A stretch of 64,000 nucleotides of DNA. Origin: an uncultured Acidimicrobiales bacterium (GTDB taxonomy: Bacteria > Actinomycetota > Acidimicrobiia > Acidimicrobiales > SZUA-35). The notes below the pieces were generated by a model. It saw nothing but the letters and a program-made list of their open reading frames with translations, was not told where the DNA came from and did not search any database. Position 1 is the stretch's first letter. The number at the start of each line of letters is the position of its first letter. The position numbers and the translations under genes were made by a program. Below are positions 1-64,000 of the stretch, in pieces. The stretch is from contig CAVOYW010000008.1 in the NCBI GenBank assembly GCA_963700755.1, positions 141,318 to 205,317 of the forward strand. Reading direction: 5' to 3'.

Positions 1-1
1 G

Positions 2-421
2 TTGACCGCCTCGATCCAGGTGGTGCCGGCCCCGGGCGAATCCCCGATGAACCTGGCGGTGCTGGCCGGCGACTCCGGTGTGGTGTTCGCCGGGGCGTTG
101 GCCAGCTTCGGGGTGACGCCCCTGGCCTTCGACGGCGATCCGGCCGCATGGGCCGACACCCTGCAGTGGCTTTCCCAGGTCGCCGTCACCGTGGTGCCGG
201 GACACGGCGCACCGGGCGGCCGCGCCGATCTCGACGACCTGATCGGCTACCTCCGTGCCGTCGACCGGGTCGACGGCGACGTGTCGGCCCTGCCCGCCGG
301 GCCATGGGACGACTGGGTCAACCGGGAATTCGACGCGGTCAACGTCGAACGGGCGGCGCGACTTCGCCGTGGCGACCGGTCGATCCCCACGGCGATGTTC
401 GAGTTGCTGGGATTCGACTGA
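2..421 (+). CDS. metallo-beta-lactamase-fold hydrolase, C-terminal part (5' end outside window)
   Basis: The ORF is open from the window edge. It contains a VVPGHGAPGG-type His motif, and the stop TGA is at 419-421. Confidence 0.45.
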   Translation: MTASIQVVPAPGESPMNLAVLAGDSGVVFAGALASFGVTPLAFDGDPAAWADTLQWLSQVAVTVVPGHGAPGGRADLDDLIGYLRAVDRVDGDVSALPAGPWDDWVNREFDAVNVERAARLRRGDRSIPTAMFELLGFD

Positions 422-439
422 GTCCGAGCCGGAGCCCGC

Positions 440-919
440 TCAGACCAGTTGGGCCTCGACCTGCTCCATGGCTGCGTCCTCGGAGACATCGAGAGCAAAC
501 GAGAGTTCCGAGACGAGGACCTTGCGAGCTTTGGAATACATGTTCTTCTCGCCGGCCGAGAGGCCCTTGGCCGCATCGCGCAGGGCCAGGTTCCGAACCA
601 CTTCGGCGACCTGATAGACGTCACCGGACTTCAGCTTCTCCTGATGGTTCTTGAAGCGGCGGGACCAGTTGGCCGGCTCACGCACGTCCTTCTTGGCCAG
701 CAGCACGAAGAGGTCCTCGACGTCTTCGAGACTGATCGGTGGTCGCATTCCCACGTCGTCGACGCGATCGACGGGCACGCGGACCGTCAGTTCGTCGTGC
801 GCGGTCTTGAGAACGAAGTACTTCTTCTTCTCGCCGTTGATCTCGATGGTCTCGGTCTTTTCGATGATGGCGGCCCCATGATGGGGGTAGACGACGCGGT
901 CGCCGGTCTTGAACGTCAT
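440..919 (-). CDS. carD: CarD family transcriptional regulator (RNA polymerase-binding)
   Basis: The ATG at 919 gives MTFKTGDRVVYPHHGAAIIEK...YFVLK, the canonical CarD N-terminal Tudor-like domain. The product is 159 aa. The longer ORF upstream of this start is not protein-like. Confidence 0.9.
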   Translation of the reverse strand: MTFKTGDRVVYPHHGAAIIEKTETIEINGEKKKYFVLKTAHDELTVRVPVDRVDDVGMRPPISLEDVEDLFVLLAKKDVREPANWSRRFKNHQEKLKSGDVYQVAEVVRNLALRDAAKGLSAGEKNMYSKARKVLVSELSFALDVSEDAAMEQVEAQLV

Positions 920-1050
920 GTGACTCCTCGGACAAGGTCCACCACAGAAAGCGGATACTCCCAGGATGGCAGAACGAGCCGCGATTACCCACCCGCGCCG
1001 ATGAGCATTGCTCCCGAATCGCGTCGATCGGTTCGGTTCATCCGCCGAGA

Positions 1051-1269
1051 TCAGATGACGGCATCGATGATGCCGACCATCATCGACAACACCATGGCGA
1101 TCACGGCGATCAGCATGAAGAAGAACGTCCCCGGTCGCCGCTTGTAGAGCGGAGGGATGTCGGGTTCGCTCGGGGCGGTGCGGGGCGTGGTGCGACCCGA
1201 ACCCGAACGTGCCGATGACGAGGCACCGGCCGACGTGGTTCGACCCCGGCCCGGTTTCGATCGAGTCAT
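1051..1269 (-). CDS. small membrane protein with a basic/Ser-rich N-terminus and one C-terminal TM helix
   Basis: A GGGAGG Shine-Dalgarno lies 4 nt before the ATG at 1269. The hydrophobic tail is FFFMLIAVIAMVLSMMVGII. I recognised no family. Confidence 0.5.
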   Translation of the reverse strand: MTRSKPGRGRTTSAGASSSARSGSGRTTPRTAPSEPDIPPLYKRRPGTFFFMLIAVIAMVLSMMVGIIDAVI

Positions 1270-1417
1270 GATGCCTCCCTGCGCGCAACGCCATCGGTTT
1301 CGGGGTCGATCGTAGCCGTGGCACCCTTCGGGCCGGCCGACCCGTATCGTCAGATCGTCGAACACTCCGCAATCGCGGGCCCAGGCCGATGGATGACCCG
1401 TGTCGAAAGGAAGCCTC

Positions 1418-2431
1418 GTGTCACGAACGATTCTGGTCACCGGGGGCGCCGGCTACATCGGCAGCCACACGTCCATCGCCCTGCTCGATCGGGGCTTCGA
1501 GGTGGTCATCGTCGATGACTTCTCGAACAGTTCCCCACGGGCGGTCGACGCCGTCCGGCGTCTCTCGGGGCACGACGTCACGCTGATCGAGGCCGACCTG
1601 ACCGATGCCGCGGCCACGCGGGCCGTCTTCGACGGCCACGCCATCGACGCCGTCGTGCACTTCGCCGGGTTGAAAGCCGTCGGCGAGTCGTGGCAGCAGC
1701 CGCTGCGGTACTACCGGACCAATCTCGGCTCGACCATGAACCTGCTCGATGCCATGGCCGAACACGAGGTGTTCGACTTCGTGTTCTCGTCGTCGGCCAC
1801 GGTCTACGGCGACCCCGAGATCCTGCCCATTCCCGAGTCCGCACCGACCGGCGCCACCAACCCGTACGGCCGGACCAAGCTGATGATCGAGCAGATCTGC
1901 GACGATCTCGCGGCCAGTGACGACCGCTGGCGCATGACGATGCTGCGGTACTTCAATCCGGTCGGCGCACACCCGTCGGGCGATCTCGGGGAAGACCCGG
2001 CCGGCGTCCCGAACAACCTCGTCCCGTTCGTGATGCAGGTCGCCGTCGGTCGCCACCCCGAGGTCGCGGTCTACGGCGACGACTACGACACTCCCGACGG
2101 CACCGGTGTCCGCGACTACATCCACGTCGTCGACCTGGCCCTGGGCCACCTCGCCGCACTCGAGCACCTCGAACCGGGCTGCGCCCACTACAACCTGGGG
2201 ACCGGCAAGGGCGCGTCGGTCCTCGACATCATCCGGACAGCCGCCGAGATCAGTGGGCGGCCGGTACCCCACCGGGTGCAGCCCCGTCGGACCGGCGACA
2301 TCGCCACGTCACTGGCCGATCCGCGCCGGGCCCAGGAGGTGCTCGAGTGGCGCGCCGACCGCAGCCTGGAATCGATGCTCCGAGATGCCTGGCATTGGCA
2401 GTCGAAACACCCCAACGGTTTCGCCGACTGA
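1418..2431 (+). CDS. galE: UDP-glucose 4-epimerase
   Basis: The protein has a VTGGAGYIGSH Rossmann motif and the YGRTK catalytic Y-x3-K, with GalE-like sequence along its full length. The GTG at 1418 is preceded by AAAGGAAG. An alternative GTG lies at 1400. Confidence 0.9.
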   Translation: MSRTILVTGGAGYIGSHTSIALLDRGFEVVIVDDFSNSSPRAVDAVRRLSGHDVTLIEADLTDAAATRAVFDGHAIDAVVHFAGLKAVGESWQQPLRYYRTNLGSTMNLLDAMAEHEVFDFVFSSSATVYGDPEILPIPESAPTGATNPYGRTKLMIEQICDDLAASDDRWRMTMLRYFNPVGAHPSGDLGEDPAGVPNNLVPFVMQVAVGRHPEVAVYGDDYDTPDGTGVRDYIHVVDLALGHLAALEHLEPGCAHYNLGTGKGASVLDIIRTAAEISGRPVPHRVQPRRTGDIATSLADPRRAQEVLEWRADRSLESMLRDAWHWQSKHPNGFAD

Positions 2432-2480
2432 GCGAGCGCTGGGCGACCGGGACGGCCCGACACCGCCGTGGATCCCCCGG

Positions 2481-2768
2481 CTACGCCTTGGGTTTCTTCG
2501 GGTCCTTCAGCTGTTCGTAGATCTCCTTGCAGGTCGGACAGACGGGGAAACGTTGCGGGTCACGGCTGGGAATCCACTTCTTGCCGCACAACGCCTCCAA
2601 CGGTGTTCCCTCGATCGTGCTCGGCAGGATCTTGTTCTTCTTCACGTAGTGGGCGAAACGGTCGTGGTCGCCTGCGTCGGTGGTCTGACGATCGACGCGC
2701 TCCTCGGTGATCAGGTCGGTGTCGAGATCGCTCATCGGACCATCTTCGCCGTTCGGGTGGTCACCCAC
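2481..2768 (-). CDS. DUF3039-like small conserved actinobacterial protein
   Basis: FAHYVKKNKI...ALCGKKWIPSRDPQRFPVCPTCKEIY resembles the DUF3039 family as I recall it. The start is uncertain, with an alternative ATG at 2735. Confidence 0.6.
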   Translation of the reverse strand: MGDHPNGEDGPMSDLDTDLITEERVDRQTTDAGDHDRFAHYVKKNKILPSTIEGTPLEALCGKKWIPSRDPQRFPVCPTCKEIYEQLKDPKKPKA

Positions 2769-2794
2769 AACCGTCGACCCGGGCCGACGCCGGA

Positions 2795-3475
2795 TCAGGA
2801 GGCGACACCGCTCGCCGTCAGCTGCCAGGCTGCGGCGATTGCGGCTTCGTCGAGTTCACCGCTCGAGCGGGCCAGCACCGTGTTGTTGCCGTCGAGGTAG
2901 ACGACGAAGGGGAAGCCACCGGCGCCATAGCTGACCAGCGCCTCACCGGACTCGGTGTCTCGCATGATCGGAGAGGTCCAGCCGACCCCCGTCTCGAGCC
3001 ACTTGCTGGCCGGATAGTTGCCCCGGCCGGCGCTCACCGAGGTCGACACGGCGTAGACGTCCATGCCCTCGGGCTGCGAGCCTGCGTCGATCAGCGCCTG
3101 CACTCGCGGGGCCTCGGCCTGGCAGTGAACACACCAGTGGGCCAGGAAGTAGACGGCCTTGGAGCGCCCGTCGGCCTCGATGACCACCTCGTTGCCCTCG
3201 AAGTCGGTGCCGACGAGCTTCGGTGCGACCATGCCGACAGCCTCGTCGTTGGCCGCCGTGGTCAACCCACCGACTTCGGGCATCTGTGGGAGGGCGTCGC
3301 CCTCGATGCTGACCGGTGCGGTCTGGACCACCGAGTCGGGGTCGGACGATCCCGCACCCGAGGTCGCAACGATCGCAACGGCGGCCGCTCCCAGGATGCA
3401 GATCGCCACGATGGCGAGGATGAAGCCCTTGTTGCTCGACTGCTGCGAGTTGTAGCTCTTCGTGGTGGTGGTCAT
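2795..3475 (-). CDS. membrane-anchored TlpA/ResA-like thioredoxin-fold thiol:disulfide oxidoreductase
   Basis: The protein has an N-terminal TM anchor and a WCVHCQ CxxC motif. AGGAGG precedes the ATG at 3475. The start overlaps the upstream gene's stop as ATGA. Confidence 0.8.
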   Translation of the reverse strand: MTTTTKSYNSQQSSNKGFILAIVAICILGAAAVAIVATSGAGSSDPDSVVQTAPVSIEGDALPQMPEVGGLTTAANDEAVGMVAPKLVGTDFEGNEVVIEADGRSKAVYFLAHWCVHCQAEAPRVQALIDAGSQPEGMDVYAVSTSVSAGRGNYPASKWLETGVGWTSPIMRDTESGEALVSYGAGGFPFVVYLDGNNTVLARSSGELDEAAIAAAWQLTASGVAS

Positions 3476-4029
3476 GGTGTGGCCTCCTTGGGGCGAAGCA
3501 ACGCTAGTGGGACGAAGACGAGAACCAGACCGAACGCTGCGAACGCCATCGTCGGGATGGTCACGAACCCCCACGTGTTGACCCAGCGACCCGAGCACGG
3601 GTTGAGGGGATCACACGAGGAGGCGAACAGGTTCGGGTATTGCTGTTCGATGCGGTGATAGGTGGACACGCCGATCCCGATCACCGAGAGACCGAACGCC
3701 AGCCATGCCAGATTCGGCTTCTTGATCAGGAGTGCGAGTCCGAGGACGATCGACGACGGGTACATGAAGAAACGCTGCACCCAGCAGAGCTGGCAGGGGT
3801 CGAATCCTGCGACCTCGGAATAGTAGAGGCTGCCGAGCATGGCGGTGGTCGGTGCGATCCAGGCCATCACCAGGGCCAGGGGTCGGATCTCGTCGATCAA
3901 GCTTCGCACTGCCGCCGGGAGCGAACCCGTCGTCAACCGGACGACCCCGAGAACGAGCGCGGCGATGTTCACGGCCATGGCACCGACGAACAGGATGGCG
4001 AGGAACAGATTGACGGTCTCGACGGGCAT
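3472..4029 (-). CDS. DsbB/BdbC-family disulfide bond formation protein
   Basis: The protein has four TM segments, a first Cys pair CQLC and a second Cys pair in the SSCDPLNPCSGRW loop. It is translationally coupled to the thioredoxin-like gene. Confidence 0.75.
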   Translation of the reverse strand: MPVETVNLFLAILFVGAMAVNIAALVLGVVRLTTGSLPAAVRSLIDEIRPLALVMAWIAPTTAMLGSLYYSEVAGFDPCQLCWVQRFFMYPSSIVLGLALLIKKPNLAWLAFGLSVIGIGVSTYHRIEQQYPNLFASSCDPLNPCSGRWVNTWGFVTIPTMAFAAFGLVLVFVPLALLRPKEATP

Positions 4030-4256
4030 CTGCCACTTTCGTTGCCGAGGACGGGGGCGCCGACTCGGGCTCAAGCATGGTGCATACGACGCGCCACGGC
4101 GCGCACCGAAGACCAGTGAACCCCATCGAGGATAAAGCCGACATCAACGCCCGCGTCGGCTGCGCAGGCTGGGGCGACGGTGCATCGAACGAGACCGGGA
4201 TTTCCCTTACGCCCCGACCCCCTTTTCGTCGGACCCGTTGGATACCCTCGGCGACC

Positions 4257-5402
4257 GTGCATCTGGCCCTGCGGGAACTCCTTCGAGCGAAACTGCGCTT
4301 CGCCCTGTTGTCGTCGGCGATCGGCCTGCTCGTGTTCCTGATCCTCTTCCAGCAGGCGTTGTTCGGTGGACTCGTCACCAGCTTCATCGGCGCCATCGAC
4401 AACCAGAACGCTCCCATCCTCGCATTCGGCGACCAGGCCCGGACCAACGTCGAGGCCAGCCTGATCTTCCCCGGACAGCCCGAGCAGATCGCCCAGGTCG
4501 ACGGCGTCGGACGCACCGGACGGATCGGCGAGAACACGTTCACGGTCCAGGCCGGAGGCGAGCGCCGCGACGCCGCGATCTTCGGCTATGAACTGGGCGG
4601 TCTCGGTGAGCCGACCACCCTGATCGAGGGCCGTCTTCCGGAGGGGCCGTTCGAGGGGGTGGCGTCGGCGGCCGACGCCGGAGACGGCTTCGACATCGGC
4701 GACGTGATCGAGGTGGTGGGCACCGCGACCAGCGACCCCGACGAGCCCGACACGGCGATCACGATCGTCGGATTGGCCGAGAACCTGCAGTGGAGCGTTC
4801 AGGCCACCGTCTTCGTGTCGTTCGACACCTACGAGGCCTCCCGCCGGCACGTCCAACCCGACTCGACCGTGCTGCCGTCGCTGATCGCCGTCGCCCCGAC
4901 CGATGGCGTCGACCCGGCCGACCTCGCCGCCCGGATCACCGAGGCCGTTCCCGGCATCGAGGCCGTGACCCGTCAGCAGGCCGTCGACGGCAATCCTGGG
5001 GTCCAGGGCGTCAACAGTTCGTTCGCCATCATCCTGGCGCTGGCCTTCATGGTCGTCGTCCTGGTCGTGGGGTTCTTCTTCCTCATCCTCACCGTCCAGA
5101 AGTCCAAGCCCCTCACCCTGCTCCGGGCAATCGGCGCCCCGGCCTCCTACCTCGTCAAGAACCTCCTGGTCCAGATCGTGATCGTCATGGCGATCGGTGT
5201 CCTCATCGGACTCGGGCTCACCCTGGCCGTCGGCGCGGCGACGACCGGCGGTGCCATCGACGCGACGCTCGACCCCGCAACCGTGATCCGCACCGTGGCG
5301 CTGCTGTCGGTGCTCGCGCTCCTGGGTGGTCTCACGTCGGTGCGTCGGGTCCTTCGGATCGATCCCATCCGGGCCACGGTCGACTCCGGGAGCAGCCTGT
5401 AA
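4257..5402 (+). CDS. ABC transporter permease, FtsX/MacB-type
   Basis: The N-terminus VHLALRELLRAKLRF is followed by a large extracytoplasmic domain and a C-terminal FtsX-like 3-TM bundle. The GTG at 4257 was chosen by homology logic, and the ORF is open from 4077. Confidence 0.75.
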   Translation: MHLALRELLRAKLRFALLSSAIGLLVFLILFQQALFGGLVTSFIGAIDNQNAPILAFGDQARTNVEASLIFPGQPEQIAQVDGVGRTGRIGENTFTVQAGGERRDAAIFGYELGGLGEPTTLIEGRLPEGPFEGVASAADAGDGFDIGDVIEVVGTATSDPDEPDTAITIVGLAENLQWSVQATVFVSFDTYEASRRHVQPDSTVLPSLIAVAPTDGVDPADLAARITEAVPGIEAVTRQQAVDGNPGVQGVNSSFAIILALAFMVVVLVVGFFFLILTVQKSKPLTLLRAIGAPASYLVKNLLVQIVIVMAIGVLIGLGLTLAVGAATTGGAIDATLDPATVIRTVALLSVLALLGGLTSVRRVLRIDPIRATVDSGSSL

Positions 5403-6520
5403 TGCGCCTTGCCCTGATCGAACTGATCCGAAAGCCGGGCCGCTTCGCCGTCGCCGGAGGCGCCCTGACGCTCCTCACCCTGCTCTTGTTGTTCCTCGGA
5501 GCACTGCTCGACGGCCTGTACCTCGGTTCGACCGGAGCGCTTCGATCGCAGCCCGATGGGGCCGTGGTGTTCAGCGCCGACGCCCGGCAGTCGCTCCTGC
5601 GTTCGACCATGACGACCACCGATCGAGACACCATTGCCGGCATCGATGGTGTCGCCCGAGCCGGTGGCCTCGGTGTCACGCTCCTCGGCGTGAGGATTCC
5701 GGGTGAGGCCGAGATCGCAGACGGTGCAGTCCTCGGCTACGAACTCGAGTCCGACGCCGTCCCCGCCCCACCGCCCGAGGGCTTCGCCTGGGTCGACCAG
5801 GCACTCGAGGGCCTCGGGGCCGAGATCGGCGACATCTTGTCGATCGGACCCAACGAGTACCCCGTGACCATCGACGGCTGGGTCGACGACACCAACTTCC
5901 TCGGACAGAATGGAATCTGGGTGGCACCGGCGACCTGGCGAGCCGTCCAGAATGCCAATCGTCCCGATGCCCAGCTCGGCGACGACGAGTTCCAGGCCAT
6001 CATCGCCGAGTCGGCCGACGGGGTCAGTCCATCGGCCCTGGCTTCGAGCATCGATGCTGCACTGGCTGTCGATGGTGAGAATCGAACCGAATCGCTCACC
6101 CGCGACGAGTCGGTCGAGGGACTTCCCGGGGTCCGGGAACAGAACAGCACCTTCAACGCGATCATCGGCACCACCTTCTTCGTCGTCGGACTCGTCGTCG
6201 CCCTGTTCTTTGCTCTCCTCACGCTCGAACGGATCGGCCTCTACTCGGTGCTCAAGGCCTTCGGCACTCCGAGCCGGACGCTCGTCCTCGGCGTCGCCGT
6301 CCAGGCCATGGCCGTCGCCGTCATCTCGTTCCTCATCGGGGCCACACTCACCTGGGTCCTCGCCCTCGGTATTCCGGCAACCGTTCCCGTGCAGTTCACC
6401 CTCTCGCGTGCCGCCTTCACCTTCATCGGCATCACCATCACCGCCGTCATCGGCGGGCTGATCTCGTTGCGCCGCATCATCACCGTCGACCCCGCTGCCG
6501 CCATCGGCGCGGGACTCTGA
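5402..6520 (+). CDS. ABC transporter permease, FtsX/MacB-type (second subunit)
   Basis: MRLALIELIRKPGRF begins a protein with the same architecture as the previous gene. Its start overlaps the previous stop (TAATG). Confidence 0.75.
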   Translation: MRLALIELIRKPGRFAVAGGALTLLTLLLLFLGALLDGLYLGSTGALRSQPDGAVVFSADARQSLLRSTMTTTDRDTIAGIDGVARAGGLGVTLLGVRIPGEAEIADGAVLGYELESDAVPAPPPEGFAWVDQALEGLGAEIGDILSIGPNEYPVTIDGWVDDTNFLGQNGIWVAPATWRAVQNANRPDAQLGDDEFQAIIAESADGVSPSALASSIDAALAVDGENRTESLTRDESVEGLPGVREQNSTFNAIIGTTFFVVGLVVALFFALLTLERIGLYSVLKAFGTPSRTLVLGVAVQAMAVAVISFLIGATLTWVLALGIPATVPVQFTLSRAAFTFIGITITAVIGGLISLRRIITVDPAAAIGAGL

Positions 6521-6532
6521 TCAGGAGCCCCC

Positions 6533-7204
6533 ATGCCCGCCCTCGAGCTCAACGACGTCCGCAAGGTCTATCAGTCGGGTGACAGTCAGGTCGTTGCCCT
6601 CGATCACGCCACGCTCCGTGTCGCCGACGACGAGATCGTCGCCTTGGTCGGGCCGTCGGGCTCGGGCAAGACGACGTTGCTGTCGATCGCCGGTGGGCTG
6701 CTGACCCCGTCGGAGGGCTCGGTCACCGTCACCGGGGAGCAGATCGAGGACTACTCCGACAAACAGCTCACGAAGTTCCGCGGCGAGCGCATCGGCTTCG
6801 TCTTCCAGGCGGTCAACCTGGTCCCGTTCCTCAATGCCCGCGAGAACCTGACCGTCGTCGCCGAGATGCGGGGCAAGGGCGGTGCGGCGGCGCGGGCTCG
6901 GGCCGAGACCCTGCTCGACGAGCTCGGCCTCAAACACCGGATGAAGAACCTGCCCGAGCAACTCTCGGGTGGCGAGCGTCAGCGGGTTGCCATCGGCCGG
7001 GCCCTGATGAACGAACCCCGCCTGGTGTTGTTCGACGAGCCGACGTCGGCGCTCGATTCGAAGCTCGGTGTGCAAGTGATGGAGCTGATCCGCTCCGAGG
7101 TCAAGGGGCGGAACATCGCCGCCATCATCGTCACCCACGACACCCGGATGACCGACTACGCGGATCGCACGGTCGAGATCAGCGACGGCCGCCTGGTGGC
7201 CTGA
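6533..7204 (+). CDS. ABC transporter ATP-binding protein (MacB/LolD-like)
   Basis: The protein has Walker A GPSGSGKTT, the signature LSGGERQR and Walker B LVLFDEPT. Confidence 0.92.
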   Translation: MPALELNDVRKVYQSGDSQVVALDHATLRVADDEIVALVGPSGSGKTTLLSIAGGLLTPSEGSVTVTGEQIEDYSDKQLTKFRGERIGFVFQAVNLVPFLNARENLTVVAEMRGKGGAAARARAETLLDELGLKHRMKNLPEQLSGGERQRVAIGRALMNEPRLVLFDEPTSALDSKLGVQVMELIRSEVKGRNIAAIIVTHDTRMTDYADRTVEISDGRLVA

Positions 7205-7207
7205 ACC

Positions 7208-7924
7208 TCACACCGATTCGAGCGACTCCGGCGAGAAGTCGAACAGCTGCTCGAGGAGACTCCACCCGACGAAGCCGGCGAGGGTCTTCGGCTCGGCGCC
7301 GGCGGGCAGCGAACGAACCATGGTGTCGGCATCGGGATCGAACGGCGCGTGAAGGGCGGCACCGTCGGCCGTTGCCGCAACGGCTCGGACCACGACGGCC
7401 ACGGCCTGCTCGAAGTCGAGACCATGGGACGTGTCGACGACACCCTGACGCTCGTCGATCAGCCGGGTGTAGCCGGCGGTCAGCACGTCGAGTCGGCGGC
7501 TCAGCGACGACTCGAAGGCAGCGACCGAGTCCGCCGCCTCGGACCGTTCGTCATCGGGGGCGAAGGCCAACAGCGCCCGGATCGTTGCCGTGGTCTGTGT
7601 CCGGCGTGACGTCGAGTCGTCGGACCCTGATCGACGGTCGCCATCGGAGTCGGCGCCGGTCAAGTCGATGATCTCGGGTCCCTCGTCCGCTCCGGCCTCT
7701 TCGACGAGACGCCGACGAACCGCAGCCTGGAAGGCCGCCTGATCGGGCCACAGACGTTCGTGCACCGATGCTCGTGTGATCCGGGCGCCCGACGTGGCCT
7801 CGAGCCGGCGAAAGACCCTCGCATAGGTGATGCCTTCGAGGCCGGTTCCCAAGCCCTCCGCGTCAACCAGGTCGACGGCGGCGTCGAGCACCAGCGACTC
7901 CAATTCCGATCGGCTCCTCCGCAT
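7208..7924 (-). CDS. putative TetR-like transcriptional regulator
   Basis: The N-terminal helix-turn-helix-like region is LVLDAAVDLVDAEG...ITYARVFRRLEATSGARITRASVHERLWPDQAAF. The family assignment is weak. Confidence 0.45.
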   Translation of the reverse strand: MRRSRSELESLVLDAAVDLVDAEGLGTGLEGITYARVFRRLEATSGARITRASVHERLWPDQAAFQAAVRRRLVEEAGADEGPEIIDLTGADSDGDRRSGSDDSTSRRTQTTATIRALLAFAPDDERSEAADSVAAFESSLSRRLDVLTAGYTRLIDERQGVVDTSHGLDFEQAVAVVVRAVAATADGAALHAPFDPDADTMVRSLPAGAEPKTLAGFVGWSLLEQLFDFSPESLESV

Positions 7925-8074
7925 GTGGTTCACCCTAGAGCCGGCCTCTGCCGACCATGAGTGCCTGATGACCTGTCGCCGATGGTCAGTTCTGCCCGGA
8001 TGGTGTCGGCCCGCGGATGGGTTCGGCGGCCCCCACCATTCGACCATCGGACCTCACGATGGAAGACTCCGACC

Positions 8075-8914
8075 ATGACCAACGATGCTCCTCCGAGTCC
8101 CTCACCGACACCCGACGGGATCAGGCGGTTCGGTGACACGGCGGTCTGGGTCGACGAGCAGCACGTCGCCACCGTCGAGATCCAGCGACCGCCGAACAAC
8201 TTCTTCAGTCTCGCCATGTTGCACGATCTGGCTGCGGCCGTTCGGTGGTGCGAGACCGACACGCCGTCCCGGGTGATCGTGCTGTGCGCCCAGGGGAAGA
8301 ACTTCTGCGCCGGAGCGTCCTTCGACCCGGCCGAGGCTCGTCTGACCTCGGCATCGAACACCGACGCCGAACTGGCCGACCGACACATCTACGACGAGGC
8401 CGTCGAGCTGTTCTCGGCCGCGCTCCCGATCGTGGCCGCCGTGCAGGGGGCAGCCATCGGCGGCGGCCTCGGTCTGGCCTGTATGGCCGATTTCCGGGTT
8501 GGTGGACCGGCGACGCGTCTGTCGGCGAACTTCGCTCGGCTGGGATTCCATCAGGGGTTCGGTCTCAGCGTGACCCTGCCTGCCCTGGTCGGCCAGCAGC
8601 ATGCTCTGGAACTGCTGTATACCGGAGCACGCATCGACGGCGAGCGCGGGCACGCCATCGGGCTCCTCGATCGATTCGTCGACGACGACACCATCCGGTC
8701 GACGGCACACGATCTGGCCGTGGAGATCGCTCGCTCCGCCCCCCTGGCCGTGCGGTCGATCAAGGCCACGATGCGTGGCCATCTGCCGGCCGCCATCCGC
8801 TCTGCCACCGATCGCGAGCGGGCCGAGCAAGAACGGTTGACGCAGACGAACGACTGGACCGAAGGCGTCAAGGCCATGGCCGAGCGCCGGCTCCCGAACT
8901 TCACCGGCACCTGA
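8075..8914 (+). CDS. enoyl-CoA hydratase/isomerase (crotonase) family protein
   Basis: The protein has a CAQGKNFCAGASFD oxyanion-hole region and a crotonase fold throughout. The ATG is at 8075. Confidence 0.85.
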   Translation: MTNDAPPSPSPTPDGIRRFGDTAVWVDEQHVATVEIQRPPNNFFSLAMLHDLAAAVRWCETDTPSRVIVLCAQGKNFCAGASFDPAEARLTSASNTDAELADRHIYDEAVELFSAALPIVAAVQGAAIGGGLGLACMADFRVGGPATRLSANFARLGFHQGFGLSVTLPALVGQQHALELLYTGARIDGERGHAIGLLDRFVDDDTIRSTAHDLAVEIARSAPLAVRSIKATMRGHLPAAIRSATDRERAEQERLTQTNDWTEGVKAMAERRLPNFTGT

Positions 8915-9042
8915 CCACCACGCTCGGCCCACTCGACACCGCCGAGCGCCGGCTCCCGAACTTCACCGGCACCTGACCACCACGCTCGGCCCACTCGACA
9001 CCGCCGAGCGCCGGCTCCCGAACTTCACCGGCACCTGACCAC
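8879..9042. repeat. perfect 62-bp tandem repeat of about 2.65 copies, containing the 3' ends of both convergent flanking genes
   Basis: Copies at 8879-8940 and 8941-9002 are identical. A partial copy at 9003-9042 is identical over 40 nt. Confidence 0.97.
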
Positions 9043-9597
9043 GCCCACCTCGGAGGCGAGGTGGGTCATCGGGACGTCATACGGGTCGACGGGAAGGGGC
9101 GAGACGATGTAGCCATCGCTGATGCCGACCCGGAGTGCGTCGGGGCGAAGACGGGCGAGGAATCGGTCGTAGAATCCGGCACCGAAGCCGACACGGTTTC
9201 CCGCGAGGTCGAAGGCCAGTCCGGGAACCAGGACGATGTCGATCTCGTCGACACCGATCCTGGTGGCGTCCTCGACCGGCTGGCGATAGCCGAAGCGGTG
9301 CCGCTCCCAGGGGGAGTGGGCCGGGTGGACCGTGAGCGTGCGGCCATCCGTCGGCGTTCGCGTGAGCGCGAATCGGGCCAGGGGTCCACCGCCCGGACGC
9401 TCCACCTGCTCGAGGGGCCGCAGATCGATTTCGCCCGGCATCGGGTCGTAGAGCACCACCCAACCTCGTGGGCTCTGTGCGGTCAGGAACCGGATGAGAT
9501 GGCGACGAACCCGGACGCCATCGGCGACGAGACCGGCCCGATTGGCGATCGCCCGCCGACGCCATTCGGCCTTGGGGATGGGGGCTGAGGACACCAT
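9025..9597 (-). CDS. 5-formyltetrahydrofolate cyclo-ligase
   Basis: The sequence IVLVPGLAFDLAGNRVGFGAGFYDRFL is typical of the MTHFS family. The ATG is at 9597. Confidence 0.85.
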   Translation of the reverse strand: MVSSAPIPKAEWRRRAIANRAGLVADGVRVRRHLIRFLTAQSPRGWVVLYDPMPGEIDLRPLEQVERPGGGPLARFALTRTPTDGRTLTVHPAHSPWERHRFGYRQPVEDATRIGVDEIDIVLVPGLAFDLAGNRVGFGAGFYDRFLARLRPDALRVGISDGYIVSPLPVDPYDVPMTHLASEVGVVRCR

Positions 9598-9774
9598 GGC
9601 CGTACCGTAGCGATCGAGACTCGGGCACCGCCGGTCGCAACCCACGATCGCCATCCCGTGCACCCATGGGTGATTCACCCCAGGGCTCGATCAGGTTCGG
9701 TCGGACGAGCTAGAAAGATCGTGGCCGTTTCTCCCTCCCGCCGGCTGAGTCGTCGGAATCGACAACCCCCGACC

Positions 9775-10653
9775 ATGCTGATCGATGCTGTGAAGCAAAC
9801 GTTCCGCTCACCGCGGTTCTATCTGGCTCTCTCGCTTTCGACCCTGGCGACCGCGATGGTCGCCGTTCCTCTCGCGATCCAGGCGGTCCAGGTCCGCCAG
9901 GCCCAGTTCGATGCGGCCGGACGGGGTGAATGGGTTGCCACTGGCGACGAAGCCGCCCTGCCATCCGGCATCGGACCGGAGGCCTCGGTCACACCCACGA
10001 CGGTGCCCCCGTCAGTCGACGTTCCCGTCGCCGAGCCCGAGAACGCCGAGGCGCCGCCGACATCGGCCCCGGGCACGACAGAATCCGAACCGCCGTCGGC
10101 CGGCAATGCTGCTCCACCGTCGGTGTCCGTGCCGCCCGACGTCGAGGTCGAGTCCGGCCCGAGCGTCACGGCAGCAATCACCACCATGACGGCACCGGCA
10201 TCGACCGTCGCCGTTCCCAACGCCACGAGCATTCCGGCCGGCCCAACCACGACCGAGGCCACGGTTCGGTCGACGATCGAATCGTCGGCGACCGTTCCGC
10301 GGGATCCGGTCGGCTCGCCACCCCTCGGCGAACCACCGATGATCACCTCGATCGTCACCCCGACGACATCGGCCGGACCAACGACCGAGACCACCATGGG
10401 CCCGTCGGTGCCGACCACCCCGACGACCGTTCGCCCGACCAGCACCACGGCGGCCACCGGCTCCACCACGACGACCCGGCCGACCAGCACCACGGCGGCC
10501 ACCGGGTCCACCTCCACGACCCGCCCGACCTCCACGACCCGCCCGACCAGTACCACTCGCCCGCCCACGTCGACGACCACGTCGACCACGTCGACCACCG
10601 TGAGCGCCGGAATCGCCGGGAACGGCGGTGGCGAGGCAAACCTCGGGGACTGA
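9775..10653 (+). CDS. membrane-anchored Thr/Pro/Ser-rich repeat protein (mucin-like)
   Basis: An N-terminal TM segment (FYLALSLSTLATAMVAVPLAI) is followed by a low-complexity region with TTRPTSTTAATGS repeats. Confidence 0.6.
   Translation: MLIDAVKQTFRSPRFYLALSLSTLATAMVAVPLAIQAVQVRQAQFDAAGRGEWVATGDEAALPSGIGPEASVTPTTVPPSVDVPVAEPENAEAPPTSAPGTTESEPPSAGNAAPPSVSVPPDVEVESGPSVTAAITTMTAPASTVAVPNATSIPAGPTTTEATVRSTIESSATVPRDPVGSPPLGEPPMITSIVTPTTSAGPTTETTMGPSVPTTPTTVRPTSTTAATGSTTTTRPTSTTAATGSTSTTRPTSTTRPTSTTRPPTSTTTSTTSTTVSAGIAGNGGGEANLGD
10432..10600 (+). repeat. in-frame coding tandem repeats (2 x 45 bp, then 18-bp units) encoding RPTSTT(AATGS) motifs
   Basis: The blocks 10432-10476 and 10477-10521 are near-identical. 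They are followed by cgcccgacc-type 18-mers. Confidence 0.85.
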
Positions 10654-10702
10654 TCTCCGAGTCGCCGAGCGCGTCGCCCAGTGGCGGGTCCGGCCAGATC
10701 GG

Positions 10703-11756
10703 TCAGAAATAGGGGTGGGCCAGCTCGAACTCGGAGTTGGCAGCGATCCAGCGGACGGCGCCGCTGCGAGGTAACCCTCGTTGGATCTCGGCCATCCAGT
10801 ACGCGAACCCGGCGCTGTCGTAACGACGTCCGAGAACATTGCGATACACGATGTCGAGGAATTCGTGATCGGCGACTCGACCGTATCGGAGCCCGAACTC
10901 GGCACTCTCGGCGAAGGCCCAAGCAATGTCATCGAGGGAGAGCCCGCTCCGGCTCTGGGCGATCCAGTACTTGGCGCCGTCGGGCTCGGCTTCTCGCAGG
11001 AAGAACGCCCAGTACAGGCGGAGGATGTCGGCATCAGCGGCGGTGAAATCGAATGCGCCGACCATGCCGGCCAACGTGTTGGCCTGGAAGAGGCTGACCG
11101 CGACGGGTTCGAAGATCGTCGGCCCGAGTGGCTCGGGAACCGACGTGCCGTCGGGAAAGCCGACCGTGGTCGGTGTGACCGTGCTCGATGTGACCGTGCT
11201 CGATGTGACCGTGCTCGATGTGACCGTGCTCGATGTGACCGTGCTCGATGTGACCGTGCTCGATGTGACCGGCGATGACCGTGCTCGATGTGACCGTGCT
11301 CGATGTGACCGTGCTCGGCGGAGGCAGGGGAGCTGGATCGGCCCGCACCGTGAAGGTCGCCGATCGGGCCGATCGGCTTCCCACCACGTGGACCGACCAC
11401 ACGGTTCCGACATCGCCCGGATCGCACCTCCACAGCACCGTGTAGCTGCCGGAACTGCTGGTGTAGGCCGGCAGGAAGTCCATCGATGGCGACGAGGTGA
11501 AGCTCAGCGACTCGTTCGGATCTGCTCCCGTGAGCCGCCCGATCGACCCGTAGGCCCCGCTGCACACGACGGTGACCTGACTGGGACTGACCACCATCGT
11601 CGATGCACTGCTGGCCATCGGTGCGAGGGCAACCGAAGACCCGGCAATGCTCAGGACGAGCACGATTCGGACCAGTGCCCGTCGCCACCGATCCGACCCC
11701 GGGACCGTCGACGGCTCGCGGTCCGTGGTATCGGTGCGAACGGTGTCATGGTGCAT
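10703..11756 (-). pseudogene. secreted DUF4214-domain protein interrupted inside a 15-bp repeat tract (frameshift as sequenced)
   Basis: The N-terminal part (signal peptide, a beta-rich domain and STVTS repeats) lies in the frame of ORF 11034-11756. The STVTS repeats plus the DUF4214 domain (FLDIVYRNVLGRRYDSAGFAYW) lie in the frame of ORF 10703-11413. The frames switch in an aberrant 25-nt unit at 11265-11289. Confidence 0.7.
11175..11317. repeat. 15-bp tandem repeat gtgaccgtgctcgat (6 perfect units, one aberrant 25-nt unit, then about 2 more)
   Basis: I read this directly. On the minus strand it encodes (STVTS)n in one frame and (HIEHG)n in another. Confidence 0.95.
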
Positions 11757-11884
11757 GGTCGTCCTTCGAATGGATCGAGGGCTGTCGCCCGACCTCGCGG
11801 CCCGCCACGGGTTCCTCGAAGGTTCGGTCGTCCGGGACCGAGCATGAGGCCGGCAATCCCATTGCCTGGCCTCGGCCCCCGCTG

Positions 11885-13066
11885 CTAGTCGATCCGATCC
11901 CAGGCCACCGGCAATTCGACCGGGCCCCGGAACTCGAAGCCCCGCAACTCGACCTCACCGTCGAGCCGCAAACCGGGGAGTCGATCGATGGCGACCTGCG
12001 CCCCGACACGAACCTGTTGTCGGCCGAGCCATTCCCCGAGGCAACGATGAGGACCGAGGGCGAAGGCGGCGTGGCCACGCTCGGTCCGGTCGAGGTCGAT
12101 CTCGGTGGGATGGGCGAAGCGGTTCTCGTCGAGGTTGGCTGATCGAAGGATCCCGGCCACGAACGAGCCCCGGGGGATGTCGACTCCGCCGAGGGTGGTG
12201 TCGACCATGGCTTGGCGGGAGATCGTCCCGACCGGCGAATGGCGGCGGAACACCTCCTCGACGAGCTTGGGCCATCGCTCGGGTCGAGTCGCCACCGCTT
12301 CGGCCAGATCCGGGCGGCTCAGCAACGTCCACACCACCAGGCCGATGCCGTCACGAGGCTCGTTGATGCCGCCCGAGATCATGAGTCGAACGTTGTTGAC
12401 GATCTCGTCTCGGGTGAGGGGACCGGCATCGGGGCTGGCCCGCACGAAATCGGCGATGGCCCCACCTGCGGCTGGGTCGGCGCGAATCTCGGCGATCCGC
12501 CGATCGATCACGACACCGAGCTCGTCTCGTGCTCGATTGCCTCGCATCGTCAGATTCGGATCGTTGTCGAAGTTGGCGATGTCGGAGCACAATCCCACAC
12601 ACCAGTCCCAGATCTGGGTGGCGGAGTGTTCGCCCAGTCCGAGCACCTCGCCCAGGCCGGCCGACGCCAACGGACTGGCATAGGCGCTCATGAGATCGGC
12701 TCGCCCTGCGGGCCGGACGGCGTCGATCAGCTCGGCGGCCTGACCAACGAGACGGTCGCCGACGTACTCACCGCTCACGCCCCCGGGACGGAACGACCCG
12801 ATCATGGCCGACCGGGCGCGGGTCGCTTCGGGTGGATCCATCGTGAGCATGTTGGGCCCGAGTGCCCGGGCCAGGAACGACGGATCGGTCCGGGCGGTGA
12901 ATCGGGTCGTGTCGTTGTCGAGGGTCTCGACGTCATCCCAACGGGTCACGAAGAACATCTCGAGCGCCGGAACCCAACAGACGGGCTCGTTGGCCCGGAG
13001 GTCGGCCAGCAGGGCATCGTGATCACCCTCGAGCGACTCGAGCGTGATCCGGTCGCCGAGGCTCAC
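11885..13066 (-). CDS. cytochrome P450
   Basis: The protein has the heme-binding loop FALGPHRCLG and the ExxR region EEVFRRHSP. It is 393 aa. Confidence 0.9.
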   Translation of the reverse strand: MSLGDRITLESLEGDHDALLADLRANEPVCWVPALEMFFVTRWDDVETLDNDTTRFTARTDPSFLARALGPNMLTMDPPEATRARSAMIGSFRPGGVSGEYVGDRLVGQAAELIDAVRPAGRADLMSAYASPLASAGLGEVLGLGEHSATQIWDWCVGLCSDIANFDNDPNLTMRGNRARDELGVVIDRRIAEIRADPAAGGAIADFVRASPDAGPLTRDEIVNNVRLMISGGINEPRDGIGLVVWTLLSRPDLAEAVATRPERWPKLVEEVFRRHSPVGTISRQAMVDTTLGGVDIPRGSFVAGILRSANLDENRFAHPTEIDLDRTERGHAAFALGPHRCLGEWLGRQQVRVGAQVAIDRLPGLRLDGEVELRGFEFRGPVELPVAWDRID

Positions 13067-13094
13067 CGGTGCAGCCCGGTGCCCTCGAGACGCC

Positions 13095-13128
13095 CAACGG
13101 CCCGGACTCTGGTGAGACCGGGCCGTTG
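13095..13128 (-). terminator. hairpin downstream of nrdJ (11-bp perfect stem, 12-nt loop)
   Basis: CAACGGCCCGG-N12-CCGGGCCGTTG lies 20 nt after the nrdJ stop. There is no U-tract. Confidence 0.5.
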
Positions 13129-13147
13129 CGTGATCACGGTCGTTGGT

Positions 13148-15982
13148 TCAGCTGCAGCCGCTGGTGGTGCCGCACGACGGGCAGGCGTGACAGCTGCCGG
13201 CGCGCTGCATCTTGATGCCGCAGGTGAAGCAGAGCGGGGCGTCGGGGTCGACCACCGGGGCGGCCTGGGCCGCACGCTGTTGCTCGGCCCCGATCATGTC
13301 GAGAATGTCCTCGGCGGAGTCGATCGATGGCGGGTCGGCCGCGATGTCGTGCCCCTGGACCGTTGCGGTCTCCTCGACTCCGGGCAGGGTCTGCTGGGTC
13401 CGCTCCCCGACCGTGAAGATGCCGAGTTCGGCTCGTTCGTCGTAGCTGAGGTAGAGCACGGCAAGCTTGCGGAACAGGTAGTCCATGATCGAACTGGCGA
13501 TCCGGATCTCCGGATCGTCGGTCATACCCGCTGGCTCGAACCGCATGCCGGTGAAGGTCTGCACGTAATTGCGCAGCGGAACACCGTATTGGAGTCCATG
13601 GCTGAGGGAAATGGCCAGGGCGTCCATGATCCCGGCCAGCGTCGATCCCTGCTTCGCCACCCGAAGGAAGATCTCACCGGGCCGGCCGTCGTCGTATTCG
13701 CCGACGGTGACGAAACCCTTGCAGTCGGCCACCCGGAAGTCGAAGGTGCGGCTGCGGCGGTTGCGAGGGAGTCGTTCGCGGACCGGTTTGTAGACGACCT
13801 TCTCGATGACCTCGGTGATCGGGGCGATCGCCGCCGCACCGGCGGCACGGACGGCCGCGTCATCGTCGGTCTCGGCGTACTTGCCTTCGGTGTCGCCCTT
13901 CTTGGCCATCGACAGTGGTTGGGCCACCTTGCAGTTGTCGCGGTAGATGGCGATGGCCTTGACACCCATGCGCCAGGCGTCGATGTGGAGCTGTTCGATG
14001 TCGTCGACGGTGACCTCTTCGGGCATGTTGACGGTCTTGGAGATCGCCCCCGAGATGAACGGCTGCACGGCGGCCATCATCTCGACGTGGCCCCGGTAGT
14101 GGATCGGGTTGTCACCCATCGAGCAGGCGAACACCGCCACGTGATCGGGATCGAGACCCGGCGCACCGAGGATCGTCTTGTTCTCGTCGATGTAGGCGAC
14201 GATCGCCTCGACCGCCTGATCGGAATAGCCGAGTCGCCGCAAGGCCCGAGGTACCGACTGGTTGACGATCATCATGGTCCCGCCGCCGACCAGCTTCTTC
14301 ATCTTGGCCAGACCGAGATCGGGCTCGATGCCGGTGGTGTCACAGTCCATGAGCAGTCCAATGGTGCCGGTCGGGGCGAGGACCGTGGCCTGCGAGTTGC
14401 GGACCCCGACTTCGGGCGCCAGTTCGCAGACTGCGTCCCATGCCTGCTGCGCCTCGCTCAGGATGTCGTGAGGGGCGAGGTCCTCGTCGATGTCGGCGTT
14501 GGCCGCCCGATGCTGCTCGAGCACCCGCAGCATGGGTTCGCGGTTGTCCTGGTAGCCGGCGTGGGCACCCATTCGAGCGGCGGTACGGGCCGACGTGAGA
14601 TAGGCGTGACCGGTCATGAGCGAGGTGATCGACGCAGCCAACGCCCGACCTTCATCGGAGTCGTAGGGCAACCCCAGGTTCATCAGGAGTGCACCGATGT
14701 TGGCGTAGCCGAGGCCGAGCTGGCGGAACTGGCGGGAGGTCTCGCCGATCGGCCCGGTGGGGTAGTCGGCCCGGCCGACCATGATCTCCTGGGCGGTGAA
14801 CAGGTGCTCGATGGCGACCTTGAAGCCGTCGGTGTCGAAGGTGTTGTCGTCGTTCAGGAAGGTGAGCAGGTTGAGGCTGGCGAGATTGCAGGCGGAATTG
14901 TCGAGGTGCATGTATTCGCTGCACGGATTCGAGCCGTTGATCTTGCCGGTGTTGGCCGCGGTGTGCCAGCGATTGATGGTGGAGTCGAACTGCATGCCGG
15001 GATCGGCACATTCCCAGGTGGCCTGGGAGAACTGCCGCATCAGATCTCGCGCCTTGACCGTCTTCACGATGGCTCCGGTGGTGCGGGCGATCAGGTTCCA
15101 GTCACCGTCGTCGACCACCGCCTGCATGAACTCGTCGGTGACCCGGACCGAGTTGTTGGCGTTCTGGTACTGGATCGAATGGCTGTCGGCGCCGTCGAGA
15201 TCCATGTCGAATCCGGCTTCACGCAGGACACGCGCCTTGCGTTCCTCGGTGGCCTTGCACCAGATGAACTCCTCGACGTCGGGGTGATCGATGTCGAGCA
15301 TGACCATCTTGGCCGCCCGGCGAGTCTTGCCGCCGGACTTGATCGTGCCGGCCGAGGAATCGGCGCCCCGCATGAAGCTGACCGGACCCGAGGCGGTACC
15401 GCCGCCCTTGAGGAGTTCGTGGGAGGAGCGGATGCGTGACAGGTTGACGCCGGCCCCGGACCCGCCCTTGAAGATCGTGCCCTCTTCGACGTACCAGTTG
15501 AGGATGGAGTCCATCTTGTCGTCGACCGCGAGGATGAAGCAGGCCGATGCCTGCTGCGGTACCCCGGCGACCCCGATGTTGAACCAGACCGGCGAGTTGA
15601 ACGCGGCGCGCTGATGGACCAGCAGGTACTTGAGTTCGTCGGAGAAGATGGTCGCCTCCTGGTCGGAGGTGAAGTAGCCGCCCTCCTTGCCCCAGGTGGT
15701 GATGGTGTCGACGATCCGATCGGCGACCTGGCGCAGGGAGGTCTCCCGCTCGGCGGTGCCGAGCGTTCCCCGGAAATACTTCTGGGCCAAGATGTTGGTG
15801 GCGTTCACCGACCAGGTGCTCGGCACCTCGACCCCCAACTGTTCGAAGGCGATCTCGCCGGTCTTCCAGTTGGCCAACCGGGCATCGCGCCGCTCCCAGA
15901 CGACGGTGTCGTACGGGTCCACGCCTTCGGTGGTGAAGTGGCGGCGGAGGCCGATGCCGGTCTGGTCGGGTGCGAGTGTCAT
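13148..15982 (-). CDS. nrdJ: vitamin B12-dependent (class II) ribonucleotide reductase
   Basis: The product is 944 aa from the ATG at 15982 (MTLAPDQTGIGLRRHFTTEG). It contains GSNPCSEYMHL around the active-site Cys and TVNMPEEVT, and has a C-terminal Cys-rich tail CFTCG...CHACPSCG. Confidence 0.92.
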   Translation of the reverse strand: MTLAPDQTGIGLRRHFTTEGVDPYDTVVWERRDARLANWKTGEIAFEQLGVEVPSTWSVNATNILAQKYFRGTLGTAERETSLRQVADRIVDTITTWGKEGGYFTSDQEATIFSDELKYLLVHQRAAFNSPVWFNIGVAGVPQQASACFILAVDDKMDSILNWYVEEGTIFKGGSGAGVNLSRIRSSHELLKGGGTASGPVSFMRGADSSAGTIKSGGKTRRAAKMVMLDIDHPDVEEFIWCKATEERKARVLREAGFDMDLDGADSHSIQYQNANNSVRVTDEFMQAVVDDGDWNLIARTTGAIVKTVKARDLMRQFSQATWECADPGMQFDSTINRWHTAANTGKINGSNPCSEYMHLDNSACNLASLNLLTFLNDDNTFDTDGFKVAIEHLFTAQEIMVGRADYPTGPIGETSRQFRQLGLGYANIGALLMNLGLPYDSDEGRALAASITSLMTGHAYLTSARTAARMGAHAGYQDNREPMLRVLEQHRAANADIDEDLAPHDILSEAQQAWDAVCELAPEVGVRNSQATVLAPTGTIGLLMDCDTTGIEPDLGLAKMKKLVGGGTMMIVNQSVPRALRRLGYSDQAVEAIVAYIDENKTILGAPGLDPDHVAVFACSMGDNPIHYRGHVEMMAAVQPFISGAISKTVNMPEEVTVDDIEQLHIDAWRMGVKAIAIYRDNCKVAQPLSMAKKGDTEGKYAETDDDAAVRAAGAAAIAPITEVIEKVVYKPVRERLPRNRRSRTFDFRVADCKGFVTVGEYDDGRPGEIFLRVAKQGSTLAGIMDALAISLSHGLQYGVPLRNYVQTFTGMRFEPAGMTDDPEIRIASSIMDYLFRKLAVLYLSYDERAELGIFTVGERTQQTLPGVEETATVQGHDIAADPPSIDSAEDILDMIGAEQQRAAQAAPVVDPDAPLCFTCGIKMQRAGSCHACPSCGTTSGCS

Positions 15983-16249
15983 GAACTGCTCCTGTGTGCG
16001 CCGACTCGATGTCGGCGGCTGCGGGGTGAGGGATACGGGCTTGCGGGTGGATTCGGGGCGAACCGTCCGGTGACGGGCGCTGGTCGGTTCGATCGGTGGG
16101 GCGACGAGGGTGACCCAACCGGTGGCTCGCCTTGTGCGGTCGCAGCTGCGGGAGATCCGGCGGGATCCACCCACATCGTCGACGTGTCGCCCGACGTCGG
16201 GTGGCCCGTTCCCGACACCTCGAAGACACCAGCCTATCGCTGGTGCCTT

Positions 16250-16265
16250 CCACAAGATGTTGTGG
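16250..16265. promoter_or_regulatory. candidate NrdR box (16-bp palindrome CCACAAGATGTTGTGG)
   Basis: The sequence matches the remembered NrdR-box consensus acaCwAtATaTwGtgt. It lies upstream of nrdJ, and nrdR is encoded in the window. Confidence 0.6.
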
Positions 16266-16290
16266 TTCGGACCGCCCTGCGCCTTTCGAC

Positions 16291-16306
16291 GCACAAGATG
16301 TAGGGA
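16291..16306. promoter_or_regulatory. second, half-conserved NrdR-like box (GCACAAGATGTAGGGA)
   Basis: It shares CACAAGATGT with the first box, but its right half is degenerate. The centre-to-centre distance is 41 bp. Confidence 0.35.
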
Positions 16307-16723
16307 GGCATTACAACATCGTAATTACGCCGTTGTCAATGCTTCATTTGTGTGAACATTGCCGACGCAGAGTGGTCGCCTCAGCTCCAAACGTGATCGG
16401 CCCGGAGCCGCAGGTCGAGGCAGCACGGCAGGGATGAGCGCCAACGAACCGTCGTCTGTGTCGCCCATCAGTACCCACTACCCAAGGGAACCCTGCGAGG
16501 GCCCCGCCTTCCGCAACTCCAGACCGACCCGTCTGGCGATGGAGGTCACCCTACGGAGTGCCCCTTGTGGATCACAAGGGGACGAGCCTGTGGATTTCGC
16601 GAAGGTGTCGGAAAGAACCACTCGTCGAGCCGATTTTCCGCAGCGGGTACCCGGCCACGCGCGCTGCGTAGGGACGAGTCGGTCCGGGTTCGGGCTCGGG
16701 ACCGACACGAATAGGGTGGAGGT

Positions 16724-17482
16724 GTGCCCGAATCGGTCGACATCGTCGAACTCCTCCCCCACCACGGACGGCTCGTCGACGCCGATGTCGACATCGCCGC
16801 CGAGGCCCGGGAGCCCCGCGCCGACCGGCCGTGGGTCTTCACCAACATGATTGCCAGCCTGGACGGCGCAACCACGATCGAGGGGCGGTCGGGACTCCTG
16901 GGACGACCGAGCGACAGCACCGTGTTCTCCGCGCTCCGGGCCCTGGCCGACGTGGTCGTCGTCGGCGCCACCACCGTCATCGACGAGGACTACCGGCCGC
17001 CCGGTGATCGCCTCGCCGAGCTACGGATCGCCCGGGGCCAGCGACCCCGACCCCAGCTGGCCATCCTCAGCCGCAGCCTGTCGATCGAAGCGACGCATCG
17101 GGTCTTCTCCGACCCCGGGAATCGACCACTCGTGATCACCATCACCGACGCTCCGCCCGACCGCCGGTCGGCGCTGGCCGAGGTGGCCGACCTCGTCGAT
17201 GCAGGCCAGGCCGACCTCGACCTCGATCGAGCACTCCGGGCCCTCGGCGCGTTGGGCCATCGCCTGGCCCTGCTCGAGGGTGGCCCCACGATCAACGGGC
17301 AGTTCGTTGCGGTCGACGCCATCGACGAGTGGAACCTCTCGTTGTCTCCGTTGCTCGCCGGCGGCGACGGCCCGCGCACGGCACACGGCCCGACACCCGA
17401 GCATCCCACCGCCTTCGATCTGGTCCGGCTCTGGCGCGGTGACGGCCTCCTATTCGGCCGCTGGGTTCGGGCTCGTCGCTGA
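16724..17482 (+). CDS. RibD C-terminal domain / dihydrofolate reductase-like pyrimidine reductase family protein
   Basis: The sequence contains NMIASLDGATT...VVVGATTV...LLEGGPTINGQF. The GTG at 16724 is preceded by GGTGGAGG. Confidence 0.7.
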   Translation: MPESVDIVELLPHHGRLVDADVDIAAEAREPRADRPWVFTNMIASLDGATTIEGRSGLLGRPSDSTVFSALRALADVVVVGATTVIDEDYRPPGDRLAELRIARGQRPRPQLAILSRSLSIEATHRVFSDPGNRPLVITITDAPPDRRSALAEVADLVDAGQADLDLDRALRALGALGHRLALLEGGPTINGQFVAVDAIDEWNLSLSPLLAGGDGPRTAHGPTPEHPTAFDLVRLWRGDGLLFGRWVRARR

Positions 17483-18814
17483 ATCCGCCGCCGGAGCCGT
17501 ACGATCGGCCAACGCGGGGTCGAGTCCGGTGCGATCACCGAGGTCGACTGCGTTGCGGTAGCTGCCGGCATAGCCCATCACCGTGAGACCGTAGGTCACC
17601 GACCGGTTGTAGCCGAGCAGCGCCCGCTGATAGTTCAGCCCATCGCCGAGGCCACTCGCCGAGCCGCAGAGGTGGTTTGCCGCCGCCAGGGCGGCGTCGT
17701 ACAGATTGTGGGGATCGGCCACCCCGTCACCGTTGCCGTCGGCGCCGTAGCGCTTCCAGCTACCGGGAATGAACTGCATGGGGCCCACGGCACGGTCCCA
17801 GACCGGGTCGCCGTCCCAGGCACCCCCGTCGGTGTCCGGAATCGAGGCGAACCGGGTGCCGTCGAGTACCGGCCCCAGGATCTCCGCGTTCGTTCGGCCA
17901 TCGGCCCCGACCGAGGTCCCGCCGTAGGTGCCGTGGCGGCTCTCGACCCGTCCGATGCCGGCAAGTTGATCCCATCGGACCCCGCATCGGGGCCGGGTGA
18001 CCGCGGTGGCGAGAGCGGCCCGGTAGTAGGCGTCGAGCACGACGACCGGGAAGTCCGTGCCGACCACCGGAGCAAGGAGCAGTGCCGATTCGAACACGGG
18101 CACGATTCGCTCGATCTGGGCCGTGGCCATCGCCCGATCACGTTCGGCACCAGCCGCTGCGGTGCGGGCAGCGGCCCGTTCGATCCGGGCCTGCCCGAGA
18201 GCGTCGACGAGGCGGTATCGCTCGATCGTGGCGGCACCGAAACGTTCCGCCGCCTCGGCACGGGTGTTCAGCAACGAGTCCTCCGCGGCGCCGGCCAGCG
18301 CAGGGATCGGACTGGGCTCGACCTCGGTCGAGAAGGTGATGAGGTCGAGGGTGCCGGACTCGACGAACGTCCCGATCGCAAAGCTGCCGAGATCGGACCG
18401 GGAATCCTCGAGCACGACCCTCGCGGCCGACTCCTCGGCCCGAGCGATGGCCACCTCGGCCTCGAGGTGGGATTCCACGATCGTCAGCCGCACCTGAGCC
18501 GCACGGCTGCTCACGAGACGGCCCTCGGCGTCGGCCAGGGAGCGTCGGGCATGCGAGAGCTCCGTGGTCAGTGTTCCGATCCGGTCCAGGCGCACCGCCA
18601 CGCGGGCCGCGATGTCGGGATGGATGATGGCCGGATCGGGAAGCAGCTGGGCCAGGTCGAGCAGTTCACCGGCCGACGCCGCAGCGGCGGGCCCCGGACG
18701 TGACGGTGTCGCCGGTGACGCAACCGCGGGCCAACCCAGTGTCGCAACGACCGAGACGGCGAACGCGAGTCGTCGCCGGGTTCGACCTCGCGCCGGCTGC
18801 CTCATCACCCCCAT
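17450..18814 (-). CDS. secreted lytic murein transglycosylase (SLT_2/MltB-like) with an N-terminal coiled-coil region
   Basis: The protein has a signal-like N-terminus and a C-terminal catalytic region RVESRHGTYGG...AVGPMQFIPGSWKRYG. Confidence 0.75.
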   Translation of the reverse strand: MGVMRQPARGRTRRRLAFAVSVVATLGWPAVASPATPSRPGPAAAASAGELLDLAQLLPDPAIIHPDIAARVAVRLDRIGTLTTELSHARRSLADAEGRLVSSRAAQVRLTIVESHLEAEVAIARAEESAARVVLEDSRSDLGSFAIGTFVESGTLDLITFSTEVEPSPIPALAGAAEDSLLNTRAEAAERFGAATIERYRLVDALGQARIERAAARTAAAGAERDRAMATAQIERIVPVFESALLLAPVVGTDFPVVVLDAYYRAALATAVTRPRCGVRWDQLAGIGRVESRHGTYGGTSVGADGRTNAEILGPVLDGTRFASIPDTDGGAWDGDPVWDRAVGPMQFIPGSWKRYGADGNGDGVADPHNLYDAALAAANHLCGSASGLGDGLNYQRALLGYNRSVTYGLTVMGYAGSYRNAVDLGDRTGLDPALADRTAPAADSATSPNPAAE

Positions 18815-18895
18815 ACCATCGGCTCGTCGTCATCGAGGGTGAGGCGTGCCGCCAAGCTTCGCCGTCGATCACGGCCGAGGCAGCCGCTTCCGGCG

Positions 18896-19369
18896 TCAGC
18901 TCGTCGGGCCGACCTGCGCGGCGTCCCGCTTGATCAGTGTCATTTCGCGTTCGAAGTCGTCGACATCGGTGAAGCCCTTGTAGACGCTCGCAAAACGCAG
19001 GGCGGCAACCAGATCGAGGGCTCGAAGGAGCTCGAGAGCGGCAAGTCCGACCCACTCCGACGTGACCTCGGCACCGGCGACCCGGGCCGCATCCTCGATG
19101 TCTCCGGCCACCTTGACCAGCAATGACGAGTCGATCGGGCGGCCCTTGCAGGCCGACTCGAGGCCGTTGATGATCTTGTCTCGGCAGAATGGCTGGCGTT
19201 CACCCGACCGTTTCGTGACCACGATGGGCTGCTCTTCGATGCGTTCGAAGGTGGTGAACCGGCGATCGCACTGGTTGCAGTAGCGGCGACGACGGATGGC
19301 CGTTCCGTCGTCGGCACCGCGCGAATCGACGACGCGGGTGTCGTCGGCATGGCACACGGGGCACATCAT
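18896..19369 (-). CDS. nrdR: transcriptional repressor NrdR
   Basis: The zinc ribbon MMCPVCH...CNQC is followed by an ATP-cone. The product is 157 aa. Confidence 0.93.
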   Translation of the reverse strand: MMCPVCHADDTRVVDSRGADDGTAIRRRRYCNQCDRRFTTFERIEEQPIVVTKRSGERQPFCRDKIINGLESACKGRPIDSSLLVKVAGDIEDAARVAGAEVTSEWVGLAALELLRALDLVAALRFASVYKGFTDVDDFEREMTLIKRDAAQVGPTS

Positions 19370-19478
19370 GTGGTCCAACGTACCCCGCGGCGTTCCCCTC
19401 ACCGCCGACCGTGCTCTCAAATCCGAAACGTCGTCGGGTGGCGGGACCCGATCCGGAATCCCGCCACCCACTCCTGCC

Positions 19479-20024
19479 CTATTCCGCACCGACGGTTTCG
19501 AGAATGGGCGACGGTTCGACCGCCGCCAGCGTGTCGGCCTCGAGGTTCGACGCCACGGCCCCGGGGGACAGGCCCGCCGGAACGACCATGACGTCGCCGA
19601 CGCGCAGGGCCGAGCCGCCGTTGCGATCGGCGAGGGCGTCGACGATCGGTCGGGGGTCTTGGCCCGGCGCGAGCGTTTCGGCGATCGCCCAGAGGGTGTC
19701 GCCCGCCTGAACGACTCGGGTGGTCTCGCCCAGCAGCGGCTCGGCCGGCGCCGCGGATGCGGCCGGTAACGGAACCGGCCCCTGGGGCGGGCTGCCCTGG
19801 GCCAGGCGCAGCCCGACCAGGGCCGCCAGCACGGCCACGACGGCCAGCCCGACGAGAAGACCGGACCGGTCGGCGGTCGGGGTGTCGAGGCCGCCACGCA
19901 GGAGTCGCAGGTCGGGACGGGACGGCAGCGTCGCCGACGCGGCTCCGGAATCGTGTGACCGACCCGAGTGGTCCCGCAATCGGGACCGGGTCGGAACCGG
20001 GGTTGGGTGAAGGAGTGCGACCAT
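19479..20024 (-). CDS. LysM domain-containing membrane protein (lexA-divergent, likely SOS-regulated)
   Basis: The protein has a TM segment LLVGLAVVAVLAALVGL and a LysM motif VVQAGDTLWAIAE. Its position between nrdR and lexA matches other Actinobacteria. Confidence 0.75.
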   Translation of the reverse strand: MVALLHPTPVPTRSRLRDHSGRSHDSGAASATLPSRPDLRLLRGGLDTPTADRSGLLVGLAVVAVLAALVGLRLAQGSPPQGPVPLPAASAAPAEPLLGETTRVVQAGDTLWAIAETLAPGQDPRPIVDALADRNGGSALRVGDVMVVPAGLSPGAVASNLEADTLAAVEPSPILETVGAE

Positions 20025-20052
20025 GGCGACAGTGTCCTCGTGGGGTGTGACA

Positions 20053-20066
20053 CGAACGGGTGTTCG
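20053..20066. promoter_or_regulatory. LexA (SOS) box CGAACGGGTGTTCG
   Basis: This is an actinobacterial Cheo-type GAAC-N4-GTTC palindrome, 29 nt upstream of the LysM gene start. Confidence 0.8.
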
Positions 20067-20079
20067 GCTCCACTCAATC

Positions 20080-20093
20080 CGAACGAACGTTCG
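20080..20093. promoter_or_regulatory. LexA (SOS) box CGAACGAACGTTCG
   Basis: This is a perfect GAAC-N4-GTTC palindrome in the lexA/LysM divergent intergenic region. Confidence 0.85.
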
Positions 20094-20109
20094 ATTGCAA
20101 CCCCGGTAT

Positions 20110-20123
20110 CGAACATTTGTACG
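20110..20123. promoter_or_regulatory. LexA (SOS) box with one mismatch, CGAACATTTGTACG
   Basis: The sequence is GAAC-N4-GTAC, 74 nt upstream of the lexA start. Confidence 0.6.
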
Positions 20124-20196
20124 TGCCGTCGTGGCATACTCTCCAAACACCCGTTCGACCGTCGTGGACCGGCCACGACCCAACCAAAGGGCACCC

Positions 20197-20838
20197 ATGG
20201 CCAAGCATCGCCTCACCGATCGCCAGCGAGCGATCCTGGAATTCATCAGCGACCAAATGCGAGACCGCGGCTATCCCCCCTCGGTCCGAGAGATCGGTGC
20301 CCATGTCGGACTGACCTCACCCTCCACCGTCCACTCCCACCTGGCCACGCTGCAGCGCGAGGGATACCTCCGCCGCGACCCGACCAAACCCCGGGCCATC
20401 GAGGTGCGGTGGGACGCCATGTCCGGAGCGAGTGACGTCGAGCGGCGACCGGTGCGCCACGTTCCGCTCGTGGGGTCGGTGGCCGCCGGAACCGACGTGC
20501 TGGCCCAGGAGCACATCGAAGAGACCCTGCCGGTACCGGCGGACTTCACCGGCGACGGTGACCTGTTCATGCTCACGGTGCGCGGCGAGTCGATGATCGG
20601 CGCCGGAATCCTCGATGGCGACTTCGTGGTCGCACGGGTGCAGTCCGAGGCCCGAACCGGCGACATCGTGGTCGCCGGCATCCCGGGTGAGGAGGCCACG
20701 GTCAAGAGCTACTACTACGACCCGAAGGCCAAACAGGTCGTCCTGATCCCCCACAACCCGGCCCTGACCGAGATGCGCTTCTCACCCGACGAGGTCACGA
20801 TCTTCGGCAAGGTCGTGACCGTGATGCGACGCCTCTAG
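20197..20838 (+). CDS. lexA: LexA repressor
   Basis: The winged-HTH region is RQRAILEFI...GYPPSVREIG. The cleavage region is VAAG, and the S24 peptidase motif is RGESMIGAGILDGD. Confidence 0.95.
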   Translation: MAKHRLTDRQRAILEFISDQMRDRGYPPSVREIGAHVGLTSPSTVHSHLATLQREGYLRRDPTKPRAIEVRWDAMSGASDVERRPVRHVPLVGSVAAGTDVLAQEHIEETLPVPADFTGDGDLFMLTVRGESMIGAGILDGDFVVARVQSEARTGDIVVAGIPGEEATVKSYYYDPKAKQVVLIPHNPALTEMRFSPDEVTIFGKVVTVMRRL

Positions 20839-20854
20839 TTCCTCGACCGGGGAG

Positions 20855-20901
20855 GAACACACGAACGGGCTGCCCCCAGAGGGAGCAGCCCGTTCGTGTT
20901 C
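20855..20901. terminator. long GC-rich hairpin between convergent lexA and the DUF455-like gene (bidirectional terminator candidate)
   Basis: GAACACACGAACGGGCTGC - loop - GCAGCCCGTTCGTGTTC forms a stem of about 17 bp with a 2-nt bulge. Confidence 0.65.
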
Positions 20902-20923
20902 TGCGATGACCGATCGGTCGGGG

Positions 20924-21736
20924 TCAGGCGTTGATGGCTTCCTTCATCGCCTGCGCCTTGCGCTCGTCGAACATCTCGGCACGCTGACGCAACGATTCGT
21001 CACGGATCGTGTCGACCTCGTCGTCGGTGAAGCCGGCCAGGCGCCGGAACTCCCGAGCGAGGCGGATCGGCGCGTCGTCCTCTTCGCCCCGCTGACCACG
21101 GAAGCTGAACAGCCCATCGACCACTCGCTGGAATTCCAGCGCACCCTTGCGTCGTTCCGGGTCGTTCTCGGTCACGGCCCGCAACCAGCGCGAACCCATT
21201 CGTACGTGGGTCACCTCATCGGCGAGCATGTAGTCCTCGCAATAGGACAGAACCGGGTCGGCCATCTCGTCGCCGAAATCGCGCATCTGCGAGAACACGT
21301 CGATCGCCAGACCCTCGAGGGCACGGTTCACCCCGGCGAGCCGATAGACGGGATCGTTGTGGCAGGCCGCCTCGAACAGCGTGGTGCTCTCGGCGTACTC
21401 GCCCAATTCACCGCCCATGTGCTCGGCCAGCTTGATGGAGATCTCGCAATGGCGGGCTTCGTCCCAGCACTGTCGGGCCATGTCGAGCTTGAGCTCGTAC
21501 GGCACTTCTTCGGTGCTGAAGTCGAAGGCCGTGCGACCGGCGCCCTCGAGCGCCTGGACCTCACCGACGAAGATGCCGTGCATCCGCCGGCGAGCCCGGT
21601 CGGCGACGTCTTCGGCCTTCGGATCGACCTTGCCGATCTCGACCGGATTGCGCCGGTCGAGGAATCGCTGCTCGGTGGTTTGACGATTGAATCGGTCGTC
21701 TCGTGCCAGTGCCGACGGTGGAATGTTCTTGCGCAC
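20924..21736 (-). CDS. ferritin-like di-iron protein (DUF455-type)
   Basis: The sequence contains EEVPYELKLDMARQCWDEARHCEI...ADEVTHVRMG with E/ExxH-like metal ligands. The start is uncertain. The GTG at 21736 follows GAAGGGA, and the ORF is open to 21823. Confidence 0.55.
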   Translation of the reverse strand: MRKNIPPSALARDDRFNRQTTEQRFLDRRNPVEIGKVDPKAEDVADRARRRMHGIFVGEVQALEGAGRTAFDFSTEEVPYELKLDMARQCWDEARHCEISIKLAEHMGGELGEYAESTTLFEAACHNDPVYRLAGVNRALEGLAIDVFSQMRDFGDEMADPVLSYCEDYMLADEVTHVRMGSRWLRAVTENDPERRKGALEFQRVVDGLFSFRGQRGEEDDAPIRLAREFRRLAGFTDDEVDTIRDESLRQRAEMFDERKAQAMKEAINA

Positions 21737-21801
21737 GACAGGGGTCCCTTCTGTGTGCTGATCCGATGAGGACCAGATCGACGCCGCCGACCGGGAACCG
21801 A

Positions 21802-24417
21802 ATGCCATCCCGACGCGGTACAACAGGTGTCACCGTACCGCCCCGGCGGTTCCGACGCCATACCCCCACCGTGACCGACCGCTCTTCTTCTCGTCCCCAG
21901 CCACCGGCCCGACCCGACGACTCCTCCCCCGACGGCTCGTTCACGCCGCTCGTGTCGACCGGTCTGCCGGTCGAGAGCGCCCGCGACGACATCGTCGCGG
22001 CGGTGGCCGGGGCCCGCCGACCCGGCACCACACCGGGCCACGGGAGCCTCGTGCTTCGAGCCGAGCCCGGCGCCGGCAAGTCGAGCCTCGTACCGCTGTT
22101 CGTGGCGCAGGCACTGGGCCCCGAACAACCCAGCCTGATCCTCACCGAGCCGCGGCGACTGGCCGCACGGGCCACGGCGGCGCGGTTGGCCGAACTGCTG
22201 GGCGAGCCGGTCGGTGAACGGGTGGGTCTGACCATCCGAGGAGAACGGACCGTGTCGGCACACACCCGGATCGAGGTGGTCACCGAAGCCGTGCTCGTCA
22301 ACCGGCTCCACGCCGACCCGGAACTGGGCGGTGTCGGCGCCGTCGTCTTCGACGAGTTCCACGAGCGGAGCAGCTCGGTCGACCTGGCACTCGGGATGGC
22401 GCTCGAGGTGCGAAACACGCTTCGACCGGATCTGGCCATCGTGGTCATGTCGGCCACCCTCGACGTCGATCGAGTTGCCGCGTTGCTGGCGCGCCCTCTC
22501 GAACCCACCGGCCGACCCACGGGCGGCGCCGGCGCGCCGATCCTCGACCTACCGGGGCGAACGTTCGAGATCACCACCGAGCATCGGGCCCGGCCGGCGC
22601 CGAGGCAGTGGACCGCGGCGGTCGCCTCGGCCATCGAATCCGCAGCCGGCCGGGTGTCGGGCGACGTCTTGGTGTTCGTGCCCGGTCGCCGCGAGATCGA
22701 CGACGTGATCGCCGAGATCGGTCGCCGCTCGGCATTGTCGGGCCTCGAGGTCCTCGGGCTGCACGGCGGCACCCCGGTCGACCGACAGCGGGACATCATC
22801 GGTGGCGGCCGGCAACGACGGGTCATCGTCGCCACCTCGGTGGCCGAGACCTCGCTCACCGTTCCCGGGGTCGAGGCCGTGGTCGACGGGGGCCGGGCCC
22901 GACGACCGGTCTTCGATCCCTCCTCGGGCCTCGGACGGCTCGAGACCACCAGCGTGACCCGGTTCGCCGCCGACCAGCGCCGAGGCCGGGCCGGGCGGGT
23001 CGGTCCCGGACTCTGTATCCGGCTCTGGTCCAGCGACGACCATCGTCACCTCGACGAGACCGTGGCACCGGCCCTGGTCGGCGGCGACCCGCTTCCGGTC
23101 GGCTTCGAACTGGCGCGATGGGGCGATCCGTGGGCCGATTCGCTGCCCCTCCTCGACCCTCCCGGCCGATCCCGGCTCGACGCCGCCCAGTCGATCCTCT
23201 CGATGCTGGGTCTCGTCGATCCGGGCGGCCGCCTCAGCGAACGGGGATCGCAAGCAGCTCGGCTGGGCCTGCACCCGCGACTCGCTGCACTGGTGATGAC
23301 CGCGACCGACACCGGTCGGAGTGGTCTGGGACTTCGTGCCGCTTCCCTTCTCGACGATGACCGGCGGCCCTCGCATGCGGACCTGGCCGACGAGCTCGAG
23401 CGGCGCTGGTCCGAGCTGGACCGCCCGGCCCGTCGTCTCGGGCGTCGTCTCGGCATCGCTGCCGCGGCCGACCGTTCCGACCTGATCCACCTCGGGCCGT
23501 TGCTCGCGGCAGCATGGCCCGATCGTGTGGCCATGGCCCGGCCCGATCGGCCCGGCCGCTTCCTCCTGGCCATCGGCCGGGAAGTCGATCTGGGCGCCGA
23601 CACACCCCTGGCGGCTTCGGAGTTCGTCATCGTGGCCGAGGCAGACGGAGCCGCTCGAGCGGCCCGGGTCCGCCGGGCCGTTGCCATCACCCGGGCCGAC
23701 GTGCTCGATGCAGCCGGAGACCGGGTCGAATGGTCGGATCGCGTCGAATGGGATCAGCGCGACGACACGCTCCGGGCCGAGCGTCAGCAGCGGCTCGGTC
23801 GCCTGGTCCTCCATCGGCTCCCTCTGAACGACCCGCCGGCCGACGCCGTCTCGGCCGGGCTCCGGGCCGGCCTGCGCCGATCGGGCCTCGGCCTCCTCGA
23901 CTGGGGCTCCCGGGGTGTCTCGGTCCGCGCTCGGCTGGCTTGGCTTCACCAGGAGGATCCCGCAGGCTGGCCCGACCTCGGCGACGACGCCTTGATCGAC
24001 CGGCTCGACGACTGGCTCGATCTCTCCCGGTGCCGCTCGGTGAAGGACCTGCGGCGAATCGCCGCCACCGACGCGCTCCTCGGACTGCTCGGCTGGGAGC
24101 AACGTCGCCATTTCGACGAGCTGGCCCCGGCCGAACTCGAACCACCACGCGGCCGAACCCGGCCGATCGACTACGCCTCGGGTCGACCGGTGTGGTCGGT
24201 TCGGCTCCAGAACGTGTTCGGGTTGGACGACCACCCCCTCGTCGGCCCCCATCGAGTTCCGCTCACCATCGAGCTGCTGTCTCCGGCCGGTCGGCCGGCC
24301 CAGGTCACCACCGACCTGCCGGGGTTCTGGCGCGGCTCCTACGCCGCCGTTCGGGCCGACCTACGTGGTCGGTACCCCAAACACGCCTGGCCCGAGGACC
24401 CGCTCTCCCTCCGTTGA
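21802..24417 (+). CDS. hrpB: ATP-dependent RNA helicase HrpB (DEAH-box)
   Basis: The protein has GAGKSS, DEFHER, SATL and TSVAETSLTVPGV motifs plus an HrpB C-terminal domain. The start is uncertain, with ATGs at 21766 and 21802. Confidence 0.85.
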   Translation: MPSRRGTTGVTVPPRRFRRHTPTVTDRSSSRPQPPARPDDSSPDGSFTPLVSTGLPVESARDDIVAAVAGARRPGTTPGHGSLVLRAEPGAGKSSLVPLFVAQALGPEQPSLILTEPRRLAARATAARLAELLGEPVGERVGLTIRGERTVSAHTRIEVVTEAVLVNRLHADPELGGVGAVVFDEFHERSSSVDLALGMALEVRNTLRPDLAIVVMSATLDVDRVAALLARPLEPTGRPTGGAGAPILDLPGRTFEITTEHRARPAPRQWTAAVASAIESAAGRVSGDVLVFVPGRREIDDVIAEIGRRSALSGLEVLGLHGGTPVDRQRDIIGGGRQRRVIVATSVAETSLTVPGVEAVVDGGRARRPVFDPSSGLGRLETTSVTRFAADQRRGRAGRVGPGLCIRLWSSDDHRHLDETVAPALVGGDPLPVGFELARWGDPWADSLPLLDPPGRSRLDAAQSILSMLGLVDPGGRLSERGSQAARLGLHPRLAALVMTATDTGRSGLGLRAASLLDDDRRPSHADLADELERRWSELDRPARRLGRRLGIAAAADRSDLIHLGPLLAAAWPDRVAMARPDRPGRFLLAIGREVDLGADTPLAASEFVIVAEADGAARAARVRRAVAITRADVLDAAGDRVEWSDRVEWDQRDDTLRAERQQRLGRLVLHRLPLNDPPADAVSAGLRAGLRRSGLGLLDWGSRGVSVRARLAWLHQEDPAGWPDLGDDALIDRLDDWLDLSRCRSVKDLRRIAATDALLGLLGWEQRRHFDELAPAELEPPRGRTRPIDYASGRPVWSVRLQNVFGLDDHPLVGPHRVPLTIELLSPAGRPAQVTTDLPGFWRGSYAAVRADLRGRYPKHAWPEDPLSLR

Positions 24418-24477
24418 CCCTGCTCCGCCAGCGTTGACCTGATCTGCGGATCTGGGGCTCCGCCCACCCGACGCCGG

Positions 24478-25545
24478 TCAGGGTTGCAGCAGGTGGCGCA
24501 GCGCCGACCACGTGCGTTCGATCGACTCCCGATGCACGTGCTCGTGCTCGGTGTGGGCCACCTCGGGATCGCCCGAACCGAAGTTGGTGGCCGGGATGCC
24601 GATGGCGGCGAGGCGAGCAACATCGGTCCAGCCGAGCTTGGCCCGGATCTCGGGCGGACCCGAGTCTCCCCCTTCGACCAGACGACGCAGGATCGGATGC
24701 TCCAACGACGGTGGGCACGCCAGCGCCCGATCGATCACCTCGACCGTGTCACCCTCGTCGAGGTGGGGCGCCAGCAGCGATCGGATGAAGGACTCCGCTT
24801 CGGCGTCGCTGCGATCGGGAGCAAACCGGTGGTGGATCCGCAACACGGCCCGATCGGGCACCACGTTGCCCGACACCCCACCCTCGACGTGCACGGCCTG
24901 CACCGACTCGCGGTAGGTGCACCCATCGATGGTCGGCGTTCGTGGCTCGTAGGCGGCGAGATCGGTCAGGATCGCCCCGAGTCGATGGACCGCGTTGCGC
25001 CCCATCCACGGCCGAGCGGTGTGGGCCCGGGCCCCGGCCAGCGTGACCTCGAACCGCAGGGCTCCCTGGCAGCCGGCCTCGATGGCCGCATCGGTCGGCT
25101 CCCCGAGGATGGCACAGTCGGCGACGAGGAGATCCGGCCGGGACTCGATGAGTTCGGCCAACCCGCTGTGGACGGCCGCGACCTCTTCCCGGGCATAGAA
25201 GACGAACGTCAGGTCGACCCACGAGTCGTGGACCGTGCGGGCTGCCTCGAGGAAGCAGGCAAGGCCACCCTTCATGTCGGCCGAACCCACGCCCCACATG
25301 GTGTCGCCCTCGATGCGAGCCCGACCGTTGCCGTTGGCCGGCACCGTGTCGGTGTGACCGGCGAGCACCAGCCGCATCGGCTTGCCCCATGACGTCCGGG
25401 CCACGAGGTTGTCCCCCACCCGGGTGACCTCGAGGTGATCGAGCGAACGCAGCTCGGCTTCGAGCCAGTCGACGAACGGGCCTTCCGAGAACGACTCCGA
25501 GGACCGGTTGACGAGGTCGGCGGTCAACTCGAAGAGGTCCAGCAC
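24478..25545 (-). CDS. dapE: succinyl-diaminopimelate desuccinylase (M20 peptidase)
   Basis: The GHTDTVP motif, an M20 fold throughout and the dapD/dapC neighbourhood support this call. Confidence 0.85.
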   Translation of the reverse strand: MLDLFELTADLVNRSSESFSEGPFVDWLEAELRSLDHLEVTRVGDNLVARTSWGKPMRLVLAGHTDTVPANGNGRARIEGDTMWGVGSADMKGGLACFLEAARTVHDSWVDLTFVFYAREEVAAVHSGLAELIESRPDLLVADCAILGEPTDAAIEAGCQGALRFEVTLAGARAHTARPWMGRNAVHRLGAILTDLAAYEPRTPTIDGCTYRESVQAVHVEGGVSGNVVPDRAVLRIHHRFAPDRSDAEAESFIRSLLAPHLDEGDTVEVIDRALACPPSLEHPILRRLVEGGDSGPPEIRAKLGWTDVARLAAIGIPATNFGSGDPEVAHTEHEHVHRESIERTWSALRHLLQP

Positions 25546-25571
25546 CCGTTCAGCCTATTGGACTCGGCCCG

Positions 25572-25635
25572 GAGCACCGAACCTTGGGGCCCCGGCTCCG
25601 GTTTCCGGAGTGTGCGCTCCAAGGTTCGGTGGCTC
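25572..25635 (-). terminator. nested hairpin between dapD and dapE
   Basis: The outer arms are GAGCACCGAACCTTGG and CCAAGGTTCGGTG(G)CTC. The inner hairpin is CTCCGG-TTT-CCGGAG. Confidence 0.4.
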
Positions 25636-25676
25636 GCAGGGCGCCTCGCGGTGGTGAAGCGGTCGCCGGACCCGCC

Positions 25677-26591
25677 TCAGAGCGAGACGCCGTGTGTGCG
25701 CAAGACGTCGTTGAGTGCAGTCTTGTCGTGCCTCTCACCCTCGGCGAGTCGCTTGATGACCAGCGCGCACGGCAAGCCGAAGACGCCGCCCGGGTACTCC
25801 CGGGGACGGGTGGCGAACACCGCAACACACCAATCGGGGACGACGCCGCGGCTGAGCTCGTCACCGGTTTCGGCATCGATCACGGGAATCGACGGATTCA
25901 GGATCACGCCCGACCCCAGGACCGCCCCCTCTCCGACCCGTGCTCCTCCGGTGACCATGCACCGGCTCCCGATGAAGGCCTCGTCGCCGATGACCACCGG
26001 CGAGGCCTCGGCCGGTTCGAGGACACCGCCGATACCCACTCCACCGGCCAGATGTACGTTCGATCCGATCTGGGCACAGGACCCGACCGTTGCCCAGGTG
26101 TCGACCATCGTGTTGGCCCCGACGTGGGAGCCGATGTTGAGATAGCTGGGCATGAGCACGACGCCGGGCGCCTGGTAGGACCCCCAGCGAGCCGACGCTC
26201 CGGGCACGACCCGAACACCTCGTTCGGCGAAGTCATGCTTGAGCGGAATCTTGTCAACGTATTCGAAGGGACCCACTTCGACGGTCTCCATGGCCGAGAT
26301 CGAGAAGAACAGCAGGATGGCGTACTTCAACCACTCGTTCACGAGCGGCGGTCCACCGTCGAGAGCCGGTTCGGCCACCCGGACCAGACCGGAATCGAGC
26401 AGGTCGATCGACCGCACGATCAGGGCGACGGCATCGAGATCATCGGCTCCGAGATCGGATCGCCGGTCCCACAAACCCAGGATCGACGACGCCAGATCGG
26501 CATGATCGGTAGTTGCCGTCGACGCGGACGGCGTGACCGAGGTCGCGGTGGGTTCGGTCGTCTCGGGGATCTCGCCGGTGTTGTCGGTCAT
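25677..26591 (-). CDS. dapD: 2,3,4,5-tetrahydropyridine-2,6-dicarboxylate N-succinyltransferase
   Basis: The left-handed beta-helix hexapeptide repeats (IGSNVHLAGGVGIGGVLEP...) and actinobacterial DapD length (304 aa) support this call. Confidence 0.85.
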   Translation of the reverse strand: MTDNTGEIPETTEPTATSVTPSASTATTDHADLASSILGLWDRRSDLGADDLDAVALIVRSIDLLDSGLVRVAEPALDGGPPLVNEWLKYAILLFFSISAMETVEVGPFEYVDKIPLKHDFAERGVRVVPGASARWGSYQAPGVVLMPSYLNIGSHVGANTMVDTWATVGSCAQIGSNVHLAGGVGIGGVLEPAEASPVVIGDEAFIGSRCMVTGGARVGEGAVLGSGVILNPSIPVIDAETGDELSRGVVPDWCVAVFATRPREYPGGVFGLPCALVIKRLAEGERHDKTALNDVLRTHGVSL

Positions 26592-26663
26592 CGGGTGAAC
26601 CTAATGGGGCTCGACCAGCGTTGCCGACGATGTCGGGCCACGGCGGCGAACTACCGTGACCGA

Positions 26664-28497
26664 ATGCGTTCACGCAGCCGATGGCGCCGTCTTCGCTCTC
26701 GCGGGCTCGCACCGCTGTTCGCGACGCTCGTGACCGCGGCGCTGTTCCTCCCATCGCCCGAACCGGCCGAGGCATCGGACCTCTTCGGCACCCGATTCCC
26801 CACCGAGGAGGCGTTCGTCGACCAGGCCTACCGAGACGTGCTGTCCCGCGGACCGGATCAGGCCGGCCTCACCTACTGGTCCGACCGGATCCACGCCGGC
26901 ACCACCCCCGACGAGCTCGTCGAGTTCCTGATCACCTCACCGGAGTTCGAGGCCACCACCGCGCCGATCATTCGCCTGTATCACGCCATCTTCGATCGCG
27001 TTCCCGATCTCGACGGGCTCCGGTTCTGGGTGGCCCAGACCGCCGCAGGAAGCCCACTGGCCAACACGGCGGCGGCCATGCTCGAGAGCGCCGAATTCGA
27101 AGCGCTCGCCAACGCCGAGGACACCGACGAGATCGTGGCCGCGGTCTATGGTCGATCGCTCGGGCGAACACCCGACCAGGGCGGGCTCGCCTTCTGGCGG
27201 GGTGAGATCGACCAGGGTCGCCTGACCGTGGCCCAGTTCGTCGCGCTCGATCTCGGAGTCGCCCGAACACCAAGACCTGCTCCGGGGCGAGGTCTCGACA
27301 ACGCTGATCTACCTCGCCATGCTCCAGCGAGTCCCCGAACCCGAGGGCCTCGGCTATTGGTCCGACCTGTTCGATTCCGGTACCCGGTTGCGGACCCTGG
27401 TCGGCGTGTTCTTCGACCAGCCCGAATGGAAGAACCGATTTGCGGTCCGCCCCGAACTCGATGCGGTGTCCATTCCCGGTTTCGATCATCCGTGGGACGT
27501 CGACTCGCTCCCCGATGGCACCGTGCTGGTCACCGAGCGGGCCGGTCGCCTGGTCGCCCTCGCACCCGGCACCCGCCGGACCCGAACGATCGCGGCCGAC
27601 TTCGGTGACCTCTACGCCGGCGGCGAGACCGGCCTGATGGGTCTCGCCGTCGATCCCGACCACGCCACCAACGGTCGGATCTACACCTGCCAGGGCCACC
27701 GTGATCCAGCCGACGCGTCGCGGCGGGACATCCGCGTCGTGGCGTGGGCACTCGACGCCGGGGCGACCAGGGCCACGAAGCTCGGACCGGTCGTCACCGG
27801 GATGCCATTGGCGTCGGGTCGACACGGTGGATGTCAGCTCGAGTTCGCCGAGGACGGCTCCCTCTTCATCGGAACCGGCGACGGGGCGATCGGCACCACG
27901 CCGCAGGATCTCGGATCGCTGGGGGGCAAGGTCCTGCGGGTCGACCCGACGACCGGCGCAGGGGCGCCCGGCAACCCATTCGCCGATTCGGCCAATCCCG
28001 ACACCCGACGGGTCTTCACCTACGGTCATCGGAACGTCCAAGGCCTGAGCCAGAGACCCGGTACGTCCGAGATGTGGTCGATCGAGCACGGCCCCGATCG
28101 CGACGACGAGATCAACCGGCTGCGTCCCGGGGGCAACGGCGGATGGAACCCCGTGCCGGGCTACAACGAGCGGGTGCCGATGACGAATCCGTCACTGGCC
28201 GGGATCATGCCCGCGGCCTGGTCGACCGGCTCACCGACGCTGGCACTGTCGGGCGGCGAATGGCTCGACGATCCCACGTGGGGATCACTCGACGGCGGTC
28301 TGGCCGTGACGGCCCTGAAGGGCCGGGCGCTGTGGGTGCATCGGTTCAATGCCGAGGGGCTGTCGCTCGGTCGGACCTCGGCGCTCCTCGGCGGTGACCG
28401 GCTCCGTGGTGTGCACCAGGCGACGGACGGATCGCTCTGGGTCACCTCCGACAACGGCGGCGGCCGTGACACCGTCACCGTCCTCATCCCTCGTTGA
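26664..28497 (+). pseudogene. secreted DUF4214 (x3)-PQQ-dependent sugar dehydrogenase (GSDH beta-propeller) fusion, with one frameshift as sequenced
   Basis: The signal peptide and DUF4214 repeats (QAYRDVLSRGPDQAGLTYW; AVYGRSLGRTPDQGGLAFW) lie in the frame of ORF 25584-27608. The third DUF4214 repeat (YLAMLQRVPEPEGLGYW) and the propeller (GHRNVQGL, EHGPDRDDEIN) lie in the frame of ORF 27319-28497, which is open from 27226. The frames switch near 27249. Confidence 0.7.
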
Positions 28498-28569
28498 CCC
28501 CTCGGCCCGGAAGGGCCGGACACCGGGTGACACCCCGGAATCACGTTTCGCCGTCGATGCCGATCGAGG

Positions 28570-29679
28570 TCAGCGGCCGACTCGGGACAGGGCCAACACG
28601 AGGCGTTCGGTCGGTTGGACCACGGCGATCCGGACGTGACCGGCACCCGCTTCGCCGTAGAACTCGCCAGGGCTGACGAGTACCCCGGCCTCCCGGGCCA
28701 GCAGCTCGACAAAGGCCCAGGCATCACCACCGGGCGCGGGGGCCCAGAGGTAGAACCCGCCTTCGGGAAGCGCCGTTTCGACCCCGAAGGCCCCGACCAG
28801 TTCCCGGGCCATACCGAGCCGCTCCTGGTAGCGCGCTCGCTGCACGGACACATGCTCGGAGTCGGCGAAGGCAGCGATCGCGGCCGCCTGAACCGGACCG
28901 GGCACCATGAACCCGGCGTGCTTGCGGACCTCGGACAGGTAGTGCACGAGATCGTGGTCGCCGGCATAGAACCCGACCCGGCCCCCCGCCAGGTTGGATC
29001 GCTTCGACAACGAGTGCACCGCGACCACCCCGTCGGAGCCATGCTGCAGGATCGATCGTGGTGGCCCGTTCCAGGTGAACTCGATGTAGCACTCGTCGGA
29101 GAAGACCGGCACCGAGTGGGTCCGCCCCCAAGCCGCCGCCGCCTCGAGATCGTCGAGACCACCCGCCGGGTTGCCCGGCGTGTTGACCCACAGACACAGC
29201 GCCCGGTCGGCGTCGGCCGGATCGATCTGCGACAGATCGATCCGCCACCGATCATCGACCGGTACGGCAACGGCTCGACAGCCGGCGAGGGTGGCGCCCA
29301 TGGCGTAGCTCGGATAGCTGATGGCCGGGTAGAGCACGGTGTCGCGGTCGGGTGAACGAAGCCGGAGCCACTGGGGCAGCCCGGCCACGAACTCCTTGGT
29401 GCCGATTGCTGCGGCCACGTCGGTGGGTGCGATACCCGTTCCGACGAGCCGGTTGATCCATCCGGCGGCCGCAGTGCGGAAGGCCAGGGTCCCGATCGAT
29501 GGCGGATAGCCCCGCTCGGCGTTGGAGTTTCCGAGGGCCTCGACCACCGCTGCCGGCGGCGGGTCGAACGGCGTTCCGATCGACAGATCGACCATGCCGC
29601 CCTGGTGGGCCTCGGCCAGCGGCGCAATGGTGTCGAGCCGATCGTAGGGATAGGGCGGCGGAACGAACCCGGTGGTCAT
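28570..29679 (-). CDS. dapC: succinyldiaminopimelate aminotransferase-like PLP-dependent aminotransferase
   Basis: This is a class I aminotransferase with YPYDRLD...VDLSIGTP and SLSKRSNLAGGR (the PLP Lys). It lies in a dapD/dapE context. An alternative ATG at 29712 is ATGA-coupled to the repeat mini-ORFs. Confidence 0.75.
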   Translation of the reverse strand: MTTGFVPPPYPYDRLDTIAPLAEAHQGGMVDLSIGTPFDPPPAAVVEALGNSNAERGYPPSIGTLAFRTAAAGWINRLVGTGIAPTDVAAAIGTKEFVAGLPQWLRLRSPDRDTVLYPAISYPSYAMGATLAGCRAVAVPVDDRWRIDLSQIDPADADRALCLWVNTPGNPAGGLDDLEAAAAWGRTHSVPVFSDECYIEFTWNGPPRSILQHGSDGVVAVHSLSKRSNLAGGRVGFYAGDHDLVHYLSEVRKHAGFMVPGPVQAAAIAAFADSEHVSVQRARYQERLGMARELVGAFGVETALPEGGFYLWAPAPGGDAWAFVELLAREAGVLVSPGEFYGEAGAGHVRIAVVQPTERLVLALSRVGR

Positions 29680-29705
29680 CGTGTGATCATGCCCTGTCTC
29701 GTCTC

Positions 29706-29776
29706 GTCTCATTCTTCGACGGTCACTCGCCGTCTCATTCTTCGACGGTCACTCGCCGTCTCATTCTTCGACGGTC
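29706..29776. repeat. 26-bp tandem repeat of about 2.7 copies duplicating the hflX stop region; it forms two 9-codon mini-ORFs (minus strand 29764-29735 and 29738-29709)
   Basis: Copies 29706-29731 and 29732-29757 are identical, and a partial copy lies at 29758-29776. A gtctc x3 run sits at 29696-29710. Confidence 0.95.
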
Positions 29777-31272
29777 GCAACGACGAACTGTTGCAGCCGC
29801 AGCGCCGACGCGTCCTCGAGCCGAGCCCGCACCTCCATCCCCGCAGTCCCGGGAACCTCGGTGAGCACCTCACCCTCGCGATGGGCTGCGGCCAGCATGT
29901 CACCGCGGCTGTAGGGAATGAAGAGGTCGTAGACCCGAGAATGCTCACGCAGGGCATCACCGATCGCAACGAGCAGGGCGTCGAGCCCTTCGCCGGTCGC
30001 AGCCGACACCGCCACCGAACCGGGATGCAACCGGACCAACCGTTCGGCCGCCACCGGATCGAGATCGGCCTTGTTGAACACCACCAGCTCGGGCACCGCA
30101 ACCGCACCGATCTCGGCCAGCACCTGCCGGACGGCGTGGATGTGGGCATCCGGATCGGGCCCGGATCCATCGACCACGTGCACCAACAGATCGACCTCGG
30201 CTGCGACCTCGAGCGTGGACTTGAAGGCCTCCACCAGCTGATGGGGCAACTTCTTGACGAATCCGACGGTGTCGGTGATCAACACGGTCTCGCCGCCGGG
30301 CAATTGGGTCTGCCGGGTGGTCGGATCGAGCGTGGCGAACAGCCGGTCCTCGACCAGCACGTCGGCCCCGGTGATGGCGTTCAGCAACGTCGACTTCCCG
30401 GCATTGGTGTACCCGACGATCGACAGGGACCGATAGGGCGACCGACGACGAGCCTTGCGCTGGTTCGCCCGCCGATCGGTGATCCCGCGAAGGTCACGTT
30501 CGAGCTTGTGCATCCGGCGAACGAGACGACGACGGTCGACTTCGATCTGGGTCTCACCCGGACCCCGGGTCCCGATCCCACCGGCCTGCTGGCTGAAGTC
30601 CTTCTTGCCCCGCAGCCGTGGCAGGTTGTAACGCAACTGCGCCAGCTCGACCTGGGTCTTGCCCTCGCTCGACGTCGCGTGCTGGGCGAAGATGTCGAGG
30701 ATGACCGCGGTGCGATCGAGGGCCGTGCGTTTGAGGATCCGCTCGAGGTTGTACTGCTGGGCCGGCGTGAGCTCGTCGTCGAACACGACCGTGTCGGCAT
30801 CGAACATGAGCGCAGCCTCGAGGATCTCGTCGACCTTGCCCTTGCCGACGAACGTGGCCGGGTCGGGTCGGTCGCGTCGTTGCACCACCCGATCCACGAC
30901 GTCGGCCCCTGCGGTGTCGACCAGCAGCGCCAACTCGTCGAGGGAGGTCTGCGTTTCCTCCTCGGTCTGCCCGGTTCGGGTGACGCCGACCAGCACGATG
31001 CGCTCCCGGAAGCTCCGGTCGAGGAAACCGCCTCGGATCTCTCCGCCGAATTCGCCGAACGCCCCGCGGTGGGTCTCGGGTTCGTCGGGATCGTCCAGAT
31101 CGGCGAAGTCGTCGAGGTCGTCGAGGTCGGGATCGAACGCCTCGCCGCCGCTTCGGCCTCGTTGGATCGAACCCCCGGACTCGAGGGGGGCGCTGCGGTA
31201 GCCGCCGCGCCCATCGGGGAAGAACGTCACGTCATCGGACGTCTCGTACTCGTCGAACGGGCCAGTTGGCAT
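29761..31272 (-). CDS. hflX: GTPase HflX
   Basis: The protein has G1 GYTNAGKSTLLN, DTVGF and NKAD motifs and an HflX N-terminal domain. The ATG at 31272 shares one nt with the dapF stop. Confidence 0.93.
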   Translation of the reverse strand: MPTGPFDEYETSDDVTFFPDGRGGYRSAPLESGGSIQRGRSGGEAFDPDLDDLDDFADLDDPDEPETHRGAFGEFGGEIRGGFLDRSFRERIVLVGVTRTGQTEEETQTSLDELALLVDTAGADVVDRVVQRRDRPDPATFVGKGKVDEILEAALMFDADTVVFDDELTPAQQYNLERILKRTALDRTAVILDIFAQHATSSEGKTQVELAQLRYNLPRLRGKKDFSQQAGGIGTRGPGETQIEVDRRRLVRRMHKLERDLRGITDRRANQRKARRRSPYRSLSIVGYTNAGKSTLLNAITGADVLVEDRLFATLDPTTRQTQLPGGETVLITDTVGFVKKLPHQLVEAFKSTLEVAAEVDLLVHVVDGSGPDPDAHIHAVRQVLAEIGAVAVPELVVFNKADLDPVAAERLVRLHPGSVAVSAATGEGLDALLVAIGDALREHSRVYDLFIPYSRGDMLAAAHREGEVLTEVPGTAGMEVRARLEDASALRLQQFVVATVEE

Positions 31273-32144
31273 CAAACCTCCGTGGGAATCGGTTGGGGTG
31301 TGTCCCTGGTTGCGTGGTCGGCCGCAACCGGGCCGGCCTCGATCGTGATCGAGGCGATGAACCGGGTGGGCCCGGTCAGTCGCAGATCCCCGTCGTCGGT
31401 CGAGTCGACGGTGGCGACTCCACCGGGCATCGACACATCGACGATGCGACCGGTCAAGCCCCAGCGGGCGGCCGCCGCCGCCGCCGCGCAGGCCCCCGAG
31501 CCGCAGGCCAGAGTGATCCCCGCACCCCGCTCCCAGACCCGCAGATCCAGCGAATGGTCCGAGGTGACCCGGATCAGATGCACGTTCACGCCTTCGGGGT
31601 AGGCCGACTCGATCGCCGGACCGATGACGGCGAGGTCGTAGCGATCGGGGTCGTCGACCAACGCCACCAGATGGGGATTCCCGATGTCGAGACCGACCTG
31701 GCGCTCGACGACCACCCCGAGATCACTCCACGCACTCGAGTCTCGGGGGCCGGGTCGCACGGGCCCCATGTCGACACGGACCGACATCTCGTCGCCATCG
31801 ACCGAGACCAGTTCGATCCCCCGCAGGCCGGCGTCGGTCTCGACCTCGAGGCGGACCGGCGGCCGGACCCCGACGTGACGAGCCAGCGCCTGGCCGACGC
31901 AGCGCGCCCCGTTGCCCGAGATCTCGGCCCGACTCCCGTCGGAATTGAGCAGCACCATGACCCACCGATCGGGGTGGGCCGGGTCGGGATGGGGAACGAG
32001 GGTGATGAGACCGTCTGCCCCGATGCCGGCCCGACGATCACACCAGGCGATCGCCTCGGCCGGGCCGATGGGCGCGGCCGGTTCGATCGCGACGAGGAAG
32101 TCGTTGCCCAGCGCCACGTGTTTGGTGAGTCGAATCGCCGTCAA
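31272..32144 (-). CDS. dapF: diaminopimelate epimerase
   Basis: The protein has GNDFLV, SGNGARC and ACGSGACA motifs. TTG at 32144 is the probable start (the start is uncertain). Confidence 0.88.
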   Translation of the reverse strand: MTAIRLTKHVALGNDFLVAIEPAAPIGPAEAIAWCDRRAGIGADGLITLVPHPDPAHPDRWVMVLLNSDGSRAEISGNGARCVGQALARHVGVRPPVRLEVETDAGLRGIELVSVDGDEMSVRVDMGPVRPGPRDSSAWSDLGVVVERQVGLDIGNPHLVALVDDPDRYDLAVIGPAIESAYPEGVNVHLIRVTSDHSLDLRVWERGAGITLACGSGACAAAAAAARWGLTGRIVDVSMPGGVATVDSTDDGDLRLTGPTRFIASITIEAGPVAADHATRDTPQPIPTEV

Positions 32145-32160
32145 GACACACAGTCTCGCA

Positions 32161-33066
32161 TCACTCGACCGATTCGCCCCACCAATTTGCGACCTGGTCG
32201 ACCAGATCGGGGGCCAGCGCGTCGAACCAACGGATACGAGGATCGCGTCGGAACCACCGTTGTTGACGTCGGGCGAAGCGTCGAGTCCGACGTTTGGCCT
32301 CGTCGAGCGCGTCGTCGAGCGACAGCTCACCGTCGAGGTGGCGAGCGAGTTCCTTGTAGCCGAGCGCTTGCGCCGCCGTCGACGACCACCCCGCAGCACG
32401 GACACGACGAACCTCGTCGAGGAAGCCGGCAGCCATCTGACGGTCGAATCGGTCGTCGATCCGCCGATCGAGCTCGTCTCGTTCGATGGTCAGGCCGGCC
32501 TGCGCGAAACGAGTCGGTGGATACCGGTCGACCCCGGGGCCGAACGACGAGAACGGCCGGCCCGACCCGATGGTCACCTCGAGGGCTCGAACGATCCGGC
32601 GCCGGTTGCTGTCGAGCATCTTCGCCGCCGCTGCCGGATCGAGTTCGTCGAGACGGCGCCACAGGGCCGCCGTATCGGATTCGGCCTCGAGCGTCCGGAC
32701 GACCTCGGGGTACTGCGGTGGGATCTCGAAGGCGTCGACGACGGCACGAACGTACAGGCCCGTGCCGCCCACCAGGATCGGGGTGATCGAACGGTTGGCC
32801 ACATCGGCGAGGACCGCGGCGACCTCGACCGAGAACCGGGACACCGTGTAGTCCTCGCTCGGCGCCACCTCGTCGACCAGGTGATGGCGGATGCGCACGC
32901 GGTCGGCTGCCGTCGGCTTGGCCGTTCCGATGTCCATGCCGCGGTAGACCGCCATGGCGTCGGCCGACACCAGTTCGCACGCCCCGATCGCATCGGCGAG
33001 CGCCAGGGCCAGCGCCGACTTGCCCGACGCCGTCGGACCAACGATCACCAGGGGTCGACGATTCAC
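32161..33066 (-). CDS. miaA: tRNA dimethylallyltransferase
   Basis: The protein has the P-loop GPTASGKSALAL and is MiaA-like throughout. The GTG at 33066 overlaps the upstream stop as GTGA. Confidence 0.9.
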   Translation of the reverse strand: MNRRPLVIVGPTASGKSALALALADAIGACELVSADAMAVYRGMDIGTAKPTAADRVRIRHHLVDEVAPSEDYTVSRFSVEVAAVLADVANRSITPILVGGTGLYVRAVVDAFEIPPQYPEVVRTLEAESDTAALWRRLDELDPAAAAKMLDSNRRRIVRALEVTIGSGRPFSSFGPGVDRYPPTRFAQAGLTIERDELDRRIDDRFDRQMAAGFLDEVRRVRAAGWSSTAAQALGYKELARHLDGELSLDDALDEAKRRTRRFARRQQRWFRRDPRIRWFDALAPDLVDQVANWWGESVE

Positions 33067-33843
33067 GATTGCAGGAACGAGGCGAGCAGGTAGTGATCGA
33101 GACGGACGAGATCGGGCTCGGTCCCGTAGGCCTCGTAGAAGGCGAAGACCGAGTCGGGTCCGAATCGGCGATGCAGGCTGTACTGGACGACCGCCAGGTC
33201 GGCGTGTCGATCGGCGAGGCGCAAACGGCCGACCCCGACCCAGCCGACCGGCGCCGGATCGACCAGGAGGTTGTCGAGATCGGGCCGGCCGTGGCAGAGC
33301 ACGAGGTCCTCGACACCCGGGCGCCCCTCGAGCCAGATCTCGAGCAGGCGCTCGGCCTCGTAGCGCCGATAGGGGTCGGGCAGGATCGTCGGATCGAGAG
33401 CGCCGATGCCGGCCCGGATCTCGGCCGCCAATGCATGCCATCCCGACGGCGAACGGGAAGGCCGCCGGATCGACCGGCACGTCGTGCAGGCTTCGAACGG
33501 CCGCCGCGATGGTGGCCGTGATCCCACCGATGTCCCCGTGGTCGTCGACCCGATGCGACGGGTGACCGGCGAGGCGTTCGGTGACCAGCCAACCCGCGTC
33601 GTCGTCGTCGACGACATGGACGACCGCTGGGACCGGGACCCGCCCAGCGAGCCAGGTCAGTCGATCGGCTTCGGTCGATGCCCGGCCGGGGCCGAGGCGC
33701 TTGACCACGTTGTCCCGGGCGAACCAGGCGTGATCGCTGAACTCGACCGGGGACCAGCCCTCGAACGGGCCGACGACGTCGACGACCGATGACGGGACCG
33801 AGACCTCCACCCGGGTCAATGTAGGCCGATCACGGATCGACAA
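33063..33843 (-). pseudogene. aminoglycoside/choline-kinase-type phosphotransferase (APH family), with one frameshift as sequenced
   Basis: The N-terminal lobe lies in the frame starting at 33843 (…VKRLGPGRASTEADRLTWL…LHDVPVDPAAFPFAV). The C-terminal lobe lies in the frame of ORF 33063-33617 (WHALAAEIRAG…LCHGRPDLDNLLVD…). The switch is near 33430-33450. Confidence 0.7.
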
Positions 33844-33858
33844 TGCATCGGGTCGAGG

Positions 33859-34659
33859 TCAATCGGCAGCGTCCTGGCCTCGTGGTTCACCCCGGCAGTC
33901 ACCGACGAGCGAGAGCAGGGCGCCCGCCACCGAGACGGGGTCGACCACGATGTGCAGGTGCTCGCCGTCGAGGCGGGCAACGGTCCAGCCCTCGGCCTTT
34001 GCCTTGTCGTAGGCCGGCTCGTACATGCGGCCGGTGGCGAGGAAGGTGCGGCGCACGGTCTGCGGCAGAGCGGGGATGGGAATGGGCTGGTCGAACAGCG
34101 CCCGGGGCATCGCCCGGGCCTCGGCGAAGACCCGTTCCCGCACCGCTTCGTCGGGCACCATGTCGAGAATCATCGAACCCCACCAACGATGCCAGGGCGG
34201 CAGGTAGTCGTTCGGGCGGACGAGCCCGTCGAGCAGCTGACGCAGTTGCGGATCGGCGTCGACGGGGGACTGCCCGTCGATCCAGGGAACCTTGCCGTTG
34301 ACGCTCACCAGCGCATGGACGACCCGACCCCGATCGATGAGAGCCTTGGCGATCAGCGGCAGCCGGGAACACGACATCGAGTGGGCAACCACGACGAGTG
34401 GCTCGGTGCCACGGGGGTCGACCGCGGCGACGACCTGTTCGACCCAAGGGCCGATGTGGTCGGCGTCGTTCGGGGTCGTCGGGCTCGGGGCGGCGATGAC
34501 ACTGTCGTGACCGAGCCGTCCGAGTACTTCGCTGACCCCTCGCCAACATTCGGGACCGAGCAGGAACGACGGAACCAGGAGGAACGAGAGCCGACCGACG
34601 TCGGGCACGGCGTTCGACGTGGGCGGGCTCACCTCGAACTTCGTTTCCCGATCCGACAC
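33859..34659 (-). CDS. alpha/beta hydrolase
   Basis: The protein has a nucleophile elbow VAHSMSC and the length and pattern of an alpha/beta fold. Confidence 0.65.
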   Translation of the reverse strand: MSDRETKFEVSPPTSNAVPDVGRLSFLLVPSFLLGPECWRGVSEVLGRLGHDSVIAAPSPTTPNDADHIGPWVEQVVAAVDPRGTEPLVVVAHSMSCSRLPLIAKALIDRGRVVHALVSVNGKVPWIDGQSPVDADPQLRQLLDGLVRPNDYLPPWHRWWGSMILDMVPDEAVRERVFAEARAMPRALFDQPIPIPALPQTVRRTFLATGRMYEPAYDKAKAEGWTVARLDGEHLHIVVDPVSVAGALLSLVGDCRGEPRGQDAAD

Positions 34660-34768
34660 CGTCGCTCCTGATCCAACCGGCTGTGACCCTAGTCACTTCG
34701 TCAGAATGGAGAAAAATCGGCGTCAGACGTATCGGCCCCGAACCCCGGTCATCCGGACATCGTCCGAC

Positions 34769-36088
34769 TCACCCCGCTTCGCTGTGCGTGACGGGCTCTT
34801 CGCCCATCCACTCGCGCAGCGTGTTCTTGAGTTTGGTCTGCTGGATGAAGAGGTCCTGCTCGGCCGGTGCGTCGCCCGCCGCCTGCGGTGCCTTGAGGTA
34901 GAAGCTCAGCCACTCCTGAACGCCCGACTGGCCGGCGCGCATGGCGAGGTCCATGAACAGCGCCAGATCGAGCACGATCGGCGCTGCGAGGATCGAGTCA
35001 CGGCAGAGGAAATCGATCTTGATCTGCATGGGGTAACCCATCCAGCCGAAGATGTCGATGGCGTCCCAGCCCTCCTTGTTGTCACCCCGGGGCGGGTAGT
35101 AGTTGATCCGTACGACGTGGTCGATGTTGCCGTACAGCTCGGGGTAGGTCTCGGGCTGGAGGATCCCGTGGAGGACCCCCAGCTTGGACTCTTCCTTGGT
35201 CTTGAAGTTCTCGGGGGCGTCGAGCACCTCACCGTCTCGGTTGCCGAGGATGTTGGTCGAATACCAACCACGGAGGCCGAGCATGCGGGCCTTCAGACCC
35301 GGAGCGATCATGGTCTTCATGAGGGTCTGCCCGGTCTTGAAGTCCTTGCCGGCGATCGGCACACCGAGTTTCTCGGACAACTCGATCATGCAGGGAAGGT
35401 CGGTCGACAGATTGGGCGCCCCATTGGCGAACGGCACACCCGACTGGAGTGCGGCGTAGACGTAGAGCTGGCTCGGCGAGATGTTCTCGTCGTTGGCCTT
35501 CATCCCGGCCTCGAACGACTCGATCGAATCGTGCACCGACGATGCTTGCTGAAACGCCTCGGTGGAGCCACACCACACCATGACCAGACGATCGCAGTCG
35601 TTCTCGGTGCGGAAGTTCTCGATGTCGGCCATCAGCGCCATGGCCTGGTCCCACTTGTTGTCGATCTGCTTGACCCGGGTGCCCTCGAGCCGGCTCACCC
35701 ACTTCTGGTCGAACACGGCGTCCATGGCGACGATGCCTTCCATCTCGGCCGAAATGGAGGCGAGGTCACGCTCGTCGAGCACGCCGCAGGTGCGGGCGGC
35801 CTCGAGCGCGTTGGGCGAGATCGGATCCCAACCGCCGAAGACGAGGTCGTCGAGCGAGGCCAGCGGCACGAAGTCGCGGATCAGCAGGCTGCGACCCTCG
35901 TCACGCTTGCCCAGACGGATGTGCGCCATTTGGCTGACCGAGCCGAGCGGCGGCTTGCCTTCGGCCCGGGCCTTCAGGACTCCGGCGATGAAGGTGGACG
36001 ACACGGCGCCCATTCCGGGGGTGAGAACGCCCAGCTTGCCGCGTGCGGCGGCGATGTCGAGGGGGGCACGGTCAACGGATTCGCTCAT
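34769..36088 (-). CDS. ino1: myo-inositol-1-phosphate synthase
   Basis: The sequence contains STNILGNRDG, YYPPRGDNKEGWD and FLCRDSILAAPIVLDL, matching the full-length family. The ATG is at 36088. Confidence 0.9.
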   Translation of the reverse strand: MSESVDRAPLDIAAARGKLGVLTPGMGAVSSTFIAGVLKARAEGKPPLGSVSQMAHIRLGKRDEGRSLLIRDFVPLASLDDLVFGGWDPISPNALEAARTCGVLDERDLASISAEMEGIVAMDAVFDQKWVSRLEGTRVKQIDNKWDQAMALMADIENFRTENDCDRLVMVWCGSTEAFQQASSVHDSIESFEAGMKANDENISPSQLYVYAALQSGVPFANGAPNLSTDLPCMIELSEKLGVPIAGKDFKTGQTLMKTMIAPGLKARMLGLRGWYSTNILGNRDGEVLDAPENFKTKEESKLGVLHGILQPETYPELYGNIDHVVRINYYPPRGDNKEGWDAIDIFGWMGYPMQIKIDFLCRDSILAAPIVLDLALFMDLAMRAGQSGVQEWLSFYLKAPQAAGDAPAEQDLFIQQTKLKNTLREWMGEEPVTHSEAG

Positions 36089-36149
36089 GACACAAAGCAT
36101 AAGCAGATGTGTTGAGCAAGTACCGTCACATCAGACATACTTCACGATC

Positions 36150-37067
36150 ATGCGCGAGACCCCGCCGGACGAACCTCCCCTCCTCACCCTCACGACCCAG
36201 CAGCTGCAGTATCTGGCGACCGTTGCGGCCAGCCCGACCTGGGCCGTCGCCGCGGCACGCCTGGGGGTCTCGCCATCGGCACTCAGTCAGGGGTTGGCCG
36301 AACTGGAGCGTCGAATCGGCGTGCCCCTGTTCGACCGCCAGGGCCGCCGCCGAGTCCTGACGCCGGCCGCGGCCGAAGTGGTCGCCTACGCCGAGCGGGT
36401 CGTTGCCCAGACCCGAGACCTCGGGCGCTGGGCCGCGGCCCTTCGCCGGGGATCCACCGGTCGACTCCGGCTCGGTATGATCGATGCCGCTGCCGTCGAG
36501 TATTTCCCGACCCATCTCGCCCGGTTCCGGGCCGAGCGCCCGGATGTCGATCTGCGTCTCACCGTCGCCCCGTCGGCTGCGCTGTTGGCCCAGTTGCGAG
36601 AGGCGATCCTCGATGTGGCGGTCGTGGTCGATCCACCGCCACCGGCCGACGATCTCGACCTGACCCCGCTGCTCGAGGAGGATCTGGCGCTGTATGGTCC
36701 GGCCGCAGCGGCCGGACTCCCCGCCGACCGGTGGGGGCCGTTCGTGCTGTTCCCCGAGGGGTCCCACACCCGGGCCAGGATCATCTCGGCGCTCACCGAA
36801 CTGGGAGTCACGGTCGACATCGTTGCCGTCTCCCATCAGCCCGAGGTCCTCCGCACGATGGTCGATCTCGGACTCGGTTGGACCGTGTTGCCGGTCGCCC
36901 AGGCCGAATCGGGCGACACCCCGCTCCATCGAGCACGATCCCGACCCATCACCACCCGTCGATTGGTCGCAGCCCGGCGCCGCAGCTCGATCGACGATCC
37001 GGCGGCACGAGCCCTCGTCGCCTCGCTCTCGGGACCGGGAGCGAGTCCGGTGGCCCAGGCTCCGTAG
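36150..37067 (+). CDS. LysR family transcriptional regulator
   Basis: The HTH region is LQYLATVAASPTWAVAAARLGVSPSALSQGLAELERRIGVPLFDR, followed by a LysR substrate-binding domain. The gene is divergent from ino1. Confidence 0.85.
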   Translation: MRETPPDEPPLLTLTTQQLQYLATVAASPTWAVAAARLGVSPSALSQGLAELERRIGVPLFDRQGRRRVLTPAAAEVVAYAERVVAQTRDLGRWAAALRRGSTGRLRLGMIDAAAVEYFPTHLARFRAERPDVDLRLTVAPSAALLAQLREAILDVAVVVDPPPPADDLDLTPLLEEDLALYGPAAAAGLPADRWGPFVLFPEGSHTRARIISALTELGVTVDIVAVSHQPEVLRTMVDLGLGWTVLPVAQAESGDTPLHRARSRPITTRRLVAARRRSSIDDPAARALVASLSGPGASPVAQAP

Positions 37068-37076
37068 ACTCGGGCG

Positions 37077-37541
37077 ATGTCCGACGACGACCGGGACGAC
37101 GAATTCGCGGCAATCGAGTTCGCCGACGACGAGATCGTCCCCATCGCCGATCTGGTTTCGCTCTACGAGTCGGTGGGCTGGCTGATCTATGCCTCCGACC
37201 CCGATGCGCTGGCCCGGGCCGTCGACCGGTCGACCTATGTCACCACCGCCCGCACCGCCGAGGGCGACCTGATCGGTCTTGCTCGTTGCCTGTCCGACGA
37301 CGTGTCGATCATGTACCTGCAAGAAGTGTTGGTACACCCCGACCACCGACGAACACGGATCGGCACGGTCCTGGTCGGTGCGTGCCTGAATCGTTTCGAC
37401 CACGTTCGCCGGAAGGTCCTGCTCAGTGACGACGAGCCCGGCCAGCACGAGTTCCACCGATCGCTCGGTTTCCACGACCTGGATGCGATCAAACCGATCG
37501 AGCTCCGAGCGTTCGTCCAGATCCCCGGTATCGACGACTGA
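37077..37541 (+). CDS. GNAT family N-acetyltransferase
   Basis: The acetyl-CoA binding segment is VHPDHRRTRIGTVLV, and the product is 154 aa. Confidence 0.8.
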   Translation: MSDDDRDDEFAAIEFADDEIVPIADLVSLYESVGWLIYASDPDALARAVDRSTYVTTARTAEGDLIGLARCLSDDVSIMYLQEVLVHPDHRRTRIGTVLVGACLNRFDHVRRKVLLSDDEPGQHEFHRSLGFHDLDAIKPIELRAFVQIPGIDD

Positions 37542-37577
37542 GCACGGCGACACCGTTGGCGTGCAGGATCGGCCCGC

Positions 37578-38708
37578 TCAAGCCGCCACCACACCGAGGC
37601 GCCGCCGCAGTTCGGCCTCGAGCGCGATGGCCTCGTTGCGGCCGAAGGCCGAACCGAGAGCACTCGGGATCGGCATCGTGACCGATTCGCCGCTCGCTCG
37701 GTGGATCTCGAGGAACCAGCTCGACGCATCTCCGATCTCGGGCGAACTGTGGGTTTGTCGGAGTTCGATCGCCAAGGACCGCACATCGGCGGCCGGGATC
37801 ACCAACGGCTCCTTGCTCGATCGTTTGATCGAGAGCCCGGCCCGATCGACCCCGATCTGGAACCGGCGACCGATGGTGTAGAAGAAGTCGATGCCGGCCC
37901 CGATCACCAGGATCAGCACCGGGACGAACATCGACAACGCAACCGCCGTCAGCCCGTTCTCCCATTCGCTGACGGCGGCAAAGACTGCGATCGCCAGGGC
38001 AAACCCGACCACCCCGATCCGCAGCCGGCGCCGATTCCGGGCCCGGTTGGGATGAGTGGGCAGCCTCCAGACGAACGCGTCGGGTGAGTTCACCACCGAC
38101 CCCACGACCGGGGTCGATACCGAAGGGCGGCGAACACCACTGTCTCCGGGCTCTGCCGACCGGGCCATCGACGACTCCGTGCTCGCTCCCACCACCGAAC
38201 CACCATTGGCCCAGGCGGTCCACCGCCGCAGCTCGGTCTCCAACGAGCGGATCACGGTCTCGTCGAGATTCCAGTAGGTCGCGATCGCAGCGATCTCGGC
38301 GTGCCAGGCGCCGTCACGAGCGACGGCCTCGATCGACCAGCGCCACTGCGGGCGCTTGTTGCGTCGACGGATGGCCACGTCCGTGACCGTCCGCAGGTCG
38401 ACCGAGGTCGACCCTCGGGCATCGGACACGGTGAGCGTGCCCATGCGATCGATCCGGACCACCGTCGAGCGGAGCCGGCGCGAATCCCAGGCGCCCAGGA
38501 CCCCCAACCCCGCGAGCATCAGGCCCACGACGATCAGGGCCCGAGCATCGCCGGCGAACGCCGTCGCGGCACTGGCCACTCCCCACACCACCAGACCGAT
38601 CCCGCCTGCGAAACAGACTGCCTGGCTGAACCGGCCCTTGCGGGCGAGATCGGTCGACACCGGGGCGCGCCACTCATAGACGGATTCGGGTACGACAACA
38701 TCGGACAC
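37578..38708 (-). CDS. membrane protein with two tandem [2 TM + PH-like] modules (YdbT/bPH_2-like)
   Basis: There is an internal duplication. Each module is 2 TM helices plus an ~80-aa soluble domain. The second module ends in GSAFGRNEAIALEAELRRRL. The protein is paralogous to the next gene. Confidence 0.5.
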   Translation of the reverse strand: MSDVVVPESVYEWRAPVSTDLARKGRFSQAVCFAGGIGLVVWGVASAATAFAGDARALIVVGLMLAGLGVLGAWDSRRLRSTVVRIDRMGTLTVSDARGSTSVDLRTVTDVAIRRRNKRPQWRWSIEAVARDGAWHAEIAAIATYWNLDETVIRSLETELRRWTAWANGGSVVGASTESSMARSAEPGDSGVRRPSVSTPVVGSVVNSPDAFVWRLPTHPNRARNRRRLRIGVVGFALAIAVFAAVSEWENGLTAVALSMFVPVLILVIGAGIDFFYTIGRRFQIGVDRAGLSIKRSSKEPLVIPAADVRSLAIELRQTHSSPEIGDASSWFLEIHRASGESVTMPIPSALGSAFGRNEAIALEAELRRRLGVVAA

Positions 38709-38774
38709 AGGGTTCCCTCCTCGTGCTGTCGGCCAGGGTAGGAGACGTCGGGGTCGCCAACAAGGAAAACGGTG

Positions 38775-39329
38775 TCAGCGCTGGAGGCGGCGCCGCAGCT
38801 CGCCTTCGAGCGCATTCGCCTCGGACCGGCCGAAGGCGCTTCCGATCCCGACGGGAACCAGCGCCGACAGCGACTCGCCGTCGGCCCGGTCGATCACCAC
38901 GTACCAACCCGGTTGGCCGGCAGGCGAGCGGACACCCGCGGTCTTCGACACGACCGAGACAGCCACGATGTCGTCGGCATCGACCCGATCACGCCGGCCC
39001 CCTCTCGCGAGCGTCAGCACCTGGTCGCCGACCTCGACACGAAAGCCGCTCCCGACGGCGAAGAGCCGATCGATCCCGACGGCGATGGCGACCAGCAGCA
39101 GGGGCACGATCAGGGCGAAGACCACCGCATCGAGCCCATCGCTCCACACCGAGGTTGCTGCCCACACGGCAGCGAGCCCGATCAGGACCGCCGAGCCGAG
39201 CCGGATCTGGCGTCGGGCTGCCGTTGCCGCAGCCGTGAGCGGTGGCGTCCACGCGTAGCGCTCGGGACTCGATTCGACCGTACCCCGTGGCACGGTGTCG
39301 GGAGGGAGCGGGGCGTCGTCGGTGGTCAT
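38775..39329 (-). CDS. membrane protein with one [2 TM + PH-like] module (YdbS/bPH_2-like)
   Basis: The ATG at 39329 gives MTTDDAPLPP. The C-terminal motif GSAFGRSEANALEGELRRRL is shared with the preceding paralog. Confidence 0.5.
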   Translation of the reverse strand: MTTDDAPLPPDTVPRGTVESSPERYAWTPPLTAAATAARRQIRLGSAVLIGLAAVWAATSVWSDGLDAVVFALIVPLLLVAIAVGIDRLFAVGSGFRVEVGDQVLTLARGGRRDRVDADDIVAVSVVSKTAGVRSPAGQPGWYVVIDRADGESLSALVPVGIGSAFGRSEANALEGELRRRLQR

Positions 39330-39345
39330 GGCAGCCGGGGCGGCC

Positions 39346-40797
39346 TCAATCGACCAGCAACGGGATCTTGGTGCGGTGGGTCGCCCGATGCGTGACCTCG
39401 ACGAACTCACCCATGAGGTACTGGTGTCGGGCATCGGTGACCAACACCGTGGCGTAGGTGCCGGGCCGCAGCCCTGGACCACCGACCCCCTCCGGGGTCG
39501 GCGTGTCGAGGACGAAATGGACGAGCTTGTTCTGAGCGGTGCGTCCGGTGAGCACGCCCGGGTCCTTCTTCGAGGGTCCTTCGACCACGACCTCTTCGAC
39601 CCGGCCGATGCGGGCACGGTACCGGGCCAGAGCCGATCGTTCGATCACGGTTCGAAGGGCGGCGTACCGCTCCTTGACCACCTCCGGGTCGCAGAAATCG
39701 TCGACCATGTCGGCCGCCTCGGTGCCGGGCCGAGGTGAGAACACGAAGGTGTAGGCGCTGTCGAATTCGGCATGGGCAGCAACCTCGAGTGTTCGTTCGA
39801 AGTCCTCGTCGGTCTCGCCCGGGAATCCGACGATGATGTCGGTGCTCACCGCGAGGTCGGTCACCGTGGCTCGGGCCTCGGCCAGCTTCTCGAGGTACCG
39901 CTCGGCGGTGTAGCCGCGGTGCATCACGGCCAGCAGGCGATCACTGCCGGACTGGAGGGGGAAGTGCAGATGAGGAACGACGGTCGGTGTCTCGGCCATG
40001 GCGGCGAAGACGTCGGGCGTCATGTCCTTCGGGTGTGGACTCGTGTAGCGCACCCGCCGGACCCCGTCGATGGCCCCGACCTCACGCAGGAGCCGGGCGA
40101 ACATCGGGCGAAGCTTCACGTCGTGGCCGGCCCGGCGGGCGGCGAGGGCAAGATCGCGCCCGTACGAGTTGACGTTCTGGCCGAGCAGGGTGATCTCGGT
40201 GACACCATCGGCCGCAGCCCGTTCGGCCTCGGCGACGATGTGTTCGAGCGGTCGGCTGATCTCGGCCCCCCGCACGGCCGGAACGATGCAGAACGCACAG
40301 TTGTTGTCGCAGCCGACCTGGATCGTGAGCCACCCGGCGTAGTCGACGTTGCGCTTCGCCGGCAGGGCCGACGCAAAGGCCTGATCGTCGTCGACGTCGG
40401 CCTGGTCCCAGATCTCGGTGACCGGCCCCGACAGGCGGGCCTGGGCCATGAGCCGGGTGGCCCGATGGACATTGTGGGTGCCGAACACCACGTCGACGTG
40501 ACCGGCCCGGCGTTGGATCTCGTCCTTGTCCTTCTGGGCGAGGCAACCGGAGACCACGATCTGCAGATCGGGATTGTCGACCTTGGCCACCTTCAGGTTG
40601 CCGAGGGCCCCGTAGAGCTTGTTGTCGGCATTCTCCCGGATACAGCACGTGTTGAGCACCACGACATCGGCGTCGGCGACCGAATCGGTGGCGGTGTACC
40701 CCTCGGCTTCGAGCGACCCGGCGATGCGTTCGGAGTCGTGCTCGTTCATCTGGCAGCCGTAGGTCTTCACCAGGTAGCGCTTCGGGGAGTCAGCCAT
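39346..40797 (-). CDS. miaB: tRNA-i6A37 methylthiotransferase
   Basis: The protein has YGCQMNEHDSE, the radical-SAM motif CDNNCAFCIVP and a TRAM domain. The ATG is at 40797. Confidence 0.93.
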   Translation of the reverse strand: MADSPKRYLVKTYGCQMNEHDSERIAGSLEAEGYTATDSVADADVVVLNTCCIRENADNKLYGALGNLKVAKVDNPDLQIVVSGCLAQKDKDEIQRRAGHVDVVFGTHNVHRATRLMAQARLSGPVTEIWDQADVDDDQAFASALPAKRNVDYAGWLTIQVGCDNNCAFCIVPAVRGAEISRPLEHIVAEAERAAADGVTEITLLGQNVNSYGRDLALAARRAGHDVKLRPMFARLLREVGAIDGVRRVRYTSPHPKDMTPDVFAAMAETPTVVPHLHFPLQSGSDRLLAVMHRGYTAERYLEKLAEARATVTDLAVSTDIIVGFPGETDEDFERTLEVAAHAEFDSAYTFVFSPRPGTEAADMVDDFCDPEVVKERYAALRTVIERSALARYRARIGRVEEVVVEGPSKKDPGVLTGRTAQNKLVHFVLDTPTPEGVGGPGLRPGTYATVLVTDARHQYLMGEFVEVTHRATHRTKIPLLVD

Positions 40798-40810
40798 CAC
40801 GGCGCCAAGG

Positions 40811-41527
40811 CTACCGATCGGGCGCCGCTGCGGTGTCGGCGACCACGACCGAGGCCACCGGGTCGAGCAGACCGGCCGGGATCGTGGCATCCCCGGCGAG
40901 CAGTCGAGCCAGAGCCGACGCCTTGTCGGCGCCCTTCACCAGCCAGAGGACCAGCCGGGCCCGGTCGAGGGCAGGACGGGTGAGCGTGACACGACGAGTC
41001 CCCTGATAGTCGCCGGTGATCGCCACGTCGACGTCGACGACCCCGAGAACCGGGTCACCGGGGATCAACGATGCCGTGTGACCGTCGGACCCCAGTCCCA
41101 GGTGGAGCACATCGATGGTCGGGGGTGTGCCCGCCAGCTCGGCGAACTCGTCGAGGAACCCGGCGATGCCCTCGTCGATCGGCGATGCCACCGGTAGCGG
41201 CAGCCAGCGGACCGGGAGACCGGCGAAGGCCTCGAGCTGCCCGGTGAGGTTGCGGTCGCCCGTCCCGATGGCGGCGATGCGCTCGTCGACCTGGACCAGC
41301 ACGACGCGATCCCAGGCGAGATCGCGTCGAGCGAGGTCGACGAAGACCGATGCCGGGGTCGACCCGCCACTGAGACCGATGACGCACCGGCCGCGAAGCC
41401 CGATCGCCGACCGGATGGCCGCTTCGAACTCGTCGGCCGCGACCCCAGACCAGGCATCGGGCTCGACGACCTCGACCCGGAACGGTGCCGCATCGCGGTG
41501 CCCGCGGCGAACGAGGTCGTCAGTCAC
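40811..41527 (-). CDS. pgl: 6-phosphogluconolactonase
   Basis: The protein has GLSGGSTP and LGLGSDGHTASL motifs. The GTG at 41527 overlaps the end of the ROK gene by 8 nt. Confidence 0.85.
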   Translation of the reverse strand: MTDDLVRRGHRDAAPFRVEVVEPDAWSGVAADEFEAAIRSAIGLRGRCVIGLSGGSTPASVFVDLARRDLAWDRVVLVQVDERIAAIGTGDRNLTGQLEAFAGLPVRWLPLPVASPIDEGIAGFLDEFAELAGTPPTIDVLHLGLGSDGHTASLIPGDPVLGVVDVDVAITGDYQGTRRVTLTRPALDRARLVLWLVKGADKASALARLLAGDATIPAGLLDPVASVVVADTAAAPDR

Positions 41528-42431
41528 GACCGATCGCCTTCCACCAGGCAGCGGCGCCGGCCAAGCCGGAATCGTCGCCGAGTTCGGCAGACACGATCTG
41601 GATCGTTTCGATCGAGGGGCCGTGACGAACGACGTGGTCCTCGATGGTCGGCAACACGAGATCGGCATTCATGCCGACGCCGCCACCGACGACCACCATC
41701 TGGGGAGTCACGATCCAGCACAGATTGACCACGCCGAGGGCAACCGCGGTGATGGCCTCGTTCCACACGCCCACTGCGGTCGGATCTCCCGAACGCACCA
41801 GATCGGCCAGGGCTGCTCCCGACGCCCCCAGTCCACGGTCGGCGGCCATGCGGGTCATCGCGGTCCCGGCGCCGAGGTATTCGACGGTTCCGTCCTGACC
41901 GGCGGCCAGCCGGACCCGGTCGACGACACTGTGCCCGACCTCACCGCCCGAGTAGCGACCACGCATCAGCCGCTCGCCGAGGACGATGCCGGCACCGACA
42001 CCGGTGGAGACGGTGACGAACACGACGTCACGAGCTCCGACACCGGCGCCGAAGCTGGACTCACCGACGGCGGCCAGATCGGCGTCGTTGGCGAGTGCGA
42101 TCTCGAAACCGCTTCGCTTGCGGAGCCAGTCGTCGTTGAGCATCGGGATCCACTGCGGCGGCAGATTCGGCGCGGCAACGAGCTGTTCGGCGTCGTAGTC
42201 GACCACGCCGGGAACACCGATCACGGCCCGCGACACCGCGCGACCAGCGGCCACCTCGGCCATCATCGTGCAGACGAACGATGGATCGGCGTCCCCGTGA
42301 GGGGTCACCCGCCGAATCCGGTCGTGGACCGTACCGTCGGGATCGACCAGGGCCGCCCGAACGTGGGTGCCGCCGAGGTCGACCGCGAGCATCGGACCGG
42401 CCCCGGCCGGGACCGCGCCTGCGCCGACCAT
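41520..42431 (-). CDS. ROK family glucokinase
   Basis: The protein has DLGGTHVRAAL, ANDADLAAVGE and GEVGH motifs. The ATG at 42431 shares one nt with the gnd stop. Confidence 0.8.
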   Translation of the reverse strand: MVGAGAVPAGAGPMLAVDLGGTHVRAALVDPDGTVHDRIRRVTPHGDADPSFVCTMMAEVAAGRAVSRAVIGVPGVVDYDAEQLVAAPNLPPQWIPMLNDDWLRKRSGFEIALANDADLAAVGESSFGAGVGARDVVFVTVSTGVGAGIVLGERLMRGRYSGGEVGHSVVDRVRLAAGQDGTVEYLGAGTAMTRMAADRGLGASGAALADLVRSGDPTAVGVWNEAITAVALGVVNLCWIVTPQMVVVGGGVGMNADLVLPTIEDHVVRHGPSIETIQIVSAELGDDSGLAGAAAWWKAIGRD

Positions 42432-43462
42432 CAAGCTCCCTGCTCGGAGTGATCGCGCTCGGCGTGTCCTCCGAACTCGCTGCGCATCGCGGACAGCACC
42501 TTGTTCGACAGGGTTGCGTTGCCACGAGAGGCGAAACGGCTGAACAGCGCATCGGCGATGGTCGGAATGGGCGCACCCGACTCGACCGCGGCCAGCACCG
42601 TCCACCGCCCCTCACCCGAGTCCGACACCTGGCCCTGGAACTGGTCGAGGGCCGGGTCGGCGTGGAGGGCAGCGGCAGTGAGATCGAGCAGCCACGAACT
42701 CACGACACTCCCCCGTCGCCAGACCTCGGTGATCGCAGACAGGTCGAAGTCGTACTGGAACCGCTTGGGATCTCCCAACGGCGCGGTTTCGGCATCGACG
42801 ACATGATCGGCCGACCCGACGTTCGCCCGATCGAGCAGGCCGAGCCCCTCGGCGAACGCGGCCATGACGGCGTACTCGATGCCGTTGTGGACCATCTTGA
42901 CGAAGTGGCCGGCACCGGGAGGACCGCAGTGCAGGTAGCCGAACTCGGCCTGGTCGGGCTCGCCCTCGCGGCCGCGGGTCCGGGGAGCGGTGTCGATACC
43001 GGGGGCCAGCGCCCGGAAGACCGGGTCGAGCCGCTCGACGGCCGGTGTCGCCCCACCGATCATGAGGCAGAAACCCCGCTCGAGGCCGAAGACACCGCCA
43101 CTGGTCCCGACGTCGAGATGATCGATGCCCCGTTCGGCCAGCACCTCGGCCCGGGCGATGTCGTCGGGGTAGTGGCTGTTGCCGCCGTCGATCACGGCGT
43201 CACCGGATTCGAGGTGTTGGGCGACATCGGTGACGACGAGGCCGGCGACCGCGGCCGGCACCATCACCCACACCGCCCGGGGTGTCTCGAGCCGCTCGAC
43301 GAGGTCGGCCACCGAGTCGGCGCCCACGGCGATGCCCTCGGCGACCAGGGCCGCGACAGCGGCAGTGTCACGGTCGTAGACGACGCAGTCGATGCCCGCT
43401 CGATGCAACCGACGAACCAGGTTTGCCCCCATCCGCCCCAGTCCGATCATTCCCAGCTGCAT
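42431..43462 (-). CDS. gnd: 6-phosphogluconate dehydrogenase, decarboxylating (short Gnd/YqeC-like type)
   Basis: The protein has the MIGLGRMGANLVRRL Rossmann motif and GAGHFVKMVHNGIEY. GGAGG precedes the ATG at 43462. Confidence 0.88.
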   Translation of the reverse strand: MQLGMIGLGRMGANLVRRLHRAGIDCVVYDRDTAAVAALVAEGIAVGADSVADLVERLETPRAVWVMVPAAVAGLVVTDVAQHLESGDAVIDGGNSHYPDDIARAEVLAERGIDHLDVGTSGGVFGLERGFCLMIGGATPAVERLDPVFRALAPGIDTAPRTRGREGEPDQAEFGYLHCGPPGAGHFVKMVHNGIEYAVMAAFAEGLGLLDRANVGSADHVVDAETAPLGDPKRFQYDFDLSAITEVWRRGSVVSSWLLDLTAAALHADPALDQFQGQVSDSGEGRWTVLAAVESGAPIPTIADALFSRFASRGNATLSNKVLSAMRSEFGGHAERDHSEQGA

Positions 43463-43604
43463 GACAACCTCCGATTGGCGAGCCCCCAGTCTGCCCCGCT
43501 TCGCCGATGGAGACGTGACCAATCGCGACGAGGCCGCGGGTGCAGCCCCTCTCGGCCATCCCCTCCCGGTGTACATCGGTGGCGTGCTGCGCCAGACTCC
43601 GGGA

Positions 43605-44606
43605 ATGACCGACCCGTTGACCCCCGCCAAGGACGCCCGGCCACTCGGCGCTCGCTGGGGGCTGGCCGGCGGTGTGGCCCTGTCGTCGATCGATGCGGTT
43701 CGCGAGACGGCGAGGTTTGCCGAATCGGCCGGGTTCGATGGGCTGTGGATCTCCCAGTCGAACGCAGTCGACCCGCTCGTCGCACTGGCGGCCGTCGGCG
43801 GCGACGTTCCCACGCTGGCCGAGGTCGGCACCTCGGTCGTGCCGCTCTACGGGCGTCATCCGGTCGGGTTGGCCCAGGAGGCGATGACCGCCCAGTCGGC
43901 GCTCGGCGGTCGGCTGACGCTCGGAATCGGCCCGTCGCACCGACGATCGGTCGAGGGTTCGATGGGCCTGTCGTGGGATCGACCATTCGGCTACACCTGC
44001 GACTTCCTCGACGGGCTGCAACCGCTGCTGGCCGGCGACCCGGCCGATGTCGAGGGAACCGATCTCACCACCCGCGCCCACCTGGCCATCGATGCCCCCG
44101 ACACACCGATCCTCCTCGCTGCGCTGGGCCCACGGATGCTCGAACTGGCCGGATCACGAACGGCAGGGACGACCGTCGGCCAGTGCGGACCGAAGACGAT
44201 CGCCGGCCACATCGCCCCACGTGTCATCGAGGCGGCCGAACGGGCCGGGCGGCACCGTCCTCGCATCATGGCGCTGGTGAGGATCTGTGTGACCGACGAT
44301 CGAGCGGCGGCCTACGCCCAGGCCCGTCAGGTCGGGGCCGCCTACCGAGACCTGCCCTCCTACGCTGCCGTGCTGGCCCGGGAAGGGCTGACCGAGCCGG
44401 CCGATCTCCACCTCATCGGGTCGTGGGAACAGGTGCTCGACGGGCTTGGCACCTACACCGACGCCGGCGTCACCGACCTCCGGATCGAGGTGGTGGCCCC
44501 GACCCCTGCCGACACCGAGCGCACACGCGACGCACTGGCCGGCCACCTGTCGAACCGAGGCGATCAGGCCGACGCCGCAAACGCCTCGGCCAGTTCGAAC
44601 ACCTGA
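43605..44606 (+). CDS. luciferase-like monooxygenase (LLM) family, probably an F420-dependent oxidoreductase
   Basis: The protein has a TIM-barrel LLM pattern (FDGLWISQ...LGIGPSH...). The ATG is at 43605. Confidence 0.75.
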   Translation: MTDPLTPAKDARPLGARWGLAGGVALSSIDAVRETARFAESAGFDGLWISQSNAVDPLVALAAVGGDVPTLAEVGTSVVPLYGRHPVGLAQEAMTAQSALGGRLTLGIGPSHRRSVEGSMGLSWDRPFGYTCDFLDGLQPLLAGDPADVEGTDLTTRAHLAIDAPDTPILLAALGPRMLELAGSRTAGTTVGQCGPKTIAGHIAPRVIEAAERAGRHRPRIMALVRICVTDDRAAAYAQARQVGAAYRDLPSYAAVLAREGLTEPADLHLIGSWEQVLDGLGTYTDAGVTDLRIEVVAPTPADTERTRDALAGHLSNRGDQADAANASASSNT

Positions 44607-45773
44607 CGCTGGGCATGGCTCCCGCCGAGCTTCCAGCGCCGGTCGCGGGTGCGGGCGAGCAGAACCGCGCCCTCCCGGGTCCGGCCCTGGGCGATGGCGA
44701 GCATCGCCCGGGCGGTATCGAGGCCGACCTCGTCGATCACGCGCCCGGCATTCGTCGCGGGACCGCTCCAGGCGGCCATGCCCTCGATCAGACGGGCGGC
44801 GTCGGCGTCGGCGCCGGCCCGGCCGAGCGCGTAGGCGATGTGGGCATCGGCGAACGGATGCGAATGATGACCGAGACGAAGCGTCGAGGGTTCGACCAGC
44901 GCAGTCCATCGGTCGCCGACATCGACCCCGGAGAACTCGAGGCGGGCGAGCCCGTCGATGGCGTTGGTCAGCGACAGCGAGTCGGTGGCGTCTCCCGGCT
45001 GGACCTCGCGGTCGTACAGCTCCAGGAGCCGGTCGTGATCACCGGTCCGGAGGTGGATGATGGCGTGGTGCCACCAGAGGTGGCGGGCAAAGGAGCCGTG
45101 TGCGTGGAGCACGCCGTCGCGTCCTTCGAACCAGGCCAGCCCGTCATCGGTCCGGGCCTGCATTTCGAGGACGTGCGCCACCGCGTGGATCGACCAGAGA
45201 TCATGCTCGTCGGTGTCGACCGCCGACCGCCCATGGCGCTCGGCATCGGCGTACTCGCCCAGTTCCTCGAGGGCGAAGGCCACCATGCCGTCGAGGTGGC
45301 TACGCCTCGGCCGATCGTCCCATCGATCGATGGCCCGACGACTCGAGACCAGCATGTCGGCACATCGCCCCTGTGAGAACAGCGCGAAGTAGCGCAATCG
45401 CAAGGCCAGGATGTCGGTCGGCCAGCGGGTCAACAAGCGGTCCCACGTTTCGAGCGTGGCATCGAGGTCGCCGTCGAGCCAGGTCTCGAGGGCCTCGAGA
45501 TGCAGGCGTTCCCGGGCATTCAGGTCGAGATACCGACCCCGCGCGGGCGGCCTCTGCGGCCCGCTGATGATCGGCCGCCGTATTGGCCTGGACCAGCAGC
45601 AGGCCCAAGGCCAATGTCGACATCGGCGCCGCCGGCTCCGCCACCGCACGGGCGAGACGCTGCGGAAGGTCCTTGGCGAACGTGACGAATCCGTCGACCA
45701 GCGAAACGTACCGGGCCAGCGCGTCCGGGTCGGGTGCGCTGGTGTCGAGTCCCCACGGGTCGATCTGCTCCAT
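44564..45773 (-). pseudogene. TTC38-like tetratricopeptide repeat protein, with one frameshift as sequenced
   Basis: The N-terminal 80 aa lie in the frame of ORF 45300-45809 (MEQIDPWGLDTS…HQRAAEAARAG). The rest lies in the frame of ORF 44564-45649 (RYLDLNARERLHLEALETW…). The switch is at a C/G run near 45530-45545. Confidence 0.6.
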
Positions 45774-45866
45774 GGCCCCGAACCTACGGCTGCGGTCCGG
45801 ATGCTTCAAGTGCGGTCCGGCAGGAGGGGGAACGCCGCTCCCGCGGAGACGACGGTCGAGGCGCGG

Positions 45867-46970
45867 TCAGCGAGCGAAGGTGCTGCGGTCGTCGGCGAAC
45901 GACTTGAACTCGAGGGCATTCCCGGCCGGGTCGAGCACGAACGCCGTGTGTTGCTCACCCGGTTCCCCCGCGAAGCGGGCGTAGGGCTCGATCACGAACC
46001 GGACGTCGGCCTCGCGCAGTCGGGTGATCAGGTCACGCCAGGCGTGCACCGGCACGAGCAACCCGAAATGGCGGATCGGAACGTCTCGACCGTCGACGAG
46101 GTTGGCCGAGATGGTGGCGTCGTGGTGTTCGTCGAGGTGGGCGACGATCTGGTGCCCCCAGAGGTCGAAATCGACCCAGTCGGGTGCCGACCGACCCTCA
46201 CGACACCCGAGGACCGTTCCATAGAACCAACGCGCCCGATCGAGGTCGTCGACCGGGAACGCCAGGTGGAAACGAGGGCGGGCGAGGGTCGGCACCAACC
46301 GACCCGTCTCGATGGTGTCGACGTCGGCTCTCGTGAACTGGGTCAACGACTCGAGCACGAGATCGGCGAATCCGAACTGCGCCGTGCCCCGGGACTCGAG
46401 GTCGGGAACGGCGACCACCGCCATCCCGGCCCCCTTCGCCGAGATACACCCGCTCACGGCGTCTTCGAACACGACACATCCCGCCGGGTCGACGCCGAGC
46501 TCGGCTGCGGTCGCCAGGTAGGGCTCGGGGTGCGGCTTGCCGTGGGAGTCGTGCTCGGCGGAGTGCACGACCTCGAAGCGATCGGTGAGATCGAGGGCGA
46601 TCAGGGTCGCGTCGATCAGGCGCTGATCCGACGAACTGCAGAGGGCGAGTCGCAGCCCGCGGTCGGCACAGAGACCGAGTGCCTCGTCGACCCCGGCCAG
46701 AGCGACGGCTCCTGCGGTGAGTTCGACCACCCGATCGACGACACTCGAGGCCACTTCATCGGGGGTTGGACCGCTCCACGGATGCCACCGGTACCAAAGT
46801 CGAGCGACGTCGCCCATGCGGACGCCCATGGTCAGATCGAAGTCGTGTTCGGTGAACGGCAGTCCGAGCGCCGCCGCCGCCTCCCGCTCGGCGATCCGCC
46901 AGCGTTGCTCCGATGCCGTGAGCAGGCCATCCATGTCGAAGATGGCGGCAGTGAGCGAACGGGAGGCCAT
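45867..46970 (-). CDS. fusion of a HAD-IA phosphatase/phosphomutase domain and a VOC (glyoxalase/dioxygenase) domain
   Basis: The N-terminal part has the FDMDGLL (DxDxT-type) motif and the GKPHPEPY motif. The C-terminal part contains FHLAFPVDDLDRARWFY...ALEFKSF. Confidence 0.7.
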   Translation of the reverse strand: MASRSLTAAIFDMDGLLTASEQRWRIAEREAAAALGLPFTEHDFDLTMGVRMGDVARLWYRWHPWSGPTPDEVASSVVDRVVELTAGAVALAGVDEALGLCADRGLRLALCSSSDQRLIDATLIALDLTDRFEVVHSAEHDSHGKPHPEPYLATAAELGVDPAGCVVFEDAVSGCISAKGAGMAVVAVPDLESRGTAQFGFADLVLESLTQFTRADVDTIETGRLVPTLARPRFHLAFPVDDLDRARWFYGTVLGCREGRSAPDWVDFDLWGHQIVAHLDEHHDATISANLVDGRDVPIRHFGLLVPVHAWRDLITRLREADVRFVIEPYARFAGEPGEQHTAFVLDPAGNALEFKSFADDRSTFAR

Positions 46971-47093
46971 GGCTCGAAAGGTTACGGGCCGCTGGCTCGC
47001 ATCCTTCTGCCCGGGCCTCGGAAAACCGGCCGCCAGCCAGAGCCGCCCACCGGCCGGCAGGGTTTGCCTGCATCGCTCGGGTCGATCGGGGGT

Positions 47094-48215
47094 TCAGTGT
47101 GTGGCGTGGGGCCGGTTCATCCCGAAGGCGTTGGGAGTGACGCGGATGAATTCGGCCTTCACCCAGAACTCCTCGATGGTCCGGGCATCGCAGTAGCTCA
47201 TCCCCGAGCGCAAACCGGCCATGAGCGAACCGAGGAGCTTGCCCACCTCACCGCGATAGGGCACCGTGCCTTCGACCCCTTCGGGCGCGCGCTGTTCGAA
47301 GTACTCGGCGTCGATCTCCTCGCCTTCGCGGGCGGCCCGGGCCTCGAGCGCCTCGAACGAGGCCATGCCCCGGACCCGCTTGACCAGCCCTCGGTCGGAC
47401 TGCTCGACTTCGCCCGGGCTCTCCTTGGTGCCTGCGAGCATCGATCCGATCATGACCGTCGAGGCTCCGGCCGCCAGCGCCTTGGCGATGTCGCCCGAGG
47501 TCCGGATGCCGCCGTCGGCGATCACCGGGATCGGTTCCCCGGCGACATCGGCGAATCCGGCACAGTCGCTGATGGCGGTGAGCTGCGGGACGCCAACGCC
47601 GGCAACCAGCCGCGTGGTGCACACCCCACCCGGGCCGACACCGACCTTGACCGCGTCGGCGCCTGCGGCGACCAGGTCGTCGGCTCCGACTCTCGTGGCC
47701 ACGTTGCCGGCGATGACGTCGATCTCGGGCAGCGCCGCCTTGATCTGGCCCAGCACCTCGATGGCATGGTCGGCGTGCCCGTGGGCGATGTCGAGCACCA
47801 GGACGTCGGCGCCGGCGTCGACCAGCGCCCGCGAACGATCGAGCGCGTCGCGATCGGTGCCGACCGCTGCACCCACCAGGAGCGACCCCCGGTTGGTCAC
47901 CGGCCCCGCCCCGGCCAAGGACTCCGGCGCCGGCGCCGCCGTCTTCACCGCTTCCACCATCGCCGCCTGTGCGTCGATGGTGAGGAACCGATGGATGATG
48001 CCCATGCCGCCCAGCCGGGCCATGGCGATCGCCATCGTCCGTTTCGCAGACGGTGTCCATGTTGGCAGCGATGACCGGAAGATCCGAGATCGACGTTGCG
48101 GGTACAGTGCCGTCTGCAGCGACACGTCGATGCGGGATCGGATACCGGATCGCCGGGGGACGAGCAGGACGTCGTCGAAGGTCAGGCCGGTTCGGAGTCG
48201 CAGTCGAGGCTTCAC
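47094..48215 (-). CDS. IMP dehydrogenase/GMP reductase family protein (no CBS insert); the ORF is intact, but a conserved motif sits in another frame (compensated frameshift pair)
   Basis: The sequence contains [45 protein letters not shown] and VIADGGIR. The expected [14 protein letters not shown] motif is readable only in the -1 frame between about 48100 and 48040. Confidence 0.8.
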
Positions 48216-48217
48216 CG

Positions 48218-49287
48218 TCAGTCGAGGCTAATGGGCTCGTCGAGGGACCGCTCGTCGAGGTCGACGAGGTCGGGAGCGAGACTCGTCGGCTCGGAGCATC
48301 GAGCGCCCACGGCCTATGAGCGACTCGATCCTGCATCTCCATCATGAGGTCGGGGTTCTCGGCCAGGAACCGTCTTGACGGCTTCGCGACCCTGGCCGAT
48401 CTGTTCGCCGTCGTAGCTGTACCAGGCCCCGGACTTCTTGACGATGTCCTGATCGACGGCGATGTCGAGCAGCGAACCCTCGCGGCTGATGCCATGGCCG
48501 TACATGATGTCGAACTCGGCCTGACGGAACGGCGGCGCGACCTTGTTCTTGACGACCTTGACACGGGTGCGGTTGCCGACCACCTCGGCGCCGTCCTTCA
48601 GGGACTCGATCCGGCGGATGTCGAGGCGGACCGAACTGTAGAACTTGAGCGCCCGACCACCGGGGGTGGTCTCGGGCGAGCCGAACATCACCCCGATCTT
48701 CTCTCGCAGCTGATTGATGAAGATGCAGATGGTGTCGGTCTTGTTGAGGTTGCCGGTGATCTTGCGCAGCGCCTGTGACATGAGCCGGGCCTGGAGCCCG
48801 ACGTGGGTGTCGCCCATGTCGCCTTCGATCTCGGCCCGAGGGGTGAGGGCGGCGACCGAGTCGATGACGATGACGTCGATCGAACCCGACCGGACCAGGA
48901 TGTCGGCGATCTCGAGCGCCTGTTCACCGGTGTCGGGCTGCGAGATCAGCAGCTCGTCGACGTCGACGCCGATGGCTCGGGCGTAGATCGGGTCCATGGC
49001 GTGCTCGGCGTCGATGTAGGCGCACTTGCCACCGTTGCGCTGGGCCTCGGCCACCACGTGCATGGCCAGGGTCGACTTGCCGGAGGACTCCGGACCGAAG
49101 ATCTCGACCACACGACCACGAGGAAGGCCGCCGACACCGAGGGCGATGTCGAGGGCCAGGGCACCCGTGGGGATCGACGCCGATGGAGCGGCTGCCCTTC
49201 TCGCCCATCTTCATGACCGGCACCCTTGCCGAACTGCTTTTCGATCTGGCCCAGGGCCATGTCGAGGGCTTTGTCTTTGTCGACCAT
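48218..49287 (-). pseudogene. recA: recombinase RecA; the reading frame is broken by four single-nt indels as sequenced (most likely sequence error)
   Basis: MVDKDKALDMALGQIEKQFGKGA reads in frame [13 protein letters not shown] reads in frame [42 protein letters not shown] through GQGREAVKT reads in frame [19 protein letters not shown] reads in frame D. The acidic tail [24 protein letters not shown] is back in frame C. AAGGAG lies 9 nt before the ATG at 49287. Confidence 0.93.
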
Positions 49288-49421
49288 GTTGCGTGTCTCC
49301 TTGTGCGGCGGTCCGTGGGTTGGAGGCCTGGGTTGGTGCCGCCGGTTGGTTGCGGCGGGTACTCGACGGGGAAAGAGCTGGCGGTCGGACCTTCCGAGCG
49401 GACCCGAGAGGAACGATGATG

Positions 49422-49444
49422 AACCTACCGATGGGGTGTGACAC
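49422..49444 (-). promoter_or_regulatory. RecA-NDp-like (PafBC-type) promoter candidate upstream of recA
   Basis: The minus strand reads GTGTCACAC-N8-TAGGTT. This resembles the remembered mycobacterial motif tTGTCRgtg-N8-TAnnnT, and the spacing is exact. Confidence 0.3.
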
Positions 49445-49511
49445 TCATCGGGAACCGCCGGGTGAGCGGGTGCCGCACGAAGTTGCCGACGAGATCACAG
49501 CAGCGTAATTC

Positions 49512-49525
49512 CGAACACTTGTTCG
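49512..49525. promoter_or_regulatory. LexA (SOS) box CGAACACTTGTTCG
   Basis: This is a perfect GAAC-N4-GTTC palindrome in the recA/lipoprotein divergent region. It overlaps the -35 position of the plus-strand promoter. Confidence 0.8.
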
Positions 49526-49540
49526 GGCAACCACCCCCGC

Positions 49541-49546
49541 TAGAAT
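49541..49546 (+). promoter_or_regulatory. -10 hexamer TAGAAT of a putative leaderless promoter
   Basis: TAGAAT ends 6 nt before the GTG at 49553. There is no room for a Shine-Dalgarno. Confidence 0.45.
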
Positions 49547-49552
49547 TTCTCC

Positions 49553-49957
49553 GTGCTCGGTCCGAACCTCGTCTGCTCGACTCCACGGCAACGGGCTCGC
49601 CCCCGGCCCGGCACCACCGGCCGGACCAGCGCTGCGGCGAGACCGATCCTCCTGGCCACGATCGCCATCGTCGTCATCGCCCTGCTCGGTGCCGGCTGCA
49701 GCGGTCAGGACGACGAGCCCACCACCGCCGAGCTGCTGAACGAACTCGAAGGGCGCGCCCTCACCCCCGAAGAGCTGGCCCAGCGCAACGAGATCGCCCA
49801 GGTGCTCTGCCGTCTCGACGATCAGGTGTTGACCACGGTGTGGGACGACCTGTCGCCCCGACAGCTCGAATTCCAGGACATCGTCTTCAGTCGGGAGTGC
49901 CCGTCACGCCTGGACCTCTACCGGGCGACGACGGGCCGACTCGGTCCCGGCGATTGA
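49553..49957 (+). CDS. small lipoprotein, putatively LexA-regulated and leaderless
   Basis: The signal peptide ends in the lipobox LLGAGC. The mature part is acidic and about 85 aa. I recognised no family. Confidence 0.6.
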   Translation: MLGPNLVCSTPRQRARPRPGTTGRTSAAARPILLATIAIVVIALLGAGCSGQDDEPTTAELLNELEGRALTPEELAQRNEIAQVLCRLDDQVLTTVWDDLSPRQLEFQDIVFSRECPSRLDLYRATTGRLGPGD

Positions 49958-49973
49958 GGATCCGAGGTTCGAC

Positions 49974-50876
49974 TCAATCCCGGAACGGCGCCGCGACCTC
50001 GGCCAGGAACCGGTCGAGTTTGTCGTCTTTCGCCGACCCCGAGCCGAGCGTGAAGTCGGGAACGATGAACTCGTCGACACCGGCCCCGACGTAGGCCGCC
50101 ATCTGTTCCTGGAGCTGGGACGCCGTGCCGATGATGGTCGGTCGGGGAATGGGCCGCTCCCGCAGGCCCGCCGCCTCGGCCTCGGTGTCACACAGGAACA
50201 CCAGCGCCACCGACGATCGCTCGATCGTGGTGGGATCCCGGTCGAGACGGTCGCAGTGCTGCTCGAGGACCGCCGACTTCTGGGCGATGATCTCGGGCGT
50301 CGACCACACATTCCACTCCTCGGCATACTGGGCGACCAGGCGCAGCGTCTTCTTCTCGCCGCCCCCGCCGAGCAGGATCGGGAGGGGGCCGACGGGTTTC
50401 GGCGACAGCGGGGCGTCGACGGCTCGATAGTGGACACCGTCGAGGTCGAACCGTTCGCCGTCGCGCAGGCCACGCAGGATCTGCAACGACTCCTCGAGCT
50501 TCTCGAACCGGTCGGTGAAGGTCCCGAACGGAATGCCGTAGGCGACGTGCTCGTTCTCCTGCCACCCCGACCCGAGGCCGAGCACGACACGACCGCCGGC
50601 GATGTGATCGGCCGACACCGCCGTCTTGAGCAGTACTGCGGGGTTCCGATAGGTGTTGCCGCACACCAACGGACCGAGTCGCACCGAGTCGGTCGCCTGG
50701 CCGAGTGCGGCGAGCACGGTCCAGACCTCGTGGATCGGCTGGTCGACATCGCCCTGGAACGGCATGAAGTGATCGGCGAACCAGACGCCGTCCCAACCGG
50801 TGGCGTCGGCCCGGACCCCCGATCGCAGGATTTCGTTCCAGTCGAGGCCGTTGCTGATCCAATGGGAGAAGCGCAT
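49974..50876 (-). CDS. LLM class flavin/F420-dependent oxidoreductase
   Basis: The sequence contains WDGVWFADHF...LGLGSGWQENEH. The ATG at 50876 gives a 300-aa product. Confidence 0.8.
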   Translation of the reverse strand: MRFSHWISNGLDWNEILRSGVRADATGWDGVWFADHFMPFQGDVDQPIHEVWTVLAALGQATDSVRLGPLVCGNTYRNPAVLLKTAVSADHIAGGRVVLGLGSGWQENEHVAYGIPFGTFTDRFEKLEESLQILRGLRDGERFDLDGVHYRAVDAPLSPKPVGPLPILLGGGGEKKTLRLVAQYAEEWNVWSTPEIIAQKSAVLEQHCDRLDRDPTTIERSSVALVFLCDTEAEAAGLRERPIPRPTIIGTASQLQEQMAAYVGAGVDEFIVPDFTLGSGSAKDDKLDRFLAEVAAPFRD

Positions 50877-50964
50877 ACCGGGCGACGCTAGTCGGCGTGC
50901 CCGCAACGACCAAAGACCCCGGGGTCGGGCATCACTTTGCGCCGGGCGACGCCTCGGGGCCAGG

Positions 50965-51432
50965 ATGCCTCTCGTGACCGCAACCGACACCAGCCCGACA
51001 CCGACGCAACGACCGTTGCCGACCCCCACGCCGGAAACCGACCACTTCTGGGACGGTACCCGCAACCGTCAGCTCCTCCTGCAACGCTGCTCCGACTGCT
51101 CGTCGGCGTACTTCCCTCCCCGGCCCTTCTGTCCCTCGTGTGGATCCCGCTCGGTCGAGGTGTTCGAAGCGTCGGGGCGGGCGACGCTCCACAGCTACGT
51201 GATCAACCAGCGTCCCGGCCCCGGTTTCGACGGCCCGGTCGCCGTGGCCGTCGTCGAACTCGAGGAGGGACCCCGCCTCATGACCAACGTCATCGACGTC
51301 GACCAGACCGAGGAGGCACTGCCCCTCGACCTGGCCCTCGAGGTCGCCTTCGTCGACTTCGTCGCGACCGACGGAGCCCAGACGGCCACGCTGCCCCTCT
51401 TCCGCCCGGCCGACCAGGGAGCAGCCCGATGA
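50965..51432 (+). CDS. Zn-ribbon/OB-fold protein (DUF35) partner of SCP-x-type thiolase
   Basis: The protein has the rubredoxin-like CSDCSSAYFPPRPFCPSCGS followed by an OB fold. Its stop overlaps the next start as ATGA. Confidence 0.8.
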   Translation: MPLVTATDTSPTPTQRPLPTPTPETDHFWDGTRNRQLLLQRCSDCSSAYFPPRPFCPSCGSRSVEVFEASGRATLHSYVINQRPGPGFDGPVAVAVVELEEGPRLMTNVIDVDQTEEALPLDLALEVAFVDFVATDGAQTATLPLFRPADQGAAR

Positions 51433-52571
51433 AGCAGAAGTCCGTCGCCATCGTCGGCGCCGCCGAGACCACGAAGTTGGGAAAGATCCCCGACCAATCG
51501 GTGATCGGCCTGCATGCCGACGCCGCACTCAACGCCCTGGCCGACTGCGGGCTCACACCCCGAGACGTCGACGGTGTCGCCACGGCCGGTCTGAGCCCGA
51601 CCGACGTCGCCCACTACCTGGGGATCACACCCACCTGGGTCGACGGCACCTCGGTCGGCGGCTGCTCGTTCATGCTGCACGTCCGGCATGCGGCTGCGGC
51701 CATCAACGAGGGGCTCGCCGACACGATCCTCATCACCCACGCCGAGAGTGGTCGGAGCCGGATCGGCGCCGGCCGCTGGAGCGCCGACCCCACCAGCCTC
51801 ACCGGACAGTTCGAGAGCCCATTCGGTCCCGGTGGCCCCCCGACCCGTTTCACGATCCCCTGGCTCCGCTACGCCAAGACCTACGGGGTCGGCATCGAGA
51901 AACTGGCGAACGTGTCGGTCGTCCAACGGGAATGGGCTGGGCTCAACCCTCGGGCCAGCTTCCGAGACCCGATCACGATCGACGACGTGCTCGGCTCGAC
52001 CATGATCGCCACACCCTTCACCAAGTTGATGTGCTGCCTGGTGACCGACGGCGGGGGCGCGCTGGTGCTCACCTCGGCCGAGCGGGCTGCGGACTTCCCG
52101 CGCAAACCGGTGTACGTGCTCGGAACGGGCGAGAGCGTCGAGACCCCGATGATCTCGCAGATGGAGGACTTCACGAGCTCGAAGGCCTTCCGGGTGTCGG
52201 GGGCGAAGGCTTTCGCCGAAGCCGGAATCGGCCATGCCGATGTCGACCACCTGATGATCTACGACGCGTTCGCACACCTGCCGATCTACGGACTCGAAGA
52301 CCTCGGCTTCGTCGGTCGGGGCGAAGGGGCCGACTACATCTGGGACCGCAAGACCGCCATCGGGGGCGAACTCCCCCTCAACACCAATGGTGGCGGTCTG
52401 TCCTACATGCACTCCGGGATGTACGGGATGTACGCCCTGCAGGAGAGCGTGCGCCAGATGCGGGGCATCGCCCCGGCGCAGATCGAGGGAGCCGAGATCT
52501 CCATCGCCCACGGGGTCGGGGGCATGTTCGCCGCCTCGGGCACGATCGTGATGTCCAACGTCGCTCCCTGA
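51429..52571 (+). CDS. thiolase-like (SCP-x/non-specific lipid-transfer type) protein
   Basis: The protein has a thiolase fold with an NTNGGGLS C-terminal motif, and it pairs with DUF35. Confidence 0.85.
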   Translation: MKQKSVAIVGAAETTKLGKIPDQSVIGLHADAALNALADCGLTPRDVDGVATAGLSPTDVAHYLGITPTWVDGTSVGGCSFMLHVRHAAAAINEGLADTILITHAESGRSRIGAGRWSADPTSLTGQFESPFGPGGPPTRFTIPWLRYAKTYGVGIEKLANVSVVQREWAGLNPRASFRDPITIDDVLGSTMIATPFTKLMCCLVTDGGGALVLTSAERAADFPRKPVYVLGTGESVETPMISQMEDFTSSKAFRVSGAKAFAEAGIGHADVDHLMIYDAFAHLPIYGLEDLGFVGRGEGADYIWDRKTAIGGELPLNTNGGGLSYMHSGMYGMYALQESVRQMRGIAPAQIEGAEISIAHGVGGMFAASGTIVMSNVAP

Positions 52572-52614
52572 CCAACCCGATGTCGGTCCCCGACGGGCGA
52601 CCTAGGCTCGCACG

Positions 52615-53469
52615 ATGGATGTAGCCGTCGTCGACTTTCGCGCTCCCGACGCCCCCGAGCGATTCACCCGGAGCCTGCTCGACACCGGGTTCGGTGTCGT
52701 GGTCGATCATCCGCTCGATTGGCCGGCGATCGAGGCCCTGTTCGACGAGTGGAACCGATTCTTCGATCATCCGAACCGCTTCGCGTACGTTCCCGAGCCC
52801 GGAACCCAGGGCGGCTACTTCCCCCCCGAGGTGGCCGAGACGGCGGCGGGCAACTCGATCCGCGATCTCAAGGAGTTCTTCCACGTCTACCCGTGGTCGG
52901 TCTACCCGACCGAGGTCACCGACGCCGCTCTCGACTACGCCGAGGCGGCCCAGGGTGTCGCTCGAACCCTGCTCGACTGGGTCGAGGCCAACACACCACC
53001 CGAGATCGCCGCCCGGTTCTCCCAACCCCTCTCGTCGATGATGGACCGAAGCACCCGGTCGCTCCTGCGCATCCTGCGCTACGGACCCCTCTCGGGCCGA
53101 GAGCCGGCGGGGGCCGTGCGGGCGGCCGCCCACAAGGACATCAACCTGCTGACCGTTCTGCCGTCGTCCAACGAACCGGGCCTCGAACTGCTCGGTGCCG
53201 ATGGCGAATGGTTCGCCGTCCCGTGTGACCCATCGTCCCTCGCCGTCAACGCCGGCGAGATGCTCGAGTTGGCCAGCGGGGGCTACTACCCGGCCACGGT
53301 TCACCGGGTCACCAACCCCACCGGCGACGCCGCTCGCCGGCACCGCATGGCCGCTCCCCTGTTCCTGCACCCTGCCGACGACGTGATCCTCGCCGACGAC
53401 CGGCCGGCCATCGACTTCCTCGAGGCCCGTCTGCGAGAACTCCGGGGGGAGACCCCCGGTCCGGCCTGA
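52615..53469 (+). CDS. 2-oxoglutarate/Fe(II)-dependent oxygenase (isopenicillin N synthase-like)
   Basis: The HxD motif is AHKDINLLT, the distal His is in ATVHRV, and the product is 284 aa. Confidence 0.8.
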   Translation: MDVAVVDFRAPDAPERFTRSLLDTGFGVVVDHPLDWPAIEALFDEWNRFFDHPNRFAYVPEPGTQGGYFPPEVAETAAGNSIRDLKEFFHVYPWSVYPTEVTDAALDYAEAAQGVARTLLDWVEANTPPEIAARFSQPLSSMMDRSTRSLLRILRYGPLSGREPAGAVRAAAHKDINLLTVLPSSNEPGLELLGADGEWFAVPCDPSSLAVNAGEMLELASGGYYPATVHRVTNPTGDAARRHRMAAPLFLHPADDVILADDRPAIDFLEARLRELRGETPGPA

Positions 53470-53555
53470 TCGGGCCCGCGCCCGGCGCGGCCCAAGGGTC
53501 CCGATCCCGCCACCCGACCGGTCAACTGGCCGGAGCCGTCAACTGGTCGGATCGG

Positions 53556-54836
53556 TCACGTGGCCGGACCGGCGACGGACTCGACCGCGGGCGACACCGG
53601 GCGGCGTTGCCAGGGCGAGGCGCCGCGATCTCGGTGCCACGCCAACGCCGGCCCGATCCAGGTCAGACCGAGTGCGAGCACCACACCCGCCGTGGCGAGG
53701 ATCACCGGACGGGCCCCGAACCGGTCGAGTGCCGGACCGACCAGGGCGTAGCCCACCGCCATGCCGAGCGTGTTGCCCACACCGATCCCGGCGAAGGCCC
53801 GACCCAGCTTCTGCTCGACGACGTTCTCGACGACCGTGACCTCGGTCAGGACCAGTTCCGGACCCAGGCTCACACCCCACACGAGCCAACCGAGCGGCAG
53901 CAGCCACGGCTGATCGGCGACGACACCGATCCCGGCCCCGACGGCATAGACCGGGGCCGCCATCACGACGATGACCGGCACCGGTAGGCGGAACTCGTAG
54001 CCACCGAACAGTCCCATCCCGAGTGCAGCTCCGACGCCGTAGGCAGCAACACTGACGCCGAACCAGGATCCGGACCGACCGAGGTCCTCCTCGTACCAGA
54101 TCACCGCCGACGCCATCACCGCGGCGACCGTGACCATCACCGCGACGTTGTAGCCGAAGAGACGGCGGACCAGTGGCGTCTGGATGACCACCCCCATTCC
54201 GCCGACCAGGTCCCGGAACTGCCCGCCGAGCGACAGGCCCGTCCGTTCGGCCGCACGTCCGGCGTGGCCCCGGTCGACTCCGGGGATCGTCGCCATCACC
54301 AGGAACGAGATCACGAAGGTCCCGGCATTGAGCAGGATGGCATCGCGCGGACCGATGAGCTCGACCGCAACGGCGCCGATCGCCGGGCCGACCGTGATCG
54401 ACACGGCCTGCACGAGTCGTCGGATGGCGAGCACCTGCTGGAGGTCGCCCTCGGCCTGACCGGGCACGAGTGCATCGAACGACGGGTTGTCGATGGCGCC
54501 CATCGACCGGGCCAACACACCGAACAACACCACCAGCCAGACCGGACCCGAGGCGAAGGCGGCAACGAGCAGGAGCCCGCGCACGACGGCCGAGACCATC
54601 AGCACCAGGCGTCGATCCAGCGCATCGGCCAGGACACCTCCGACCACGCCCAGAATCACGGCGCCGACGAGTTCGGCCGTGAAGGTCAGCGAGGTCAGGA
54701 GGGCCGAGTTGGTGCGTTCGTAGACGTAGAGCGGCAGCGCAACGAGCGTCACGCCGTCGCCGGCCTCGGCAGCGAACTGGGATGTGACCATCCGCCGGAA
54801 GGTTCGCCGTCGCAGTGGTGCGATCATCGAGGACAT
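53556..54836 (-). CDS. MFS transporter
   Basis: The protein has about 12 TM segments. The ATG at 54836 gives MSSMIAPLRRRTFRRM. The upstream part of the ORF is not protein-like. Confidence 0.8.
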   Translation of the reverse strand: MSSMIAPLRRRTFRRMVTSQFAAEAGDGVTLVALPLYVYERTNSALLTSLTFTAELVGAVILGVVGGVLADALDRRLVLMVSAVVRGLLLVAAFASGPVWLVVLFGVLARSMGAIDNPSFDALVPGQAEGDLQQVLAIRRLVQAVSITVGPAIGAVAVELIGPRDAILLNAGTFVISFLVMATIPGVDRGHAGRAAERTGLSLGGQFRDLVGGMGVVIQTPLVRRLFGYNVAVMVTVAAVMASAVIWYEEDLGRSGSWFGVSVAAYGVGAALGMGLFGGYEFRLPVPVIVVMAAPVYAVGAGIGVVADQPWLLPLGWLVWGVSLGPELVLTEVTVVENVVEQKLGRAFAGIGVGNTLGMAVGYALVGPALDRFGARPVILATAGVVLALGLTWIGPALAWHRDRGASPWQRRPVSPAVESVAGPAT

Positions 54837-54954
54837 CGCCCCGACGCTAGCCAAACCCGGGGAGCCCGCATCGTCCCGGTCGAACGAACCGGGTCGGAGA
54901 CGAAGGGCGGATGTCGTGCTCAAGATCGGGCCCCGGCGCGACGATACGTGCGCC

Positions 54955-55743
54955 ATGTTGATCCGGGCCTGGCGGCGCAAGGATGCCGAGACGGAAGGCA
55001 TGGGTGACACGACCGGATGCGGGGCTGCATCGCCGACCCCGAACGCTCGGCGCCTGCTGGTCCTGACGGGGGCCGAGGTGTCGGTCGACTCGGGGATCCC
55101 GACCTTTCGTGCACCCGGAGCCCGACGAGGTGATGCCGGTGAATCGGATGCGGGCAGCCCCGGCGCTCCGGTCTTCCTCCGTGACCTCGTCGACCGACCG
55201 GGCGAGGTCTTTGCGCTCGTGCGAGCGATCACCGAGGCGTCACTCGAGGCAAGTCCCAACCCCGGGCACTTCGCCATCGCCGCCTGTCAGCGCCGACTGC
55301 GGGACCGGGGTGGTGACCTGACGCTCCTGACGACGAACATCGACGACCTCCACGAACGGGCCGGCGCCGAGACGCTTCACCTGTACGGCCGGAGCTGGAT
55401 GGACTCCTGCCTCGGGTGCGACCACGTCGCTCACTCCGGTCATCGCCCCGGTATCTGTGCCAACTGCGGCGGAACATTGCGCCCCGACGTCGTCCTCGTC
55501 GGCGAACCGACCCACGCCGAGGCGAGCTGGCACGGGCACCGTGCGCTCGAGGACGCCGACGCCGTGTACGTCGTCGGCACATCCGGGAGTACCGGATTCG
55601 CCCGGAGTTGGGTGCGCAAGGCGCGACAGGTGGGTGCAACGACCGTGCTCGTCGCCGAGGACCCCGAGCCCGACTACGCCGCCGAATTCGACGTGGTGGT
55701 CCGCGACCGGGCCACCAACCTCGCCGACTACCTGCCCGTCTGA
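54955..55743 (+). CDS. Sir2-family NAD-dependent protein deacylase
   Basis: The protein has GAEVSVDSGIPTFR, TNIDDLHERAG and the Zn motif CLGC...CANCGG. The start is uncertain (54955 or 55000). Confidence 0.8.
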   Translation: MLIRAWRRKDAETEGMGDTTGCGAASPTPNARRLLVLTGAEVSVDSGIPTFRAPGARRGDAGESDAGSPGAPVFLRDLVDRPGEVFALVRAITEASLEASPNPGHFAIAACQRRLRDRGGDLTLLTTNIDDLHERAGAETLHLYGRSWMDSCLGCDHVAHSGHRPGICANCGGTLRPDVVLVGEPTHAEASWHGHRALEDADAVYVVGTSGSTGFARSWVRKARQVGATTVLVAEDPEPDYAAEFDVVVRDRATNLADYLPV

Positions 55744-55777
55744 GGTCGGGCGAGGACCGCCACCGGGCACGGCGCCG

Positions 55778-56782
55778 TCAGCGGACGGGTAGCACCGAGG
55801 CGGCGATCTCGAGCCGGCCCACCTCGACGCCGTCCTGGTTCCTCCGTGTCCGATCGTCCCACTCCGCCAGATCCTGTCGTTCCGGCCCGGTCAGGTGCCC
55901 GTTGGCGGACAGGACGTCGATGATGAGGGCAGGTAGCGGGCGATCGCTTCCGTCATCGATCTTCAGGGCATAGCCGACTCCCTCGCCGACCACGCCGACG
56001 ACGAGGACACCCTCGGCGCCGCCTTTCACGAAGAGTCGGCCGTCGGTCGCGCTGATCAGGTCGGTGTCGAACCGTTGCCGGCTGCCGCCGATCAGCTCCG
56101 GATGGACCCGTGCCGCGCGGGTCATGCGTTCCGCGGCCAGAGCCGTCGCCGGGGCCAGGCGGCTCGGATTTGCGATCCGGGCGATGCCGGTGGCCAGACC
56201 ATGCAGCCGCATCCGGAACGTCGGAGCGCTGCAGCCGTCGATCGCCGTCGTGAACGAGTCCTCGTCGCCGGCCCCGACGAGGGTGGTCGTCGCCTCGAAG
56301 ACCGCTTGCTGAACGGCCCCATCAGGGCGCAGATAGTCCGCCGGATCGGTCCCCAGGAAGCGGGCGAGCGCGAGGAATCCGACGTGTTTCCCCGAGCAGT
56401 TCATGGCGGCCCGCCGCTCCGCCTCGGTCGACCAGGGCGCCAGTGGTCGCTGAGGCCCGCACTGAAGGTCGTCTTCGCCCAGCCCCAATCGTTCGAGCGT
56501 TGCCAGCACCCGTTCGACGTGGATCGACTCTCCGCTGTGCGAGGCAATGGCGAGCGCCACATCGCCATCGTCGAACCCGGCGGCGTCGGCTGCGCCACTG
56601 ACCAGGAGCGGCAGCGCCTGGAAGGACTTGGTGGCACTTCTCGGGAACACGAACTGGTCGGGGTCACCGGCTGCGTCCAACACGGTCCCATCGGTGTCGA
56701 CCACGACCCAGGTTCCACGGTGCAGGGACTCGACGGCAGGTCCCCGCCACAGACGGCAGACGACGGGGTTGGTCTCGATCAT
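55778..56782 (-). CDS. asparaginase II family protein
   Basis: The sequence contains PRSATKSFQALP...HSGE...NCSGKH as remembered for PF06089. The ATG is at 56782. Confidence 0.7.
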   Translation of the reverse strand: MIETNPVVCRLWRGPAVESLHRGTWVVVDTDGTVLDAAGDPDQFVFPRSATKSFQALPLLVSGAADAAGFDDGDVALAIASHSGESIHVERVLATLERLGLGEDDLQCGPQRPLAPWSTEAERRAAMNCSGKHVGFLALARFLGTDPADYLRPDGAVQQAVFEATTTLVGAGDEDSFTTAIDGCSAPTFRMRLHGLATGIARIANPSRLAPATALAAERMTRAARVHPELIGGSRQRFDTDLISATDGRLFVKGGAEGVLVVGVVGEGVGYALKIDDGSDRPLPALIIDVLSANGHLTGPERQDLAEWDDRTRRNQDGVEVGRLEIAASVLPVR

Positions 56783-56859
56783 CCCGGCGGATGGTACTGG
56801 ATCACCCGGTTCGTCACGGCTCGCTCGTCCACCCCGCCGTTTCGTCTTCCCGGGGGTGA

Positions 56860-56920
56860 TTCTCCCCATTCAGACCGAGGTCGGCTCCGTCGATCACTCG
56901 AGCATCATCGGATCACGAAC
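56860..56920 (+). promoter_or_regulatory. conserved leader element, copy 1 (core TTCTCCCCATTCAGACC)
   Basis: A 17-nt core is identical to 57226-57242. The CCGTCGAT and CATC blocks lie at the same offsets (27 and 43 nt) in both copies. Confidence 0.55.
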
Positions 56921-56932
56921 AAGGACCCAATC

Positions 56933-57049
56933 ATGAGCACCACCGCCAAAGCCCGCCTCTACGCCACCTCCGCCGTCGTCGGCATCGGCACCATGATCAC
57001 CGTCATGGGCGCCCCCTGGAAGTTCAACTTCGTGGCTTCCTGGTTCTGA
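56933..57049 (+). CDS. small hydrophobic peptide, 38 aa (MSTTAKARLYATSAVVGIGTMITVMGAPWKFNFVASWF)
   Basis: AAGGA lies 7 nt upstream of the start. The peptide is a paralog of the 32-aa sORF at 57407, with synonymous and conservative differences only. It has a single predicted TM helix. Confidence 0.65.
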   Translation: MSTTAKARLYATSAVVGIGTMITVMGAPWKFNFVASWF

Positions 57050-57072
57050 TCCAACCCGGCGACACACTTCTT

Positions 57073-57099
57073 GGGGAATCGAGCTCCGGCTCGGTTCCC
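57073..57099 (+). terminator. hairpin after sORF1 (GGGGAATCGAGC-tccg-GCTCGGTTCCC)
   Basis: The stem is about 11 bp including one G-T pair. The stem sequence is nearly the same as that of the hairpin after sORF2. Confidence 0.5.
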
Positions 57100-57225
57100 T
57101 TCGTCACGTCCGGGGTCGCGGCAATGCTGCCTCGTCCGATGCTCGTGGGCACCGTCCCGGCTGTCGTCGCATCGAACGGAGTCGGCCTCGTCACCCGAGC
57201 AGAGCGGACCACGGCCGCAGGGCAG

Positions 57226-57284
57226 TTCTCCCCATTCAGACCTCCCCCCGGGCCGTCGATGACCAGAACATCGAAGCAACGAGC
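57226..57284 (+). promoter_or_regulatory. conserved leader element, copy 2
   Basis: See copy 1. Relative to overlapping ORFs it is read in a different frame than copy 1, so the conservation is at nucleotide level. Confidence 0.55.
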
Positions 57285-57406
57285 CCGCCGGGCCCCAACC
57301 TCCGACGAAAAGACCATCAAAGGAACCGGGATGATCACCAACCCCACGAGCACCGAGTGCAACGATGCCCCCATCGTTCGCAAGTGGTGAGAAGAGAAGG
57401 AACGAC

Positions 57407-57505
57407 ATGAGCACAACCACCAAAGCACGGATCTACGCCACCACAGCGATCGTCGGCATCAGCGGTCTGATCACCGTGATGGGCGCCCCCTGGAAGTTCA
57501 ACTGA
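57407..57505 (+). CDS. small hydrophobic peptide, 32 aa (MSTTTKARIYATTAIVGISGLITVMGAPWKFN)
   Basis: GAAGGAA lies 5-6 nt upstream of the start. The peptide is a paralog of sORF1, and the stop TGA is at 57503-57505. Confidence 0.65.
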   Translation: MSTTTKARIYATTAIVGISGLITVMGAPWKFN

Positions 57506-57533
57506 ATCCATCTACCCACCGACCGCGACCCTC

Positions 57534-57562
57534 GGGGGAATCGAGCCTGGCTCGATTCCCCC
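57534..57562 (+). terminator. hairpin after sORF2 (perfect 13-bp stem GGGGGAATCGAGC / GCTCGATTCCCCC, 3-nt loop)
   Basis: I read this directly. There is no U-tract, which is common in high-GC actinobacteria. Confidence 0.55.
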
Positions 57563-57639
57563 GAATCGCGTCCGGCCTCAAGGCGCGTCGGCGACGGCCG
57601 ATAGTGGAAGGAACCTCCCTGCGTAGGACCAGCCGCTCC

Positions 57640-59679
57640 ATGCCCCGATCGATCTCCAAACGCCTACGCCCGCACCGACTGACCCTGCTGATCTGGCTCT
57701 CGGTGCTGGCCGCGGCCTGTCTCTGGCTCGGTACCTACGCCGAGCTCGACGGGGCACCGCTGCTCGGTGATCACCCCGAGATGTTCGTGGTGTTCTCGCT
57801 GTTGCTGATCGCGACCGAGCTCAAGCCGATGCCGTCGCTGACCGACGACACCGAGCTGACCGCCTCGTGGGCGTTCGCCTTCACCCTGCTCTTCACCGCA
57901 CCGGCCGCCGGCGCGCTCATGGCGGTGGGGCTGGCCCCCATCATCGGCGACCTCAAGCGACGGAAACGGCTCGACCGGACGCTCTTCAACGCCGCCCAGT
58001 TCATGCTCAGCCTCGAGTTCGGCGGCCTCGTCGGATCGCTCGTGGAGGACCTGTCGATCGTGGCCGACGGCCAACCGGTCTCGCTCCGCTGGCTGGCCGC
58101 CGTCGGTCTGGCCTGTGCCGCCGGCTTCGCCGCCAACAGCGTGTTCATCAGCGTGGCCATCGCGTTCCACATGGGCCTCCCGGTGAAGGAGATGCTGCAT
58201 CGATCGCTCGGCATCAATCTCAGCATGGACGGGCTCTTGCTCGCGCTGGCGCCCATTTTCGTGGTGATCGGGCTGGAAGCGTTGATCCTCGTCCCACTCA
58301 TGTTGCTCACCGTTTGGATCATCTTCCGCAGCGCCGCCCTGGCGCTGCGGAACAAGCACGACGCGACGCACGATCAGCTCACGGGTATCGCCAATCGCCG
58401 TCTCTTCGAGGATCATGCCGCGATGATCATCGAGCAATCGAAGACCACCGGCCTCCCGTTCGCCCTGGTGCACATCGATCTCGACGGCTTCAAGGGCATC
58501 AACGACAGACTGGGACATCACTATGGCGACCTGGTGCTCGTCGAGGTCGCATCCCGGCTGAAGTCCGGCGAACGCTCCACCGATCAGTCGGCCCGACTCG
58601 GAGGCGACGAGTTCGCCCTGTTGATCGCCGACATCACCGACCCGGCCGAGGCCGAGAGCGTGGCTCAGCGCCTGCTCGATCTGATCTCGGCTCCCCTCGA
58701 CATCGACGGGGTCCCGCTGACCGTGGGCGCCAGCATGGGCGTCGCCCTCTTCCCCGAGCACGGCGAGGACGTCAACCAACTCCTGCATCACGCCGACATC
58801 GCGATGTACGAGGCGAAGGCCTGCGGCGGTGGTGTCCGGGTGTTCGAAGGGATCGAGGAATCGCCCGGTCCTCCTCGCTTCGGATTGCTGACCGACCTGA
58901 CCAGGGCCATCGAATCCGGCGAACTCAGTTTGGCCTACCAACCCAAGGTCGATCTCGACACCGGGCAGATCTCGACCGTCGAAGCCCTGCTCCGTTGGAA
59001 CCACCCCACCCACGGCCCCGTGCGGCCCGGATGGTTCATGCCCCAGGTCGAACAAACCGATCTCATCAACGCACTGACCGATCACGTGATCGACATGGCG
59101 CTGTCCCAGTGCCGCCGCTGGGCCGGGGAAGGCATCTCGGTCTCGATCGCGGTCAACGTCTCGGCCCGGAATCTGCACGATCTGCGTTTTCCGGATCGGG
59201 TCGCTCAGAAACTCGCCGAACAGGGTCTCGACCCGTCGGTCCTCGAGATCGAGCTCACCGAGAACGCCGTCATGGAGGACCCGATCCGATCGGCGGCCGT
59301 CCTTGCCCGATTGCGTGCCGTCGGCGTCACCCTGGCCATCGACGACTTCGGCACCGGCTACTCGTCGCTGTCGGTCCTGCGTGACCTCGACGTGGATCGC
59401 ATCAAGATCGACCGCTCGTTCGTGACCAACCTGGCAGTCGACGAGGGTGACCTCACGATCGTCCGGTCCGTGATCGAACTCGGTCACAACCTCGGGCTTC
59501 GGGCCGTGGCCGAAGGCGTGGAAACCGTCGAGGCCATGACCGTCCTCCAGGCGATCGGCTGCGACGAGATCCAGGGCTTTCTGCTCGCGATCCCGGTGCC
59601 CGCCGCCGAGCTCACCCCCCTCCTGCGTCTCGGTCGGGTCGATCTGGCCGAGCTGGCCCGAACGAAGGTTCTCCCGTGA
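57640..59679 (+). CDS. membrane-sensor diguanylate cyclase/phosphodiesterase (multi-TM N-domain + GGDEF + EAL)
   Basis: The protein has RLGGDEFALL (GGDEF), and LEIELTEN, DDFGTGYSSL and EGVE (EAL). There are about 8 TM helices N-terminally. The start is the ATG at 57640 or the GTG at 57604. Confidence 0.9.
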   Translation: MPRSISKRLRPHRLTLLIWLSVLAAACLWLGTYAELDGAPLLGDHPEMFVVFSLLLIATELKPMPSLTDDTELTASWAFAFTLLFTAPAAGALMAVGLAPIIGDLKRRKRLDRTLFNAAQFMLSLEFGGLVGSLVEDLSIVADGQPVSLRWLAAVGLACAAGFAANSVFISVAIAFHMGLPVKEMLHRSLGINLSMDGLLLALAPIFVVIGLEALILVPLMLLTVWIIFRSAALALRNKHDATHDQLTGIANRRLFEDHAAMIIEQSKTTGLPFALVHIDLDGFKGINDRLGHHYGDLVLVEVASRLKSGERSTDQSARLGGDEFALLIADITDPAEAESVAQRLLDLISAPLDIDGVPLTVGASMGVALFPEHGEDVNQLLHHADIAMYEAKACGGGVRVFEGIEESPGPPRFGLLTDLTRAIESGELSLAYQPKVDLDTGQISTVEALLRWNHPTHGPVRPGWFMPQVEQTDLINALTDHVIDMALSQCRRWAGEGISVSIAVNVSARNLHDLRFPDRVAQKLAEQGLDPSVLEIELTENAVMEDPIRSAAVLARLRAVGVTLAIDDFGTGYSSLSVLRDLDVDRIKIDRSFVTNLAVDEGDLTIVRSVIELGHNLGLRAVAEGVETVEAMTVLQAIGCDEIQGFLLAIPVPAAELTPLLRLGRVDLAELARTKVLP

Positions 59680-60431
59680 TCACTGCCGTCGTGTTCCTGA
59701 TCCTCGTGCTCACGGTGCCGCTGCTCGGGGGGAGTCTCACCCGGCTCGGTGAGGTTCGACTCACGTCGTGGTGGACGATCGTCGCGTCGCTGGTGATCCA
59801 GGTCGTCCTGATCGAGGTCCTGTCGGACTCCTTCGGCGGCAAGACCGCTGCCACCCTCCACCTGTCGAGCTACGGACTGGCGTTCATGTTCGTCTGGTAC
59901 AACCGTCGGCTCGTCGGTATGGGAGTGATGGTGCTCGGAGGCGTGATGAACGCGGCAGCGATCGCCGCGAACGGTGGCGTGATGCCTGCTCGCCTCGAAG
60001 CGCTGGAAACGGCCGGAATCATCAGCGACTCTCCGACCTTCGAGAACTCGGCCCCGGTCGAGAACGCTCGACTCGCCTTCCTCGGCGACGTGTTCGCCAT
60101 CCCCGAAGGCGTGCCCTTCGCCAACGTGTTCAGCATCGGCGACATCCTGCTCGTCCTGGGCGGCGGCGTCACGGTCCACATCATCGGCCGTTCGAAGCTC
60201 GGACGATTGCTCCAACCCCGTTCGGGCGCCGACCTCGGCGACGGTGATCCCCAGGGCGAGGACGTCCGGTCGGCCGAGCCCGACCTGGTCGACATCGAAC
60301 AGACACTCTCGTCGTTGTCGGCCGGCCGACCCCGGTCCGAAGGCGCCGAGGAACGACTGGAACGGGTGCGGGCACTCCGGCAGGAATGGACCGAGACCGC
60401 CGGTCGATCGGAGCTCAGCTCCAGAGGGTGA
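59676..60431 (+). CDS. DUF5317-like integral membrane protein
   Basis: A GTGA overlap with the upstream stop indicates an operon. The sequence contains AAIAANGGVMP...FANVFSIGDILLVLG as remembered for DUF5317. Confidence 0.55.
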   Translation: MITAVVFLILVLTVPLLGGSLTRLGEVRLTSWWTIVASLVIQVVLIEVLSDSFGGKTAATLHLSSYGLAFMFVWYNRRLVGMGVMVLGGVMNAAAIAANGGVMPARLEALETAGIISDSPTFENSAPVENARLAFLGDVFAIPEGVPFANVFSIGDILLVLGGGVTVHIIGRSKLGRLLQPRSGADLGDGDPQGEDVRSAEPDLVDIEQTLSSLSAGRPRSEGAEERLERVRALRQEWTETAGRSELSSRG

Positions 60432-61410
60432 CGTGCACGCTCGGCCGGAAGTGCGAGATGTTCGCTCCGGATCCGCTCAGCATCGACTGGATCGCCCGAG
60501 GAGTCGAAACGAATCGTGCGAGTTCGGCCGCCGCCGGGCTCACGCCACGATCGGGCGGGAGCGTCAGCGCCGACCAGGTTCCATCGGCTTGGGTTCCCGG
60601 TCCGTCGAGCCGCACCAGCTGCCCGGACTCCGCTGCCTTGGCCAACCGATTCGCCGGGACGATCGCCAGTCCCCGACCGTTTCGGGCCTCGTCGAGCGCC
60701 GCGGCGTGGCTCTGGAAGATCCGCTGCTTCGCTTCGGGTATCGACAGTCGGGCGAGCAGGGCATTGGCAACACCGCCGGCCTCGATGGCCGATGGACCCA
60801 GGTACCAGGTTGCCCCAGCCAGCTCCCCGGCGGTGACCCGACGGCCGGCGAGCCGGTGCTTCGGCGACGCAACGACGACGAGCGTGTAACGCAGGAACTC
60901 ACGCTGCACGAGCGAGTCGCTGGTGCTCGCCGGGCTGGGGCCCAGGGCGATGTCGGCGCCGCGAGACGTCAGCAACTCGGTGAACTCGTGGGGCGAATGG
61001 ACGGCCATCTCGACGTCGAGATCCTTGGCTCGGGTCGAGAACAGTTCGATGAGTCCCGGTGCCGACATCTCGCCGAAGAGCGACGACACGGCGAGCCGCA
61101 ACACCCGCCGACCGGTGGCGGCCGCCCGGACCTCGAGTCGGGTCTGATCCTGGAGACCCAGCAGTTCGACCGCCCGCGTCGCCAGTCGCAGACCGCCGGG
61201 GGTGAACGACAGCCCGGCGCCCGAGCGATGGAACAGGTCGTCGTCGAGCTCGCGCCGTAAGGAGGCGACATGATTCGACACCGCGGCCTCGCTCACGTCG
61301 AGCTCGGCAGCGGCTGCCCTCGACGAACCATGCCGGACGATCGCGGCGTAGGTCCGGAGCTGGGTCGGCGTCACGAGACCACGGTAGGTCACGATCCGGG
61401 CACCGGCCAC
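60415..61410 (-). CDS. LysR family transcriptional regulator (divergent from coxMSL)
   Basis: The HTH region is LRTYAAIVRHGSSRAAAAELDVSEAAVSNHVASLRREL. The start is uncertain. Confidence 0.85.
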   Translation of the reverse strand: MAGARIVTYRGLVTPTQLRTYAAIVRHGSSRAAAAELDVSEAAVSNHVASLRRELDDDLFHRSGAGLSFTPGGLRLATRAVELLGLQDQTRLEVRAAATGRRVLRLAVSSLFGEMSAPGLIELFSTRAKDLDVEMAVHSPHEFTELLTSRGADIALGPSPASTSDSLVQREFLRYTLVVVASPKHRLAGRRVTAGELAGATWYLGPSAIEAGGVANALLARLSIPEAKQRIFQSHAAALDEARNGRGLAIVPANRLAKAAESGQLVRLDGPGTQADGTWSALTLPPDRGVSPAAAELARFVSTPRAIQSMLSGSGANISHFRPSVHVTLWS

Positions 61411-61498
61411 GCGACTTCAGCAATGTCTGAAGCGACTCTTGACGGGCCAGGCGAGCCGGGCGATGGTGGCCCCGGGACCACGCAACAAAGGGGACATC

Positions 61499-62377
61499 AT
61501 GCAGGTGCCAGCACCGTTCGAGTACGAACGGGCCACCAGCGTCGAGCACGCCATCTCGTTGATGGAGCGGCTCGGCGACGAGGCCCGCATCGTTGCAGGG
61601 GGCCACAGCCTCCTGCCGATGATGAAACTGCGTATGGCAACACCCGAGTACCTGATCGACATCAACGATCTCGTCGACGAACTCGCCTACATCCGCTTCA
61701 CCGATTCCGAGGTGCGGATCGGCGCCTTGACCCGGCACCGGGAGCTGCTCGAGAACGACCGACTGGCCGCGGTCTTCCCGATCTTCCGGGATGCCGAGAA
61801 GGTGATCGCCGACCCGGTGGTCCGCAACCGCGGGACCCTCGGCGGTTCGCTGTGCCAGGCCGATCCGGCCGAGGACCTCTCGGCGGTGTGCGATGCGCTC
61901 GACGCCAGCTGCGTGATCCGCAACAGTTCGGGCGAACGGGTGGTGTCGATGCACGACTTCCACCAGGGTCCCTACGAGACGGCCGTCGGCGATGGCGAGA
62001 TGCTCACCGAGGTCCGCTTCCCGATCAAGGCGAACTCGAGTTCGGCCTACCACAAGGTCGAACGGCGGGCCGGTGACTGGGCGGTGGCCTCCGCGGGGGC
62101 AGCCGTCACCGTGATCGACGGCCGGATCACCGACGGTCGGGTCGGGCTCTGCGCCGTCGGCCCGAACCTCACCAACGTCGAGCCGATCTCGGCCGCGCTC
62201 CGCGGCCAGGAGCCCTCCGAGGAGCTGTACGCCCTCGTCGGTCAGCTCGCCGCCGACAACGCGTCTCCGAGTACCGACACCCGGGGAACGGCGGCCTACA
62301 AGACCCATCTGGCCAAGGAACTGACCATCCGATCGCTGCGCAAGGCGGTCGCCCGTGCGACTGGAGTCGAGCAATGA
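61499..62377 (+). CDS. coxM: molybdo-flavoprotein dehydrogenase FAD-binding (medium) subunit, CoxM-like
   Basis: The sequence contains IVAGGHSLLPMMKLR and GTLGGSL. AAAGGGGA precedes the ATG at 61499. Confidence 0.85.
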   Translation: MQVPAPFEYERATSVEHAISLMERLGDEARIVAGGHSLLPMMKLRMATPEYLIDINDLVDELAYIRFTDSEVRIGALTRHRELLENDRLAAVFPIFRDAEKVIADPVVRNRGTLGGSLCQADPAEDLSAVCDALDASCVIRNSSGERVVSMHDFHQGPYETAVGDGEMLTEVRFPIKANSSSAYHKVERRAGDWAVASAGAAVTVIDGRITDGRVGLCAVGPNLTNVEPISAALRGQEPSEELYALVGQLAADNASPSTDTRGTAAYKTHLAKELTIRSLRKAVARATGVEQ

Positions 62378-62862
62378 ACGTCACGATGACCGTCAACGGT
62401 GACGAGGTCACCCGAGACATCGAGGCCCGCACCCTGCTGGTGCACTTCATCCGGGACCACCTCGGACTGACCGGGACTCACTGGGGTTGCGACACGTCCA
62501 ACTGCGGTACCTGTGTCGTCTGGATCGACGAGGAACCCGTGAAGAGCTGCACCACACTCGCCGCGATGGCAGGTGGCCATCGGGTCCGAACGGTCGAAGG
62601 ACTCGAGGTCGACGGGGTGCTGGACCCGGTGCAGGAGGGCTTCATGCAGTGCCACGGCCTGCAGTGCGGCTTCTGCACGCCGGGGATGCTCATGACTGCC
62701 CGGGCGCTCCTCGACCGCAACCCCGATCCGAGCGAACACGAGATCCGAGAAGCCATCAGCGGCCAGATCTGCCGATGCACCGGCTACTCCACGATCATCC
62801 GCTCGATCCAGTGGGCGGCAGCCAAGGAAACCTCCGTCAGCCTGTCGGGAGCAAACGCATGA
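62374..62862 (+). CDS. coxS: [2Fe-2S]-binding (small) subunit, CoxS-like
   Basis: The protein has the CDTSNCGTCVV and CGFCTPGM cluster motifs. There are ATGA overlaps at both ends. Confidence 0.9.
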   Translation: MNVTMTVNGDEVTRDIEARTLLVHFIRDHLGLTGTHWGCDTSNCGTCVVWIDEEPVKSCTTLAAMAGGHRVRTVEGLEVDGVLDPVQEGFMQCHGLQCGFCTPGMLMTARALLDRNPDPSEHEIREAISGQICRCTGYSTIIRSIQWAAAKETSVSLSGANA

Positions 62863-64000
62863 CCGTCACCCAACCGCCCCCCGGGAACGCCAACCTCGTC
62901 CCCACCCCCGACGACAACCTCAACGACCACAAGCCCGTCGGCTACGGCCGCATGCTCCGCAAGGAAGACCCCCGGCTGGTCCGCGGCATGGGCCAGTTCT
63001 GCGACGACGTCCAACTGCCCGGCATGTTGCATCTGGCCATCCTGCGATCACCATTCGCGCATGCGAAGATCCTGAGCATCGACACGTCGGCGGCGAAGGC
63101 CCACCCGAAGGTCAAAGCCGTCATCACCGGCGCCGACCTGGCCGAACAAGGCCTGGCCTGGATGCCGACGCTGTCCAACGACGTCCAGGCCGTCCTGGCC
63201 ACCGACAAGGTCCGGTTCGCTCACCAGGAGGTCGCCTTCGTCGTCGCCGAGGACCGCTACTCGGCCCGCGACGCGCTCGAACTCATCGACGTCGAGTACG
63301 AACGACTCGAACCGGTCATCGACGTGCGCAAGGCCCTTGCTCCGGATGCGCCCATCATCCGTGACGACCTCGCCGGCAAGACCGACAACCACTGCTTCTC
63401 GTGGGAGACCGGCGACGCCGCAGCCACCGAAGCCGTCTTCGCCGACGCCGAGGTCGTGGTCAGTCAGGACATCGTCTACCCCCGGGTCCACCCGGCCCCG
63501 ATGGAGACCTGCGGTTGTGTCGCCGACTTCGAACGGGTCAGCGGCAAGCTCACCCTGTGGAGCACCACCCAGGCACCCCACGCCCATCGCACCGTCTACG
63601 CGTTGGTTGCCGGACTCCCCGAACACAAGATCCGCATCATCGCTCCCGACATCGGTGGCGGGTTCGGCAACAAGGTTCCGATCTACCCGGGCTATGTCTG
63701 CGCCATCGTCGCCTCGCTCGTCATCGGCAAGCCGGTGAAGTGGATGGAGGACAGAACCGAGAACCTGGTGAGTACCGGCTTCGCCCGTGACTACGTGATG
63801 CGGGGTGAGATCGCCGCATCGAAGGACGGCCGGATCCGCGCCATTCGCACCCAGGTGCTCGCCGACCACGGGGCATTCAACGGTACCGCGGCGCCCGTCA
63901 AGTACCCGGCCGGCTTCTTCGGGGTCTTCACCGGCAGCTATGACATCGAGGCGGCCTACGCCGGCATGGAGGCGGTGTACACCAACAAGGCCCCCGGCGG
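62859..64000 (+). CDS. coxL: molybdopterin-binding large subunit, CoxL-like (3' end outside window)
   Basis: The sequence contains MTVTQPP...VGYGRMLRKEDPRLVRG...IGGGFGNK...AVYTNKAPGG. It is open to the window end, and the active-site loop lies just beyond it. Confidence 0.85.
   Translation, partial: MTVTQPPPGNANLVPTPDDNLNDHKPVGYGRMLRKEDPRLVRGMGQFCDDVQLPGMLHLAILRSPFAHAKILSIDTSAAKAHPKVKAVITGADLAEQGLAWMPTLSNDVQAVLATDKVRFAHQEVAFVVAEDRYSARDALELIDVEYERLEPVIDVRKALAPDAPIIRDDLAGKTDNHCFSWETGDAAATEAVFADAEVVVSQDIVYPRVHPAPMETCGCVADFERVSGKLTLWSTTQAPHAHRTVYALVAGLPEHKIRIIAPDIGGGFGNKVPIYPGYVCAIVASLVIGKPVKWMEDRTENLVSTGFARDYVMRGEIAASKDGRIRAIRTQVLADHGAFNGTAAPVKYPAGFFGVFTGSYDIEAAYAGMEAVYTNKAPG

Follow-up and report, generated by a model that had tools for sequence, protein, structure and literature searches.

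Frame breaks in the recA gene of an uncultured Acidimicrobiales bacterium very probably stem from insertion errors of the assembly

Introduction

When the recA gene of a bacterium cannot be read in a single frame, has the organism lost RecA, or is the gene broken only in the deposited sequence? This question is raised by a 64,000-nt stretch of DNA (hereafter the window) from the metagenome assembly of an uncultured Acidimicrobiales bacterium, G000 (5.4 Mb in 11 contigs). On the minus strand of the window, between 48218 and 49287, a complete RecA is obtained only by way of four frame changes, as read from the sequence and from its list of ORFs. An earlier note on this DNA had described the RecA segments as scattered over shifted frames and had favored sequence errors over a pseudogene. 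Here, we examined the locus against intact recA genes of the same genus, and asked how far the same kind of break extends through the genome.

Results

As deposited, recA (48218..49287, minus strand) is 1070 nt long, which is not a multiple of three. A Pfam search with PF00154 identified this as the sole recA locus of G000, scoring 431.7 bits, above the curated cut-off, with profile positions 31-262 covered in one frame; frameshift-aware alignment showed that positions 1-30 fall in the shifted N-terminal pieces. The N-terminus, MVDKDKALDMALGQIEKQFGKGA, begins at the ATG at 49287, and the C-terminus ends in ...LDEPISLD with the stop codon at 48220-48218, 2 nt before the GTG of the downstream gene at 48215. 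The longest unbroken RecA ORF, 48314..49111 on the minus strand, encodes 265 aa and matches RecA positions 54-262 with 388 bits, together with the start of RecA_C (PF21096; 62.9 bits), as determined from the ORF list and Pfam. It contains the Walker A P-loop as GPESSGKST, in agreement with the pattern GPESSGK(S/T), and the VM-12aa-IPTG spacing of the window RecA is that of the congener RecAs. The scattered segments, the extent of the longest ORF and the position of the stop codon relative to the next GTG were thus found as the earlier note had given them. What the deposited gene lacks is a single uninterrupted frame of about 350 codons, since four breaks interrupt it, and we judged this to be a fault of the assembly rather than of the gene.

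The nature of the breaks was determined using the intact recA genes of three congeners, G002, G003 and G004 (354, 356 and 354 aa), as references, both in a DNA alignment and in a frameshift-aware protein-to-DNA alignment with each congener RecA. The latter, which had been proposed as a check in the earlier note, returned the identical four events with every one of the three: +1, +1, +1 and +2. The first is one extra G on the minus strand at 49217..49218 (GCC[G]GTC, after codon 23), the second one extra G at 49178 (GGC[G]TCG, minus strand, after codon 36), and the third one extra A at 48373 (AAG[A]CGG, minus strand, after codon 304); all three bases are absent from G002, G003 and G004. The fourth event scored best as two extra bases (AG) at 48314-48315, which is the best single explanation of a garbled start of the C-terminal tail at 48300..48345 on the minus strand. 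In that segment, the DNA alignment suggested several small indels whose exact resolution is impossible; the acidic tail aligns poorly over roughly its first 15 codons, and further compensating indels may hide there. None of the recA insertions lies inside a homopolymer run, and none of the events is a clear deletion.

Breaks had been expected near 49218, 49181, 48370 and 48313-48318, and the aligned sites (49218, 49178, 48373 and 48314-48315) lie 0-3 nt from these. The fourth break itself was therefore placed correctly, but its reading as a missing base is the less likely one, given that it scores best as +2. With five extra bases removed, 1065 nt remain, corresponding to 354 codons plus a stop, and 354 aa is the RecA length of G002 and G004; this length is preferred to the 1068 nt and 356 codons proposed earlier. 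A -1 event at the fourth site, leaving 1068 nt, also restores the frame. However, it is less parsimonious, because it would add one residue to the protein relative to G002 and G004 and would put a single deletion into a block made up otherwise of insertions. As judged from the alignments, the fourth event is thus more likely a +2 than a -1.

The gene directly downstream of recA belongs to the IMPDH/GMP-reductase family (47094..48215, minus strand; Pfam IMPDH/GMP reductase, 384 bits), and a gene of this family stands in the same place in G002, G003 and G004. In many Actinomycetota, the usual gene downstream of recA is recX. The IMPDH/GMP-reductase gene has about 6 extra bases within its initial 180 nt that are specific to the window, at 48212, at about 48201-48202, 2 nt within 48082-48104, and at 48036. 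They sum to multiples of three, so that the ORF stays open, while a conserved 13-residue motif is hidden in another frame and the N-terminal 60 codons are scrambled by the compensating insertions. The remainder of the gene, between 48036 and its stop at 47094, can be read without a change of frame. The error-dense block thus extends over 48036..49218, about 1.18 kb in which 11 or more nucleotides are inserted, all outside homopolymer runs, and no event is clearly a deletion, around a clean center at 48374-49177.

A few other frames of the window deserve mention. An 887-aa open frame at 45411-48074 on the plus strand runs antisense to three real genes and is a typical high-GC shadow ORF, not a gene. 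An isolated frame break at about 45535-45564, in the gene at 44564-45773 (minus strand), was picked up by the homology chain and also by the reference-free detector described below. The homology chain gave further candidates near 27249 and 15735; one near 20175 is probably a false call arising from an N-terminal ORF extension of lexA.

We then compared the RecA obtained by reading through the breaks with that of G004. The two are identical at 332 of 354 residues (94% identity to the congeners), and at the DNA level the genes diverge by about 11%. Over the whole gene, 83 synonymous differences were counted, whereas the non-synonymous ones are confined to codons 12, 33, 38, 51 and 317 and to the tail; the substitutions L12, R33, V51 and M317 are peculiar to the G000 RecA. 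In the core of 265 codons (codons 52-316), there was no amino-acid difference at all (100% identity). Because this core has not changed despite 83 synonymous changes over the whole gene, selection must have acted throughout the divergence. Relaxed selection, the hallmark of a pseudogene, was not seen: the 265 core codons carry no non-synonymous change, and the frame events are insertions only. A gene left unselected long enough to gather at least five indels should show amino-acid changes, and the absence of any in the recA core argues against decay; still less does it fit a decay long enough for the more than 10 indels of the block.

The regulatory surroundings of recA were also examined. A Shine-Dalgarno sequence, AAGGAG, can be read directly at 49297..49302 on the minus strand, 9 nt ahead of the recA start codon (ATG, 49287), and a perfect palindromic SOS (LexA) box, CGAACACTTGTTCG, lies at 49512..49525, about 225 nt upstream of recA. 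The lexA gene (20197..20838, plus strand; probable start MAKHRL) is intact, with both the LexA_DNA_bind and Peptidase_S24 domains. Upstream of it stand four SOS boxes at 20053..20157, of which two are perfect and the other two have one mismatch each. In the window as a whole, the SOS-box pattern (CGAAC-N4-GTTCG) has 18 matches, against 5.1 expected by chance. An intact lexA, four good boxes and a Shine-Dalgarno sequence ahead of the true ATG had all been reported in the earlier note, and each was recovered; judged by these features, the SOS system is otherwise intact. The four boxes are spaced about 30 nt apart, an unusually dense autoregulatory operator, and the divergent gene upstream of lexA (18896-20194, minus strand) looks like nrdR.

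Breaks of the same kind were found in other genes of G000. One copy of clpP (C5:781714-782242) is broken into three or more pieces that are out of frame with each other, and a second clpP (C6:9837-10376) is intact. In prfB, which encodes RF2 (C5:742003-742330), the PCRF domain is split at position 149 and positions 1-80 were not detected; prfA (C8:581526-582458) is intact and the SecA_DEAD domain is unbroken. The prfB gene is essential and single-copy. A viable cell cannot lose RF2 by frameshift, and loss of ClpP and RecA besides is not credible, which argues that the breaks are artefacts.

The extent of such breaks in the genome was measured by comparison with congeners. G000 has a marker completeness of 79.7%, whereas congeners of the same size are 90-96% complete, three of them 94-96%. 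The reference sample comprised 760 kb of G004 and 400 kb of G003. Its genes were called, and abutting frame changes were sought by linking tblastn HSPs into chains. A first, looser version of this detector over-called and was rejected, since a reverse control flagged equally many breaks in G004; the false calls arose in part from out-of-frame ORF extensions of similar DNA that match each other. The first gene caller had been misled by antisense ORFs whose third codon position coincides with that of the gene. A count of indels by blastn against the syntenic region of G004 was also dropped because it was too noisy at 70-80% identity. The strict filter required abutting junctions and a coding signature (GC3 of at least 0.80 and GC1>GC2) on both sides of the query ORF.

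With this filter, 15 breaks were found in 302 kb of G000 compared with G004 proteins and 2 in 50 kb compared with G003 proteins, that is, 17 breaks in 352 kb. All filtered counts are lower bounds from the 1.1-Mb reference sample. The direction of the G000 breaks was net +1 in a ratio of 15:2 (p=0.002 for an insertion bias), where a net +1 is indistinguishable from a net -2. G004 itself (8 contigs, 94% complete) had 20 breaks in 353 kb, 19:1 in favor of net +1 (p=4e-5), and should not be taken as an error-free reference. Some of the G004 breaks are clustered three to a gene, for example at about 1656-2428 and 9142-9400 of L024 and about 669-1292 of L033. In G003, a short-read assembly in 530 contigs that served to validate the strict filter, the same detector found no filtered break in 229 kb, and the difference in rate between G000 and G003 is significant (p=2e-4). 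When the looser detector was used, breaks were not enriched in highly conserved genes, with a median identity of 81% for broken and 80% for unbroken genes (p=0.73).

We also used a reference-free detector, which looks for changes of codon phase on one strand without a stop at the junction. Per 100 kb, it gave 2.75 candidates in G003, 5.9 in G004 and 9.6 in G000 (p=3.5e-7 for G000 against G003); because its segments are too short for the recA block, to which it is blind, these numbers serve as genome-wide rates only and are lower bounds. The 522 candidates in G000 were spread over all contigs, and their distribution was patchy, with an index of dispersion of 1.95 and 31 ten-kb bins holding at least four candidates against 9 expected. 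In another congener, G001 (20 contigs, 90% complete), recA is also split in two frames (C9:180676-181462), near profile position 145-147. These data, from three to four genomes, suggest that the breaks go with assemblies in few contigs. The signs expected of an artefact were found together: the breaks are absent from orthologues with the sequence conserved, they occur genome-wide and include indispensable genes, and they are absent in the short-read relative.

Finally, independent sequence of the same locus was sought. Two exact-pattern DNA scans of metagenome contigs in which the indel sites were optional, one for the N-terminal sites and one for the clean core at the third site, gave no match. 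An exact look-up of the proteins of the window led to a single contig, that of the G000 assembly itself, and a homologue search found no RecA of the same species. The top homologue, P0001, from an ENA contig of 2155 bp, was rejected as an unrelated chimeric RecA. This 449-aa 'RecA' has an internal duplication of about 95 residues, so that the segment ALALDLALGIGGLPRGR...LIRSGAL is present twice, and it probably arose when two strains were joined in a metagenome misassembly.

Discussion

Our results suggest, with high confidence, that the four breaks in recA are uncorrected insertion errors of sequencing or assembly and that the gene would be intact and functional in the organism. The preference of the earlier note for sequence errors over a pseudogene is strengthened by the conserved core, the restriction to insertions, the damage to the neighboring gene, the genome-wide breaks, including those in prfB and clpP, the clean short-read congener and the low completeness.

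The main alternative in biological terms is a real and very recent pseudogenization, in which RecA was lost by several frameshifts while LexA and the SOS boxes were kept. In its favor, the breaks do stand in the deposited sequence, there is no second recA in G000, and no independent assembly contradicts them. The unchanged core beside 83 synonymous differences in the gene as a whole speaks against it, and so does the fact that all recA events are insertions, when gene decay in bacteria is reportedly biased toward deletions (according to Mira, Ochman and Moran, 2001). In addition, the neighboring gene is damaged by the same block, the short-read congener G003 is without breaks, and the same type of break occurs in the essential prfB, in a copy of clpP and at an estimated several hundred loci, a load that a viable free-living organism of 5.4 Mb could not sustain. 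We therefore consider pseudogenization very unlikely, and the particular form of it in which the insertions are real and the lineage is a very recent natural recA-null with intact LexA and SOS boxes slightly less likely still. If the latter were true, the LexA repressor could no longer be cleaved and the SOS regulon would be locked off. Genuine loss of recA, or recA pseudogenes, is found in reduced genomes such as those of some insect endosymbionts, where the genomes are small, the SOS regulon is lost and decay is general. G000 resembles these in its broken recA reading frame, but it differs in its 5.4-Mb size, in its intact lexA and boxes, and in a RecA without amino-acid decay.

The breaks could also be thought to be overcome by the cell, by frameshifting of the ribosome or slippage during transcription at each of the four sites, so that recA is still expressed. 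Beyond the shifts themselves, nothing points to such programmed recoding. It would take four shifts, one of them a +2, and none of the sites has a slippery heptamer or a homopolymer; further shifts occur in the neighboring gene and throughout the genome. Since three congeners with an intact recA (G002, G003 and G004) do without any shift, the comparison effectively refutes recoding, whose probability we regard as negligible. A different origin of the artefact deserves more weight, namely a minority variant or a mixed-strain consensus, in which the assembler built this stretch out of a few reads belonging to a co-occurring strain, or out of several strains collapsed into one. The patchiness of the breaks, the substitutions unique to G000 that the block carries (L12, R33, V51 and M317) and the metagenomic origin of the sequence are all in line with it. 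Mixing of strains, however, should give mainly substitutions and not pure insertions, and nothing in the data separates it from low coverage or failed polishing. We think this sub-type of artefact improbable, if clearly less so than pseudogenization or recoding.

If insertion errors are the cause, as we prefer to read the breaks, the consensus of the G000 metagenome assembly would have kept single-base insertions uncorrected, and these most plausibly go back to noisy long reads where coverage or polishing was poor in places. Such errors would come in patches. One patch of about 1.2 kb, 48036-49218, would take in the two ends of recA as well as the beginning of its downstream neighbor, and the 11 or more spurious bases in it would break the recA frame four times. 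Against a plain version of this model stands the local density, at least 11 nt in 1.2 kb, which is far above the genome average of about 0.05-0.1 per kb; a uniform error rate is thus insufficient, and a local cause must be assumed. Errors of nanopore reads are typically deletions in homopolymers, and the random insertions outside homopolymers seen here would seem a better match for older continuous long reads than for nanopore data.

False frameshifts induced by indels are well documented in long-read genome and metagenome assemblies, and they have been addressed by proovframe (10.1101/2021.08.23.457338), by Kastor (PMC12007338) and in the benchmarking of R10.4 (PMC9262707). The G000 breaks resemble these artefacts in that single-base indels split conserved genes, completeness is low despite high contiguity, a short-read relative is without breaks, and frame repair guided by reference proteins can correct them. 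They depart from typical nanopore artefacts in being nearly all insertions outside homopolymers and strongly patchy, in blocks of 1-5 kb. Once read through, the protein itself resembles a canonical RecA (PF00154 and PF21096) of the SOS-regulated kind in Actinomycetota, with 354 aa, the Walker A motif, the acidic ...LDEPISLD end, a LexA box and a Shine-Dalgarno sequence; it departs from the canon in the four interruptions of the deposited frame and in the IMPDH/GMP-reductase family gene directly downstream.

For users of this genome the consequences are practical. False calls of truncated or split genes are likely for about 5-13% of the G000 genes, where the strict detector gave 5% and the looser one, whose calls include false positives, gave 13%. 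The breaks depress the completeness estimate and, in comparisons, would yield false pseudogenes, false gene losses (recA, prfB, clpP) and short ORFs that look novel. Odd frames in G000, G001 and G004 should therefore be read first as assembly errors. For the biology of the organism the finding has little consequence, as the RecA/LexA SOS system of the bacterium is almost certainly normal.

Follow-up and report, generated by a model that had tools for sequence, protein, structure and literature searches.

A family of small membrane peptides encoded beside a GGDEF-EAL sensor gene in Acidimicrobiales, with a conserved upstream micro-ORF and RNA hairpin

Polytopic membrane domains occur in a great many cyclic di-GMP (c-di-GMP) enzymes, most of which have no known input signal. 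In the case of YfiN and MbaA, neighbouring accessories (YfiR/YfiB and NspS, respectively) set the activity of the membrane enzyme, and outside c-di-GMP signalling the ECF-transporter S component CbiM requires its small membrane partner CbiN. HmsCDE is named in the literature as an accessory/diguanylate cyclase system (PMC10294631). The regulation of membrane sensors by small membrane proteins is an established precedent, documented for kinases, transporters and respiratory complexes and so far not for c-di-GMP enzymes, of which a 2025 review of small membrane proteins gives no example (PMC12648545). As for control by upstream ORFs, a translation-aborting small ORF promotes translation of a Mg2+ transporter in Salmonella (PMC8092293), and uRBS coupling or occlusion has been described in Sinorhizobium (PMC13285730). 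Here, we compare with these systems a locus within a 64,000-nt stretch of DNA from an uncultured Acidimicrobiales bacterium (the whole stretch is called the window), where two peptide genes lie upstream of genes for a GGDEF-EAL and a DUF5317 protein (Table 1). The other loci compared with the window are labelled L001 to L025.

Table 1. Features of the peptide locus (positions are those of the window)
Feature	Coordinates	Strand	Description
Promoter-like bipartite motif, copy 1	56864..56896	+	CCCCATTCAG - N15 - GTCGATCA; repeated at 57230-57262
Peptide gene 1	56933..57049	+	38 aa, MSTTAKARLYATSAVVGIGTMITVMGAPWKFNFVASWF
Terminator-like hairpin 1	57073..57100	+	12 bp, loop TCCG, no U tract; z = -4.05 versus shuffles
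Remnant of a decayed gene for a GPGG-motif small membrane protein	57101..57198	+	Aligns to the 3' two-thirds of the intact L001 ORF
Promoter-like bipartite motif, copy 2	57230..57262	+	CCCCATTCAG - N15 - GTCGATGA; conserved in L001
Micro-ORF	57331..57390	+	19 aa, MITNPTSTECNDAPIVRKW-stop; own SD AAAGGAA
Conserved RNA hairpin over last codons and stop of the micro-ORF	57351..57389	+	Same fold in 11/11 loci; z -1.2 to -5.5
Peptide gene 2	57407..57505	+	32 aa, MSTTTKARIYATTAIVGISGLITVMGAPWKFN
Terminator-like hairpin 2	57532..57564	+	16-bp perfect palindromic stem, 1-nt gap; z = -6.64
Promoter-like motif of the GGDEF-EAL gene	57578..57604	+	TCAA - N15 - GCCGATAG
Multi-TM sensor + GGDEF + EAL protein	57640..59679	+	Pfam GGDEF E = 1.4e-44, EAL E = 4.2e-66
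DUF5317 membrane protein	59676..60431	+	Pfam PF17248 E = 2e-28; start overlaps upstream stop (GTGA)

Both ORFs were found where the initial annotation had placed them, each with the SD-like sequence described there (AAGGA 7 nt upstream of the first ATG and GAAGGA 5 nt upstream of the second). A recount of the codons shared by the two copies reproduced the earlier tally of 20 identical codons, 5 synonymous differences (ACC/ACA, GCC/GCA, CGC/CGG, GCC/GCG and GTC/GTG) and 7 replacements (A>T, L>I, S>T, V>I, G>S, T>G and M>L), with the final 8 shared codons identical in both genes. The proposal that purifying selection acts on translated peptides is borne out by this codon pattern together with the intact frames of the orthologues and their dN/dS values. 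No frame break was present in 19 orthologous or paralogous CDS, whose variable sites at codon positions 1, 2 and 3 numbered 22, 14 and 26. Estimates of dN/dS across orthologues were mostly well below 1, with values of 0.0–0.25 in many pairs; the L003 and L011 genes differ by 8 synonymous and no non-synonymous changes, and those of L004 and L011 by 10 and 1, respectively. At L001, the orthologue of peptide 1 is 92% identical and retains the 6-aa tail (FVAAWF), and peptide 2 is the same protein, encoded with 3 synonymous DNA differences. Judged from these sequence comparisons, both ORFs are genuine selected genes and paralogous members of one unnamed peptide family.

The initial annotation could not place the peptides in a known family, and neither could Pfam, NCBIfam, PADLOC or PHROGs (no family at E <= 1-10). 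The best match among PDB sequences (E = 0.32) was spurious, and the peptide motif strings gave no match in the literature. A protein search with a padded peptide query returned just that protein, and relatives were obtained by an HMM search of 1.84 billion representatives (5 further peptide clusters) and by a profile search (58 clusters). The family has about 60 sequence clusters. Its range so far comprises only Acidimicrobiales-type genomes (MAGs) and metagenomes. Scanning public DNA with peptide patterns yielded no more than 3 genomic and 4 metagenomic loci, the family being rare and the patterns narrow. Public copies are all unnamed or called "hypothetical protein", and the exact peptide 1 protein is already among these gene calls. 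We found no homologues on plasmids or phages, and no peptide match in the defence and phage libraries (PADLOC and PHROGs).

Family members have 31–50 residues and one predicted TM helix, with a basic N-terminus, a Thr/Ser/Gly-rich helix and an M-G-A-P-x-K-[W/F] end. The core reads [GS]-G-L-I-x-[AV]-M-G-A-P-x-K-[WF]; all of the 62 unique sequences have G-A-P and K, 61 have M, and L-I hardly varies. A single residue varies freely within the motif (V/W/L/H/F), the C-terminal tails are also variable, and some members extend 6–14 residues beyond the motif. The helix is marginally hydrophobic (mean Kyte-Doolittle hydropathy about 1.7, calculated by hand from the family consensus). Conservation in the C-terminal half is continuous over ~12 residues and not confined to one helix face, a pattern that fits helix packing no better than it fits a linear motif for recognition or processing. 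A RiPP precursor was rejected, since no maturase is conserved in any neighbourhood.

The GGDEF-EAL and DUF5317 assignments of the downstream genes were recovered with Pfam, and their GTGA stop/start overlap was confirmed. For the GGDEF-EAL gene, ATG 57640 is the likelier start than GTG 57604, because the former is called as the start in a close relative and the latter lies within a conserved promoter-like motif. The translation contains intact RxxD-N5-GGDEF, EAL and DDFGTGYSS motifs, and with GGDEF, RxxD and EAL all intact the enzyme is plausibly bifunctional and switchable. The N-terminal 250 aa gave no family match; this sensor region lacks a large extracytoplasmic domain, and when its TM part was modelled with AF2 (pLDDT 68) the fold showed a weak likeness to the S components of ECF transporters (RibU, CbiM, BioY and FolT; E = 0.2-1.5). 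DUF5317 carries the conserved intramembrane polar motifs NGGVMPA, LGDVFAIP and SIGD; no solved relative was found, and its single-sequence AF2 model (pLDDT 49) was too low to use. Homology of DUF5317 to the sensor domain was rejected (hhalign probability 0.1%). The GD motifs gave the idea of an A24-type aspartyl peptidase, and Pfam returned not even weak matches of DUF5317 to any peptidase family.

In 12 independent lineages (window, L001, L003, L004, L005, L006/7, L009, L010, L011, L012, L017 and L018-21), the peptide gene lies immediately upstream of an orthologue of the TM-GGDEF-EAL protein, and DUF5317 follows wherever the contig extends (window, L001, L003, L004, L011, L012, L017, L018, L019 and L021). 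This order is conserved despite divergent sensor domains (41–93% identical) and changing outer flanks (asparaginase II, alanyl-tRNA synthetase, amidase or CAP-domain protein), and it strongly supports the earlier hypothesis of a link between the peptides and the adjacent c-di-GMP enzyme. Two TM-GGDEF paralogues without EAL or DUF5317 (L015 and L016) have no peptide in any frame. A variant peptide adjoins an HD-GYP protein, which belongs to another c-di-GMP enzyme class, and in a PAS-linked subfamily (L013, L014, L023-25) the neighbour is a soluble PAS/MCP-like protein and the invariant motif is retained. The enzyme gene is not directly downstream of copy 1 or of the peptide genes of L013/14 and L022-25.

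The initial annotation described a common leader core and a near-identical hairpin around each peptide gene, and concluded that the whole unit was duplicated. A repeat finder recovered the leader core pair (56860-56906 / 57226-57272; 47 nt, 74%), the CDS pair (98 nt, 85%) and the hairpin arm GGGGAATCGAGC common to both copies; leader core and hairpin arm have no further occurrence within the 64-kb window. Duplication as one unit holds in that all three elements are repeated, but the units are not collinear (repeat spacings of 366, 474 and 462 nt), because copy 2 has ~100 extra nt holding the micro-ORF. Copy 2 is the copy in the ancestral position, immediately upstream of the GGDEF-EAL gene, and copy 1 is a lineage-specific duplicate that kept promoter-like motif, CDS and hairpin, lost the micro-ORF and gained a 6-residue tail. 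Between the cassettes lies a decayed GPGG-family gene that had been overlooked. Its counterpart in L001 is an intact 47-aa ORF (6287-6430), from which the remnant differs by a ~150-nt deletion, a 12-nt deletion and a TGA to CGA change. This separate ORF is the member of NF040511 (GPGG-motif small membrane protein; 78 bits, cut-off 33), to which the two peptides gave no match.

From its bipartite form, variable spacer and position, we infer that the conserved leader core is a promoter. Related motifs (CCCAT..N..G(C/T)CGAT or GCCGTAGT) occupy matching positions in L003, L004, L008, L011-L014 and L017-L023, and the distance from motif to peptide ATG is 66–80 nt without the micro-ORF and 138–175 nt with it. 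The folds of the leaders (z = +0.2 and -0.3) do not surpass those of shuffles, and an Rfam scan of 55500-58500 gave only sub-threshold chance matches; on these two grounds a known RNA family or riboswitch in the leader was rejected. A simple scan found no sigma-70-like promoter on the opposite strand. The promoter-like motif upstream of the GGDEF-EAL gene, also missing from the initial annotation, matches the sigma-28 consensus TAAA-N15-GCCGATAA at 10 of 12 positions and is the sole site in the window with <=2 mismatches, a result that 31 of 100 shuffles also give. TCAM-N15-GCCGATAG stands at the same place in L001, L003, L004, L011 and L012, again with variable spacers. The downstream half of the copy 1 motif seems to resemble the sigma-28 -10 element GCCGATAA. 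The peptide-gene motifs have a G(C/T)CGAT(C/G)A half, but their conserved upstream half, CCCAT, is unlike the sigma-28 consensus, and the assignment of the motifs to sigma-28 (FliA/SigD/WhiG) is suggestive only.

Downstream of the peptide genes, an outer stem extends hairpin 2 to about 57519-57575, and L001 keeps the stem of hairpin 1 through a compensatory change (CGAGC/GCTCG to CGGGC/GCCCG) and the replacement of a G-U pair by G-C. All GGDEF-linked loci with enough 3' sequence have a strong stem-loop of differing sequence 17–30 nt past the peptide stop, followed by a U tract in L006, L012, L017 and L018-21 and by none in the window copies. These hairpins are presumably terminators or leaky terminators. 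Classical attenuation at them is unlikely, given their distance from the stop and the lack of a visible antiterminator.

The initial annotation also overlooked the VRKW-stop micro-ORF and RNA hairpin upstream of copy 2. Such a micro-ORF precedes the peptide ATG by 8–19 nt in window copy 2, L001, L005, L006/7, L008, L010-L012 and L017-L021; at L022 its stop overlaps the peptide start (GTGA). VRKW-stop is conserved in 15 loci with synonymous codon changes only (GTT/GTC, CGC/CGG/AGG and AAG/AAA; stops TGA/TAG/TAA), and the pattern was observed once in the window against 0.02 expected. In the hairpin, variable upstream codons form the inner stem with the Val-Arg codons, and UGGUG forms the outer one with CACC(G/A); at least six stem positions, synonymous third positions included, show double compensatory changes. 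For this comparison each sequence was folded separately and indexed by its codon-aligned 3' arm, since the 5' arms cannot be aligned and RNAalifold, applied to the MAFFT-aligned region, therefore yielded no structure. In copy 2 and its orthologues the hairpin abuts the ribosome-binding site of the peptide gene, and it would appear that translating or terminating the micro-ORF gates peptide translation or is coupled to it. With conserved residues at the termination site, upstream of the regulated gene, the micro-ORF fits the layout of arrest leaders of the TnaC/SpeFL kind. Since VRKW is conserved as amino acids in addition to the stem, the comparison suggests that the nascent peptide may have a role of its own, perhaps in termination pausing. 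Several public gene calls begin the peptide at a false ATG within AA-ATG-GTG-A, which yields "MV..." N-termini; these starts overlap the micro-ORF and would hide it in annotation.

Like the upstream ORFs of Salmonella and Sinorhizobium, the micro-ORF is short, has its own SD and ends a few nucleotides before the regulated start within an RNA structure that its translation would be expected to remodel. It differs from them in its conserved VRKW residues, as those examples need no nascent-peptide role, and in that the regulated gene is itself a micropeptide.

As the peptide genes almost always adjoin the enzyme gene, the peptides probably belong to the apparatus by which the enzyme senses or is controlled, and a toxin role is the less likely one. 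The reading that we favour, and to which we give an even chance, is that the peptide is a putative small subunit of the c-di-GMP sensor in the membrane, or a modulator of it, and that its translation is tightly controlled. Each peptide gene would be transcribed from its own promoter-like motif up to a terminator or leaky terminator, and in the ancestral arrangement translation or termination of the micro-ORF would gate peptide synthesis. The peptide would then insert in the membrane and serve as an accessory or regulatory subunit of the polytopic GGDEF-EAL sensor and its translationally coupled DUF5317 partner, biasing c-di-GMP synthesis against breakdown, as MgrB or SafA act on PhoQ. Related promoter-like motifs precede both the peptide gene and the enzyme gene. 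Where such a motif stands between hairpin and enzyme gene, the peptide is a separate transcription unit, and the functional argument rests on adjacency. Moreover, direct TM contact with the neighbour cannot be universal, since the invariant motif is kept beside a soluble PAS/MCP-like protein. Toxic peptides, too, show tandem duplication and are tightly controlled in their translation.

In common with MgrB and SafA, single-pass proteins that bind PhoQ and adjust its output, the peptides have <=50 aa, a single TM helix and short tails, are genetically tied to a membrane signalling protein, in strict adjacency to the sensor, and are presumed to act on its membrane or periplasmic part. They bear no sequence relationship to either, the partner is GGDEF-EAL plus DUF5317 and not a histidine kinase, and binding is putative. 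The arrangement of an accessory encoded beside a membrane GGDEF(-EAL) enzyme recalls YfiR/YfiB-YfiN, HmsC/HmsE-HmsD and NspS-MbaA, the accessory role of the peptide being putative. Those accessories, however, are full-size periplasmic or outer-membrane proteins, whereas here we find a 32-aa intramembrane peptide with its own promoter-like motif, terminator-like hairpin and upstream micro-ORF. A likeness to CbiN-CbiM comes from the modelled sensor domain, whose best fold matches are the (weak) ones to ECF S components including CbiM; CbiN, in contrast, has two TM helices and about 100 aa, and no transporter ATPase or T component is linked to this locus.

A different reading, which we consider unlikely, takes the peptide as the precursor of an exported signal, in which a conserved C-terminal AP-x-K-[W/F] oligopeptide (plus tail) would be released outside the cell, where the polytopic sensor domain of the GGDEF-EAL enzyme would detect it. 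The logic would be that of Phr, SHP or AgrD pheromone cassettes with c-di-GMP output: the n-region is basic, an h-region follows and the cut would fall at a small-residue site (A/V-M-G before it and A-P after it), with DUF5317 perhaps as a processing or export component. The A/V and G at -3 and -1 fit the signal-peptidase rule, the invariant block is continuous and linear at the helix end, and the varying motif residue and variable tails resemble specificity positions. Many peptide-precursor operons are laid out in this way, with a short gene that has a promoter-like motif to itself and ends in a terminator, strong or leaky, ahead of membrane-protein genes, and the neighbour is always a signalling protein. 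The modelled sensor, without a large extracytoplasmic domain, is weakly like small-ligand-binding S components, and DUF5317 has its intramembrane polar motifs. However, precursors of pheromones tend to diverge quickly, but in this family both h-region and motif are strongly conserved, and just 5-6 residues follow the putative cleavage site, so that there is no pro-region. Nor is any recognisable protease, exporter or importer linked to the locus, DUF5317 being without detectable peptidase similarity or solved relative, and the neighbour in the PAS-linked subfamily is cytoplasmic. With Phr, SHP/ComS and AgrD the locus shares a 30-45-aa ORF, a basic N-terminus, a hydrophobic stretch and a conserved/variable C-terminal oligopeptide beside a sensor. 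Set against these likenesses are a strongly conserved hydrophobic region, a presumptive c-di-GMP output and a host from Actinomycetota, and we identified no homologue of RRNPP regulators, the Opp importer, AgrB or Eep. Quite improbable in our estimation is the fuller version, a self-contained peptide-to-c-di-GMP circuit of undescribed kind with a released AP-x-K-[W/F] peptide, an S-component-like sensor, a bifunctional GGDEF-EAL enzyme switched by it, processing or export by DUF5317 and, as the gate on precursor synthesis, a new nascent-peptide element: the VRKW micro-ORF in its covarying hairpin, whose termination would pause on a cellular cue.

The first hypothesis of the initial annotation, type I toxin-like peptides with a structured or antisense-targeted leader, fared poorly, and we hold a toxin to be very unlikely. 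According to it, self-regulated membrane-damaging peptides would have their translation held low by micro-ORF and hairpin, perhaps with an antisense RNA, and the c-di-GMP adjacency would be historical or stress-related. The peptides do have the size of type I toxins (<60 aa, single hydrophobic helix), the tandem duplication and the strong terminator-like hairpins; translation apparently coupled to an upstream ORF in a hairpin is reminiscent of hok/mok, and the palindromic hairpin could end transcripts from either strand. Conserved order with one signalling gene is not characteristic of type I toxin loci, which are patchily distributed and often mobile. Here, the neighbour (TM-GGDEF-EAL + DUF5317) is constant in 12 lineages across deep divergence while the outer flanks change, purifying selection is strong over the whole peptide in about 60 clusters, and the helix is Thr/Ser/Gly-rich and marginally hydrophobic. 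As a whole the leaders fold like shuffles, with a conserved hairpin next to the SD in copy 2 and its orthologues, and their conserved motif is promoter-like; the promoter scan of the opposite strand is weak negative evidence, and the plasmid, phage and defence searches described above were likewise negative. Unlike the frames of hok/mok, the micro-ORF precedes the peptide gene without overlapping it and carries a conserved C-terminal motif; the signalling-enzyme neighbour, the family-wide selection, the lack of plasmid/phage distribution and the absence of antisense signal in the simple scan set the two systems further apart.

Highly improbable is a purely cis-acting leader, in which peptide ORF and micro-ORF only control read-through into GGDEF-EAL/DUF5317 and the peptide product is functionless. 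In L017 and L018-21, a hairpin with U tract lies ~10–20 nt from the GGDEF-EAL start and no separate promoter-like motif was seen, so the enzyme genes there probably depend on read-through, and a conserved C-terminal motif near the stop could be a ribosome-arrest sequence. Against this, purifying selection covers the whole 26-residue core and not a few regulatory codons, the extra C-terminal residues of some members mean that the motif need not sit at the stop, and the hairpin lies outside the footprint of a terminating ribosome, with no alternative antiterminator pairing seen. Six loci, moreover, have a conserved promoter-like motif between hairpin and enzyme gene, and for several peptide genes (copy 1, L013/14 and L022-25) the gene that comes next is not that of the enzyme. 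A force-sensing arrest peptide of the MifM kind was rejected by reasoning, the peptide being so short that its helix is still in the ribosome at termination.

Returning to the favoured modulator reading, a strictly co-inherited 32-residue membrane peptide would, if this is true, be a new kind of input or modulator for c-di-GMP enzymes. It would also offer a first functional lead for DUF5317 and for the unnamed sensor domain. The comparison further exposes a well-conserved translational control element, the VRKW micro-ORF with its hairpin, and provides a correction to annotation, as the false ATG starts of several public peptide calls would mask this micro-ORF.

Judged by sequence comparison, both ORFs of the tandem cassette are genes. 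Their exact proteins are present in public data as unnamed gene calls, and the same pair is found in a close relative (locus L001, the same as L002; Acidimicrobiales MAG, CAVQVO010000009.1), where peptide 2 is identical in protein sequence despite synonymous differences and peptide 1, at 92% identity, retains its 6-residue tail. Searching 1.84 billion representative proteins with an HMM added five more peptide clusters of 31-33 aa, and 58 clusters were recovered by profile search, still unnamed. The two peptides matched no named family in Pfam, NCBIfam, PADLOC, PHROGs, or PDB sequences, in agreement with the initial annotation, and their motif strings did not occur in the literature text searched. 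Among the 62 distinct sequences, G-A-P and K never vary, all but one have the preceding M, and G-L-I is close to invariant; the residue separating P from K can be V, W, L, H, or F, and K is followed by W or F. The proposal that these are translated peptides under purifying selection was borne out among the CDS from the retrieved loci: frame breaks are absent from all 19, variable sites fall 22/14/26 by codon position, and pairwise dN/dS is mostly 0.0-0.5, the values of the most distant pairs being saturated and uninformative. For instance, the CDS of L003 and L011 differ by 8 synonymous and 0 non-synonymous changes, and those of L004 and L011 by 10 and 1.

Recounting the codons of the two copies reproduced exactly the figures first reported (20 identical, 5 synonymous, 7 replacement). 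The idea that a whole unit was duplicated held only in part. A repeat finder recovered three duplicated pieces, namely the CDS (98 nt, 85%), the leader core (74%), and a hairpin arm (GGGGAATCGAGC), the last two occurring nowhere else within the 64-kb window; however, their spacings are unequal (474, 366, and 462 nt, respectively), so the units are not collinear, and copy 2 has ~100 extra nt separating leader core from CDS. The GPGG-motif remnant lying between the cassettes has an N-terminal deletion and a 12-nt deletion and has lost its stop, the gene being intact in L001.

Features of the peptide cassettes in the window and of related loci
Feature	Locus	Position	Strand	Description
Leader cores 1 and 2	Window	56860-56906; 57226-57272		Duplicated upstream piece
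Peptide gene 1	Window	56933-57049	+	38 aa, MSTTAKARLYATSAVVGIGTMITVMGAPWKFNFVASWF
Hairpin 1	Window	57073-57100		
GPGG-motif small membrane protein (NF040511) remnant	Window	57101-57198		Between the two cassettes
Intact GPGG gene	L001	6287-6430		47 aa
Micro-ORF	Window	57331-57390	+	19 codons, MITNPTSTECNDAPIVRKW, own SD; between leader core 2 and peptide 2
Micro-ORF	L001	6578-6637		
Micro-ORF hairpin	Window	57351-57389	+	3' arm is last codons and stop of micro-ORF
Peptide gene 2	Window	57407-57505	+	32 aa, MSTTTKARIYATTAIVGISGLITVMGAPWKFN
Hairpin 2	Window	57532-57564		
Enzyme-gene motif	Window	57578-57604		TCA(A/C)-N15-GCCGATAG, between hairpin 2 and GGDEF-EAL start
Enzyme-gene motif	L001	6828-6854		
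Enzyme-gene motif	L003	6145-6171		
Enzyme-gene motif	L004	3486-3512		
Enzyme-gene motif	L011	4148-4174		
Enzyme-gene motif	L012	4187-4213		
Sensor domain	Window	57640-58395		Polytopic, unnamed
DUF5317	Window	59676-60431		
Sensor-domain paralogue	L015	5001-6107		Fused to GGDEF only
Sensor-domain paralogue	L016	1565-2800		Fused to GGDEF only
PAS-linked variant peptide	L013	3561-3689		Longer C-terminal tail; divergent PAS gene
HD-GYP-linked variant peptide	L022	7001-7153		Longer C-terminal tail; HD-GYP gene at 5213-6832

We regard genomic context as the decisive evidence. The overlap (stop/start) of the downstream GGDEF+EAL gene with that of DUF5317 was confirmed, and wherever downstream DNA was available the gene following a core-family peptide is orthologous to this multi-TM GGDEF-EAL gene (window, L001, L003, L004, L005, L006/7, L009, L010, L011, L012, L017, and L018-L021), its sensor domain being 41-93% identical to that of the window. 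DUF5317 comes next in every locus reaching far enough. This order is conserved although the outer flanks vary: the window and L001 have asparaginase II and MFS there, L010 and L018-21 have alanyl-tRNA synthetase, L017 has an amidase, and L005 has a CAP-domain protein. Sensor-domain paralogues at a greater distance (43-46% identity; L015 and L016) lack EAL and DUF5317, are followed by unrelated genes, and have no family peptide in any frame; thus, the peptide tracks the GGDEF-EAL plus DUF5317 form specifically. Two variant subfamilies have other neighbours. Peptides of 39-42 aa whose tail is hydrophobic are divergent from a soluble PAS protein and have a convergent permease downstream (L013, L014, L023-25), and peptides annotated as 44-60 aa directly follow an HD-GYP protein with a membrane anchor, which belongs to another class of c-di-GMP enzyme (L022). 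Taken with the core family, the neighbour is in every case a signalling protein and mostly a c-di-GMP enzyme. By eye, the C-terminal part of the PAS neighbour resembles a chemoreceptor signalling domain. The L022 region also holds integrase and transposase genes.

In the translated enzyme, the RxxD-N5-GGDEF, EAL, and DDFGTGYSS motifs are intact, which makes bifunctionality plausible. No Pfam family matches the N-terminal 250 aa of the enzyme, whose sensor domain has invariant polar positions including E72, T74, S76, W77, N117, Q120, N166, and D197 (alignment numbering). An AF2 model of this sensor domain from a 5-sequence alignment (pLDDT 68, pTM 0.66) has ECF-transporter S components (RibU, CbiM, BioY, FolT) as best PDB matches, with a TM-score of ~0.6 on target and E = 0.2-1.5, which hints weakly at a membrane fold that binds small ligands. 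DUF5317 orthologues share the intramembrane polar motifs NGGVMPA, FLGDVFAIP, and FS(I/V)GD and a conserved His, which suggest a catalytic or an ion- or ligand-binding role. We found no similarity of DUF5317 to any peptidase or other family, no solved relative, and no literature, and comparison with the sensor domain indicated that the two are unrelated.

The GC hairpin described after each peptide gene is far more stable than shuffled sequence (z = -4.05 and -6.64 for hairpins 1 and 2), and in all GGDEF-linked loci that extend far enough past the peptide stop a strong stem-loop lies 17-30 nt beyond this stop, its sequence differing between lineages. Between the window and L001, hairpin 1 shows one compensatory pair change and one G-U pair replaced by G-C, which points to a function in + strand RNA. 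These hairpins are most readily understood as terminators, leaky or otherwise, that would give abundant short peptide mRNA. Lying so far from the stop, they are unlikely to serve classical attenuation.

Upstream, the long conserved leader had been proposed as a regulatory or antisense target, but it does not look like a structured RNA: the leaders fold no better than shuffles (z = +0.2 and -0.3) and have no Rfam match. The core is instead a bipartite motif, CCCAT(Y)MAG, ~15 nt, G(C/T)CGAT(S)A, replaced by the form GCCGTAGT in L003, L004, L011, and L012. It is found 66-80 nt upstream of the peptide ATG when no ORF intervenes and 138-175 nt where a micro-ORF does, and this tracking suggests that it likely behaves as a promoter. 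A second promoter-like motif precedes the enzyme gene and is conserved with variable spacers in five relatives; its position favours ATG 57640 over GTG 57604 as the start of that gene. It is the window's sole match at ≤2 mismatches to the sigma-28 (FliA/WhiG) consensus, TAAA-N15-GCCGATAA, which by itself is not significant, one such match also arising in 31 of 100 shuffles. Assignment of these promoter-like motifs to the sigma-28/WhiG class is a lead only. E. coli FliA promoters are listed in PMC4203485. In the clade of L017 and L018-21 we saw no enzyme-gene motif and a U-tract hairpin abuts the enzyme start, so that these enzyme genes probably depend on read-through.

A micro-ORF, absent from the initial annotation, lies between the second leader core and peptide 2. 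Micro-ORFs of 16-21 codons ending VRKW-stop are present in L001, L005, L006/7, L008, L010, L011, L012, and L017-21, with 8-19 nt separating them from the start of the peptide gene downstream; in L022 stop and start overlap (GTGA), and L009 has a variant, VVKW, reading on to an ATGA overlap. The N-terminal parts are unrelated between loci. The last four codons show synonymous changes only (GTT/GTC, CGC/CGG/AGG, AAG/AAA) and each of the three stop codons is used, which indicates that constraint acts on the peptide. In the stem, whose end adjoins or overlaps the SD of the peptide gene, the partners of the Val-Arg codons are variable codons lying upstream, and CACC(G/A) is paired to UGGUG, which comprises the Trp codon and two nucleotides of the stop. 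All 11 sequences tested fold in this way (z -1.2 to -5.5), with double compensatory changes at at least 6 stem positions, synonymous sites included. The micro-ORF is constrained both as peptide and as RNA. Copy 1, L003/4, and the PAS-linked type are without the element. Many public gene calls of the family (L012 P0017, L022 P0055, P0049-P0064) start 'MV'. In the DNA of L012 and L022 this start falls on the ATG within AA-ATG-GTG-A, where the micro-ORF ends in Lys-Trp-stop; starts of this type are probably incorrect, and by overlapping the micro-ORF they would hide it. Translational coupling or gating would be the simplest reading: translation of the micro-ORF would be required to open the stem, and the nascent conserved VRKW may slow termination. 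Similar uORF devices have been described (PMC8092293, PMC13285730).

These functional readings draw on sequence and gene order, all carriers being uncultured MAGs or metagenomic contigs. The conserved gene order favours the suggestion of a link to the adjacent c-di-GMP enzyme, and we give about an even chance to the peptide being a small membrane subunit or modulator of the TM-GGDEF-EAL/DUF5317 module, made from its own tightly controlled unit. That it is an exported signal seems unlikely but keeps some weight, because the invariant residues form one uninterrupted linear motif and not one helix face, and because this block persists where the neighbour is a cytoplasmic PAS protein. The type I toxin first considered is disfavoured and quite improbable, since the leaders fold no better than shuffles and no peptide homologues were found on plasmids and phages. 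A role of the peptide genes purely as cis-acting leaders is also disfavoured, with a slimmer chance still; what probability remains goes to something else. Small membrane proteins associated with a membrane sensor are a known kind, to which the peptide would belong; without earlier description in the databases and literature searched are its partner class, a c-di-GMP enzyme with DUF5317, the peptide family itself, and the VRKW micro-ORF/hairpin, which may be a new leader-peptide element.
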